A stretch of 63,683 bases of DNA, the filler included, from Parasitella parasitica NRRL 2501 (taxonomy: Eukaryota; Fungi; Mucoromycota): the NCBI GenBank assembly GCA_025201805.1. It is 4 parts of 4 records of this genome, joined end to end, with 100 filler letters (N's around TTAATTAATTAA, not from the genome) between each part and the next. Parts side by side here need not be neighbours in the genome. Positions count along the whole stretch, not along the records: positions 1 to 7,967 come from MU619302.1; 3 more parts are not named here. One strand, given 5' to 3'. Within the stretch, counting starts at the first letter, position 1. Each line of letters begins with the position of its first letter. The notes below the pieces were generated by a model. The model worked only from the letters and a program-made list of their open reading frames with translations, had not been told where the DNA came from and searched no databases. A program made the translations under genes and the position numbers. This document shows positions 1-63,683 of this stretch, in pieces.

Positions 1-56
1 CAATCTTCAATTGAAGTACATTGTCATGATCTTCTGTCTATAATTATGGCAGATCA
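1..56 (+). repeat. Fragment of a dispersed repeat (also at 15985-16040 and, inverted, near 35275)
   Basis: CAATCTTCAATTGAAGTACATT...TATGGCAGATCA matches 15985-16040 with a few substitutions. Confidence 0.8.
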
Positions 57-564
57 TACTGGCTTAGTTACAGTCTTTAACGACTATTGGCAAGATCAAG
101 TGGATAGACAACTGGCTGCTGCTGCTGTTACAGGTAGATTTACTTTACTGCGGGCTTGTAGAGCTGACACCTCTCGCCCTGATCCTATTCTGTATCTGCC
201 TATTGGTCGTTCTGCTCGGAGTCGGTTGGTACGTTGGCGTCTTGGACGGTACACTAATATGCGTGAAGAATGTCCGTGCATGGATAATGGTGCTTATATT
301 TCTCGAAATCATTTCCGGTTTTGTCGTGCTCTGGACCCTCATCTCTTTGATGCGCTCCCTCCATCTCCTCCTGGTGTTCATCCTATTGATAATGCATTGA
401 ACTGCCTACCTACCAAAGCTTCTTCTGGACCTCCTGCCTACTGGTCTGCTCTACTTTTCCTGCTCCATTCTATTGATTGTCTCGTACATCCTCTGGCTGT
501 GATTCCACCTGATCCTGATCCAGGCTCTCAGTGGTTTCTTGATACCAACTCTTTTTCTGGCTGA
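57..564 (+). mobile_element. 3' end of a non-LTR (LINE) retrotransposon ORF (Cys/His C-terminal region)
   Basis: DPILYLP...RSRLVRWRLG...ECPC...SRNHF..C resembles the C-terminal zinc-binding region that follows RT in Mucorales LINEs; the ATG at 46 comes from the preceding repeat. Confidence 0.65.
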
Positions 565-1256
565 GGTGAACCTTTGGTGAAATGTCTTCCTTGAGCGATG
601 CCACGGTGGTAAGTCATATCAAAGTTCCCATCCGTTGGTCACTCCTCAGGATCATTCTCATTCAAACTATTAACCTCCTGGTCTTTCTTCACTGTTATCC
701 ATTGTCATTTTTACCTTCATTAGTAGTTAAGTGTTCTTAAGAAGGGTTTTTATACTGTTCTTCTCTTTTTCTTGAAATTAGGCTTTGCTCATATCGAGTG
801 CCCATAAAATTTCTTTATTAATAAAAACAAATCTTAAACTGAGCTAAGCGAGCTTTTACATATATTGTCAGATGTAGAATTTAATAGTAGGTAACTAGCA
901 AGTATAATATGGAGGAAAAACACGTGATATACACTATGCAATGTTTGGGCAAATGTTAGATAAGAGAGAATATAATAGGTTTTGATTAACAGAATAAAGA
1001 TGATGTTTATTTAATAAATTTTATGTTATATTTATAATAATGGTAAACTATTTCCAGAAGTTACCATGGTTTTGTATTTGTCTATCTTGGTTTCTAGAAA
1101 TTGCTATCTATTTATAATATAAGTAAGCTTATGTTTCTTGAACTTTCTGGAAAGAGGTACTCTTGGCTTGAACTTGCGTTTGCCCGGCTTGGCCATTGCT
1201 ACCTCCGGAATACCTGTCGAACCAGTGCTGACAATATAGAAGGATTACATACCTTA

Positions 1257-1460
1257 CAGTGTTTTAGTCTAAAAAGAGACGATTGCAAATTTAATTTGAG
1301 ACGATCTGGGCCTGAAAATTAGACAATGCGCAATTTTTTTTAGACGAGTGCAGTAAATAAAATGAGACGAAATGATTTTTTTTTCAAGACGAAGCACTTT
1401 TTTTTCGAGACGAAATAGCTTTTTATTTTAGACAAAGTAACTTTATTTGAGACGATACAA
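1257..1460 (+). repeat. Left terminal region with 9 phased AGAC(G/A)A motifs
   Basis: Motifs start at 1277, 1299, 1321, 1342, 1365, 1387, 1408, 1430 and 1450 (20-23 bp spacing); mirrored in the right arm. Confidence 0.8.
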
Positions 1461-1472
1461 TTAATTGTATGG

Positions 1473-1784
1473 TTATCTCAGTCCTATTTCTCTGTTGATA
1501 CATCTTTCCCAGGAGGCTTCTGAGTGTCTAACCCAGCCTTGACAATCGCTGACAGTAACTGTCTGGCAGGCCTCAGCGATACGAGGCGTAAGCTTGTTCT
1601 CCTTATCCAATAGGTTTCTTTTAATATTACTTTTAATTTTCGCCTGATACTCTTCTATAGAATGCAAGAAAGGGGAGTACAGCGGCATAAATAAAGGCTT
1701 ATAACCTCTTCTGTTTATAGCTTCCACAACAAAACGAGAGTGATGAATTCTACAATTGTCCATAGCGATGAAAAGGCCTTTCTT
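1473..1784 (-). pseudogene. IS630/Tc1-type DDE transposase C-terminal fragment (left arm)
   Basis: KKGLFIAMDNCRIHH...MPLYSPFLHSIEE carries the second D and the E motif of DDE_3-type transposases; 5'-truncated at the 51-bp array. Confidence 0.85.
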
Positions 1785-2175
1785 GGCTAAAACACATGAA
1801 GGGCGGATATAATCTTGAAGCCTGCAGTCTACACAAGCTAAAACACATGAAGGGCGGATATAATCTTGAAGCCTGCAGTCTACACAAGCAAAAACATATG
1901 AAGGGCGGATATAATTTTGAAGCCTGCAGTCTACACAGGCTAAAACACATGAAGGGCGGATATAATCTTGAAGCCTGAAACCTACACAGGCTAAAACACA
2001 TGAAGGGCGGATATAATCTTGAAGACTACAACCTACACAAGCAAAAACACATGAAGAGCGGATATAATCTTGAAGCCTGCAGTCTACACAGGCTAAAACA
2101 CATGAAGGGCGGATATAATTTTGAAGCCTGCAACCTACACAGGCTAAAATACATGAAGGGCGGATATAATCTTGA
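1785..2175 (+). repeat. 51-bp tandem array, about 7.7 units
   Basis: Unit GGCTAAAACACATGAAGGGCGGATATAATCTTGAAGCCTGCAGTCTACACA; ATGs recur at 1796, 1847, 1898, 1949, 2000, 2051, 2102 and 2153. Confidence 0.95.
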
Positions 2176-4075
2176 GGAGACCTGTCGTTTTACCTCGTTC
2201 TATGAACAGATGCACCTCTCCAAAGTTTGTACCGTTGATACGTTTTTTCAGTCCTGTATTCTATGAATAACACCTTTGTCTTTGCTAAGGCAGTACTTTT
2301 TTGAATATCGAAGAGGTCGTCTTAGTTTACGAGTCCTGTATGTACGACTTTATTTAAAAACAGTTTCACATTTTGGCAACCCTGTCCCTCTACAAATCTG
2401 TGACTGCTCTTAAAATGCGCTCTGCAGAACGTGTAGAAGACATAAAAAAAAGCAAACATGAAAAGACTAAAAACTTACTTTTTATTTCTTTTTTCTTTAA
2501 AAAAAAAAAAACTTGCTTTTTACATATAAGAAAAAAATGAGCGTAGTTACCTTTATTCACCTGTTATACACCTGCCATGTTTGCAAGACTGCCACATAAA
2601 GAGACAAGACAAGACTCAGAGAGCATTTATCTGAGAAAGAAGGTAAAATTTCGTTTTTCTTTTGTGGCACCTATTTTGGCGTTCAAACCACATCGAATGA
2701 ACAATTTTGTTTTTGGTTTGTACACCTTTATTTTTGTCTTCCCCTTATACGCGTTTTAGAAACGAATTGGCGTGCATTTTTTTTTTGTTTTTTTTTTGGT
2801 TTGCAAACAAAAGAAAAATTGTCCGAACCCGGTATTAATGTAAAACTTAAATACCGACTAGCTTCTTACGTATTTTCTATTTTTATATTATTATGCAGAT
2901 ATCGCCATTGAAGCCCCAAAGCCTGGGAAACGAGCAGTGGATAAGAGGTATGTTAATTGCTGACCATTTCTGATTACAGTTTTGCTTTTTGTTTTTTCTT
3001 TTCTTTTTTTTTTAGTATTGTGTTCATCAAGTCGTCTGAATTAAATGAATATACCAAACAAGGAGCAGTCATCATCAGCCGGTATGCTTGTCCGGGATGC
3101 AATGGCAACTTTCATGACTTGGATGGCTTAAAAATCCATGTTGATACAGAACATTGTGGTGAGTACAACTGTCCAGGCGACAGGCCACCTTACACAAAAA
3201 CTGTACTGACAACACTCTAATATAGCATACGCAGATGAAGACTACAATACAATGGCAAGATGAATTTCATTCAAATGCTCCAAAAACCCCATTATTCACA
3301 AGAAATAAATTATAGGCAAGTGCCCCTTTACCACCAACCATAATGCCTCCCATTGCAAACATTCTCAATACCGATGACAAAGACGAGATGATCACGATTA
3401 AAAAAGCAAAGACAACAGCCGAAGCAATCACCAGACTTTATGGAATTCACTCAAGCAGTGATCATGAAAGTAGTAGTAACAGCAGCACAAGTAGCCAGTC
3501 CAAAATGATCGAAGGTGTTTTGAACAGTATTAACTTGAAAGCCTACACCATGTTCCCAAATACAAAAGATGAATGTTACTCTATTTCGACAGAAGTTCAG
3601 TTGCCCCGAATCATAATGGCATGTGAAGAGAGAGGAATAAATGTTGTACCTTGTGTCAGCCCTGAAAACAACAACAATAACAACAGCAAAATCAATGACA
3701 GCAAAACTAAAATAGAAGTCAACAACGATTACATCCAGTATCTTATCTCTGCTAGCAAAATCAATACGACACCCTTGTTGACCGACAAATATACAGAAAT
3801 CACTGAAATTCAGTTGGAGCTGTTGAACGAAGATTGGAATTTCGGCTTTCATCTACGTGCAGTATGTGCCCAACTTCTTGCAGGATGCCTGTTGGTGGAA
3901 AAAAACGAAGTCTTGCTAGTCAATTGTATTGAACTGTACAGTCGCTCAAAACATCAAGACATTCACTCTGAACGCTTTAATGGCGTATTTTCCAACTCAA
4001 GTGCCCCCACAGGTGACGAAATTTACGAAACAATCAATATCTGTAATATTGATTTGGACAACTCGCACAAACTTA

Positions 4076-5740
4076 CAGTAGGTGGATTAATGGTCCGGAT
4101 GTTTTGCAAAATTCGCTGAAACAAGATGTAGATCATGAACAAATTGTCCAATCATTACGAAATTAACGTCATTCAAGAGAGAAAATAGTCCTTAATATAC
4201 TATAAAGATTTTATTTTGATTGGTCAACGGAGATCGAAATAATTTGGAACTAAAATTCTTGTGTGCATCCGGACCATTTTTCAGGGTACTCAAACGTAAT
4301 TGGAAGCTCATGAAATCTCATGGATTTCTTTACCGAAACAGTCACAACTGATTAGTCATCAGTACAGAAGATATAAAAACTGTTTNNNNNNNNNNNNNNN
4401 NNNNNNNNNNNNNNNNNNNNNNNNNNNNNNNNNNNNNNNNNNNNNNNNNNNNNNNNNNNNNNNNNNNNNNNNNNNNNNNNNNNNNNNNNNNNNNNNNNNN
4501 NNNNNNNNNNNNNNNNNNNNNNNNNNNNNNNNNNNNNNNNNNNNNNNNNNNNNNNNNNNNNNNNNNNNNNNNNNNNNNNNNNNNNNNNNNNNNNNNNNNN
4601 NNNNNNNNNNNNNNNNNNNNNNNNNNNNNNNNNNNNNNNNNNNNNNNNNNNNNNNNNNNNNNNNNNNNNNNNNNNNNNNNNNNNNNNNNNNNNNNNNNNN
4701 NNNNNNNNNNNNNNNNNNNNNNNNNNNNNNNNNNNNNNNNNNNNNNNNNNNNNNNNNNNNNNNNNNNNNNNNNNNNNNNNNNNNNNNNNNNNNNNNNNNN
4801 NNNNNNNNNNNNNNNNNNNNNNNNNNNNNNNNNNNNNNNNNNNNNNNNNNNNNNNNNNNNNNNNNNNNNNNNNNNNNNNNNNNNNNNNNNNNNNNNNNNN
4901 NNNNNNNNNNNNNNNNNNNNNNNNNNNNNNNNNNNNNNNNNNNNNNNNNNNNNNNNNNNNNNNNNNNNNNNNNNNNNNNNNNNNNNNNNNNNNNNNNNNN
5001 NNNNNNNNNNNNNNNNNNNNNNNNNNNNNNNNNNNNNNNNNNNNNNNNNNNNNNNNNNNNNNNNNNNNNNNNNNNNNNNNNNNNNNNNNNNNNNNNNNNN
5101 NNNNNNNNNNNNNNNNNNNNNNNNNNNNNNNNNNNNNNNNNNNNNNNNNNNNNNNNNNNNNNNNNNNNNNNNNNNNNNNNNNNNNNNNNNNNNNNNNNNN
5201 NNNNNNNNNNNNNNNNNNNNNNNNNNNNNNNNNNNNNNNNNNNNNNNNNNNNNNNNNNNNTTTAATGTTGATTGGACTTATAGCTGGCCACCTCAGAGCC
5301 CGGACCTAAACCCTATTGAACACGTCTGGCACCATCTAAAATTAAAATTGAGCTCATATCCCACCAAGGCTAGAGGAGTACATGAATTGTGGGAGAGAGT
5401 AGAAGAACAATGGGCTACGTTTACCAAAGAAGATTGCCAACGATATATTGATAGCATGCCTGCAAGAATTGAGGCAGTAATCAAAGCTAAAGGTGGTCAT
5501 ACTAACTACTAAAGTGATTTTATAAGCACCCTGAAAAATGGTCCGGATGCACACATAAATTTTAACCCCAAATTATTTCAACCTCAGTTGACCAATCAAA
5601 ATAAAAAAAAATTTATTTTATTAAATTTTATTTGCTCTCTTCAATGACGTTGGTTTCATGTTGATCGGATAACTTGATCATAATCTACATCTTGTTTTAG
5701 CGAATTTTGAAAAACATCCGGACCATTAATCCACCTACTG
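4076..5740 (+). mobile_element. Tc1 transposon, about 1.66 kb, imperfect TIRs of about 210 bp, TA target-site duplication
   Basis: TA|CAGTAGGTGGATTAATGGTCCGGATG ... CATCCGGACCATTAATCCACCTACTG|TA; inner and outer ATGGTCCGGATG repeats give an IR/DR layout; the middle lies in an N gap. Confidence 0.92.
5261..5512 (+). CDS. Tc1 transposase C-terminus (5' part in gap)
   Basis: WPPQSPDLNPIEHVWHHLK...IDSMPARIEAVIKAKGGHTNY*. Confidence 0.92.
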   Translation, partial: FNVDWTYSWPPQSPDLNPIEHVWHHLKLKLSSYPTKARGVHELWERVEEQWATFTKEDCQRYIDSMPARIEAVIKAKGGHTNY

Positions 5741-6793
5741 TATTATCGGCAGTAACATCTTCAGCGGCCTCGTCACATCTAGTTTGCGCCTGGACTCTAA
5801 AAACCTGGAACCCGAGCTTGGTCCTTCCACGCACCACTTCCATCCAACCGCCACCACCAAGCTGTTTGTTTCTTCTAGCTCAATCAAAAAAGCAAATGCA
5901 CTTTTAGTCAAGAAAGCAACACAAATCAACAACTTTGACAAGTTTTCACAACTCAGGCAGCTTCGTTCAAACTTTACAATTCCCACCACCTACTGTTTTA
6001 GCAGATGCTCATCAAGATTCACAGACAACGTACACATGAGACCATACACAGTATTTACTGCGTTTTGTGCAGAAGAGGGTGATGAGTTTAGCGATGTAAA
6101 GCTTGGATCAAGTATTATGAGATTTATGGCTGCAGTGGTGTTCAACCAAGAAAGAACGTTTAGTTGCAAACAGCTTGCGTTGATTGCCCCGCCTGTTGAA
6201 AAGAAAACTCATGTCTATCTGCAATACAAAAAAATCTTGGAGCTCGGCTCTGTTAATGACACAATCACAATCTTTGGGAATTTAGCCCTCGAAAACATTT
6301 TGTTTGGCATTGCAGAAAAGATCACTCCACCTCTCAAAGAGCTGAACAACAAGGCTGCCAAAAAGATTCTACAGAAAATAAAATACCTGCATTGATGATT
6401 GTTACCGATCTCTCTTAAATAGCATATTTATCACACCTTATATTTTTATGTTTTTCTTCTTTAATTCATTGTAGTATGTTGTATTGCGTGTCAGATCCTG
6501 CGCCAATAGATTGTAGGGCTGTATACTAAATATTTTGATTTTGCGCCACTTAGCACTTGCTGAGTACATCATCTGCGGGTGGTTGAGTCAGTAAACTAAA
6601 GGCATGGTTTTACTTTCCCAAGAGTCTTCTCTTATAATAGCATTAGCTAGTCGACAGACAATTTCTACCAGATATTCTTGTCTTTCATACAAGATTCCTG
6701 TTGTTTGCTTTATTTTCTACCTCTCCTTTCCCCCCCCAGATCTTTCTTGCTAGCATTCCTTTTTTTTTTTCGATGGAAATACAATTCAGAGTT

Positions 6794-6993
6794 TAGGTTG
6801 TAGGCTTCATGATTATATCCGCCCTTCATGTATTTTAGCCTGTGTAGACTGCAGGCTTCAAAATTATATCCGCTCTTCATGTGTTTTTGCTTGTGTAGAC
6901 TGCAGGCTTCAAGATTATATCCGCCCTTCATGTGTTTTAGCTTGTGTAGACTGCAGGCTTCAAGATTATATCCGCCCTTCATGTGTTTTAGCC
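6794..6993 (-). repeat. Inverted 51-bp tandem array, about 3.9 units
   Basis: Reverse complement of the 1785-2175 unit. Confidence 0.95.
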
Positions 6994-7305
6994 AAGAAAG
7001 GCCTTTTCATCGCTATGGACAATTGTAGAATTCATCACTCTCGTTTTGTTGTGGAAGCTATAAACAGAAGAGGTTATAAGCCTTTATTTATGCCGCTGTA
7101 CTCCCCTTTCTTGCATTCTATAGAAGAGTATCAGGCGAAAATTAAAAGTAATATTAAAAGAAACCTATTGGATAAGGAGAACAAGCTTACGCCTCGTATC
7201 GCTGAGGCCTGCCAGACAGTTACTGTCAGCGATTGTCAAGGCTGGGTTAGACACTCAGAAGCCTCCTGGGAAAGATGTATCAACAGAGAAATAGGACTGA
7301 GATAA
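6994..7305 (+). pseudogene. IS630/Tc1-type DDE transposase C-terminal fragment (right arm)
   Basis: Same 96-aa translation as ORF 1473-1763. Confidence 0.85.
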
Positions 7306-7967
7306 CCATACAATTAATTGTATCGTCTCAAATAAAGTTACTTTGTCTAAAATAAAAAGCTATTTCGTCTCGAAAAAAAAGTGCTTCGTCTTGAAAAAAA
7401 AATCATTTCGTCTCATTTTATTTACTGCACTCGTCTAAAAAAAATTGCGCATCGTCTAATTTTCAGGCCCAGATCGTCTCAAATTAAATTTGCAATCGTC
7501 TCTTTTTAGACTAAAACACTGTATTTTAAATGTTTATAAGATAGGCAATTAAATCTGAGCCAATGAGAGAACTAGGGAATCAGACTTGGAACACTACGTA
7601 TGTCAATATAAATTAAATGGAGCTTACAAGGTTCAATAAATCGAACTCCTCAAGTTCAAACTATGTTCTAGGTATATACTTTATTGCTATTTTATCACTG
7701 ATGATGCGAATTACTGGCAGTCTTTCACACATCTTATTTGAATTAGTAAGACATTTCTTTATTAAGAACCGTGTCCTTGAGAACAACATTGAACATGACA
7801 AATATCACCATTAACATTCAACATATAAAGACAATTGTACACCTTTGTGCTTCTTATGAACCACAATCGTTACTGCTTTCCCATGAAGCCTATCTAAATT
7901 ATTGGAGACAATCCAGTTACTGCATTAGTAACATGAAATATACAGATTATATTTTATATAAATACAT

Positions 7968-8067
7968 NNNNNNNNNNNNNNNNNNNNNNNNNNNNNNNNN
8001 NNNNNNNNNNNTTAATTAATTAANNNNNNNNNNNNNNNNNNNNNNNNNNNNNNNNNNNNNNNNNNNN
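7968..8067. other. Artificial contig linker N-TTAATTAATTAA-N (also near 34782 and 58491)
   Basis: The same six-frame-stop 12-mer sits inside N runs three times. Confidence 0.9.
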
Positions 8068-8439
8068 CAGAGTCGGTAGCGAGAACGCCAATGATGGTCG
8101 CGCGCGAAACACTGCTAGATATAGTGTCCGTTAATATAGGTAATGGGCTGGCTCTTGGAAAGCACTCTTTGATCGTATCTGAAGCTAGAGATGTCAAGTG
8201 GTCTATTACTCACTCAAGTTAAGCTCAACAATCAGTTTACTGCTGGTGCTTCCTTTGTGCTGCCAAATATGTCAAGCTAGCTGATGCGTAGTATTCATTA
8301 TACTCAATTCAATTTCTTTGGGAATTGTCTTGGTGATCGTCGTCGTCGCTGGCTGCTACAACATGCTTCTCTCTATACTCAACAGTCTGCTTCATTTTCT
8401 GTTCCAAGTCATCTATGTTATACCAATTTTCAAACATAG

Positions 8440-10320
8440 TGTCCGACCAGATCACCATGCCATACCAAATCCATTACCAATAAAACCTAGATAACCAATA
8501 TAAAATACAGGACCCTCATATACCATCTGAGATCCTAGCAATAGGATATTATAGTTCATATTTATATACCTATTTATATCTATATATCTATATATCTATA
8601 TGAGCCGCGTATGTCAACAAAAGATTATACATAGTTTATAGCTAGTCAATTTCTCTTGTCTTAATATTTGCACAACAATCTACGGCTTTCTGGCGCCACT
8701 TGGATTCATCTCTGATTACTGCCAATGCCTTCCAAGGCACTCACACCTTCGCGATGCGTACTGTACGACCGTACTTTTACTCATCCTTGGTTGTGTGGCA
8801 TCGTGCTATCCAAGGTCCCTTCTACTGCTTGCATCCCCTATCGTTGCCCTTGCAGAAGTCCTTGTCACTTTGTTGTTAGCTACCTGATCAAACGTACTTT
8901 CTGGCACAGGGTTATAGCATTCACTGGCAATTCTGAGGCTTCCTTTCTGGCGCTATCATCTGGTATGTTATAGTTTCTCTGTGTTTTTCTATCTTCTGAT
9001 AAGTTGCTAAACGAAGAGTGCAGGTTGCTCTAAGCCCCATTTTGTCGACAACTTAAAATCTTCAACGCACTGAACAATTAACTTTTCACTATATCGTAAC
9101 CTATAGGGAGCATCAACCAAGCGCAAATAAAAGGTGCTTTTGGTAAAAGACCACACCAGGTTTTCTCAGTAAGAGCAACTCCCTCATTCAAAAAATAGTA
9201 AGCAATAGTCACTAGCAATTTTGAAACGAGCAACCTTCGTTTTCAAAGCAACACTATTTTGTGCAGTCTCATTAAGATAGAGTAATATGATTATAGTAGT
9301 TTATGCTTGTTTAGTTGTAATTATCCCTTAAGATATGATTTAAATGGCCTTCGATAAAGTCTGTGTCGTTTGATCCAAGTGATGGAAATGATTTTTTGTG
9401 AAACGCGATCATTAAGCCAGTATTCAAAAGTGGCACCACTGAGTTTGAGGTACTGTAGTTTTCACAGAAAAACACCCCAACACAAGTATAGCTGCAGATG
9501 CTATTGCTACTATTGCTACTATTCGTACCCATCACTCTGTTCAAGCGGTCCATTGACAGCCCTTTATATATGGTTTTTCTCGTCCAAGGATGTACCCAAA
9601 ACAAGAGCAGCACCGTTCTGGTCACTTCAATCAGTAATGCCATAAAACAAATCGCTCTTAAACATATCGCAACAGGAGTTTGCCTTTTGCAAGTAATCCG
9701 GTTTCCTGTGGCCTTGATCAGCCAAAGACTACCGTTCATCAGCTGAGATTGATGTATGTTTGTGTTGTAGTAGCCAGCAGCAGCAAAGTAGATCTGGAGT
9801 AAAGTGTCCAGGATTTTCAGTTTCTGCAAAATCATAGAATTCCTGCATTTGAGTGCGATCCGTCAGCACAATTGGTTTCGCTGAGATAGCTCTTGAAAAG
9901 ATGAGATGCTGATAAGAGTGCTGCTGACGCAAGAACTACTGCATATATCCATCTTTTCCAAGCACAGTGTTATTGGTCTGATACACAGGTCTTGGTATGG
10001 GAATTCCTATACCAGGACTTAAGTATCGTAGTTCATATACACAGATGTAAGCTGGTAGCATGTCAAGAAAATTAAAGCTACCCTAACATTCGGTATCTAT
10101 ATGACCCCCACCCATCTTGAATATGAAATATACATTAGATTGTTGTGGTGTGAAAACAACTAGGGCCTGTGGAAAGCTCAAAAATAAACTGGCTTTTTTA
10201 CCTGGACAAAAAGCTTATTAGGCTCAAGATGTACTTTGATAAGCTATTTTATATCCCAGTAGAGATCCTCAACTAGATTTGTTCTTTTTTACAGTTCAAA
10301 CCATTTAGTTGCTAAACGGC
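8440..10320 (-). mobile_element. Highly degenerate Ty3/gypsy-like LTR retrotransposon remnant
   Basis: Frameshifted RT-like pieces (VYFIFKMGG..YRML; TKTCV...WIYAVV), a chromodomain-like VPWKAL...DESKW piece, and an LTR-like AT-rich segment starting TGTTGACA near 8618. Confidence 0.4.
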
Positions 10321-10388
10321 AGAGTAAAGAAATAGCATACGACAGAAAAACTGTATGTTTAATATGGAACATGTATGTAAAAGTTTAT

Positions 10389-12213
10389 CTACAGCTGTTC
10401 ATTATCACACTCTTCATCATCTTCCTCAGTATTACCTTCTTCTTCATTACCTTTCTCTTCATTACCTTCCTCTTCCTCTTCATCTTCATCATCTTCATCA
10501 TCTTCATCATCTTCATCATCTTCATCATCTTCTTCATTAACAGTGACCCAGTTGGAATCAACTTCCAAGACAGACATGTCTGGCCATCGAACGGCTGTTG
10601 TCCAAGCGTCAGTCTTACATTTCGAGCTTTCACCCAAGATATTGCTGATTTTGTTTGTGTGTCTGCATGTCATATTACTGCTGATCTTGTCCTTCATTTC
10701 CAAGGCAGACTCCTATAAGAATATACAAACAATTAAGCTAGAGCGCAATATGAGCAACAACTATTACATACTATACCTTCACGTATGCAAGGGTATCAAT
10801 CAACTTCTCGATACCTCCTTCATTAATTGACTCCTTGGTGATTGGGTACGAGATAGTAGCAACTTGTGTCAAGGCATATTGCTTGGGCTTCACCAAAACT
10901 AAATGAAGTAAATGGCATTCAAATCCCATGATTTGCATGAAGGGGATTTGGAGGCTTGTTGGTTCAACTTGAAGACTCTGCATCAAGGAATTTAGGTGCA
11001 ACTTGGACACCAACACGAGCTTCAGCTTGTCCAAATAGTATTTTCCTGAAGTACATTCCTTTGCAAATTCAGTCATGGAATAATCAAAAGATGAGGAGGA
11101 TGCAGCAGAAATACGAAGGTCCATTTTTGACGCGATATTTGTTTTGCTCAGAGAGCCAGGGACAGTATCACCCCTAAGGCATATAGTTAGTACTTTTAAC
11201 CGAATTTCTACTCTACTCTCGCTTTACTAAATATGAAACTCACTTCTGCTTCATTCTATAGACTTTTCGAGAGGACTTACCACTTCAAATGTATATTGCT
11301 GTAGCCAAATATTTCCTCCAAAATATGGGCCCAGAACTTGAGCTTGAAATCTTCTTCAGAATAATTACTAATATTGGCATGAGAGAACAAGGAGTGCTTG
11401 TACAAATGCTGGTTCAAGCTTCAGTACAAATAAAAATGCAAAAAGCTGTGAGTAATTTGTTTGAATTTATCAGTTAAAAAGACATACATAAATCGAAAGA
11501 CTTCTTTCTGTGCACGCTCATTGCTGTTGTTGACTTTGACTTTTTCTATTCCATCAAGCTTGTTCTTTACAGAGCGAGAACTCTCCATGATATCAGTAAA
11601 TTTTTTGGCAACAGTGGCTTTTACAACAAATTCGGTCTGATCAAGCTCCTCAAGCTCGCTCTTGGCTTCAGTCGACAAGCTGATGTGCGAGTTCGAACTC
11701 ATATCAGACATGTCATATATATGGTTATTAGTGATCCTAGATAATATAGATTTAAGTATTGACTCTTTGGCAAAGCTTCGAAAACTACTTATTACCACTT
11801 AAAGTAATCAAATTTCTTGGATCCCCTCTTGTTTTTATTCTTGAAAGCTCTCAAGAGGTTTACTTTCTTCTTTAATAATCTCTGCTGCTTCTTTTTTAGT
11901 TTTCAAAAATGGTTAATACATAGCACAAATTTACATATATATGGAAAAAGCAGTTACCTGTCTTAAAAGCTAAATTATTAAAGAAAAGTTTAGAGACATC
12001 ACGGTTGCCATGCAACAACATTGCATCTTACCTCATTTTGTTGCTTAATTCTTTCTCTACGAACATTAATGTACAGCTGCTCTTCTTCATCAGCAAGATT
12101 TTCAAGAGCTCTAAGGCTTCTTCTGGACATTTGGAATAAACAGTAATATTAAGTGAGAAAATATAAACAGTGAGAAAGAAAGAGATAGAGATAAAAACTG
12201 CTGCGAGTTGCAT
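10389..12213 (-). CDS. Multi-exon protein with a putative PD-(D/E)XK (REase-like) core and an acidic tail; intactness uncertain
   Basis: Spliced core SEEDFKLKFWAHILEEIFG..HLKW|GDTV...KMDLRI...EFAK...YYLDKLKLVLVSKLHLN; introns at about 11174-11280 and 10713-10776; the 5' boundary is approximate. Confidence 0.55.
10476..10536. repeat. (CATCTTCAT)n coding microsatellite giving a (EDD)n acidic tract on the minus strand
   Basis: Visible 9-bp periodicity. Confidence 0.85.
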
Positions 12214-12576
12214 TTTGTTGATTTACACGCGTTTATGTATGACTGCCTATTTTTCTATATTTTACCGAAGTAGCTCATAGCAGCTCAAATCAATTATTAT
12301 AAATTATCCATATCCAAATTATAATTATCTCTTCAGTTTTTCTATTACTTTATACTTACGTACTTACTTACTTACTCACCTAATCAATATCATAAATAAC
12401 AAACTGGTATGATTAACTATCTTATTTTATACTTATAACTAACATGATGAACAGTTGTTTCTGTAATGAAGTACTTTTTTTAAACTCAAATATTACAGCG
12501 TACATTTTTAAATATAACTTTTTTTCGTTGGAAATATCATTAAGCTGTCATTGTCACAAAGTAACATTCAATCAAC

Positions 12577-13069
12577 ATGATAACCATCAAAGATCCTACT
12601 GTTAATTCCTTCGATTCTCTGTTCCCAGATAACGACGTAACAGAAAAATTGTTTGCACGCTATTCCGAAGAAAGAAAAAGATTACATTAGCTTTAATCTT
12701 GATATAGGATGTTCTTTAAAGATCATCAACAGCAAATGGCACAAGAAAGGAAGACATACTAAGGTTATCAACAAAGTATACCTTGGTTCTGTTTATTGTG
12801 CATCTTCTTCTTGCCAAATGAAAGGAGTTGATTTCCCTCCAAACACTACGGAGAATGCAATTGACAATCAAAAGTGTATCATTTTTGATTCGAAGATGAA
12901 GAGAAAGCTTTGCAATGTCAAAGTTAATTTCAAGTTTGGTGATGCTAAATGCATTATGGATCACAGGGGAGAACGCACTCACGGTGCTTGCCCACCTATC
13001 CATCTTACCGAGCACGAAAAAAAGGTACCGAAAAAAAAAAGTACAATAGAATATGGGATGTACAACTAA
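12577..13069 (+). pseudogene. GCM-like (WRKY-GCM1 superfamily) zinc-binding DNA-binding domain remnant, probably transposon-derived
   Basis: FPDN...(frameshift)...GCSLKIINSKW...KVYLGSVYCASSSC...PNTT..AI..QKC...CNVKVNF...CIMDHRGERTH follows the GCM pattern (WPDG, GWAMRNTNN, KSCLGV.C, RP, HDHP). Confidence 0.55.
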
Positions 13070-13140
13070 ATCTAAAAGAAATGTATAACTAAATTATCCG
13101 CCCTCAAGACTTAGCTAGTCCTTATACTGCGTTTATTTAT

Positions 13141-13343
13141 TTGTGGTCTATTTTCATACTGAGTGATCCATTTTCAAAACACTGATCCATTTTTGTCTTG
13201 GCGATCCATTTTCAAAATTTCGACTCATTTTCAAAATTATGACCCATTTTCATTGGCTGACCCATTTTCAGAATCAGTGACCCATTTCCATTTCGAATTG
13301 ACCAATCATTTTATTTATTGAGCCAACCTTTTTTCGTCGACTG
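13141..13343 (+). mobile_element. DNA transposon end: GA(C/T)CCATTTT subterminal repeats at about 19-bp spacing, terminus TTTCGTCGACTG|TA
   Basis: Repeats at about 13165, 13184, 13203, 13222, 13241, 13259 and 13279; the terminus matches the end at 57582. Confidence 0.75.
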
Positions 13344-14240
13344 TATTTCTGGTGTTTTCAGGGCACTTTTGATCACAAAAATCAATCAAAAAATGGCACA
13401 CAAAGCTCAAGTTCTTGCTTTTAAGCTGTAAAAAATATCTATCTGGAGATGATACCAAGTCAATATCAATTCCAGTACATAACACAGCTCTATAAAGCAA
13501 GTATTTTTGACGCGACAAGTATATCTTTCTTTATAGTAAAACGATAAAACAGGTGTGGCTCATCTTCCCTCAGAAACTTCTCAGCTTTTATCAGAATTAG
13601 GGGTTTTGTTATCAGAAACCCTAATATATATTATGACAAACACTGTGACATTTATCATTTACTTGAACTTTTTTTTCAGAAACCATAAAAAGATTGTAGA
13701 AAACGAAACACTGATGACTGGAATTAGTGAGCATTCTGCCAAATCTTTTGGTAAGTGTCCCAACAAGGAGAAACTGTAAAAAGATGACAGAACTAAAAAA
13801 AAAAAAAAAAGTGTATTTTTTTGGTTCATTCAACTTGTTTTTGATCAAAGGAAATGATAATAAAAATCATTGAATTGGGGGAGGAGAAAGATATTAATAA
13901 GGGAGAATATGCCATCAATGTACAATTCATAGGAGGAGTATCACAAACGTTCAAGAACAATGGATTGAATACTAGTTTCAATGCATTCTGGATGTGGAGA
14001 AACGATGCATACACCGTTAACAATCAACCCTACCAGAAGACTTCAGCAAGGCCTTTAACAACTACTAGTAATAAAGCAATGCCACCCTAAACCATCGTCT
14101 CACATCATATGAAAATTAAGGTAACGATTGTTGTCGCTAAACCGCTCTCTCATTGGCTAGAAAATAAAAAAGATCGGGTTCGTTGTCGATCACTTGTTTT
14201 TTTCCTTGTCGGCGACAATGGTCTTATACTTTTCTCACTG

Positions 14241-15590
14241 ATGGCAACAAATGACGATTTGATGCTTTTTACTCTGCCTCGCGTCAATGGGCCAGAGACT
14301 GATTTGATGAGTAAATACTTTTTACTAAACACTGATGTTATGAATATTATCGTCAAGGAAATAATTAGTAAGTTTTATGCTCAAACTTTATTATGACATA
14401 TAACGATTTCTGATTCTTTCTTTTGGTTTAGGACCAAATGCAGTCGACGAATATTTTCCTCAGCCAACTGAATGAGCAAATGCAAAAAAAATTGGATGTT
14501 TTGTATGCTTCAAACAACACGAACTCCTTTCCACCCATTCTGATTGAAGTACAGTACAACGCGGATGATAATTTTTTGCATCGGCTTGTGCAATATTGTG
14601 AGGAAGTTGTCGGTTTTCGCCCATTAACTGAAGGTTGAATCTCATCTCAATTCCAATACCGTATTGACGCTGAATTGTATAAAGACTTTTAGAAACCAGG
14701 ACCAGAGTAATCCTGGCTTCCTTTTCAATCTTTAATAAAGACCTTACGTTCTCCGTGATATAATCGCTTGTAGTCTCTTTATTTAATTGTCTTTGGAAAT
14801 AATCATTATTCATATAACTCTCAGAAGCGACCAAACAATATTCTAGCGAACCATTTGTCCTTGTTTTCGTAATCAACAAAATCAGGGATAGCGTAATGAG
14901 TAAAACCACAAAGGACCGCAAACAAAAATTCTTACTCAAATTGCCAAGTTATCCATGGGTTAAAAAAATGTTTATTGCTCAATGATTATTCCATTCACGA
15001 CCATTTGAATACCATACCCTTACATCCACTGGTTGCTCTAGGTGCATTTTTAACTGTTCAAAAGGTATCCATTCTTGATCACGATCAACGAGACGATCCA
15101 ATTATCCAGCAGTTGTATGGCATATCCAAACACGTTTTTGAACATGTGGCCACCCGTGAAAAAACGACAGTTGATGATCTTTTGGGATTGTGTGATAATA
15201 CTCAATCGAAATTCCAAAAAGGCAAAGAAATTCTTGAAGATTTACCAAACAACAACTTGAAAAAGCGTGCTATTGACTGCCTGAATGATGGTTTAAATAT
15301 TATAAAATCATACAAGGTCAAATATATGTCTGACCAATCGTCATCTTTGACAGGCTCCTCTCCAGCAGGCTCCTCTCCAGCACTAATACCCGCAACTCCA
15401 TCATCATCATTACCAATACTGTCAACACTGACAGATTCATCCACGTCAACGATTACAAAAAAGACTACACGGACTCCGGCATCATCATCATCCGAAAATT
15501 GGCGATTACATACGAAACCTTGGAAGTAACAAAATGAATTGGAAAGCTTGCTATTTAAAAGGGCAATCTCAAAAATGCTTATCAACATTT
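14241..15590 (+). pseudogene. PD-(D/E)XK nuclease-like gene (Rpn/PDDEXK_2-like motifs), disrupted by a solo LTR and frameshifts
   Basis: KLDVLYAS...PPILIEVQY...FLHRLVQYCEE|ATKQYSSEPFVLVFVIN...PLHPLVALGAFL. Confidence 0.6.
14608..14823 (+). mobile_element. Solo LTR, 216 bp
   Basis: TG...CA termini, 5-bp flanks GAAGT/GAAGC, internal TATAAA and AATAAA; removing it restores the host reading frame (QYCEE-ATKQY). Confidence 0.75.
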
Positions 15591-15624
15591 GAAGACCAAC
15601 AATGATGAAATGGAAGGATAATGT

Positions 15625-16040
15625 GGATTAAAAAAGATAATAAAAACCAAATGTTAACGAGATACAAAAACTTAAAGATACTTTATTTAAGATCGAAATT
15701 GCAACGGCTATTTATACTTTTTACAGCTACATCAATTTATGGTGACTTATTTAGATTATTGATTGACAAGACTAATTCACAGTGACAATCTACTTGACAG
15801 GGTACGATATGAGGTTATACAACAAGGGCTACACGTCTTTGATCTGACAGTGCCTTAACCTTTATCCTGGTGCTCAGATCTGTGTTACTTGTTGCAGGAA
15901 TAACCTTCTTGATTTGAAACAGAGACTTTATTCTCCAATTTACACAAGCGTATCGCATCACATCACTGGACAATCTTCAATCTTCAATCTTCAATTGAAG
16001 TACATTACCATGATCTACTGTCTATAGTTATGGCAGATCA
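15625..16040 (+). repeat. Dispersed repeat of about 400 bp (unclassified TE/LTR-like)
   Basis: Diverged inverted copy at about 35275-35771; 3' part also at 1-56. Confidence 0.7.
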
Positions 16041-16567
16041 GATAAGTAGTTTTTTTTTCTTAGTTTTATTATTATTATTATTGATGATTCGATTGATTTT
16101 GGATTATGATTTGATCAGCATTATTGAAAAACCCCTTGAAATTAAATTCTATGATATCAGTGTTTAACAATATGTTTGCTTATTATTTTGATTCTTGGAT
16201 GTTAGGTATGGGGTAAAATAAAAAGAAGTTGATCTGGTCAAATATCTTGGGACAGACTGCAATTTTTTTTTTGAGAAGGAGGGGGATGGAGATGGAGATA
16301 TTATGGTATAATAAAGAAATAAGGAAATGAACAGGGAATAAAAAAAAAAAAAGATAGGGTGTATAAGGAGAAGAGCATGAGATGATAGGAGAAACGAATT
16401 ATTATGCGGATGTATGACTATTGGGACAAGGTGTAAAGTCCAATGTTGTGTGTCTAGGTATCATAAACGTGTAGCACCTAAAAATTGGAAAGAAAAATTC
16501 AAGTATAGAGCTTCGCGTCAAGTTTTCGCTGCCTGAAAATAGGTTTTGCGTTGGCAGTGAGCTTGTT

Positions 16568-18217
16568 TTGCGCTGGACGCCGGCTCCCAGACAATCTAGT
16601 CCAGGCATCGATTCCCTCCCTTGCAGCATCATACATTTACTTTTATCGCACCCTGCTACAGCAACCCTTGCGGTAAGTGTGTTCAATACTGCTCTTGAGT
16701 CAGGTATCTATCCCGCCTCTTGGCAGGAGACTTGTCTGATACTGCTACCCAAGAAAGGTGATCTTTCGCTACTCCAGAATTGGCGACCCATTAGTTTGAT
16801 TTGTTGTGATGCCAAGATCTTCACTAGGTTATTAAATGCTCGTCTCATGCCACATTTTGGTAAGATCATCTCTTCAACTCAATCTGGCTTCATGCCTCAT
16901 AGATTCATTGGGGATCCAGCTATGACACTACACTTTGCCCAAGCATTGGCCACTTCTACAGGCTCTGATGCTATTGCTTTATATTGTTGGATCAAGAGAA
17001 GGCATATGACCGGGTCAATTTTGAGTATTTGTCTGCTGTCTTCCGCGTTTTCAATATGCCTCAGAGGCTCACCACCTCTTTACTAACCCTTTTCTCGTCC
17101 ACGTTTGTCAGGGTCAATGTCAATGTCTTCCTGTGGCCTTCTTTTCGAACTGAACGGGAAATGCGACAAGGTGACCCAATTAGCCCTTTATTCTTCAATA
17201 TCATGTTCAATCCTTTCCTCCGCGCCATCAATACTCAACCCCAGATCACCGGATTTGACTTCAACTTCATTGCCTCTCATGGTTTAGCCTCTGCATTCCG
17301 TCATCCAGTGGAAGTCCTGGTTCGATATTCTGGTGTGCTGCGTCTCACAGGTGCGGATGTCCTGGTTTTTTTTATCAAGACTCCCAATCTCTTCAACTAA
17401 GCGCTTCTGTTTCCGGCCTCGCTCACCCTGTTTCTTGTCGACGAGCTATTCAACTACTTCAGTCTCACCAACTTTTATTCTCTAACTTTGCTGTGTACAA
17501 TATGATACCATATGTACCTCGTCCGTTTCTCAAAAACATCGCCACCACTTACGAATCCAGCCCTCATCAACTACATTTCTTGTTTATCTCGGCGCTTTCT
17601 ACTCAATTTGACTTTACCCCACATTCATTTATCATCTCTGCTCCTACTAACAAAAGTTACAAATTTCTCCCATTAACTCATATATATAACTCGTCTCTTA
17701 TATCTACGTAACCTGCCGGATCATGGAAACAGTTCTAGCCTCTCCAAATACCGTTGGATGCTCGTAATACGGTACTTGGTTTCGTATAATTCATGAAAAA
17801 GTGACAACCCGGCGTAAACTACACCACTATCTACCAGATGACTTTACTCTGTTCTGTCCGCACTGTCAATCTGCCATCTCATCTACCACCGAACACTCTC
17901 TCTTCCCGTGTCCTTTAAAATTCATCGTATGGCGTAAGGCTCTTTCTTACTACATCTCACCTCATTTCACACATTTTGCCTATGAAGAATACATTTCCAG
18001 CCTCCACCTGCAACTGTCTCATGACCGCTCTTCTCACTCGCTTTTTCCTGAATTATTCGTTTATCAAGTCTTTGCCTGCATTCAACAGTCTATTTGGTCT
18101 GCCCCCTACTGTCAAGTTTTCCAGCAAGTTCCGTTTAGCTCTGATTGTGTGTTATTATCTATCCACCGTATCATCTTCATTTTATCCTCACCACTTTCTC
18201 TTGATTCTGTCAATTAA
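16568..18217 (+). mobile_element. Degenerate L1-like LINE (RT plus zf-RVT), frameshifted and internally deleted
   Basis: SPGIDSLP, LLPKKGDL..LQNWRPISL, QSGF, LDQEKAYDRV, RQGDPISP; later CPHC..TTEHSLFPC. Confidence 0.9.
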
Positions 18218-18785
18218 CCTTTCATGTTACTCCATCAAACGTTTTGATGGCTGCCTTAATAAGTAATTTATTCATGCGACATGTTTCTTTACGATAAGTG
18301 CGCCATTGTTTTGGCCAAATACTTTTTTTTTTTTTTTTTTTTNNNNNNNNNNNNNNNNNNNNNNNNNGCAACTGCCAATATCCACCAGCCTGACTCAGTA
18401 CACACATGCATTGTTCGACTTGCATCCGTCATCTGGAAAGATGCAACAACCAGCTGTATTCGAGATACATTAAACACTGGGAAAAGACCGGTCTACATGG
18501 CGAAATCCTTTGCGTTGAGAGCCACAATGGCATTTTGCTGCCATGAAAATGAAATGTTTGCTGCCATGTCGGGTGCAACCAACAGAGCAAAATTTGGTCT
18601 CAAGAAAGGGAACGTAAATACCTACATGAAAAAGGATCAACGCACATAAATTGGACGAAGCTCGTACCACTCGATTTTTTTCATTATTTCAGATGCAGCT
18701 TTTGTATTTCAGTTTGTTTACTTGTTTTCTTCTTTCAACACATACATAGACTATACAAAAAATTCCCCTATCAACGCTTTTCCAA

Positions 18786-21319
18786 ATGACAATGAAACAT
18801 AACCATGAAAACAACGATAGCTATGAAGACATATCAGGAACTTTATCAACGACGCATATAAACGACGACAAGCAGAGCCTTGCAGCAGACAAGCTGTTGG
18901 ATGAACTTGGGCTGCCTCCACATCAGCAGAGTCTCTATATAAACAGCGCAAATTCACACAGCCAAAACACATATGATCAGTTTTTCGAAGAGGTTTCGCT
19001 CGATCTGCCCAGGGACTCGAAGCAGGAAGCAGAGCCCTCTCGACTCTTGAAATTCATGCCTCGTCGCGGAGGAAATACGATAGCTATCAGCAACAACAGC
19101 AACAACAACAACAACAACAACAACAGCAACACTACCACCGCCACCTCAAAGCCTTCAGACGGCGCAATCAGTCCTTCTGATATTTCAGGTCCATTTTATT
19201 CTATATCTGATGTGCTGGACGACTCGGTGTCTCCAACAGCAACTGCTGCTGCTATTGCTGCTGCTACAGCGTCGATTGCCAGCGGAAACGACAATGGCTA
19301 CGAGTCTGTAGACATGTCGCAAGTAAATCCAAGAGCAGCGAGACGCAATGTCAATGAAGCAGAGGTGATTGTTACGTCAGGAGGCGCTTCTATTCCAACG
19401 AAAAAAAAGTCGACGTAAAGTATATGTGTAGCACAAGCTGCTTGATGCCTTGTATTCACCATTATTCACCATTGCCACCTAGGTTGAATCCCTTCAAACG
19501 ATCCAAATCAACAAACCAGAAACCCTCGCCGCTAGAAACCGTCGTCTCTAAAACACGCCCAAGGTTTTGTTTTTCTGTTTTTGTTTTTTTTTACTAAACG
19601 CAAAATGCAATGCCAACGTAGGATGCTAACCACCATGACTCTAGAATGCTGCCGCCCAAAAACCCTCAGGAAGAAAAGAAGCACCTGCAGGAATACGAGT
19701 CCATGATGAAGCAGGCCAAAAAGCTGCAAGCCAAGAAGCAGCGGGACTCTGATCGCAAACGAGAGGAAAAGGACAAGAAAGTGAGCTATGCTATACACAC
19801 CTGGGAGAACGACATTATCCCCCACTGGAAGTCTCGTGTGAAGGACAAGCGCACGCTGGTGCTGTGGGACCAAGGCATCCCTCCTCGCTGCAGAAAGAAG
19901 GTATGGCGTCTCAAGATCGGCAACCAGCTCAACATCACAAAGAGTACCTTTAGTGAATGCACACGGCGTGTGCCTCAGGCAGTTCGCAATACTAAAAGCA
20001 CCAACGATTCGCATGGCGCTGCTGTCCCTATTGTCACTGCTTCGAACCACTCCACATACGATCCCTTGGCGGAAATAGAGCAGCAGGTATACGTGCGTAG
20101 TAGGCAGCGAAGGACCAGCAGCCTGAACGTGCTGAGGGAGAGAGACGACGATCAAGAGGACAACGCTGACGATGAGCATGACGATGACGGTGCTGCGTTT
20201 TCAAATTTCACTAATATGCCCGAACATGCTTCGTCGACAAACTCTTTTACTAGCAACGAGGATAACTTTGATCGCTGCAGCCAGAGCGAGGGAGGCAGAA
20301 GTGCATTCGACTTGGGGTCGCACCATGAGGATGACAACATTGGCCTGGAAGATGATGACGACCAGGGCGATACCAGCGACCAGGACGATGAGCCTGATGA
20401 CGACGACCTTGATGATGATGACAAAGTGTTGAAGGATCCTGCAGCAATCAGTTTTTTGAACAAGGCTATTGACGAGGACATTTTGCGTACACTGCCTAGT
20501 TTGTGTGTGTTTCAAGCAAGTATCGAAAGCGGGAAACTGCCATGACAGATAGCTAATATACGTACACATTTAGCCTGATGGGCCGCTCTTCATGTCGCTT
20601 CGAAAAGTGCTTCATGCATTTGTGGGCTACAGACCGAACATGACATATGTAAGTGTTAGACTCATTTAATCTGTACTCATGCGACCCTAACAAAACTCCA
20701 AACCATCCCTCCTCTCCAGTCAAGAGGCACTTCTTTTCTGGCAGGCGTCTTGCTACTCAACATGAATGCCCAGGACACATTTACAGCCCTAATCAACCTG
20801 ATCAGCGGAAGCCAAGTGTTGTCAGCGCTGTACAATTCTGACGAGAAAAAGATCCAAGGATTCTTTAAAGTATTCAACGTCATCTTTGCAGAAAACTTGC
20901 CCAAACTATACCTCCACTTTAAGAACCTGACACTGACGCCCGAGAATTATCTGCCAGACTGGTTCATGACCATATTTGCATCCATCATCCCGTTGGAACT
21001 GTCGTCTCGCTTATGGGACATTTATTTGCTGCATGGAGATATCATTTTGTTCCGCACCGGTCTGGCCGTGCTAAAGTACCTCGAGCCGTTGCTGTGGGGC
21101 AGTGGGTTTGGCGAAACAGTGAGAATATTGAACATGGGGTTCATAGGAGAACACCGTGGCGAGGAGGTCAAGGCTGCTCTGGCCGTCAGCGGTCATATAA
21201 CTGAAGGAGACGAAGACCCCTTCTTTGATGAAATACTAGGTCGTAAAGGCGTACATTTAGATAAAACTAGATTTAAAGAACTGCTGGGTGCTCATATGCC
21301 TCGCACTACTCGACAATAA
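18786..21319 (+). CDS. TBC-domain Rab GTPase-activating protein (TBC1D12/14-like), multi-exon
   Basis: KTRPR|MLPPKNPQEEKKHLQEYESMM, LWDQGIPPRCRKKVW, IDEDILRTLP, YLPDWFMTIF..LSSRLWDIYLLHGDIILFR; includes a GC-AG intron at 20516-20573. Confidence 0.85.
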
Positions 21320-21393
21320 AACACGGCTAGCGTTATGCGACATGTCAAATATCCACATGTGTTGTGTTATATATTTTATTATTCATCAGTGTA

Positions 21394-21908
21394 CTAGGGC
21401 GCTTCCATCTTGAATACCCATAGCAAATGCTCTTGATCCATTACATGGTCAGGCACATGGATGATTAACCTGTCATTGCTCGTCATTCGCCATTTCAAAC
21501 GCTCCTGCTTGGAAGACGACAGCAGTGATATCGTTCCGTCAGGATGCAGCGGCACTTTAGTTTTGACAATGACACAGCGAGCAAGAGGGGGCTGGAAGCT
21601 AAAGACATAAAATGACTTGCCGTTTTTAGCCTGCGTAAAGTACAATGGCTGTCCTGGTTCATGCAAATCACTGCTAGCGACCCAGTAAGGCACACTGTCA
21701 AAAATGCTTTCGTCCACCCTGTCGAGCCATTGGCCAATCTCGTCCAACGTCTTTCTCATGATGTGTGGAATGTGTCCAGATGCCTCGGGTCCAATGTTCA
21801 ATAGAAAGTTGCCTCCTTTTGCCACAACAGAGACGAGTTCTTGCAGCAAAGACTCGGTGGAGGCGTACTGATCAGGCCTAGTTTGATGGTTGAAACTTTG
21901 ATAGCGTC

Positions 21909-21941
<33 letters not shown>

Positions 21942-23994
21942 NNNNNNNNNNNNNNNNNNNNNNNNNNNNNNNNNNNNNNNNNNNNNNNNNNTTGTGTTAA
22001 TACATATACATAATCATGTAATAATCCTCGATAGCCTACCCAAATGAATGTGGATCGATGCCGCGCGTGGATTCCCAAAACCTACGTATATAGTTGCATA
22101 TATTCTGTCAAACCGCCATTGTAAAAGCTGTGCTGCAGCATGCTCACCTTGAAGGCACATGTCGTATGCCTCGATATTCGATGGTTGCATAGTCTGACAC
22201 TGAATTTCCACAACGATCGTTCATTGTTACCTGCCGGCCCTGCTGTCGTGCCTTGTTCACAAAATAGGCCTGCCAAGCTGTCGAGTTGTTAATGCCGCCA
22301 ATGTCGCACCACATGATGTCTGGTTCATAGTGATCTATCAGTTCCAAGATCTGAGGTACCTGTACCTCGTTGACGAAGTCGTCTACTTTGGGCGAGCCGT
22401 GATAGGACACGACTTTTCCAGTGTAAGGATTCACAGGCGGTCCATCCCAATTCAGCCATCTATCATGATAACTTGGATGGTACCATTCTGGCAGAGAAAC
22501 TACGGGCACGCATTAGCCTATGACATTCTTTTTTTTTGATTTTTACACATATACTTGCAGTAAACACCCCGTTTCAAATGAGGGTACTGTTGTTTTGCCA
22601 GCGACAGCAATTCTCTCGTAAAGTCCCTGAAAGGGTTCATTTTGACGCTTGACCTGTCCGTCACTTGGGTGTCAAACAAGGCAAAGCCGTCATGGTGCTT
22701 TGTGGTGAAGACAAAGTATTTGGCCCCACTGGCATCAATCACGTCCAGCCACTTTTGTGCAGCAAACTGATCTGGATTCCACGCCGGGATAAAGTCGTCG
22801 TATTCAATGTCTGGTCCGTAGAAGGACTTGTGGTAGTTGTAGGTGGAGCTGCCTTTTCTGTTGTAGTTCCACCAGTACCATTCTGCGTAGTCAGCGCCCA
22901 CAGGGGCCCAGGAAGGCACAGAGTAGAGTCCCCAATGTATGAAAATGCCAAACTTTGCAGATTCGTACCAGCGCGGCACCGAGTGTCCGTGCAGTGATCT
23001 ATACAGCCGTTAGGGATATACGAATCTTTTTTGACTCTCGACAGCAACAAAACCTTTCGTCCTGTTGGTAGTCTTCAATGCCAACATCTACATCATCCAA
23101 CGTTACAGACTCAATCACCTCGTTTCCCAGCGCATCAAAGACTTGGACCGTAGCTTGTGTCGATGCACGGCCCCTTCTTACGGTGTGAATGCCAACGTCT
23201 AAATTCATAACGTGGCCTGGAGCCAGCCGTTTGATATGGCCGTGATACTGAGTCCTGAAAAGAGGGCCCCTGACAAACACGCTAGCGTCTTTTACCCACT
23301 CAAGTCCAGTGTTCTGCACTCGCACTGTCACGATGGGATACTCCTTGTGTGCATTTTCCCACCATCTTGTAGTGCCTTTGGCCGATATCACCTGCAGCCC
23401 GCTGCTGGGTGCCAATCCCGTCACAGAAAACACATGCAGTGCAGGTGTAAAGTAGCCCAATGGGTTGTTGTAAGGAAGCACCATATGAGACGCATTCTTT
23501 GCCGGATCTGCAAGTAGCGGCACACTCATCAAGAGGGCAGGAACTCCATTGTTCAGCGAGCATGGGATGTGATCAATGCGGTGTATCTGATCCGTATGCC
23601 GCACTTGCCAGTCTGGCAGCTCCAGCGTAGTGGTTGATTTGGATCCGTCCTGGTAAACGAGCGTAACTTCTGTAGTGATTGGCCCATGATTCACAGAGGT
23701 CAGCAGGTGGATGGCTGCGTATGGCTTATTGGGCAGTGTGATTATCTGTCCGCGGCTCATTACATTGTCTTGGCCGCTGGCCACGCTCAGCTTGTATCTG
23801 ATGTTGCCAACATTCAATGGCGCCCCAGTCGACAAAGCAGGGCAGTTGAAATAGTTGCCTGCACCGTCAAAATCGGATCCAGGGCCTTGGGCGCCTCTGT
23901 TGTTTAAAAAAGAGTCCAAGTTTATATAGTCCTCACTTGCCTGAATGCACTGCAGCAAAGTCAATGCAATAGCAACAAATTTTATATATGGCAT
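21394..23994 (-). CDS. Secreted alpha-L-fucosidase (GH29) with an N-terminal extension, multi-exon
   Basis: Signal-like MPYIKFVAIALTLLQCIQA; WYESAKFGIFIHWGLYSVP, YAEWY, TTKHHDGFALF, PDIMWCD, NDR, GGNFLLNIGP. Confidence 0.92.
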
Positions 23995-24167
23995 TTACTG
24001 CTTGACGAGAGAAAGAGAGACTGAAGAAGAAGAAGAAGAAGAAAAAAAGAAGTGTGTTCTTCCCCTTTTTTACCCACTCTAGCTTGCCAAAGCAAAGTTT
24101 GGTTAGGCCACGTGAGGCACGTCTACTATACCAGAGTGATATTTATTCAGACGTTAAAATGTACGGT

Positions 24168-27100
24168 TTATTTAGCAACGCTTTTATCCTCTTCTGAACG
24201 ATAAAACGGACTCAAGGCGGCCTTGTTTAACTTGATCTTGGACACAGAGGGACGTTTCGCTGCAGTTTGTTTGAGAGTGGAGGAGGGCAAAGACGAGGAG
24301 CTTGTCGATTCACCCTCTTTCTTGTTGCGGCGCAAGGAATCTTGGCGCATACAGTCCTGCCGTGCCATTTGAAATGCAGTCAGATAAGTGACAACCATGT
24401 GGTCCTCCAGACATGTCTTTGAAATCAGAACTTCCTCGGATATCATGGACGAAGAGCGATGCAATGTGAACGTAGCTTGGTTCACTGGGGCTGGAGATTG
24501 GGGCGGCAACACTGGCTCGGACTGGCTCAGGCCGTTCACCACATAAGAGAGCGGTGTAGATCGTCGTTTCTTCTCGGTGGCTGTGGTGGAGCTGGACGAG
24601 GAAGCTCTGGGGCGATTTGTAAATGCTGCAGTAGGCGCTGTGCCGGGTAGTTTGATGTCTTGGGCAGGCAGCTTGGAGGAGGTCTTGGCTCCTCCGCGCC
24701 TAAACTGATAGACACGGCCAGGCACGTACAACAACGGGTATCGAGGTTCTTTATTGTGGTATATTTCTTTGCGTCTTGCCTGGATGATGTCAAAGCACTC
24801 TTTGCGCGTCGCAGGGTTGTTGTTCACTTTACTGGATCCGCCCAGCCCGTCCACTGCAATCAAGGAATCCATAATTAGCTCTTTTGCACACGAGGCAGTT
24901 CCGTAAGACAGTCGCCCCACAAGGTCGTCATGGCACACAAAGCTGTCAATGTGGTCTTTGTATCTCTCGGACAAATCATGCGACACACTTGCCACAGGGG
25001 CGTAGCTGTAGCAGTGCACTTTGAACTCGGGATTGTTGGATAGTTCTCGCAGCTGCTCAATGTGGTCCACAACCATCATGGTCAAGACAGCTGCGGTCCC
25101 AGCTCCAAGCGAGTGCCCAGTAATGATAAATGACGAAATGCGGCGTGTTTTGTTTTGTGTTTGTTCGCTGATGTACAAGTAGATTTGGGGGATGACCCGA
25201 GTAAAGAACCATTGCGCCGATGCCAAAATGCCAGAATGGACAAGCCCATTTTTCCATGGTTTGTACTCACAAACCAGATCAGTGATACAATCATAAAGAC
25301 TCTATTAAAAAAATAAAAACCAAGAGTGTGAATAACGTTCATCAAGAAAAAGTGTTCGCAACACTTACCCATGTTCCTCGGATGCCCACCACTACCGCTT
25401 CGTGCACTTGGTCGTAGGAGACAAAATAGCTAGGCTGAAATACGGCTCCTTTACGCAATCCGTACTCGTATCCCAAGAGGTCTTCTTGCGGGATCTTCAA
25501 ATACCGAACAATAGCCTCCTTATTCGACTTTGTCTTGACAACATCTACGCTGATGATTAGTCGGATTCTGTCGAGGAACGTTTTGCGCAAACGCATACCT
25601 TTTAAATATTTTGCATAATCTCCTAAATACGAAATTCCGCGCCANNNNNNNNNNNNNNNNNNNNNNNNNNNNNNNNNNNNNNNNNNNNNAAAAAAAAAAA
25701 AAAAAAAAAAAAAGTTGATCAGTATTCCAGTTTTGTTTGTATTTGTAAAATTCAGAACTCACATAGGCGATGATGGCATGTCCCAAAAAGTAATATGATT
25801 CATCCAAAAATTGCAAATCAGTGATTTTCTCGGCTAGCGGGGCTCTATACCATCAAATACGGTCGTGAGTCAAACCAGTTTGTGTGCCGTATACAAACAT
25901 ACGCCATACCTTGGGATTTCTGCATAAAAGTTTTGCAGTAATGATAGTGATGATAATAGCTGTAAAATCGTGATTTTAAAGCCTTGGCCCTAACGAGAAA
26001 AAAAAAAAAATAGTCAATTGTGCATCCCAACCTGTTGATAGCAAGCAAAGATAAACTCACGAATGCATTAAATATCTTGACCACAGCTCGAAGTAAAATT
26101 CTGGTTTGAGGGCTCACCACCATCCCAATCATTCGGTCCAAACTAGGGTGCGAAATCGCTACTTCTTCAAAGGACTCGTTCACCCATCTGAAAGCAAAGT
26201 TCTTGTCGCCAAAATTATGGCTTTTGATGCTCGCCGTGTCAGATAGTTCGTCCTTCTTTTTGTTTTCGCCGTCCATCTTGGGGAAATCCACCTTGTACTG
26301 TTCTAGATTGATGTAGCGGCGGTATCCTTTGTCTAAATTTTGATGAAACATGAGATCAACACTAGACTCGCTTTTGGGTAACAGTGGCTGTTGTTGATGT
26401 GGGGTAGGCGTAGAGGGCGTTGCCACACTCTGCATATCATCTACCAGCACAAGTCGTGGCTCCACAGCGTCGTGATAGTCCCGGTTGCGAGATGAATAGG
26501 CGGTAGAGCTGCTGCGACTACTGTAGCTGCTGCTCCGTTGGCTGCTTTTGTGGGACGAGGTGATGCATGACTGAAACGTATCCATGGATCTGTTTGAATG
26601 GTGAAAATAAAAGGGGGAAAGTGTGTCTGATTCAGATTGAGGTGGATGCTGAAACGAATAGCGAACTCTGACTTGAATCGAGCCAATAAAGGGTGTCATC
26701 GAGTGTTTGCCATGGCTGGGATGTGGTTCATAGGCAGGTGGCACATCCAGATAGAGTTCATTATCTTCCTGCTCGTGCTCAGTGTTTGTTGTGGTCTTTT
26801 TGTAGTGATATCGGTATTGCTTGAGCCTTGACATATCAGGCATGTGTGATTTCAAAAATGTGTGGGGCAGTGGGATGTGTGCTGGCAGATAGCGTCGCAC
26901 ATGATACTCGTACATTGGCAAAAATGTAATGAACACATCGTCTCTATCTTTCAGTTTGGCAATCTTGAGCTTTGCTTTGCCAATGTGTTTGGCTTTTGAT
27001 CGCCATTTGTTTCTCTTGTCGTAGAGATCCAGCTATAATGATAATAATAATAAAAATAAATTGGAATATTTAGTAAAGAAAAGAAATAGGAGGCGCTTGG

Positions 27101-27504
27101 ATGGTAGTAATACTTCGATCGTATCAAATAACTGATTGTGATAGGAAATGGTGAATAGAAATCCCTCGTTCCAGTTGCCGTTTGCGTGTTTTGATCTAGA
27201 ACTGAAATAATGCTGTGAGCCCATACGAAGTCTCATCAGTGGCCTTTTGACTGTAACATCGCTTCGAACATTGAGCAGATCAATCTGATTTTGCATGTTA
27301 GTAACCATGACAACCAAAAATAAAAAATAAAAAAAATAAAAAAGAAAGTTGTTGTACCTGTAATCTGCCTGGAGGCAATTGTGCTGTTGCCTGAACTGCT
27401 TCTCTTTTATCCCATTCTTGCTTTAGTTTCTGCAGATCGGGAAGCGAAAGCCTTCGCATTGTCGTCGTTGTTGTATTAGAAGCACTTGTCGACTTTTCTA
27501 TCAT
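24168..27504 (-). CDS. C2-domain plus class 3 lipase (DAG-lipase-like), multi-exon
   Basis: WNEGFLF C2-like exon; VVGIRGT, VHSGIL, ITGHSLGAGTA (GxSxG), DDLVGRLS, LEDH. Confidence 0.85.
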
Positions 27505-27776
27505 ATGTAATAACTAAGGAGGAAGCAAGAAAACCAGAAAGAAAAAAAAGAATAAAACACCCACAAAANNNNNNNNNNAAAAAAGGACAAGCTTATAATC
27601 ACAACAAACATCATTTTCATGGATTTTTTAATTGGATAGCACACGTGTAAATTTAATTGTTATAGACAAAAAAAAAAAAAAGGTTTTATTTTTTCAATGA
27701 GAGAAATGTTGTATGAAATGAAAAGGTTATTTTAAAATGTTTCGTTTAGATTTTCTAAATATGAGACAAAAGTTAT

Positions 27777-29105
27777 TTACAAAACGTTCTTGTTGTTGAG
27801 ATTGTCCATGGCCTCGATAACACGGTCAGTCATGGTAACTTCAGCAGCACGAATGAAAACACGTGGGTCATAGTATTTTTTGTTGGGCTTCTCAGGACCC
27901 TCAGGATTACCGACTTGGCTTTGGAGATAGGCCTTGTTCTTTTCGTAGAAATCACGGAGACCCTTCCAGTAAGCCCATTGAGTATCGGTATCAACGTTCA
28001 TCTTGACAACACCAAAGCTGAGGGCAGTTTCAATTTCCTTTGTGGTGGAACCGGAACCACCATGGAAGACAAAGTAAACAGGCTTGTCAGATTTTGACTT
28101 GAGTTGTTCCTTGACGTAAGCTTGATGCTTGCCTAAAAGTTCGGGGTGAAGCTTGACGTTGCCAGGTGCGTAGACACCATGGACGTTGCCGAAAGCAGCG
28201 GCAATGGAGAAGAGAGGGGAGACTTCAGAGAAGCGACGATAGATTTCCCAAATGTCTTCGGGTTGAGTGTACAGAGCAGAGTTATCGACATCAGAGTTAT
28301 CGACACCATCTTCTTCGCCACCAGTGATACCGATCTCCATCTCGAGGAGACACTTCATGGGTGCCATACGCTTGAGGTATTTGAGACAGATTTCAATGTT
28401 CTCCTCCATGGGCTCTTCTGAGAGATCCAACATGTGAGAAGAGAAAAGAGGCTCGCCGTGAGCCTTAAAGTATTCTTCATCGGCAGCAATCATACCGTCG
28501 AACCAGGGAAGGAGTTTCTTGGCACAATGGTCAGAGTGAACAAGGACGGGGACACCGTAAGCCTTGGCAATGGAACGGACATATTGGGCGCCAGAGACAG
28601 CACCAAGGATGGAGGCTTCTTGGTTCTTGTTATCGATGGCCTTACCGGCAACGAAAGCAGCACCACCGTTGGAGAACTGAATGATGACAGGAGAGCGGTT
28701 CTTCTTGGCGGCTTCGAGGGCAGCATTGACGGTACTAATTGGATGAATGTTAGTATATGCATTCAAGACTTTTGAATCCACGTTTGTCGTATGGGAGGTT
28801 CAAGAAAACACATGGCATGAATCAAAGAGTCTCACCGATGACTCTAAAAAAAACTTTCATGTCTCACCCATCATTTCCCATGCCGAAAAAGGGCAACGTG
28901 TAGAGAATTCATTCAAATTCAGTGAAATATTTTACCTGGTAGAAGTACAGTTGATAGCGGGAATAGCAAACTTATGCTCTTGAGCTACTCAATGTTGGTT
29001 AAATTTCGTGTATTTTTTGGACATCTGCAACATACCATAATCGAAAAGCTTCTTAACATTGTCACCAGTGACGACGCCGGCGGGAACGATATCTAAAAGA
29101 CCCAT
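27777..29105 (-). CDS. FBA1: Fructose-1,6-bisphosphate aldolase class II, 3 exons
   Basis: MGLLDIVPAGVVTGDNV..., FAIPAINCTS, HSDHCAKKLLPW, EIGITGGEEDG, GNVHGVY, FHGGSGS, KKYYDPR. Confidence 0.97.
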
Positions 29106-29715
29106 TGTAATTTGTATTATATAAATGAAATGTAAGGAAAGCGATGAGATGTTGGATCAAGTCTTGTCTTTTATATAAGCGAAAAAAAAAAAAAAAGTGA
29201 ACCCAAGGGTTACATCATATATTCCGAATCATTTCAAGCCAAGGTAAAACCAGAAAGCGATTAGTTAGATCGATATCTCGTATGATTCAAACTGAATCCC
29301 CTGCTATCTTTAATCAACTCAGTTCATCACATTTTTTAGCTGAAGAGACACACCGCGTTTTTCCCATGTTGCCATTTGATGGCGAAGGAAACTAGCATGG
29401 AAGTAAACCCATGCTTTCCTTTTTCTCGCTAAAAGGCTGCTTTACACATGCACATGAATACAATAATAAGCGAGGCATATTCTTTTGATGCTGCATGTTT
29501 GAGGATAACAATTTTTTTTCTTCCACCCATCTGCCTATGATCTTTCAAAGCGATCGATTGATGCTGATAATTGATTGCACTCAGTGATTAGTTTTTTTTT
29601 TTTTTTTTCTTTGGTTTCCCGCTTTGGGATCAAATTCATCAGCAAGATCTTTTTATTATTTAATGGATGAAAGGTGAATTGTATTGATTGCATGGTTGTA
29701 TGTGTATAATGCAAG

Positions 29716-29729
29716 TGTGTGTGTGTGTA

Positions 29730-29768
<39 letters not shown>
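29716..29768 (+). repeat. (GT)n/(GA)n microsatellite
   Basis: Direct observation. Confidence 0.9.
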
Positions 29769-29771
<3 letters not shown>

Positions 29772-29825
29772 TAGAATGCTAATCCTTGCTTTGCTTGTTG
29801 AATCATGTCATTCAATCTTCCTTGT

Positions 29826-30817
<992 letters not shown>

Positions 30818-31967
30818 GGCTAGTGTATAATCGTTCGATTCAACTGGATTTTGCAACTAGAATAAAGCTTTTATCTCAAAAATGTGAATGAGTAGAAAAG
30901 GAGTTATGTTTGGTTAATGCTGCCCCCCTTACGAGGAAAAAATTTTTTTTTTTTCTCTCCATTCATCCATGAGGGCCCGGAGCCTCCATGTGTCGTGACC
31001 TTTAGAGTGCATCTTACCGTATACACTGCTCGCTATATAGAGCATATCTATCTCGGTCCCACATGAGGAATCTCGCTATTAAATCAGGCCCTCTGTGAAA
31101 AGGACCTATGGCCTGGCTTCCATACATGAATAGAATACGTTGGCAGTAGTTCCCATAGCACAGACACATGAAATCTTTTTTTTTTTTTTCCTTTGTGTTT
31201 AAACGTCGGCTTCTTGACCTCTGACCAGCTTGGAGATTTTGGAATGGCAATTGACAACTTGGCTCGGATCCTTGGACGAATGCATCATTTACAGATATAC
31301 TTGAAGCTACAGGAGCCATATAACTAGAAATTGGCTCTAGCCTAAATGCTATTTCGCTAGTTATCGCATTAACGCCACAACGTGAGATCACAACTTGTGA
31401 AGTTTGACCAGCTTTTCTGTCCTTGAGCAGTGGTGGAGAAGTGATGAGCACAATATGCTAACCCTCGGCCGTATTTTCAAGTCTCTCGCCAAACTGTTCA
31501 AACTGCAGCTTTAACGAAACTTTCACCAAAGCGAGTCAAATGCGACTATAGATTTTTCAGTTTCTTGCAAATCGATAGACGAAGGCTCGATCAAGGGGTC
31601 CCAGAAGAAAATTGGTCTCCTGATGACATTTTTTTTACTTTGGAACGCCCTGTCAAAAAATGGGATGATCTCAATTCAATGATAATGTAGCAAACCCTTA
31701 TTGTGTAACGGTATTTATTTTCTATACATACAACGTATGATCGGAATTATCCAAAGCAAAGATAAATACATTGAGATTTAGACATAGAGAGAGAGAGAGA
31801 GAGAAATGCGCAAGCAATGGCAGTTGAAGGATATGCAATAAATAGAAAAGAAAAAAAAATAGCTTGCCCTCAAAGCTGCATAAAAACCAAATGAACCAGC
31901 ATCTCTTCTCTTGTCAGCTATCCAAACTCTGGAAATGGGTTGGTGCAATGCTTTGCTTTATTGTAAA

Positions 31968-33851
31968 CTATTGGGGATTTATCATCAGCTCAGGCTTAAC
32001 CCAATGATCGTAATCGTCAGAAGATAGGTAATCTAGGGAAAGAACAGCTTCTTTCAAAGTTGTTCCCTCGTTATGAGCCTTTTTGGCACACTTGGCAGCT
32101 TTGTCGTATCCAATGACAGGGTTCAATGAGGTGACCAACATAAGAGACTATGAAGCACGTATTAGATACCGCCAGCTTTACGAGTCGACGTAACACTCAC
32201 TCTGTTCATAATCGACTTGATATGCTCGCGATTAGCAACAATGCCAACAACGCAGTTATCTTTGAATGAACGACATACATCACTCAACAACTTGATTGAT
32301 TGAAGCACGTTCTTAATAATGACAGGCTTGAATACATTCAGCTATTTTGGTAAAGGATTAAAGCCCGTGTGTACCGGAATCTTTACTTTTCATTTATACT
32401 ACCTCAAATTGGCCATAGCTTCCAGAGATGGTTACAGTTGTGTGGTTACCCATAACTTGAGCGCAAACCATTGTCAAGGCCTCGCACTGAGTGGGGTTAA
32501 CTTTACCAGGCATGATAGAAGATCCAGGCTCGTTTTCGGGTAGACTCAACTCGCCTAGACCACAACGAGGGCCAGATCCCAAGTAACGGATGTCATTTCC
32601 AATTTTCATTAATGAAACAGCAACTGTATTAAGTGCACCCGAGCACTCGACCATGGCATCGTTGCTAGCAAGTGCTTCAAACTATATCAGGTTGATGAAC
32701 CGTCCATTCAAAAAAAAAAAAAAATCTCGGCCAAGAACACTTTTACCTTGTTTGGTGCCGTCTCAAAGGCGTAACCAGTTGATTCAGAAACAGCCTTTGC
32801 GATATTTACGTCAAACCCCTTGTGAGTGTTAAGACCAGTTCCTACAGCAGTTCCGCCTTGAGCCAAGCGAGATAATCTGGGTAAAGTAGCTTGAACACGC
32901 TCAATAGCATACGTCAGTTGTTGAACATAGCCTGAAAATTCTTGTCCCAGGGTCAATGGAGTGGCATCCTGAAGATGCGTTCGGCCAATTTTAATAATGT
33001 CTTGGAATTCATCTGATTTGACTTGCAAGGCATCACGCAGCTGAGTCAACGCAGGAATGAGATCAGTGTTGGTTTCTACTACAGCTGCAATGTGCATTGC
33101 GGTTGGAAAGCTTTGACAAAAATCAGGGTCAAAAACGACACTACTGAACAATGTACGTACGTGTCGTTGGAAGATTGACTCATGTTTACATGGTCATTAG
33201 GATGGACTGGTGTCTTGCTCCCGAGCTTACCTCCCAAAATTTCAATTGCCCTGTTTGAGATAACCTAAGATGCCCCGTGAGCGATTAATGAATTTTACCC
33301 AGTTCAATTGCCGAGATTTCATGCAACTAATCAATACCTCGTTGACATTCATACTAGACATTACCAACAAGGAAATAAGAATGCTTGATACAAAACAACT
33401 CTCTCAAGACACACTTACTGAGTTTGAGTACCTGAACCTGTTTGCCAGACAACCAAAGGGAACTGATCGTCGTGTTTCCCTGCAATTACCTTGGAGGAAA
33501 ATCTTGTTAACACCGTGCAACAGTTTAATTCAAGCAACATACCTCATCGGCAGCTTGCTGGATGGCTTCAGAGATTTTGGCATCCAGTTTATATTCAAGG
33601 TTGACTTTGGCAGCAGCTTTTTTGAGGATGCCAAATGCTTTGATTAAAGCAGAGGGCATACGCTCACTAGGACCACCAATTTTAAAGTTTTCAAGAGATC
33701 TAATTTAAATGGGTCAGCAAAGGGGGGAGGGGGAGGGCAAACGCGTATTGCGGGGGAGAGGTTACCTTTGAGTTTGAGCACCCCAATACACATTAGCTGG
33801 TACCTTTAAATCACCAAAAGTATCACTCTCAATACGGTATTCTGTAGCCAT
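31968..33851 (-). CDS. FUM1: Fumarate hydratase class II, many short introns
   Basis: [13 protein letters not shown]...[18 protein letters not shown], signature [11 protein letters not shown], ends PELMINPQ*. Confidence 0.96.
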
Positions 33852-34184
33852 TATATGTAAAAAAAAGTCAGTTGATCTTGGGGATTAGATTGCGAAAGAG
33901 ATGCAATCGGAATGATTTGAAATAAAAGAGAAGATGTAAAATGCTCTTCCAACGTGACTCTGGTTGCCATCTGATGTACGATATTGTTGCTACCTTGATA
34001 CGAGAGTGTACTTATTCCGGAAAATCATGCAAAATGGTCAAATTGCTCGTGGTACAAGGATTTCCTAATATCCAATCAGAGTCGTTGGTCCAACAGAGAC
34101 AATGAATCGCTCTACAGAGAGTCGTTCTACATGTTAACTACAACTACCTTTTCCTCAGTCAAAACAAGGGGTAAAGACCAAGTA

Positions 34185-34737
34185 CAGTATCATAACTAAA
34201 AAAAATATTTTTAGAAATAAAAATATTTTATTTCCTTCAATTAAAAATGCAAAAAAGTCGAAAACCTTCCTAATTCAGAAGGTAATAACTGAATCTTTCC
34301 CTACATTTGAGACAGTAAAATTAAATCCTGACTTGCCACGAAATCTCGTTATTATTAGAGCCCTGAAGTTAGAAATCATGTATAAACCTTCACATTTTCG
34401 ATTTATTCTATTAAAAAACAATACATATCAACCCTTATTTAGCTTGTTAATAATGTGTCAACTATGTCATTTGCTTTTAATGGTCGCAAAAGACGCCTTA
34501 TTGCTATTAATGATGAAGAAGAACAAATGCTAGATCAGTCGTGAGTCTTGCGGACAAATCAGCACTTGAACAGCCAATTTACTTTCATGATGCATGCACT
34601 CAACAACAATCATAACCAAGAAGTTATGCATAAGTCTCACCACAATTCTCTGTTAAATGCAGTGTTTTTTCAGTTACATCAGCAAAATCGACGACTAAAG
34701 ACAAGACAGCAACGAGACATAATCCAAACATTGAAAA
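34185..34737 (+). mobile_element. Probable 5' end of a degenerate Tc1/IS630-like element, cut by a gap
   Basis: TA|CAGT start, AT-rich leader, broken ORF resembling the N-terminus of the element at 53597-55452. Confidence 0.3.
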
Positions 34738-34837
34738 NNNNNNNNNNNNNNNNNNNNNNNNNNNNNNNNNNNNNNNNNNNNTTAATTAATTAANNNNNNN
34801 NNNNNNNNNNNNNNNNNNNNNNNNNNNNNNNNNNNNN

Positions 34838-35019
34838 ATCTGCCAAAGAATTACACTTTTGTTCATAATACATCTCCCAATGTATTATATACACATTCAT
34901 TACACTAGGGTTCTACTGTCTAGCTGCATAATGTAAATCATGACTACCCATGATTTACTGTAAGACCCTGGGACTGATCTGAGATCCTGATGTGAGACCT
35001 TGCCATGTTATTGATATAA
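34838..35019 (+). repeat. Repeat of about 180 bp with an inverted copy at 60761-60931
   Basis: ATCTGCCAAAGAATTACACTTT...GTAAGACCCTGGGACTGAT...GAGACCTTGCCAT is the reverse complement of 60761-60931 with few differences. Confidence 0.85.
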
Positions 35020-35274
35020 CACCTGGAACTTTGCAAGAGGTCTAATTACAACTTGTAGCTTATTCCTTATTTGTAAAAAAATTACCAACAATTAATATCA
35101 TGATCCATGCATTATGACTAAGTTAGATATGACATATGTAGCCTTTATATGGATACAACAACTGTATTATGCTTCATAAAACCAGAAATGATTGTCGCTA
35201 TCCGAGCATAACTTGGGTTACATCATTGGGCGAGGCCTTTATCCAAAGTTATCTTCGAAAACAGTTTTATTCTT

Positions 35275-35771
35275 CTGATCTGCCATAATCTAGGATAGGA
35301 GATCATCAAAATGTACTTTGATTAAAGATTAGAGATTGTCCAATGATGTGTTGTTATACTTGTCGAAACAGGAGGATAAGCCTTTGTTTCAAATCAAGAA
35401 GGTTATCTATAACACCGATCTGTGTTATTGACAACTAATAAGGTACTGTCAGATCAAAAATCAATAGCCTTGTAGTATAATAATACGTCGTACCTTGTTA
35501 AGGATATGATGTTGCTTGCAAATTACTCTTATCGATTAGTATTGATTAGGTATTCTAAATAATTCACCAAGAATTTATGTAGTTGTAAAAAGTAAAACAG
35601 CGGATGCAAAGTTGAATATTTAATAAAGTAATCTCAAGTTGTCGTATCTCGTTAATTCAACGTTTTATTTTATACTTTTCTTATTTTCGATCTTGCATGT
35701 GTCAACGAATAAAATATCTTTAAGTTTTCGTATCTCGTTAACCTTTGGTTTCTATTATCTTTTTTGGTCCG
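35275..35771 (-). repeat. Diverged inverted copy of the 15625-16040 repeat
   Basis: Shared blocks such as TGATCTGCCATAA, GTTTCAAATCAAGAAGGTTAT, CTGTCAGATCAAA and GTATCTCGTTAA. Confidence 0.7.
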
Positions 35772-36621
35772 ACAAACAAACTGATCTTGACTTGATTATT
35801 AAGTTTATCTGATAAATCAACCATGTCTAAATATACTAGTCATCCCATTCTACTACGCATTTTTGCTCATGCTCGCTTATGATGTATTATACCAAGTATA
35901 ATACATAACCGCTAAGATTTGATCTATATCGTAAACAGACTTAGTGCTATCTGGCAACAAACATTTAAAAATATGTGAACGAAAAAGTGCACGTATTATA
36001 TAAATTTAGCAACTGAAAACTCAAAGTAATTTCATATTAACGCATATACGTTTTGATATAGAGCAAAGTGAAGCCTGTTTGACATAGCTAATAGAGGCAT
36101 GATTAGAGCAACCTCATATATTTGTTTTTCACTGGGTCACATGTGTATCAGAAGCTCTGAGCAAAAATAGTTTTTATTTTCGTAATTAATTAATTGAGAT
36201 AAACACAAGATATCATCAGATAATTTTTAAAGCTGTAGACTTTGTTGTATTTTATAAGATGTTAAGCTACACAAACTACCATATTGTTCAGGTTAGCATC
36301 GATAAGCTTCTATTCCCTGGGCTCCAATAGTATGTCAACCATTTATCCTTCATATTACCTCAAAGGCAATAAGTGATTCGTCTGTATACCTATTATTACG
36401 AGGTCAAACCTTTAAATTCTAATTATACACGAAATTGATCATGTAGAACAATTTTTATTGCAGCACACATAATAAAAATTTAAGCTGTTAAGTTATCTTG
36501 TGCATCTTTTTCACAAACTTTTCATTCAATTTTGGAAGAAATCTCGTACATCGATCGCAGTAAATTTTTTGGACAGTTGTGTGATAAAGTCTTTGCACAT
36601 GTAATATTTTTCACAGTGAGT

Positions 36622-37400
36622 TTACAATGGCTCTCTATCTAAGCAAGCTTGAAACTTCGATACAGAGTATCTGCAGAAACCTTGAAGATCACTTAAGAAG
36701 ATGTTAATATATAAGTCACCAATTTTGGATGGTAAAGGTTCTTCTTTTAGCAGCTTCTGTCGCTTTTTCTTGCTCTTGCATACTGACCAAAACTGCTCGA
36801 TAGTATTTAGCTCAGGAAAATACGGTGAAAGATAAAAAAAACCATAACCTATATGTTCGATGTACTTCTGAATTTCTAAATGAGAATAGATTGGTGCATT
36901 GTCCATAAAGATATAATGCCATTTAAATTGTTCATGCCTATTCAGTACATCTAATGTTATAGCCAGAATGTTGAAATAATGACCTTCTTTTCCTTTGTTC
37001 ACGATCTATACAGATCCTCCTCCAGTTTTTCTTTTCTTTGAAGGCTCAATTTTTTTTTGGGCGCCTTATATTAATATTCAAGACACCATATAAAGCAATA
37101 GCAGCCAATATGATGATGTTGTTTGCTGTCATTTTTAGAACAGTGACAAATAGCGTAGACCAAGCTATAGAGCGATTCATGTTTATATTCATGAGCTGCT
37201 ATCTCCTCTTCTGTCACCTCTATAATCTTCATCGGTTTTCTTGGTGGTTTCAAATTAATTGTTCCGAAGAGTATTGTGCATTATCCACTTTCATTTCATA
37301 ATATGAGCTTCTTATACTTTCTCATTAAAAAAATTGCACTTTCCATCTACATAGATAAAAGTATTCATGTTATAACTACGGAAGAAAAAGACGTGATTTT
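36622..37400 (-). pseudogene. IS630/Tc1-like DDE transposase remnant
   Basis: HYFNIL..TLDVL...YIFMDNAPIY...LSPYFPELNTIEQFWS. Confidence 0.85.
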
Positions 37401-37989
37401 ATTCAAATTATAATCTATACAGCAAGGAAAAAGGGCTGAGTGTGCCCAAAGCCGCCAGAAAGTGTATGCTCCCAAGAAGTGGTGGCTACGTTCTATCGAA
37501 GAAATTTAATGTGGGTAACTGAGATACTCTGCCCGGTAAATCAATGAAAGAAAAAAAAAGCCAACAGAGGAACACTAGCGAAGCTTTTGTCCCAGCATTG
37601 AATTATTTCAATAGGAATCCTTCATCGACCGGTCTTGCCCAAACCTAAAAGTAGATAGTGACATGATATGCTCAAGCAAGGAATATTTGTAGCAAGGTGA
37701 GGTCAATTTGGCTCAAACGCACATATTTGTATTTGAGAAGCTTTAAGCTCCTTTACCCATGTAAGCACTGCCAAAATGAAGTGGCCATTTTACTGGAATC
37801 ACTCAAAGACCATTATGAGCCTTCATTTAATACACCCGAAAAGCTTATCCAGGTCGCCATGCATTGGAGCAATTAGCTATTTTGTTTCACCTTGCTAATG
37901 AAAGCCACAACTAACAAAAAAGCGAAAATTAGTAACGTTTGTATATTGTTGAATATTACATAGCTAACCGTGAGTATTCACCAATATTA

Positions 37990-39486
37990 ACATTGCAGCA
38001 AGTAGTTTGTAGTTTAGCAATAGCTGATTTTAGTCAAACCAAAATGATTATGACATGGTGCGGTTAACAAGTTCAGTAGCAAGATAACACGTAGCGTTAA
38101 ATAATTGAAATGTAGAGTTCCTCCAATACTCTTCATATTGGTGCACCAAAAGAGCGCATTCAACATGCATTTACAAGAAAAAAACTATACAAATATGAAA
38201 TTTTTTGTTTTCCAAGATAGTTTCTCATCCAGGAAAAGAATTTTCATCTGCTTCTTCAGACGACGAGGATGGAAATTGAAAAACCTAATTCACAATTTCT
38301 GCGCATATCCAGGCTGACAACATGGATGATAAAACAGTAACCCCAAAGTTTTCAATAGAGAGGCTAATCTCGATAGTTTTGCGCCTAGTAACACAAGTTA
38401 CATATTTCATGGATATGTCTACTTGGAGCTTGGTATTAGCTAAGCAAGAGTGAATATAGCCGACAGTTTGCAAAGATCCTTTCAATTCTGCTTTGTTTTC
38501 CGGAAGGCTATCAAGCATATCTTTAAGGATTCTTGGTGATTTGTAGAATGCGTCTTTAAAGTGACCCAAAGAATTATCGTAATTTCCTTTAGCTTCAGCT
38601 GCACCAAATTCTAAAATTTAACTATGATGTTTTACTTGATATGTCCTAAATACAGATTCGCAATTGCGACCCATGCTCTTTTTAACCATCAGTATAATTC
38701 AAACTTGTCAAAACATACCTCTATCATTCTCCAGATGTGCGCTTGGTACAATATTTCGAAGTGATGTTTCTTCTTATTTCCACTTTCGTATTCGCGTAAT
38801 AAATCGTACACTGTGTAATTGATCCAATCCTATGTCTTTATCTAGGTTATCTCCAAAAGTATGATTTTGAGATTGTGTTTGTCTGTATGTTTTACCACAT
38901 GTGTTGGAGGCAAAGGCAGCTTCTTCTCTTCAAATTCGAGGGTTTTGTTATGTTCTCCCTTAGTAAAGACACAGTATTCGGCATAGCTTCAATCACCCGG
39001 GTCTATTGTGAAAGATTTGCCCGGATGATCTTCTTGACACTGTGAGCTAAATATGACTAGTTCGTTGTCCACATATTTGCCTGTACTTGATCTCCATCCT
39101 TTGTCTGAATCCTAAGCCTCAAACATCTTGACCAAGTTATCGCAACCGTTATCTTCTGTATAACTGTAAAAAATATCATATTCGATCAAAGTTGACTCAT
39201 TCTCAATAGCAGTTGTTTCTTCTTCCGCTGCTTGAGTTTTTTTTTTATTGTCTTCTTGTATTTTTGACGTGCTTGACGCTTTTTAATTGTTTCGTCTCTG
39301 ACTGGCCCAGATAATCATGTCTTTGATATTGTTACTCTTATTAAAGTCTGGACCCGTGATTTCTGCTAAACATTTTGCAAATTCTCTCTTAAATGAAGTT
39401 AAACATTCAGTTTTGGTTGTTTTTGCGAAATTTACAACATTGAAATTGTCGTGGTTTTGCTTTAGATACTCAACGTTATAACCCAT
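37990..39486 (-). pseudogene. Decayed PD-(D/E)XK/REase-like gene
   Basis: SMGRNCESVFR...LEFGAAEAK...FKDAFYKSPRILKDML...LQTVGYIHS, with several stops; boundaries approximate. Confidence 0.45.
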
Positions 39487-39489
39487 TTA

Positions 39490-40005
39490 TATGCAAGCAA
39501 GGTTTAAGCTTGCGCAAGTCAGTTGCGCAGCTCAGTATTTTGCATGCAACAGCTCAAAGTTGGAAGAAGAAATATGAAATGAGTAAGGATATTTTTAAAA
39601 GAAAAGAAGGAAGCGGTCAGCTCCAAGGTAGGCCACCAATCCTTGAAGAAGAGAACCAGAAGTATTTTCTTGATCTGGTAGATGATACTCCTTCTTTGGT
39701 CCTAGATCAAATGATGGAATGTCTCACTTGCCAAATTCGAGGGCTTGGAAATATCCAAAACTTCATTTTGCAATTTCGTTAAGAAAGAGTGCAAAATAAG
39801 CGCAAAACGTGCGTATTTCTATTTTGTAAATAGAAATAGTTTTGAGAAGCTAAAAAGCGGGAGACAAGAATGGGTTCAACGTTAGCTACAAACAGATATG
39901 GACTATTTAAGCAATTATGTTCTTATAGACGTATCAGGTTTTAATATAAACATGAATTGCTCTATAGCTTGGTCTACCAATGGCGAAGGTGCCATTGTGA
40001 AAAAG
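39490..40005 (+). pseudogene. IS630/Tc1-like transposase remnant (HTH plus first catalytic D region)
   Basis: AQLSILHATAQSWKKKY..GRPPILEEE..., DMDYLSNYVLIDVSGFNINM. Confidence 0.75.
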
Positions 40006-40098
40006 GTGTATTCCAAAATAAAATGAAGCTTTAAATGTAGTACAGAGTTTTCTTTTATTTGATTAAAAGGCGACATTCTATCAGATGATAGTTATTAA

Positions 40099-40517
40099 TT
40101 ATGAGTAATTCAACTCATTTAAATAATAAACAAATAATAGATATACCTTTGTACAAGAGGGCATATCTAATCTGAACAGAACACTGAAATCTGTTGCCAG
40201 TTTCAATGTAAGGCATTCTATAATACGAAAAGTAGCATGTTTTGACTCATTTTCACCGTAAATCAAGACAAGGAATAGTAATTTATCTAATGATGATGCA
40301 ACAGTAGCAAATTCTGGCATTAGTAGAATGATCTTCGATTCACGTCTTCATTATACAGGTTAAGATAATTAACGAGTAATAAAGTAAAATTGATGTATGA
40401 ATCTAAAGTGGTTGACTCCCTCACTTGTGTAATGCTTTGTGTTACCGAATGTAGTGAGTTTGTTAATACGGGTCCATGTACCTGGTGTGCGACTATCCAC
40501 AGTATACTCAAATGCAA
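40099..40517 (-). mobile_element. Possible Ty3/gypsy RT-RNaseH debris
   Basis: PEFATVASSLDKL and LATDFS resemble FIP.FS..AAPL..L and L.TDAS. Confidence 0.35.
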
Positions 40518-41192
40518 ATAATTTGGTCAATTAGCCGTCTAGTCGGTTGGGGTTATTGCCTTCATTTACAAATCCAAATTAACCCTCAATCAGATGTTAC
40601 TCTTGTTTTGCCGATCCACTAGTTAAATTAGGTCAAGTGCCTTGCTTTATTGTATAATTGAAGATTACCATACATATATGTATATATACACACGGAGAGG
40701 AAGAGAGAAAAAAAGAAATAATAATCAGCATGTTTGTTGTTGTACCTAGTACAGTCGTTTTACGTTTGTTGTGTCTCAGGGCAGAATAGTTTTGTTGAAT
40801 AACAAACATAGGGAGCATCTTTACTGCTTTATCTGTTGCAGCTTGATGTTTTAACAGTATAGCAATGGTAATGTTGTAGAGCATCTAGAAACATTTTATT
40901 ATTTGCAATGTGTTTAAATAATACAAAAACCGCCTGAGCCTGAGCAATAATCCTTTTTGTTTGGTACTATATAGAGACGAGTCGTCTCAATTTGAGTTAG
41001 TGAACTGAGCAATAATCCAAACACTACTGCCTATTTATAGTGACTGCAAGGCGATGCCATAATTTGCTTCTTTTCTTCTTGTTACATATTTCAGTTGTAA
41101 TGATTATCGGCCATCATAATTAAAGCAAGGTAAACGCACAGGAAGGCAAGATATGAATGTCTTTCAGATCTTAAATACAATTGCGTAGGAAT

Positions 41193-44100
41193 ATGGACAA
41201 ACAACGCAAGTCCAGCTTAACCAGTTTCAATTTTCAAACACCCGAGGACACAGTAAATGAAGAGGGAGTACTGTCAAAAATATTTGACAAAGTGTTCCAA
41301 GCCGTAGGAGGATATTCAGAACATGAGTACAATAGCCGCGACGACTCGATTCATCGCGAGCACCAAAAATTGCCAAACTCAATTAGCACAAACTCAAGTC
41401 TCAGCAAACATCTCACAACAGCATCGTCATCTACCACCATCTCGTCTTCCTCGACCACCGCTAACGTCAAGGAAGATTTTTCTACTGCTGATGCAGTTAT
41501 ACCAAGGTCCGCAAAATTTACTACCACTACCACTGCAACAACGACAACTATTGTCACTGTAGGCAATCAAAAGATTGAGCCAGCCTCGCCTATATTGACT
41601 GAACCTAGCAGCACAGCTGCCACAGTCCAGTTTATAGTACCAAGCAGCAACAAAAAAGCACAGGAGCAACATGACACATTAGAGTACTTGCTACAGTCGC
41701 CTTTAAATAAAAGGAGATCCATTGATAGCGACACTCAATCTGTTGCTACAAATTTCTCCATTAGCAACTCAAATTCACTGTCTAAAATACTGGCGAGATT
41801 GCGAGGGCAAAAGAGCGACAAAGAATTTTGGATGCCTGATGAGCAGTGCAAAGAATGTTATAAATGCCGCAAGCCATTCACATTGTTGAGAAGAAAGCAC
41901 CATTGCCGTACATGTGGTACAGTATAGACTTGCTTCGAAATGTGCGTGTATGTGTATGCATTCGATTCACTCACACTTTCGGAAATAGGCCAGATCTTTT
42001 GCAACAGATGTGCATCGCATGTTATTTCAGGCAAATTGTTCAAACAAAAGGGACAAGTACGGGTATGCAACTTTTGTTATGCAGAGCAATTACTACAGCT
42101 TGGACATGAAAACTCATCAATGGAAGCAGCAGTAGCTATTCCTCCACCACCGCCTCCACCGCCACTTCCGCCTGTGACGCAGGGAGATTATCAAATGAAT
42201 CAGCAAGACCAATCGCATGTAAAGCTACCAAAGGAACAGCAATCTATTATACCATCTCAAAAGCCCCCCTTGGCTGTACCTCAGATGCAGATTCCAACCA
42301 CTGCATTAAAGCAAGCACGAAGCACATATGGTAACGACAATACCACGACGTTTGCATTGGAAATACCTGCACGTGGCAGTGGATCTTATATCGCTAATGC
42401 AGTTGCAGCATCATCACCCATTGAGAGGTCCTATTTTAATTCAGAGCATTTTTCAAGCGCAGTTGACTCGCCCACAATTCCAACCATCACAACTACCAAT
42501 GCAACAGCAGCAGCAACGCCAACAGCAACAACACCAACAGACACAGGAGGTTTGAAACGTTTGTTTGACGCCGGTACATCGTTACTCAAATCATCAACAT
42601 CACGACCACGATCAAATACGTCATCGTCCGCTCCACTAGAGGACACAAGATACCCACAGCAATCGTCAATGCAACCGCCTCAATCTCCATGGGGACCATT
42701 TTCGCCCTACCACCTGGACCGTGGGGGTGGTACAGTTTTAGCGGAATCGCAACTGAGTCCTTTCCCAGGTAATCATCATGCTACTGCATCCGACCTTTAC
42801 CAGGATCAGTTGCACCATTATCCTCAATTCCACCATCACGGCAGTCATCATCATCATCATATTCATCATGCTCCCTATCCTCACAGCCATCTTCATCATT
42901 CTATATCAGCAGCATCCAACAGCACGCCTATTGCACCACCTTCTCCTTTGATCAGCAAGACCTCTCTGTTACATACTGCAACAAGACCAGACGCATTGTT
43001 AGCCACGCCATCCAGCAGCACAGCAACTACAGCAGCAATAGGAAGTGACGATGAATCTTATGACCAAAGGTTGCGTATCAAACGCACCGAAGAGCTGCGT
43101 GGTATGTCATCTGGCCGACCATCATTCAATTCGCTTCGACGACTAAGTTTGACTGGAAGCAGTAGCTCTGGTGGTGGTGGCGGCGGTGGCGGTGGTGGTG
43201 GCGGTGGGAACAGTAGTTGTGGTAACAATAACGGCGGTAATAAAAAACTGATGCGACATGGCAGCAGCAAAATTCGGATCAATACGATGAACTTGCCCAA
43301 ATCTCACGGCGAAGAAGGATCTTCAGTAGCGTCGCCTTTTGTCTTTGACATAAACAACAATAACGAGTCGACTGCATCGATGTGGACAATGAATCGATTA
43401 AGACTGCCACCCAGACAACGGCGATTGTCTGGCCCGCCCCAATCTGTTGAACTAAGTCAAAGCGCTCGCACACACGCCCGCAAGATGCTTCGCCAATTAA
43501 TGCAGGAAATTGCCTTGACTTGCACCGCCAAGGAGGAGTGGGAGGAGGTGATTATGAATATTTTGCTCAAAGTGACAAACAACGTTCAGCCCGATATTCG
43601 TGCAGGCGACGATATGGATGTTCGACACTATGTCAAAATTAAAAAAATACCAGGCGGATTACCAAGCGACAGTTTTTATGTGAAAGGCGTTATTTGCACG
43701 AAAAATGTAGCCCACAAACGCATGGCCAAGAACATAGCTCATCCAAGGATCCTCATCTTGATGTTTTCCCTGGATTACTCGCGCGTAGAAATGGAAAACC
43801 AGCTGCTCTCCATTGCTCCTGTCATTTCTCAGGAAAGGGAGCATGTTCGGAAACTGGTGGGGCGCATTGTAGCATTGAAGCCTTCGTTATTGCTGGTCAA
43901 GTCCACCGTGTCAAGGCTAGCTCTCGAGTTTTTACTGGCTGCCAACATTCCGGTGGTGCACAATGTAAAGCCCAGTGTTCTTGAAGCCATTGCACGATGC
44001 ACGCAGGCAAGTATTGTTACTTCTGTCGATAAGCTGCAGAATGGATTGTCCTTTGGTCGCTGTGGCTCGTTTGAAATTCGCACCGTCATGCACGAATGGC

Positions 44101-47100
44101 TGCCTAACCGAAGAAAAACATTCTTGATCTTTGACGATTGTGCTCCCGAATTAGGCGGAACCATTGTACTGCGCGGTGAAAAATTGGAGACTTTGAGGAT
44201 TATCAAACGGCTGATTGATTTCATGGTATTTGCGGTCAACAACCTGAAATTGGAAACATCATTGCTGCTGGATTCATTTGCAAAGAATCGCGGCGCTTGT
44301 TCTGGTGCCGACGAGAATGACAATAGAAATCGATCGCCTTTGATATCAATCGCTGCTACGTGCAGTATGGCCTCGATGGATGATGATGACGGACTGACGG
44401 TGAATGCCCACTATATTTGCGATTTACTGAAACTCTATCAGAATACAGTTTTGTCTGTCTCGCAGTTTGTTTCTTTTCCGCCTCCTTATCTACTGTTGCT
44501 ATTGAAAGACACTGAAGACAAGCTTGCTCAGATGCATCAAAAGAGACGCAAATCTGTATCTGGTTCTTCTATCCTTACCAATGCAACCACTGCCAAAGAC
44601 ATTCCTCTATCTGCATCGCCCACAAGGTCAACATTTGAAAAGCAGCAATTGGATACCTGCGATGATGAGTATGATCTAGTTGCCAAGAATCATCAAATAT
44701 CTCGTGCTTGGGACGCCTACATTGGCGAGAATCCTGAATCCATCTCTCCGTTCTATCATCAAAACATCGTTGTTCTATATTCCAGTGTGTGTACAGTCAC
44801 CACGGTTCCCTGCCAAGGGCCTGAAATCCGCATCTTTGGGTTTTATAGGTATCCATCTGACAAATCTTTGGGCCAGTATGTGATCGATCTGTGCAACGAT
44901 GCACGCCAGCCTTGCTCTTCCTTCATGTGTGATCATCCCATGTTGCAGCATTATCGATCCTACGCCCACGGAAACGCTCGAGTCAATGTGATGATCGAGC
45001 CATTCCCTTGTCCCTTGCCCGGCATGTCCGATAAACTGCTAATGTGGAGTTACTGCAAAGAATGCAACAAACATACTCCTGTATTACCCATGTCTGAGAA
45101 CACCTGGAATTATTCTTTTGGCAAATTTTTAGAGATCTTTTTGTACCAGCAAGGGGTGCACTGTCGCGCTGATATATGTCCTCATGACATGAATCGCAAC
45201 CACGTTCGTTATTTTGGATACAACGATCTGACAGTGCGTTTTCAATACGATGCTATTGATTTACTGGAGGTGTCAGCGCCGCCCATGAAACTATTCATTC
45301 AGAGCCAAGTACAGATGGATATCAAGGAGGCCGAGCTAAAGTCTCTACGAGCAAAAGTGAACAAGTTTTACCAGTCCATCACCGAGCGCAACAAAGCTTT
45401 TCCATTTGATCTAGTGGATCCTCGAAAACTAGAATCATGCAAAGCAGAGCTGCAGGACATGTCTTTGGAAGCTCAGGGCGAAAAGAAGGATGCGCTGCAA
45501 TTAGTTCAAAACGTGTATGCCACATCCGACCCGATAGACACACTTACAATTAACACTGTTCGTCGCAACTTGTTCCAGGTAGTAGCTCATTGGGATGCTG
45601 TCTATGCTGATTTCGTTCAGTACTACTTGCAGCCGGAACGTGAGCTGAAGAAACTCACCGCTACGCAATTTCGAAAGATGTTTCCTATAGACGACGCGCG
45701 GGCGATTCAAAATATGGATAGCGAACGTACAAAGCGAGCTACTGAAGTGACAGATCTGCCTTTGCTAGGTATTGGCCTTGATGGGGAGGATGATGATACT
45801 TTGATTGGACATATACTTAGGCGCAACAGCAGCAGCGGCAATATCAGCAAGACGCCCATTTTGTTTAATAGAGTGATGATGCCTGTTTTGTCCTTTTCAC
45901 CTTTGTCAGCATCAGCAGGGCTGTCGGCAACAGATGCTTCTAGCACAGCTGGTGAAAGCGATGTGGAAACTAAAAATCGAACGTCAAGCGTGGATCCAGA
46001 CCATAAAAACTCATTCTTGCAGCCTGATCTTCGACGTCGACTGTCTCTAGAGCTCATGCACGAATTGAACGAAAAGTTCAAGTCTAGTGAAGATTACCAT
46101 CAACGCCCTGCTGGAATGCTTTCATTGAATCGCATGTCGTCCAATAAATACTTGCGAGTAAAGAGCCCTGGTGGATTGTCTGCTACGTTTACTCCCTCAC
46201 GGATTCCTATACCTCGACAGCTGCGACATCAACAACAAGAATCACCAGACATTGTAGGGTCGCCCACGTATGAAAACTTTCAACGCTTCAACAATCCCAG
46301 TAGCTTTGATGCTAATCACTTGAACTCTCAATATTTACAGCATCGTCAACGCAACAGCAGTAAAAGCAACAAGGGAAAGCAGGCCATGGATAAAAAGAGT
46401 AGAAACAACCCAAGTGCATTGATGCCCAATAGACACCGGCACCATAGGCATTATTCCATCGGCCACAGCCAACACCTTCCAACCAAGCCAGGCCAATGCA
46501 ATGCTGATGATGACAGCGCAGGGACAGAACTGTCTTTTCTCCAACGCAGTGCAACTGCAAGAGCCTCCACAAACAGCACTGCGGATCGTCGATTCAGATC
46601 TCGTTTGCCTAGGAAAAAGACATACATCCAAGTATATACTCAGGCCAATGACCTTGTTAAGGAGGACATTGAGGATGAATTTAGTGGAGGTAGCACTGCA
46701 CATTACAAAACGCCAGCTGCAGCTGCGTCGTCAAGTTTCAGTCCTAGTAACAGACAGGGCCATCGGCAGCAACAGGAATTCTTTATCGGTAGACGAAGAA
46801 ACACGTATGCGCCTATTCGATTCTATCAAGACAGCGGTGTGGATGCAGATAACGATGACGACGACATGTCGGATGATAGCATTAGCAGCAGCTCATCCGA
46901 ATCCAATATGCCTGGTATCGACTACTTTTCAACATTGGCACCCTATGCGTCCGAAGTTGTAAAAAATGGCTTACCAGAAGGCGCACCGATAGAGCAGCTA
47001 GAGCAGTCTCCGCTACAAGAGTCTCCTCGACCAATGTCAGGTAACATTGGTTCACGGTATTCATCTCGTAAATCCTTCTTTCCATTTAGCGATGGTCAAA

Positions 47101-48889
47101 TGGACATGTCTTCTGGGATTTCAGGTGATGACGACGACACGAATCGAGATTTGCCCAGTGCATCCGAACTACTCAAGATACAGCAGCCTTCTGCCGAAGA
47201 CACTGTGTTGAGCAGTTTACACAATTTGCATCCTGACATGTTGCTTGAGAGTGTCACAACAGCAGCGGTGGCGGCGGCAGCAGCAGCAGAAGCTGGAACG
47301 GAAGGCACGTTTGGAAAACCACCGACCGAGAATTTGGATGAATTGAGACATTCTGTTGAAAAGATTTCATTTATGAAGACGTTAACCAACTTTTTGACAG
47401 ACAGTGGTGTTGGAAATTTGCTACCTTTAGACACGCCTTTGTAAGTGTGGATAATGAAGAATGGGTATAGAAATGGACATGTGTGCACTGTACTAAATGC
47501 TTTTTTTTTTAAAAAAAATACAGACAGTCAACCGAATACTTATTCCCTGATTCGTATGTAGTTGTGCGCGAAGATGAACCCAGCACCATCATTGCATACA
47601 CATTAAGTTCAGAAGATTATATTGAGAAAATGCACGATATCCAAGATTGCAGTAGTGGCGATCAGGGATCCAATGAAGGCACGATAAAGCCAGGGAATGT
47701 CTCTGTTAACGCACCGTCTGAAGCAACTACTTTGGACAACACTCTAAATAACCCAGCGCCTACAGCAGACGACATTCAAGAAACCCTGCTCCGAGAGTCA
47801 GGCACTCACATGAGATACAATTTCTCGACGGGATCTACCAAGTTCTTTTGCAAGATATTTTTTTCAGAGCAGTTTGATGCTTTGCGTCGCAATTGCGGAT
47901 GTGATGAGAGCTACATCATGTCTTTAGCGAGCTGCATCAAATGGGATTCTTCGGGTGGAAAGTCAGGATCTGCGTTTCTCAAAACCAAAGATGATCGCTT
48001 GCTAATGAAACAAATGTCGAAATACGAACTGGATGCTTTTCTTGGATTCGCTCCCGCTTATTTCCAGTACATGTCAGAGGCTTTCTTTAGTGAATTGCCC
48101 ACAGTACTGGCAAAGATTTTCGGATTTTATAGTATTGGATACAAGAACTCTGCAACTGGTAAATCGATGAGGATGGATGTGCTTGTCATGGAGAATCTGT
48201 TCTATCAACGGAACGTAAAAAAAGTAAGTTGTGTGGCGGTGAGGCTGTGATGTCGTTGTTAACTTGTGCCTAGATTTTCGACTTGAAGGGATCGATGAGG
48301 AATCGACATGTGCAATCTACAGGGAAGCAAGATGAGGTGTTGTTAGATGAAAACCTCGTCGAACGTAAGTGATCGTGTGCAGCACATACTTGCAAAGTGA
48401 TTTTATTCAATTCCTTCAACCATTAGTAATATATCAATCACCGCTGTTTATTCGAGCACATTCAAAAGAGATATTGAGAAGCTCGCTGCATAACGATACT
48501 TTGTTCCTGTCAAACAGAAACGTGATGGATTACTCGCTACTTGTGGGCATAGACGAAGAAAGGCAGGAGCTGGTAGTGGGAATTGTGGGTAAGTTGAACA
48601 TGCTCCATGTAATACGGCACTGCATTAATCGCTGGTTATGATAGATTTTATTCGAACATTCACCTGGGACAAGAAACTGGAAAGCTGGGTAAAGGAATCA
48701 GGCATATTAGGAGGGGGCGGAAAGGGCCCTACGATTGTATCCCCTCGCCAATACAGAATCCGATTCAGAGAGGCCATGGAGCGATACTTTTTGATGGTGC
48801 CTGATTTTTGGGCGCTAACGAGACAGAGTCGGACAACATATTCAGCTCTGCATAACCAACCCTCCAATTCTGAATCGGAAGAAGAGTAA
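41193..48889 (+). CDS. FAB1: 1-phosphatidylinositol-3-phosphate 5-kinase (PIKfyve/Fab1), multi-exon
   Basis: FYVE (WMPD...[10 protein letters not shown]|QIFC..C...RVCNFC), Cpn60/TCP1-like domain ([10 protein letters not shown]), PIP kinase ([46 protein letters not shown]). Confidence 0.96.
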
Positions 48890-48902
48890 TATTACCAAGT
48901 AT

Positions 48903-49654
48903 TTACTTAATAAAATTTGTACCATATTGTAAATGTACTGTAGAATATGGGTAATCTGTATATCCTCGGGCTTCATGTGCGTTAAAAGTTCCATAATCGA
49001 TAGGACTTAGCAGGTAATTATTAATGATTCTATGTGCAAGATCGGGATTGGATATGAACAGTCTTCCAAGCGTAATCATATCTGCCGTCCTCTCTGCATC
49101 TTCAATTGCGTGTTCCAGACAAAGTAATGTTGAGAAACCACTGGAAATCTTCCAAATAGACCTATAAACAGCAGCATCGTCTATATCAATGTCCTCGAAT
49201 GTTCTAATCTGCATAAAATGCACATGAGCCATTAGCGGTCAATTTTGCTGCGCATGAGATGGAAGATAACTGCAGATTTTGACCAGGAACTCCTCTGAGG
49301 CGCTATGAAACGCACCTTCTTCTGGCAAGACTCTGATGCCTGTTCTTTTGACTCCAATAGCTTCTACAGCACCCTTTTCCAGCCGTTGATTTGATCCTCA
49401 CTGTAAATACCTGGTCCTTGCGGATATTCGCGGGCTGTGGGACTGACTGACTGCAGTACATATAGTCAAGATTAGACCTTCTGCTGTGGCTCGCTAGCTG
49501 TAGTAAATTACCTGTAGATCTGTTCGTACACCATGCTCTTCGCTAGCACGAAGCCTAATTCAGAAAACCAAAATACCCAATGCTTTAGCTCAATGCCTCC
49601 AACATTGATTGGGGATGCAATTGCACTGTTTATGGAATCTTTAATCAATGACAT
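48903..49654 (-). pseudogene. Old Yellow Enzyme (NADH:flavin oxidoreductase) pseudogene with internal deletions
   Basis: SPINVGGIELKH, YYS*RATAEGLIL, AIGVKRTGIRV, GRLFISNPDL, GYTDYP in about 750 bp with stops and frameshifts. Confidence 0.85.
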
Positions 49655-49944
49655 TTCTTAACATTAATTGGGAGGAAGAATAGTGAAAGAAAAAGAGTAG
49701 TGGTTGTTCGCTTTTACAAACTAAATCAGTAAAAAACAAGACGCAGAGGATCAAGAGTCATCAGCTACGTACATATATATATATATAAAGAAAAAAAGAC
49801 ATAGGTTTTTATTGGTTTATAAGATAAAAGCGAATTTAGAATCATAGTAAAGTTCGAGATAGTTGTGCGAACCCAAAAGTGGAGCATATAAATGAAGGAA
49901 AGGAAGGGGGGGGGTGCATAATATATCCATAAGTGTTCTACTCT

Positions 49945-51750
49945 TTAGTTGTAAACATCAGTACTCATCTCTTCCATTTGTTCTTCTGTCCCACCAAAGT
50001 TCATTTCAATGACAAGAGCTCCTAATTCAATGCTCAAACTCTTCAAAGACTTACATATAATAAGAATGGATGGCAAGCTGAGGACAGTTTGTGTGATATC
50101 TGCTCCCGAGATTTTTTCGCTGTGAGATGGAGTCCCTGGTATCAGAACATGATACTGGGTTTTTTGGTTGGACATGCACATTGTCAAGAGAACACTCTGA
50201 AATTCGGCGATGCTGATATAACTTTGTATCATTTCAAGCCTTTCTTTTATTGGCCCAGATGTATAATTACCAAATATTGAGTTGTTTGTGATTATAGAGA
50301 GCTTTTCGAGGCCTAAGTGAGATAGTCCTACAAGAAAGCTTCGGTTGTGGAAGCCAAAGAAGCAGGTGTTGAGAGTCAGCTCCTTCAGATTTGGAGCGAG
50401 AAAACCCAGTGTTGGCAAAACTCCTGCATCAAGTATAGCACCGCACATTTCTAAGCTAGTTAATCGGTCTAAAACCGAGATGTTGAGCTGCCAAGATGGA
50501 AGTTGAATAGAAGTGTCGGTAAACTTCAAACTTTCAATTTCTGGGACCACCTCGAGAAGTTCGAAAAACCTTACCGCCTCTTCTTCTTGATTCGTATCAA
50601 AGCAGCCTAGAAAATTAATGTCTAAGCGGTTAACTGAGTCAACTAGTCGTATAATTTCTCTGAAGATTGATTGTGGTACATTTTGGTCGATGTTGATATT
50701 GAATTCTGTGCTTTCATCGCTGACAGCCTTGTTTACATCAAATAACACCCCGGAACCAGGTTCGTAAGGATTTTGCTGAATCTTTAATTGATTCGTCTTA
50801 CTCTTCATCGCTGGTAGCAAACCATTGAATTCTTGCATATCTTGCATTTGCCACATGAATAATTCAACCAAGTTTACATCCTTGACTGCATCCAAAATGC
50901 GATTAGCAGAGCCATTATTTAGTGATGAAAAAGGCCCAATGACTGTTTTAGAGATTTGAGGATACTTGTGCATAACATATTCTACTATATGAGGTTCGTC
51001 TACTTCGCCTAGTTCAAATGTATGAAGAGTATGGAATTGGGGTATATTTTCCAAGAGCCATCGTTTAAATGCAGCTTTTCCAATTGGTTGATTGGCAGTT
51101 CCAACCAATTCAAACTGTAGAATCTGTAGAGAGCAGCATTTTCCAAGGATTCGCTCCAGTTCAACAAAGTAATCAGGCATGGCATGAAAGTTTAATGTGA
51201 GTTGAGTCAATTTGCTGAATTCATTCAGTCTTTTGAGGACAGGGTTTGCGGGCATTTCGTTTGATATTTCTAGTTTTTGCAGGGATTCCTTAAAATAAAG
51301 CATAGCACTATAATACCGATGGTCTACTTCAGTCAATAATTCCGGTAAAGCTTCAAGCTTGTTGCATTTCTTGGGTGAGCGTTCAACAATAGTCATAAAA
51401 TGATCAAATAGGTTTTGGCACATTCTGATATCCAATGTTCTAACGTTCGGATTCATTGCTAGATCCAGCAATTCCCTCAATAGTGGCAATCCCAAGGTAT
51501 CAGTTTTGGCTATACGTATTGACTTGATGCGCTGAACTTGGTCCGATTTTCTTGTTAAAAAGAGATTAAAGCTGGATATAGCGTCATGAGTCGAAAATTC
51601 TACGTCTTTTTCAAGGACTACTTCAGCAACAAGATGCTCCCATTGCGAGCAAACTAATCGACAATTGACTAGTTCGCTTGTTGATTTTAGTTGATTGAAT
51701 ATTACAATCCACAATTCCAAAGGTAAACTGCACCATGGAGAAGTTTCCAT
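49945..51750 (-). CDS. F-box protein with an LRR-like body, intronless, 601 aa
   Basis: WCSLPLELWIVIFNQL...LVNCRLVCSQWEHL F-box; repeated LxxLxL motifs. Confidence 0.85.
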   Translation of the reverse strand: METSPWCSLPLELWIVIFNQLKSTSELVNCRLVCSQWEHLVAEVVLEKDVEFSTHDAISSFNLFLTRKSDQVQRIKSIRIAKTDTLGLPLLRELLDLAMNPNVRTLDIRMCQNLFDHFMTIVERSPKKCNKLEALPELLTEVDHRYYSAMLYFKESLQKLEISNEMPANPVLKRLNEFSKLTQLTLNFHAMPDYFVELERILGKCCSLQILQFELVGTANQPIGKAAFKRWLLENIPQFHTLHTFELGEVDEPHIVEYVMHKYPQISKTVIGPFSSLNNGSANRILDAVKDVNLVELFMWQMQDMQEFNGLLPAMKSKTNQLKIQQNPYEPGSGVLFDVNKAVSDESTEFNINIDQNVPQSIFREIIRLVDSVNRLDINFLGCFDTNQEEEAVRFFELLEVVPEIESLKFTDTSIQLPSWQLNISVLDRLTSLEMCGAILDAGVLPTLGFLAPNLKELTLNTCFFGFHNRSFLVGLSHLGLEKLSIITNNSIFGNYTSGPIKERLEMIQSYISIAEFQSVLLTMCMSNQKTQYHVLIPGTPSHSEKISGADITQTVLSLPSILIICKSLKSLSIELGALVIEMNFGGTEEQMEEMSTDVYN

Positions 51751-53596
51751 TTTTGTAATATAAAAGAATCTTTCTGAATTTTTTTTTTCTGGCTAATTTA
51801 TATACGATCAAGCATATTTATGCAATGAAACCAGCTTGAAACTGGATTTGATCATCTCACCTTTGATTACTGCGTAAAATACCATCTCCTACATTGATAT
51901 TGGATATGGTGATCAATAACTTTCACAATGAGCTCATCTCGTGGTATCAAGTAACCACAAGTGTCAAACAGTTTTCGGCTCAATCTCAGATTTGTATAGA
52001 CAATGCCGCCATTGACTTCCGAGTTTCTTCTTCATTTGTATAAAAATGATCATCCGTGCGCTGCATCTTATAAAAAGTTAGGAGACAAAATAATTCACCC
52101 GCATGAAATATACATATGGCATCGAAAGCATATGAAAATGATACCATCGCCACTTGCACATGACGAAGCGTTCGCAATGAACAAAATTTATTAAGTGCTA
52201 GAAACAGTGTATTCTAAATTTGTAAATCATTAGTAAAATCTAAAAGCACAAAGATAGTTTGCTACGCAATTGGGGACATAGTATCTAGCTTTTTCTTTGG
52301 GATGAAAAAGAGAGAAACTATAAATTCATACAGATACTGTCAGGTTGAGAGCTGCTACAAGAGCATGTTCTCATGGTGTATGCGGGTAGTATTGTGTACT
52401 GGCATAGTTTCTGTTTGATGCATTATCCGTTCAGGAGTTGAATGTAGGTTTATTTATACCTAACATGGCATATCGTAGCGCGGGTACATTATATGGAGAG
52501 CATAAATTTGCATGGAAGTAATATTTTAACGCTGCCGCACAACGTTTTTTTCTATAAATGTGATATATAATACTTCCAAGCATCCCAAATTCAATTTTGA
52601 CTTGTATCACATGGGAGACATCATACAATTTGTATTTGTAGACAATAAATGGAACGGTTGGTAACTTTTTTTGTGCGCTTGTGGTATCTGTTCAAATCAT
52701 AAGATTAAATACGCCAACCGTAGTTATCCTGTCAAAAAATCGTAGTTATAAGGAAATATATACTGTACTCCAGGAATAAGCGACCATTAAAGAGAAAAAA
52801 CGAGGGGAAAATGGGACAAATAAAACTTAAATCGATTGCAGACGAAACTATGCTCAACACAGCGTGAAGGTGAGGTTAGTTTCCACTATGATTTTTGTTT
52901 CATAAGTACCAAATGATGTAAAAACAGCATAAATAATAAATCACAGGTTGCAAACAAATCATCACTGTTCCCCGCAATTGTCTGTTTTGCATTTCGTCAG
53001 AGTCTGCTTCATCAAGATATTGCGAGTGTCGAGTATTCAACTAAAAATATGTTGTTTGGCATTAATTGCCTTTAAAGCTGCTACAAGCAATGGATGAAAG
53101 GTCTTTAAACCACCATCTGCTAACCGAAAGCTAAATTACCTCAATCTGATTAGTTAAACGCTGAGCTGCTATAACATGAGGAGTTGTAAAAGTAACTCGA
53201 ATATCTGTAAATAGTAAACGCTCTTTACTTTGTCAATGTACAAAACCAAGTAGTTTAATGTAAGAATTGTATGTTCTATAAAGTCGCTGAATTTTAGTTC
53301 GCTTGGGGGAGGGTATCCCTCCCCTAAACCACCTTTCTCCTGCTGGAGGATTCTCCCCCTTTAGAAAAATTATGCATCATGGCGAAAAATATTGACTGGA
53401 ATGTCCATGGCGGTGATCAGTTTTTTCATATTATTAAAACTTACACCAGTATTGTACAAGTCTTTCGATTTACGTATATTGAGTGTGAAGGTTAAACAAA
53501 AAGTAAAAAAGAAAAAGTATGCCAAAAAAGGGTGTATTTGTTACTGTACCTGATGCAATGGAACGGTATAGCTAACAGCGCATAGCTGGAAAATTA

Positions 53597-55452
53597 CTGT
53601 GCTTCCGCCCACTTTTTTGACCAAAAATTTGAGACTAATATTGAGTTGATAGAACAGAGTGTACAGCTTAAAATATCGCCTTTTTTAGCTTGAGCATATC
53701 CAATTTTGAGAAATTCAAGCTTTTTCGCCCGAATTCCAACATTATTTACTCTGTTTAGAGAGCTTTTATTTTAAATAAAAATTCGTTATAATTTATTTCA
53801 TGCTTTGTTTCATACGCACATATTTTACTGAAGCGTTTACGTATTTTAAAAAATGAGATGTGCTAGCTTAACACCGACATCTTCAAAGCCAACAAACTGG
53901 GAATTGAATTGAAAAAACCAACCAAAGCATTTGTTAACTCCAATCCTCCTTGTTTTTATGTGTTTTGCTTTATTCTTGAGTACCTTCTTCAGTAGTGCAT
54001 TTTGGAAAACTATTAATTGAGTGTTGAATAAATTTTTGGAAATGCTCAACAGGAACATCTTCGCTACCCTCATTAACTCTGGAAGTGAGAGTTTCAACAT
54101 CACTAGGCTTGCCTCTTTTGACTTGTCCTTTGAAACTTTTCAAAATATTTCGACAGGATTCAGCTCAAGCGAGTTAGGCGGTAAATATACAGATATATAT
54201 CCTCTTTCTTTGATGATAGGGTCAATAAATCCCGGGGTATGGATGGGAGCATTGTCCATTACAATATGGAAGCCTTTCAGGCTGGGAAATTCATCCATGA
54301 CATCCAATGCATCACTGATAAACTGTATGTAATGTCCAGCTGTAGTGCCTTTGGGAATAGCTGAGGCTGCATCTCCAAGGACTTTACGTTTTGTAGCGCC
54401 AACAACTTTTTTTTTTTTTGACATTTCCTAATTCTTTCATATTTACATTTACTACACCAAATGCTGAAATAGCACCGATAACTGTATGAGAAACTCCCCT
54501 CACAGAGGGTGACTCAATGACTGCCTCAGTATCATGTTTCGAATAAGCCCTTGAACAACGCATATTAATGTCAAAACCTGCCTCATCAATAAAGACACAG
54601 TTTTGCATAAAAAGCACGGGGCTCCAAAGTTGTTTTGCTATTTCTAGAATTAGGATGGCGAAGAACAACTTTTATGCTCGGGTTGCAATCTTCTCTAAGG
54701 AACTCAGCAACTCTACTCTTCTTAACTTTTAAGCCTTCGAAGCTTCTCGTTAATTCTTCCACTGCGACTTGGATAACTGCAGATGGGTTTTCGTCAAATA
54801 AGGAGGTGATATCTTTCTTCTAGCTCTCGTTTAGCTTATTTGTATGACATTTGGAAGTGCGGTTTGTTTTTTCAAGAGGGGTGTTGTGCTTTGGATCTTT
54901 TTTGTAAACTGCTTTCTATTTTCGAGCAGTTTTATAATTAACATTGGCCAGTTTCGCAGCTTCTACTGGTTGCTTAAATTTCTCCTGAATAAAAAAGAAA
55001 TATCGCAATCGATCTTCGGTTGTGTAAACATTGAAATTTTATAACCTTTCCTTTTTTTTGTGGTTGCTTCTTAATATCGTGTCTTGCGGTTCTTCCTCGA
55101 CTATTATTTTTTTATTTTCGATATATTTATGCAGGTTTGTCAAGCTTGCCAGTCTGAATGACGGGTTTACAATAAAAGCAGCTGCTTCATTGCCAGATTT
55201 GTCTACTATTCCGTCTCTACAGTCTTCGTGAAAGAAATTCATTTGAAAAATTTAATAAGAGTTGAAAAGCTGATCAACTTAGTATTAAAATTCGATCAAT
55301 TTATTTACATAGAATTGGTTGAATTACTTTCAAAGATCTGGTCAAATTAATCTCTAAATTTTTGGGGAATTTAGTCGAACACAAATGTCCAAAATAATTT
55401 AAAAAAAGGGCAGAGTTTTCAAAAGTTCGGTTAATTCGGAGTGGAAGCACAG
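53597..55452 (-). mobile_element. IS630/Tc1-like transposon, about 1.86 kb, with a degenerate transposase
   Basis: TA|CTGTGCTTCC ... GGAAGCACAG|TA; CVFIDEAGFDINM, IVMDNAPIH and YLPPNSLELNPVE lie in broken frames. Confidence 0.88.
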
Positions 55453-56615
55453 TAAGGCCCAAATGTCACGCACAGTCAATTCATGCCATTCGAGTTCGCA
55501 TGAGATACAATTTTGAGATCTTGTTGTAAAATACATTCGCTATAACGATCTGCATTCCACTTCTTAAATTGACATAGACTACATTTGTGCCAAGTTAAAA
55601 AGATGTACAATACAGATTTATACTATATAAGATATAGGCTAGAGATGGCACCATTAGGATGGATGACGCTATAGACCTATGCTAATATCTCGATATGACC
55701 CTAGACATGTGCTAGATTTATGCTTCAGATACGCAGTTTCCAAATACGCACTACAAGACTTATACTTATATCCATGATCTGTCTACAGATACATTATGCA
55801 CTAAAGACTTGTACAATATCTGTAATTCTATAGATATGCTCATGACATGCTATAGACATGCTACATGTACGAATATATGCTAAGATGAATACCAAGTGAT
55901 ATATACACTTTAACATTTACTATTAACATAGACTAAATAAGGCTATACTAGAGATGATATACGCTCATGGATCGATATCAATAATCTTCGTATGGAAGAT
56001 TGATCAGAGTACGTCGGGTGAAGACTATATCTACTCACTCAGATAGATCTATAAGTTTTCTTTAGTCTGCTGAGATGTCGGTTAGCACAAATTTAAGATG
56101 CTAATTAATCAGAATCATTGTGCACGTTAAATTACGAAAATAGAACATTCATCCATAGCTTGAGTATATGAAGGTTCATCTACCTGGGAAGTAAATGAAC
56201 TGGAGCTTTATACACCTGTCGATTTGATATTACAACCTATATCTTTATCAATTTGACATTTATTGTTTTTTATTTTATTTTTTTCAGTGAATCTATATAA
56301 CATTGTGTATTGTTTCCACACTTATCAATAAATGCCGCGTGAAGGAAAACACTCCTGATCAAAGTGCTTTTCCTTACACAATAAACATTTAGAATGAATA
56401 GTATGGCAGCAGCTCGTCAATCAATGAGTTTTTCCCACCGTTCTAGATAAAGATATCTTTCACACAATAACTAAAACATGACGATAGCCATCCTCACACG
56501 GCCAACTAATGTTAGGCAAATCTCTATTGATAGTAAAAGCAATATAGCATGCTTTGCTTCTGTTTAAAATCTAAATTAAACAACGACAAGTTAACGCATT
56601 GACTCTCGGATCAAT

Positions 56616-56940
56616 GCTGATATGTGCAAGTAGCTGTTGTGTAGATTTTTGGTTACACATCTTTATATAGGAATCGATCGATCTTACTGCAGGTTGCATA
56701 TGCTTTGCCTAAGTCAACATTGTAGATGATAAACAGCCTTTTTCTCTCGTAAACTTAACTTTAAATTATTTCACATACATTTCTCTTTAGCGTATATTGA
56801 TTTATATTACAGAGAAAACTAGTTCTTTTATACAAATTTAATATATTATTGAAGAGTATCGTTTTGTTTTTACAGTCGGCAAACATACTATCTGACAACT
56901 TATAATATTATACATAATAGATACATTCTTGTATAGTAAC
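56616..56940 (+). repeat. Dispersed repeat; inverted copy split between 61605-61685 and 62527-62738
   Basis: CTGATATGTGCAAGTAGCTG, GATCGATCTTACTGCA, TTTTCTCTCGTAAACTTAACTTTA and TTTTTACAGTCGGCAAACATACTATCTG all recur in reverse complement. Confidence 0.8.
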
Positions 56941-57581
56941 TACTACTCGTACATATCAATGCTCCATTCATCAAAACTGATAAACGACAATTTTTTAGAT
57001 CCTATGGAAATACTAGCATGTTTTTCTCTAGATAAAACCTCGGTATATTTTTATAATAAAGAACCTCAAACTTGACTATAATTGTAATGTTACAACGCTT
57101 TTATTTTTATAATTTTTTATTTTCGTAAATCTTTCAAATTTACTGCAGACATGTGTTGGGTTTATATTTTTGAAGCATTTTTAGACGATTAGCTGTTGCA
57201 TCAATGTTTTATAATCTATATGCTGTTCTAGCTCTGTTGAAAAACAGTAGTATTTGCAAAGAGGTAATGAGTATTTTGTTATATTATGACCAAAAACCAG
57301 GCCGTTCGAAATGATTTTAGTGTTTATCGCAACAGTAACTTGCCAATACATCAAAAATTGAAAAAGCAAGACTATTTATTTGGAATATGAAAAGGTGCTT
57401 TTGAAGTGTAATAATGTATATTGTTTGCTGCAGAATTTAAAGGCTGAAAAAAAAATTTTTAGCAAACATATGCAATGTTATATACGTATTATTTTTGAAG
57501 GTATTAGTTCATAAAAAGTAGGGATGTGCACAAGTTGCAATGGCAACATATTCTGAGCATGAATTTACTACAGTGATTATA

Positions 57582-57745
57582 CAGTCGACGAAACTAAGTT
57601 GGGCCAGTAAGAAAAAATTTGGGTCATTTTAAAATTGAATTTGGACGTCGCAATGAAAGTGAGACAGCAACATGAAATTGGGACGCCAGTATGAAAATGG
57701 AACAGCAATAAGTAGAAGAGGACATATTAATTTTTGGACCAATCA
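57582..57745 (-). mobile_element. Transposon end downstream of Fanzor, with a TA junction and about 20-bp-spaced subterminal repeats
   Basis: TA|CAGTCGACGAAACTAAGTTGG versus the reverse complement of the 13343 end, CAGTCGACGAAAAAAGGTTGG; shared ATTTTCATACTG; periodic GGGAC-like motifs. Confidence 0.7.
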
Positions 57746-57759
57746 AACTTTTTTTTTTT

Positions 57760-57866
57760 TTCAATAGGCCAACTTATTACCCGTAAATAAGGGGTGTCTT
57801 GCTGTTATGCAAGACATAGTATATTGCTTAAGCTATTTTTGTGCAAACGATAATAATGATATTAGT
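57760..57866 (-). ncRNA. Candidate Fanzor omegaRNA scaffold (boundaries uncertain)
   Basis: Immediately 3' of the Fanzor ORF: stem TGTCTTGC-N6-GCAAGACA (57795-57816) and a second stem at 57773-57791. Confidence 0.4.
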
Positions 57867-58446
57867 CTATGAAATAATCAAATCCATATTAATATCATGA
57901 TAGCATATCTCCTGAAACTCTTCCGGCCGGTTGTTGTTGTTGGCGGCCATATACAAGAAGATTGAGCGTACATTGAGACTTGCCATATAATCTCTGTTCC
58001 ATCGAGTGTGACATGTGTTGCAGCTGAGAACTGGATGGATATTAAAATTGGCATTGTCTCGTTCATTAGTAGTACTTCGTAGGTGGCATCTGGGGCATAT
58101 TTGACTTGTCAGTTACTCGTCTCAATCATAACCACGTACTTTCTTGAATTTGGTCGGTTCCGTCTGATCGACTTGACGTAATTTAGCAAGGCTTTTCTGA
58201 ACACTTTTGTTGGAGAGGGTACATTCCCACGATGTCCATCGAAGAGAGCAGAGCCAAACGCCACCACTGTAGGTCTTTCAGCCTCACCAGCATTGTCTCT
58301 AGGGGCTAGCGGTTTCCCCATTTGTTGATTTGCTTGCTGTATATCAGGATTGTCTTCTTGATATTTTCTGCTACCTGTAAACAAACGCTTGCACATTTCG
58401 GTCAATGCCTTTTGCTTATTCCTATAGCTGTGGTATTTGAGTTTTT
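57867..58446 (-). pseudogene. Fanzor (TnpB/Cas12-like RuvC nuclease), C-terminal half; 5' part lost in a gap
   Basis: KLKYHSYRNKQKALTEMCKRL...TVVAFGSALF..G..PSPTKVFRKAL...VVMI[frameshift]DE*LTSQICPRCH...IHPVLSCNTCHTRWNRDYMASLNVRSIF...RPEEF. Confidence 0.88.
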
Positions 58447-58712
58447 NNNNNNNNNNNNNNNNNNNNNNNNNNNNNNNNNNNNNNNNNNNNTTAATTAATT
58501 AANNNNNNNNNNNNNNNNNNNNNNNNNNNNNNNNNNNNNNNNNNNNTTTATGTTTTTTTTTGTTTCGGTAAGAGCAAAACATTTTGACTTTTTATAGCTG
58601 TTGCCTATTTAGTAAACTGCAAATCTCTTAATTTGAAGCTAAACTTGAAATAACCTGAGTTTACATTGCCAAATAATTCACCAAATAGTTCGCATACGTG
58701 TTTTTAACATCC

Positions 58713-58823
58713 CAAAATCGTTACACATGTGTAACGATTTTGTAACGATTTTGCTAACTATGCATAATTAACAAAATCGTTACAAAATAATTTTCTTGTA
58801 TAATTATGACTTTCTGCCCAGTG
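58713..58823. repeat. 30-bp perfect palindrome plus extra CAAAATCGTTAC copies, ending in a TIR-like CTGCCCAGTG|TA
   Basis: CAAAATCGTTACACATGTGTAACGATTTTG at 58713-58742; motif repeated at 58742-58753 and 58772-58783. Confidence 0.7.
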
Positions 58824-60760
58824 TACACTGTATCTCAACTATCCATTCATATTATAAAGACATACGCAAGGTAACTATTCAAATTGTGCTGTGCTCTTCT
58901 ATTTTTGGAGTAGGTGAAGCTACACTCATTTACAGGGAAAAAAAAAAAAGGGCTGTAGATTGAATCTCAGCATTATGTTTACATTTGACCCAAATCAGTT
59001 TCGAATTTTTTTTGCATAGTTCATTGCTAGATATCTCATAAACGCAATATGTATATCGGATATGCGTACTAAGTGTTTTATAACAGAAAATAAATTCTGC
59101 ATCCAACCATATAGATTACAAGGCTATGCAAACACTTTTTGTTATTACCGATTTTCAAATATTCAAAAAACGCCCTTTTTGATAGTTTTTGAGTAAAATC
59201 AAGCATATTTTGAGCATATTTAGCTCTATAAAGTTGACCAAACAAACCATCATGTCAATACCTACAAATCAATATTTTGTATACAACTGTGGCTTTATTT
59301 TTTCTGCCAAAAATCAAAGTCTTGTCTCGAACAAAATGAATCTACGATTTTCCGGCCCTAGGCTTATAGGGCGAGAATGGAGCCATTCAAAAGGTTAAAA
59401 ACGATCCTGTTTTTAGCAATTATCTCGCTTAAAAATTGATATTTTTTAACCAAACAAAAACCATTCGGTAGCTATTTTGCAGATTTATGTTTGCATTGCT
59501 ATATCATGTATTTTTAAAAAATATTGATTGCTTGAAAGTTATAAAAATAAATCAAACCTCTGCCAAAAACATACGAAAATTTTTTTTTCGACATATATAC
59601 CTAAAAACTAACACATCTAGTAGAGAATCAAGTTTCAAAAAGATCTTAATAATATATCGAACCAAAATGTCTTGGTAGTTTCTTGAGAAACAAGATGACA
59701 AAGTTTAGCGTAAAAAGACAAAATTGGCTCAAGCTTGTCTAATACAAGCTTTACTACAATATGTTTATTACCAGTAGGTGTACCAAAAGTTGCGTTATTA
59801 TTTTACTTAGGAACTTGAACATGATTTAATTGCAAAATTTGGTACTTGTTATAGGATCATATGCTGTAAAATTTGCAAAATCTGCAAAATTCGGTTTTGG
59901 GAATATCTTGACAGCAAAGATAGATATCGAGAATCGGAAGACGTATTTAGGTACAGTTATCATACCATTACTTGGACGTATACTTGGCTTGGACCCCAAA
60001 TCCGTACCTGAAAATGACCCTGAAGGTTGACCCAAAGTTGAAAACTGAAAATCGAATATGAGGTTTGGGGTCCAAACATAGCAAAACATGAAAAATAGCC
60101 AGATGCGCATGAGACTTGGATATGTTGTAAATTGCTGAAAAAAAAGAAGATTTTGGCTGAAGATTGTATCTCAATCGCTTAATAGTTTGTAAAGATATCA
60201 GAGATTGTAGATTATTTTTTTAAGCGGGCAAAAAGGTGATGGTCATGATTAGGTGGCATTTATTTTAGTCAAATCATAAAGCTACATAAAAAATAGCTTT
60301 TCAAGTCATATTTTACAGCATCTTGGCTATTGATTCATACTTATATACATAACCAGAGTGCTTATACAGTTGATGTTTTGCTCCTAAATTGAAGTAGGTG
60401 CTTTATTGCTAAAAGCCTTGTTTATTCGCATTGGTAAATTCAAGCTCAGAATTATATTGCCATTGCAACTTGCGTACATCCCCAAGTTTCATTCCTTAAC
60501 ATTCTTAAAACCAATAAGTATAACAACGTTGCTGTTTATACAGCAGTGTTCTCCAAATTGTTGCGACTTTTATAAAAAGAAATGAGACTATTTTCTTGAA
60601 AAATTGAGAAAAAAGTGGGAGAAATTGAGACAAATGAATTGGACAAATTGAGACACCTTGGTAATGTATTTGAAAAGGAGAAATGATTCAAAAGCTTTAG
60701 CGTTATGCCGTAATGAAGCGCCACAATTCACTAATAAGGATTTCATCTAAAGCATATTTT

Positions 60761-60931
60761 TATATCAATAATATGGCAAGGTCTCACATCAGTCCCAGGG
60801 TCTTACAGTAAATCATGGGTAGTCATGATTTATATTATGCAGCTAGACAGTAGAACCCTAGTGTAATGATTGTGTATATAATACATTGAGGAGAGATGTA
60901 TTATGAATAAAAGTGTAATTCTTTGGCAGAT
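60761..60931 (-). repeat. Inverted copy of the 34838-35019 repeat
   Basis: Direct sequence match. Confidence 0.85.
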
Positions 60932-63169
60932 TTATTTTATCAGACTTTTGACATAACACATGTAATTGGGTTATATCTTTCTTGCGCACTGATTATTATG
61001 CTCAATATAGTTTTTTTTACATGTTGCTATGACGATACAAAATCTTATACAAATGAGAGGAGAGTTCCTGGTTTTTTTATTTTTTCAACAAACACTCAAG
61101 ATATGAACGCTCAATCCCTCAAGATATTCTACAATGCTGTCAAAATATTTTCCTCATCCTATTTAGGGCTTCATAAGGGTGAAGAAGCCCTACTAGAAGG
61201 CTCGCTCAAACTCATCTTTGGTGGCCCAAATTGCCGAAGAAAATATACTGCTATGCAAGTAAGAAATTTATTCTACCCAGCGCTATTCAAGAATATTTTC
61301 CCTCGGCAGGCAAGTCTTCTCAGCAGTATCAATCCTAGCACTGGCTCCATTTATGTCCGAAAAGCAAGACGAGCATCCTACAATAAAAGATATCTTTATA
61401 AAAGAAATAAAATAAATAGTGTACAGAAACTCAAATATATTCACTGATCTTATATATTATATCTATTATTGCATAATAAAAAAATTTGATGGTAAAAAAT
61501 GTAAATCATTCCGGGTATGAGCAAGTTAGTAAGAGAGAATCATGTCTTCTAATTCTACAGATGAATTATCAACATAACTTTTAGAGTTATGATATATACG
61601 AATAATTGCTATACAAAAATATATATAGTTATAAATTGACAGATAGTATGTTTGCCGACTGTAAAAACAAAGAGATACTATTCAATATGTGCTGAAGTGA
61701 TAGAACTTCCCACAAAAAGTAATTGAATGTCATCTCTTACGGAACTACCTTAGAGATTCCAAATCAAGCTAATAAACAGATTACCTAAATATCTAACCGT
61801 GAAACCGCGAAGCATTTATAAAAAAGAAATCGAACCACAAACCACATTTGGAACGCATAGACCAATGTAAGGACTGGTCCATGCATGTCATTTACAAATG
61901 TGTCAGAAACATCGATATTAGAATACCGTACTTGATTATGTAAAATCAAATACAGAAAANNNNNNNNNNNNNNNNNNNNNNNNNNNNNNNNNNNNNNNNN
62001 NNNNNNNNNNNNNNNNNNNNNNNNNNNNNNNNNNNNNNNNNNNNNNNNNNNNNNNNNNNNNNNNNNNNNNNNNNNNNNNNNNNNNNNNNNNNNNNNNNNN
62101 NNNNNNNNNNNNNNNNNNNNNNNNNNNNNNNNNNNNNNNNNNNNNNNNNNNNNNNNNNNNNNNNNNNNNNNNNNNNNNNNNNNNNNNNNNNNNNNNNNNN
62201 NNNNNNNNNNNNNNNNNNNNNNNNNNNNNNNNNNNNNNNNNNNNNNNNNNNNNNNNNNNNNNNNNNNNNNNNNNNNNNNNNNNNNNNNNNNNNNNNNNNN
62301 NNNNNNNNNNNNNNNNNNNNNNNNNNNNNATTATGTAAAATCAAATACAGAAAAACCTGACTGACAGTTACGGCATAACTGACAGACAGACCGTTTACAA
62401 CAACGAATATAAATAGAGTAGAAATGTCTAACCTTTGCACGTTATCTTATTTCCAAAAAATAAAGAAGCAATTAAATTGTATCTATTGTTGTTTTACACT
62501 TTTTATTACACAATAATATAAAGTTCGTATAAAAGGACTAGTTCTCTGTAATATAAATAAATATACACTAGAGAGGAATGTATGTAAAATAATGTAAAGT
62601 TAAGTTTACGAGAGAAAAAGGTTGTTTATTATCAATGTTGACATATGCAAAGCATATGCAATTTGCAGTAAGATCGATCAATTACTATATAAAGATGTGT
62701 AACCAAAAATGTACACTACAGCTACTTGCACATATCAGTTAAGCGAAGAAACACGCAAAGTAGAATTTCTTTCAGTCATGTAATTTTACAAACATATTTA
62801 ATTTATTTCAAAGAATCATAGAAAACAAGTGATAAAAAAAATAAAAACATAAATTGAAAAGTAGATTGCATATTTGTACTTGATGTGTCAATTTCCCAAC
62901 CGGAAGTCAAACTCAAGTAAACTCAATCCTGAACACAATTCAGGAACATATCCCAATGGATCATGTTCCTTATTTATAACTCAACATGATATGTTCATGG
63001 ATAATAGATACGATCTATCGTTCCATTCTCTAAATCATACCATGTCTCACACTTGTATCTTATCCTCCCATCAGTCCACTTAGATTCACTAGTATATAAA
63101 CCATCATTTTTTCCATGTAATAAACGAGATCTTTACCTGATTAATTCACAACCGTTTTATTTGAATAAT

Positions 63170-63683
63170 TTCTCAATCTGATAAATCAAAGTAAAAAGCA
63201 TATGAGCAGTGGTTTCAATAGTCACAGAATTCACAGAGATCATCTGGTAGACCAAGAATATGAGACACATTGACTTTGAATGAAACCTTATTGTGGATCA
63301 ACCGGAACCAGAGATTACGAGCTGCACTGGGCATTTTCGTGTCAAGAAAAGAGGCCACAGTGAGTCGATTTACATCCACCCGAGGGTTGGTTATTGGAGG
63401 ATAATTTCGCATATACATCGCACGAAGCTCGGTATTAGACATGGACAGAATCGTAGTACCTTGGTAGAAGAGCTTGTGGTAGAAGTATAGCGAGAGATCA
63501 AAACCTCCATCAGTGACAGATAAGGAGTCAGGGCCAAGGGGAGCAGACAGGTAAACGCAAGGCAAAGAGGGCACAAAATTGATAGTACTAGAGCGTACCG
63601 CCGCAATGATTTTGGTCAAAAGGCCAGGGTTGGGGCAGCTGGCTCGTGCCTTGAAAACCAACGAATCGTGGAGACGACTGGTC
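63170..63683 (-). mobile_element. 3' part of a LINE ORF (zf-RVT region), running off the window edge
   Basis: AARNLWFRLIHNKV...CEFCDY*NHC matches the zf-RVT pattern. Confidence 0.75.

Follow-up and report, generated by a model that had tools for sequence, protein, structure and literature searches.

A zinc-finger gene in Parasitella parasitica enclosed by a duplicated, inverted Tc1-type transposon end

Positions 1257–7521 of the window (the whole 63,683-nucleotide stretch of Parasitella parasitica NRRL 2501 DNA analyzed here, from assembly GCA_025201805.1) hold a zinc-finger gene bracketed by a Tc1-type transposon end that is present twice, in inverted orientation (Table 1). The arms, at 1257–1987 and 6791–7521, form an inverted repeat of 733 nt with 99% identity; with their arrays they measure 731–919 bp, and thus have the long inverted build with tandem subrepeats that defines foldback elements. 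Excluding a nested insertion, the element is ~4.6 kb long. The terminus CAGTGTTTTAGTC, which starts with CAGT, is present at both ends, and a search allowing up to three mismatches in 25 found just these two termini in the window. The left edge reads ...ACATACCT-TA-CAGTG... and the right edge ...CACTG-TA-TTTTAAATG..., which agrees with the original prediction of a TA at each end; past the TA, the two sides share no homology. A TA on both sides of the insertion, as expected for Tc1/IS630, is borne out by five termini in four genomes, each TA-flanked and each with a different flank, although a TA carries little information where the genome is AT-rich.

Table 1. Features of the element and their positions in the window.
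Feature	Position	Strand	Remarks
Left TA target dinucleotide	1255–1256		In four genomes, each of the five termini has TA before it
Left-arm terminal region	1257–1472	+	Contains the terminus plus five GAGACGA motifs in phase; a Tc1-like 3' TIR/UTR in inverted copy
Left-arm transposase 3' fragment	1473–1784	-	DD34E Tc1/IS630, ~100 last codons, pointing outward; stop at 1473–1475
Left 51-bp tandem array	1785–2175		7.7 units; none elsewhere in this genome
Internal cargo segment	2176–6790	+	Gene of a C2H2 zinc-finger family with predicted AAG fold; from paralogs and structure match
Cargo exon 1	~2537–2642	+	Premature TAA at 2597–2599
Cargo finger exon	~3015–3158	+	Zinc fingers
Cargo main ORF	3343–4075 plus 5743–6395	+	Split by the nested Tc1-like element
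Nested Tc1-like element	4076–5740	+	217-bp TIRs; TA duplication at 4074–4075 and 5741–5742
Right 51-bp array, inverted	6791–6993		3.8–4 units
Right-arm transposase 3' fragment	6994–7305	+	Same as left, pointing outward; from arm comparison and relatives
Right-arm terminal region	7306–7521	-	Ends ...GACTAAAACACTG; from terminus search and motif count
Right TA	7522–7523		From right-end comparison with other termini

Each arm is the 3' end of an IS630/Tc1-like element with its transposase stub directed outward, as had been predicted. In addition to the terminus, the evidence includes a 96-aa open frame in each arm that matches Pfam DDE_3 (E 4.9e-07), a DD34E spacing counted directly on the translation (D2 to E37), and the motif GAGACGA, which occurs five times per arm, in phased motifs of ~21 bp, against an expectation of 0.29 in the entire window. 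A full-length relative carries a similar terminus, CAGGATTTTAGTC, at both its ends. Homology to related transposons begins exactly at the array junctions (1784/1785 and 6993/6994), which confirms the claim that both arms are fused to the 51-bp array at the same breakpoint. The stub represents only the C-terminal third of a transposase (96–100 codons) with the array upstream of it, so the element lacks the complete enzyme of an autonomous transposon. Other Tc1-like elements whose two long TIRs are both made from one and the same end recur in the P. parasitica genome.

Aligned from their outer ends, the arms differ over 640 bp at a single position, 1325 (A) versus 7453 (G), the very substitution that had been spotted at the outset; the A is the derived state, because Rhizopus delemar carries G there. 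Array units 1 and 2 show no differences between arms, identity drops sharply past unit 2, and the innermost variant unit is common to both. The near-identity had been read as a sign of a real and recent duplication. The arms are real inverted copies, but their similarity provides no date, because gene conversion explains it equally well. The arrays themselves may belong to the cargo family rather than to the Tc1 part.

The arms enclose a spliced zinc-finger gene, as anticipated, whose zinc-finger exon (3083–3157) and main ORF belong to one gene family, but the copy in the window is broken by a nonsense codon in exon 1 and by the insertion of a nested Tc1-like element in the main exon. The 461-aa ORF is intact in contigs L088 (Logan) and L089. 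Among element copies, the ORF is 98.3% identical versus ~93% for the non-coding parts, with a dN/dS of 0.44 (the two pieces of the split ORF treated separately). When ORF halves and exons were searched separately, sequence comparison of the cargo protein with Pfam and PDB returned C2H2 fingers only, with no match to the AAG profile, and the ESM Atlas gave finger-like leads only. A structural model of the cargo core (pLDDT 93.6) is predicted to fold like alkyladenine (3-methyladenine) DNA glycosylase (AAG): it matches AAG chain 1ewn_A with a Z score of 10.9 over 168/200 residues (rmsd 3.9), VIA-align scores two AAG chains at Z 10.9 and 9.7 and the next, unrelated fold at Z 3.9, and Foldseek reports the AAG fold at E 5e-3. 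An invariant E-x-Y...D-x-H motif is reminiscent of the AAG active site, to which it may correspond. The cargo is thus like AAG/MPG in its modeled core, and unlike it in having no sequence-level match in PDB or Pfam and in carrying N-terminal C2H2 fingers and an added C-terminal helical domain. Two other assignments were considered and rejected: a tyrosine or serine recombinase (conserved R/H/Y and S/R), which is at odds with both the residue spacing and the AAG-like fold, and a DDE transposase, for which no RNase H-like fold was found.

The cargo protein belongs to a rapidly evolving, multi-copy family of 1473 clusters that is confined to Mucoromycota. The P. parasitica genome holds at least 19 matches (25–45% amino acid identity), many of which themselves look element-like, and family members often have inverted arrays as flanks; no donor locus for the cargo was identified among these paralogs. 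A relative at 50% identity on an ENA contig has neither arms nor arrays, and on contig C6 of the P. parasitica genome a fragment of the zinc-finger family lies side by side with a Tc1 fragment.

The nested element that splits the ORF contains an assembly gap at 4386–5260. The sequences on either side of the gap make up a single 1.9-kb element, each half correctly ordered and oriented, and since a complete copy on another contig (C179) is 1902 bp long, the true gap should be ~1108 bp. Reading frame and sequence run unbroken across the gap, with the split ORF in frame; the ORF is uninterrupted in paralogs and in four external contigs, and the empty site of the nested element, with a single TA, is present in L084, L085, L088, and L091. 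The paralogs and the external empty-site contigs establish that the scaffold join across the gap is correct.

Six external copies of the larger element were compared. R. delemar, Rhizopus microsporus, Mucor saturninus, and Logan/JGI contigs share its cargo, array, and Tc1 3' end at 88–100% nucleotide identity; segment by segment, identities to the window range over 80–100%. In R. delemar, contig L090 has 568 bp of unrelated flank and then TA and the terminus, with 615 bp of arm at 97.9% identity, a short array, and the cargo at 95%, and shares the left arm, array, and cargo junction of the window. L091 matches the window at 97.7–99% through the cargo, the right array, and the beginning of the Tc1 stub. 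Cargo, array, stub, terminus, and TA also lie beside host genes in L087 of R. microsporus and L086 of M. saturninus; the R. microsporus copy is truncated at its 5' side, and the M. saturninus copy has a left TIR of only 28 bp, after which come 1.27 kb of DNA unrelated to the element. Logan contig L088 spans the last unit of the left array, the complete cargo, and the right array. Two long arms on one contiguous sequence are seen in the window copy only. The same ends and cargo, with identical junctions, lie at different sites in L086, L087, and L090, as in a Pack-type element. The copies with different flanks that had been expected do exist, but in other species and not in the P. parasitica genome.

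A single cargo protein cluster (≥90% identity) spans Parasitella, M. saturninus, R. delemar, and R. microsporus, whereas host-gene controls are only 78% (TCP1, M. saturninus versus Parasitella) and 64% (an SNF2-family gene, R. microsporus versus Parasitella) identical. The copies are far more similar than the host genes, which shows that the unit is mobile and has passed from one genus to another. Cross-contamination is an unlikely source of L086 and L087, because the host genes on them are only 64–78% identical to Parasitella; the R. delemar long arms lie on two small contigs, where contamination is possible in principle. On sequence identity, these comparisons show horizontal transfer of the element among Mucorales. 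The near-identity across Parasitella, Rhizopus, and Mucor makes it a concrete, datable case in early-diverging fungi.

Within the P. parasitica genome, no second copy of arm, array, or cargo was found. The predicted empty site of the element did not turn up there when searched by its flanks, which are other dispersed repeats, nor in JGI metagenome contigs, which gave 0 matches to it and 0 matches to a 26-mer of the terminus. An exact look-up of the 96-aa stub returned nothing on record. No transposase matching the arms was found in the P. parasitica genome (nearest ≤70% identical), and the nearest candidate parent among 5.8 billion proteins reaches ≤73% amino acid identity. An R. delemar element (L092), considered as the autonomous partner, was rejected as only 69% identical with different termini. 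A literature search found no paper naming both ‘Mucorales’ and ‘foldback’. With its exon 1 nonsense codon, its nested insertion, and a genome that has no matching transposase, the copy in the window is a relic.

We consider it probable that 1257–7521 forms a single gene-carrying DNA transposon of Tc1/IS630 (DD34E) type, non-autonomous and of long-TIR or foldback build. Both ends derive from the 3' end of the parent, each bringing a terminus, motifs to which a transposase putatively binds, and ~100 codons of a dead transposase stub, and two identical ends would serve a transposase no less well than the usual left and right TIRs. A related Tc1-like transposase acting in trans could therefore mobilize the unit, excising it whole and inserting it at TA sites. 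The second arm may have arisen when copying, by fold-back or template switching, ran outward from the array as far as a cleaved terminus; conversion between arms is another candidate. A passage in PMC4807231 describes Parasitella as a fusion parasite and laboratory model of inter-species nuclear transfer. Fusion parasitism by Parasitella is a conceivable route for the transfer of the element.

A different reading, which we regard as quite unlikely, takes the zinc-finger gene with its putative AAG fold and its inverted arrays as the mobile or self-maintaining module, with a protein that binds the arrays and Tc1 stubs acquired secondarily; the element would then be a chimera of two element types whose mobility does not depend solely on Tc1. 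Such a module would fit the size of the family, the constraint on the ORF among element copies, and the P. parasitica paralogs, which have inverted repeats and arrays of short units of their own at their flanks: on C116, for instance, 428-bp arms that are 100% identical take in the 5' finger exons, six further contigs (C75, C64, C14, C333, C5, and C1) also have repeats or arrays, and the large array of an Absidia member has the motif AAGCCAAAAAAAA in common. However, all outer junctions seen consist of a canonical Tc1 terminus beside TA, and the best structural match of the protein is a DNA glycosylase rather than any transposase-like fold. Moreover, part of the family consists of ordinary genes in tandem or of genes that lack repeats at their flanks, and target-site duplications around the paralogs were not found.

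It is highly improbable that the arms formed in situ, whether through segmental duplication in inverted orientation or through a pair of neighboring insertions made alike by conversion, and that a one-armed ancestor moved rather than the unit. The short left TIR in M. saturninus, which has no long arm, is in line with this course of events, as are the collapse of identity past array unit 2, which fits a conversion or copying tract, and the recurrence of single-end inverted duplications in the P. parasitica genome; yet the arms stop exactly at the terminus without flank homology, and R. delemar L090, where the long left arm has an identical stub/array junction but another flank, therefore places the two-armed form at a second site, in another genus. 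An assembly or scaffolding artefact, in which arms or gap sides were misjoined, is scarcely credible: an N gap of estimated length does separate the arms, near-identical repeat arms lie at a contig start, and repeat-bounded gaps are numerous in the assembly, but the gap sides and split ORF fit together as described above, each arm is continuous with unique cargo and unique flank, and independent assemblies reproduce both arm/array/cargo junctions.

A broader suggestion, unlikely as it stands, is that the zinc-finger proteins with predicted AAG fold are the functional core of an unrecognized class of selfish, array-flanked elements in Mucoromycota, whose glycosylase-like protein, binding DNA sequence-specifically, recognizes the arrays in its own arms; the copy described here would have borrowed Tc1 ends, and its spread across genera would plausibly have involved Parasitella fusion parasitism. 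The analysis also brings to light a large uncharacterized protein family of AAG-like predicted fold, and the occurrence across the genome of Tc1-like elements with ‘same-end’ long TIRs.

Returning to the gene-carrying Tc1/IS630 transposon that we favor, several known systems share part of its organization. Like Tn5 and Tn10, it has inverted IS-like copies bracketing a cargo, with the outer ends only in use; unlike theirs, its arms are not complete insertion sequences and have no inner end and no working transposase. Because the arms lack inner ends, the element is better described as long-TIR/foldback than as a Tn5-like composite, and the bacterial likeness in the original prediction falls away, while the idea of a Pack-type mobile gene carrier holds in view of the copies with different flanks in other genomes. 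Foldback and long-TIR elements (Drosophila FB and Galileo, and C. elegans Tc4, a long-TIR element) similarly have long inverted arms, tandem repeats, and a unique middle, and their arms stay nearly identical; in contrast, the Parasitella arms are a recognizable truncated Tc1-like 3' end with transposase stub and 51-bp array, and the TA target and CAGTG terminus are Tc1-type. Deleted Tc1/mariner derivatives and MITEs also keep termini and TA target, have lost the transposase, and need a relative to move, but the Parasitella element is far from a MITE in its size, in having both ends from a 3' end, and in the gene aboard. Gene-carrying DNA transposons reported to date are mostly MULEs, CACTAs, Helitrons, and fungal Starships, and to our knowledge gene carriage has rarely been reported for Tc1/IS630. 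A Tc1-type same-end element with a whole constrained gene would thus extend gene carriage to the most widespread cut-and-paste superfamily. As in Pack-MULE and Pack-CACTA, a non-transposase gene lies between transposon ends at varied sites with no transposase of its own; the Parasitella element differs from these in its superfamily, in carrying an entire gene under selective constraint where those carry fragments, and in occurring at very few copies per genome while being spread across genera.

The composite feature at positions 1257–7521 is real. This part of the window lies at the start of C66, a 172-kb contig in a 32.8-Mb assembly. Both inverted arms start with CAGTGTTTTAGTC, immediately after TA, and the DNA outside TA on the left is unrelated to that on the right. 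When the arms are compared in register from the ends, the outermost 640 bp contain a single mismatch (A versus G at 1325), and other mismatches accumulate further in, within the array. Each arm has five copies of GAGACGA, spaced ~21–22 bp apart or at multiples of that distance (0.29 expected in the whole window), and an outward-oriented open frame of 96 codons that matches Pfam DDE_3. The D-to-E spacing in this stub is 34, the Tc1 signature. Both element ends are genuine termini of the Tc1 family, with TA as their target. The alignment to same-genome relatives (65–76% identical) begins exactly at the start of the 51-bp array, so in each arm the array stands in place of the transposase gene's 5′ two-thirds, and the switch falls on the same nucleotide in both. 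The arrays comprise 7.7 units on the left and 3.8 on the right: units 1 and 2 do not differ between arms, right unit 3 resembles left unit 3 or 6, and the innermost unit is the same variant in both. Hence, the inverted repeat takes in the array as a whole, with the right array amounting to a shortened left one. The element itself lacks a transposase gene. The original prediction of inverted Tc1-like 3′ ends with TA at both element ends, joined to the array at one breakpoint and differing by one outer substitution, is therefore borne out, the last point over the first 640 bp.

Coordinates and properties of the element, its external copies, and related loci
Feature	Location	Properties
Inverted arms	1255–1987 and 6791–7523	733 nt, 99% identity (repeat search of the window)
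Cargo exon 1, finger-like	~2537–2642	
Cargo C2H2 exon	3083–3157	aligns with the family's second finger
Nested Tc1-like element	4076–5740	unrelated to the arms; 217-bp terminal inverted repeats (TIRs), TA each side
Rhizopus delemar copy	L090	unrelated flank (568 bp), TA, terminus, full left arm (615 bp), 1.6 array units, cargo to window 3710; arm 97.9%, cargo 95% identical to window
R. delemar copy	L091	cargo without nested element, right array, start of right stub; 97.7–99%
R. microsporus copy	L087	cargo from window 3888, two array units, stub, ...GACTAAAACACTG, TA, new flank; 88.7–97.9%
Mucor saturninus copy	L086	right terminus 15961, left terminus 6671; 87–99%
Logan copy	L088	last left-array unit, whole cargo, right array; ~95%
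Cargo paralogs with inverted repeats/arrays	L066/L078 (C116), L076 (C75), L077 (C64), L079 (C14), L070 (C333), L080 (C5), L081 (C1)	
Same-end Tc1-like element	C128:46182–52771 (L017/L016)	arms 2377 bp, 99.9% identical
Same-end Tc1-like element	C29:15851–25491 (L031/L032)	arms at least 3160 bp, 100% identical
Inverted 3′ coding copy	C125:66181–69426 (L012); 1279–2127	246 nt; copies 98% identical, 203 nt apart

The possibility of misassembly centers on an N run (4386–5260), which falls within the nested element. A full copy of this element on contig C179 (1902 bp, 98–99% identical) shows that the window holds its positions 1–312 and 1421–1902 in the correct order and orientation, giving a true gap of ~1108 bp rather than 875. 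Once the nested element and one TA are removed, the ORF at 3343–4075 is in frame with that at 5743–6395; the two pieces join end to end in a 13-sequence alignment, and in paralogs the halves adjoin (e.g., C116 33581–33949, then 33953–34600). The uninterrupted site, with a single TA, is found in external contigs L084, L085, L088, L089, and L091; L084 comes from JGI sample 3300046255 and is 99.6–100% identical. Together, these observations indicate that the scaffold join is correct and that the nested insertion is restricted to the window copy.

In this P. parasitica genome, arm, array, and cargo DNA are each confined to one locus. The closest transposase genes in this genome have at most 70% protein identity, and a word-indexed search of 5.8 billion proteins returned no match above 73%. 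Apart from 1241–1256 and 7522–7701, the flanks are other dispersed repeats (window 1–853, 861–1240, and 7702–7967): 560–853 has a 99% identical copy on C274, 861–1240 has 97–98% identical copies on C266, C52, and C60, and 7702–7967 is one of 40 or more copies of its repeat family; an ORF at 46–564 has no Pfam match. A search of this genome with the flanks found no paralogous empty site. Copies with different flanks, which the original prediction had called for, are found in Rhizopus and Mucor but not in this genome. Taken alone, this genome, with no second copy, goes against a mobile element; the foreign copies reverse the picture.

Relatives were sought with the second half of the cargo ORF, and the matching contigs were compared with the window. 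At 90% identity or more, the cargo protein clusters with annotated proteins of M. saturninus, R. delemar, and R. microsporus, and with intact 461-aa ORFs from Logan assemblies. The R. microsporus copy lies on a 19-kb contig with START and SNF2 genes, and the M. saturninus copy on a 115-kb contig, with a BET gene on one side and other genes on the other. The Mucor cargo is disrupted by other insertions. At the left end of this copy (6671–7971), only the terminal 28 bp match the arm, and 1.27 kb of unrelated DNA then separates them from the cargo ORF; the copy may represent an older form with one arm, or a rearrangement. All five termini seen follow TA, and the five flanks all differ. The stub/array junction is unbroken in all right-hand copies and in the R. 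delemar left copy, which places the fusion before the spread. The arms of P. parasitica and R. delemar share a 64-bp terminal stretch with three CGTC units (window 7437–7500 and 1278–1341) that is missing from the R. microsporus and M. saturninus copies.

Contamination is an unlikely source of L086 and L087, both of which are set among host genes. Vertical descent fails as an explanation: across genera, the stub and ORF are 92–100% identical and the non-coding DNA 93–98%, a level incompatible with host genes beside the copies that share only 78% (TCP1 chaperonin, Mucor) and 64% (SNF2 family, R. microsporus) identity with their Parasitella counterparts. Thus, the different flanks and an identity above that of host genes indicate that the unit inserted independently in several genomes, across genera. 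Fusion parasitism by Parasitella may have provided the route.

The arms enclose a spliced zinc-finger gene, as predicted, with a finger-like first exon, a C2H2 exon, and a long last exon. Exon 1 of the window copy contains a premature TAA (2597–2599; the codon reads TAT in Logan copies and in R. delemar), which, together with the nested insertion, makes this copy a pseudogene. The 461-aa ORF is intact in other copies and ~3 times better conserved than the adjoining non-coding DNA; its dN/dS of 0.44, from 24 substitutions, is weak evidence of constraint.

By profile search, the cargo family comprises at least 1473 clusters at 50% identity, and its named members are all hypothetical proteins from Mucoromycota; no Pfam domains other than C2H2 fingers were found in it. 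Members consist of N-terminal fingers, a core with a predicted alkyladenine DNA glycosylase (AAG) fold, and a helical C-terminal domain (models m8dd521b0ddf9 and m957a690cb67f). The core model, built on 61 sequences (pLDDT 93.6), matches human AAG with a Z of 10.9 (168/200 residues aligned), the next unrelated fold scoring 3.9. Residues E68, D77, and P223 show no variation, with N65, Y70, R72, H79, and E81 almost as strictly conserved; the E-x-Y...D-x-H of the core may resemble the AAG active site.

Several cargo paralogs in this genome have their own inverted repeats and arrays of short units (11–12 bp), often beside assembly gaps. On C116, the 428-bp arms of the paralog are 100% identical and extend over the 5′ finger exons. 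Arrays on C75 and C14 have the motif AAGCCAAAAAAAA in common with an Absidia locus (L082), and the Absidia family member has a large array nearby. Sporodiniella members are plain tandem copies, and a relative from ENA lacks both arms and arrays. Given the paralogs and the Absidia array, the arrays of the window element may belong with the cargo gene, a possible link that is the basis of our second-ranked explanation and of a reading of the cargo as an active module. Contigs C332 and C333 (L071 and L070; 2318 bp each) are reverse complements of one another and carry the same cargo-family paralog, which shows redundancy of the assembly at these repeats. At C6:427292–427775, a cargo-family fragment (43% identical, one stop) has part of a Tc1 transposase gene within 70 bp of it, encoded by the other strand; the locus may be a decayed relative of the composite.

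Mobility would be provided by a related DD34E transposase acting in trans on the two identical 3′ ends. Arm identity drops sharply past array unit 2, which fits a second arm produced by a recent copying tract running from a point in the array outward to the terminus. Such a tract could have arisen by fold-back priming on pre-existing inverted arrays, limited by the transposase-cleaved end; gene conversion that stopped where homology ended is an equally possible source of the arm identity. Across this genome, transposase matches less than 10 kb apart on one contig form 18 inverted and 6 direct pairs (binomial p = 0.011). Two inverted pairs, on C128 and C29, were examined. Both ends of each element are the same ‘left’ end, with Tc1-type termini after TA and differing flanks, and each arm contains one full, inward-pointing transposase ORF (471–486 aa). 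No internal second terminus was found in either element, whereas the second terminus is visible in L011, a normal relative. In a related Tc1-like element on C125, an inverted copy of the 3′ coding region replaces the 5′ part, the same rearrangement on a smaller scale and of independent origin. Thus, swapping one end for an inverted copy of the other recurs in these elements.

In summary, TA-flanked copies with different flanks in other genera uphold the proposal of a mobile, non-autonomous, gene-carrying element, and the evidence supports a Pack-like element of Tc1 type that has long TIRs and has spread horizontally, a new variant of already known kinds of element.
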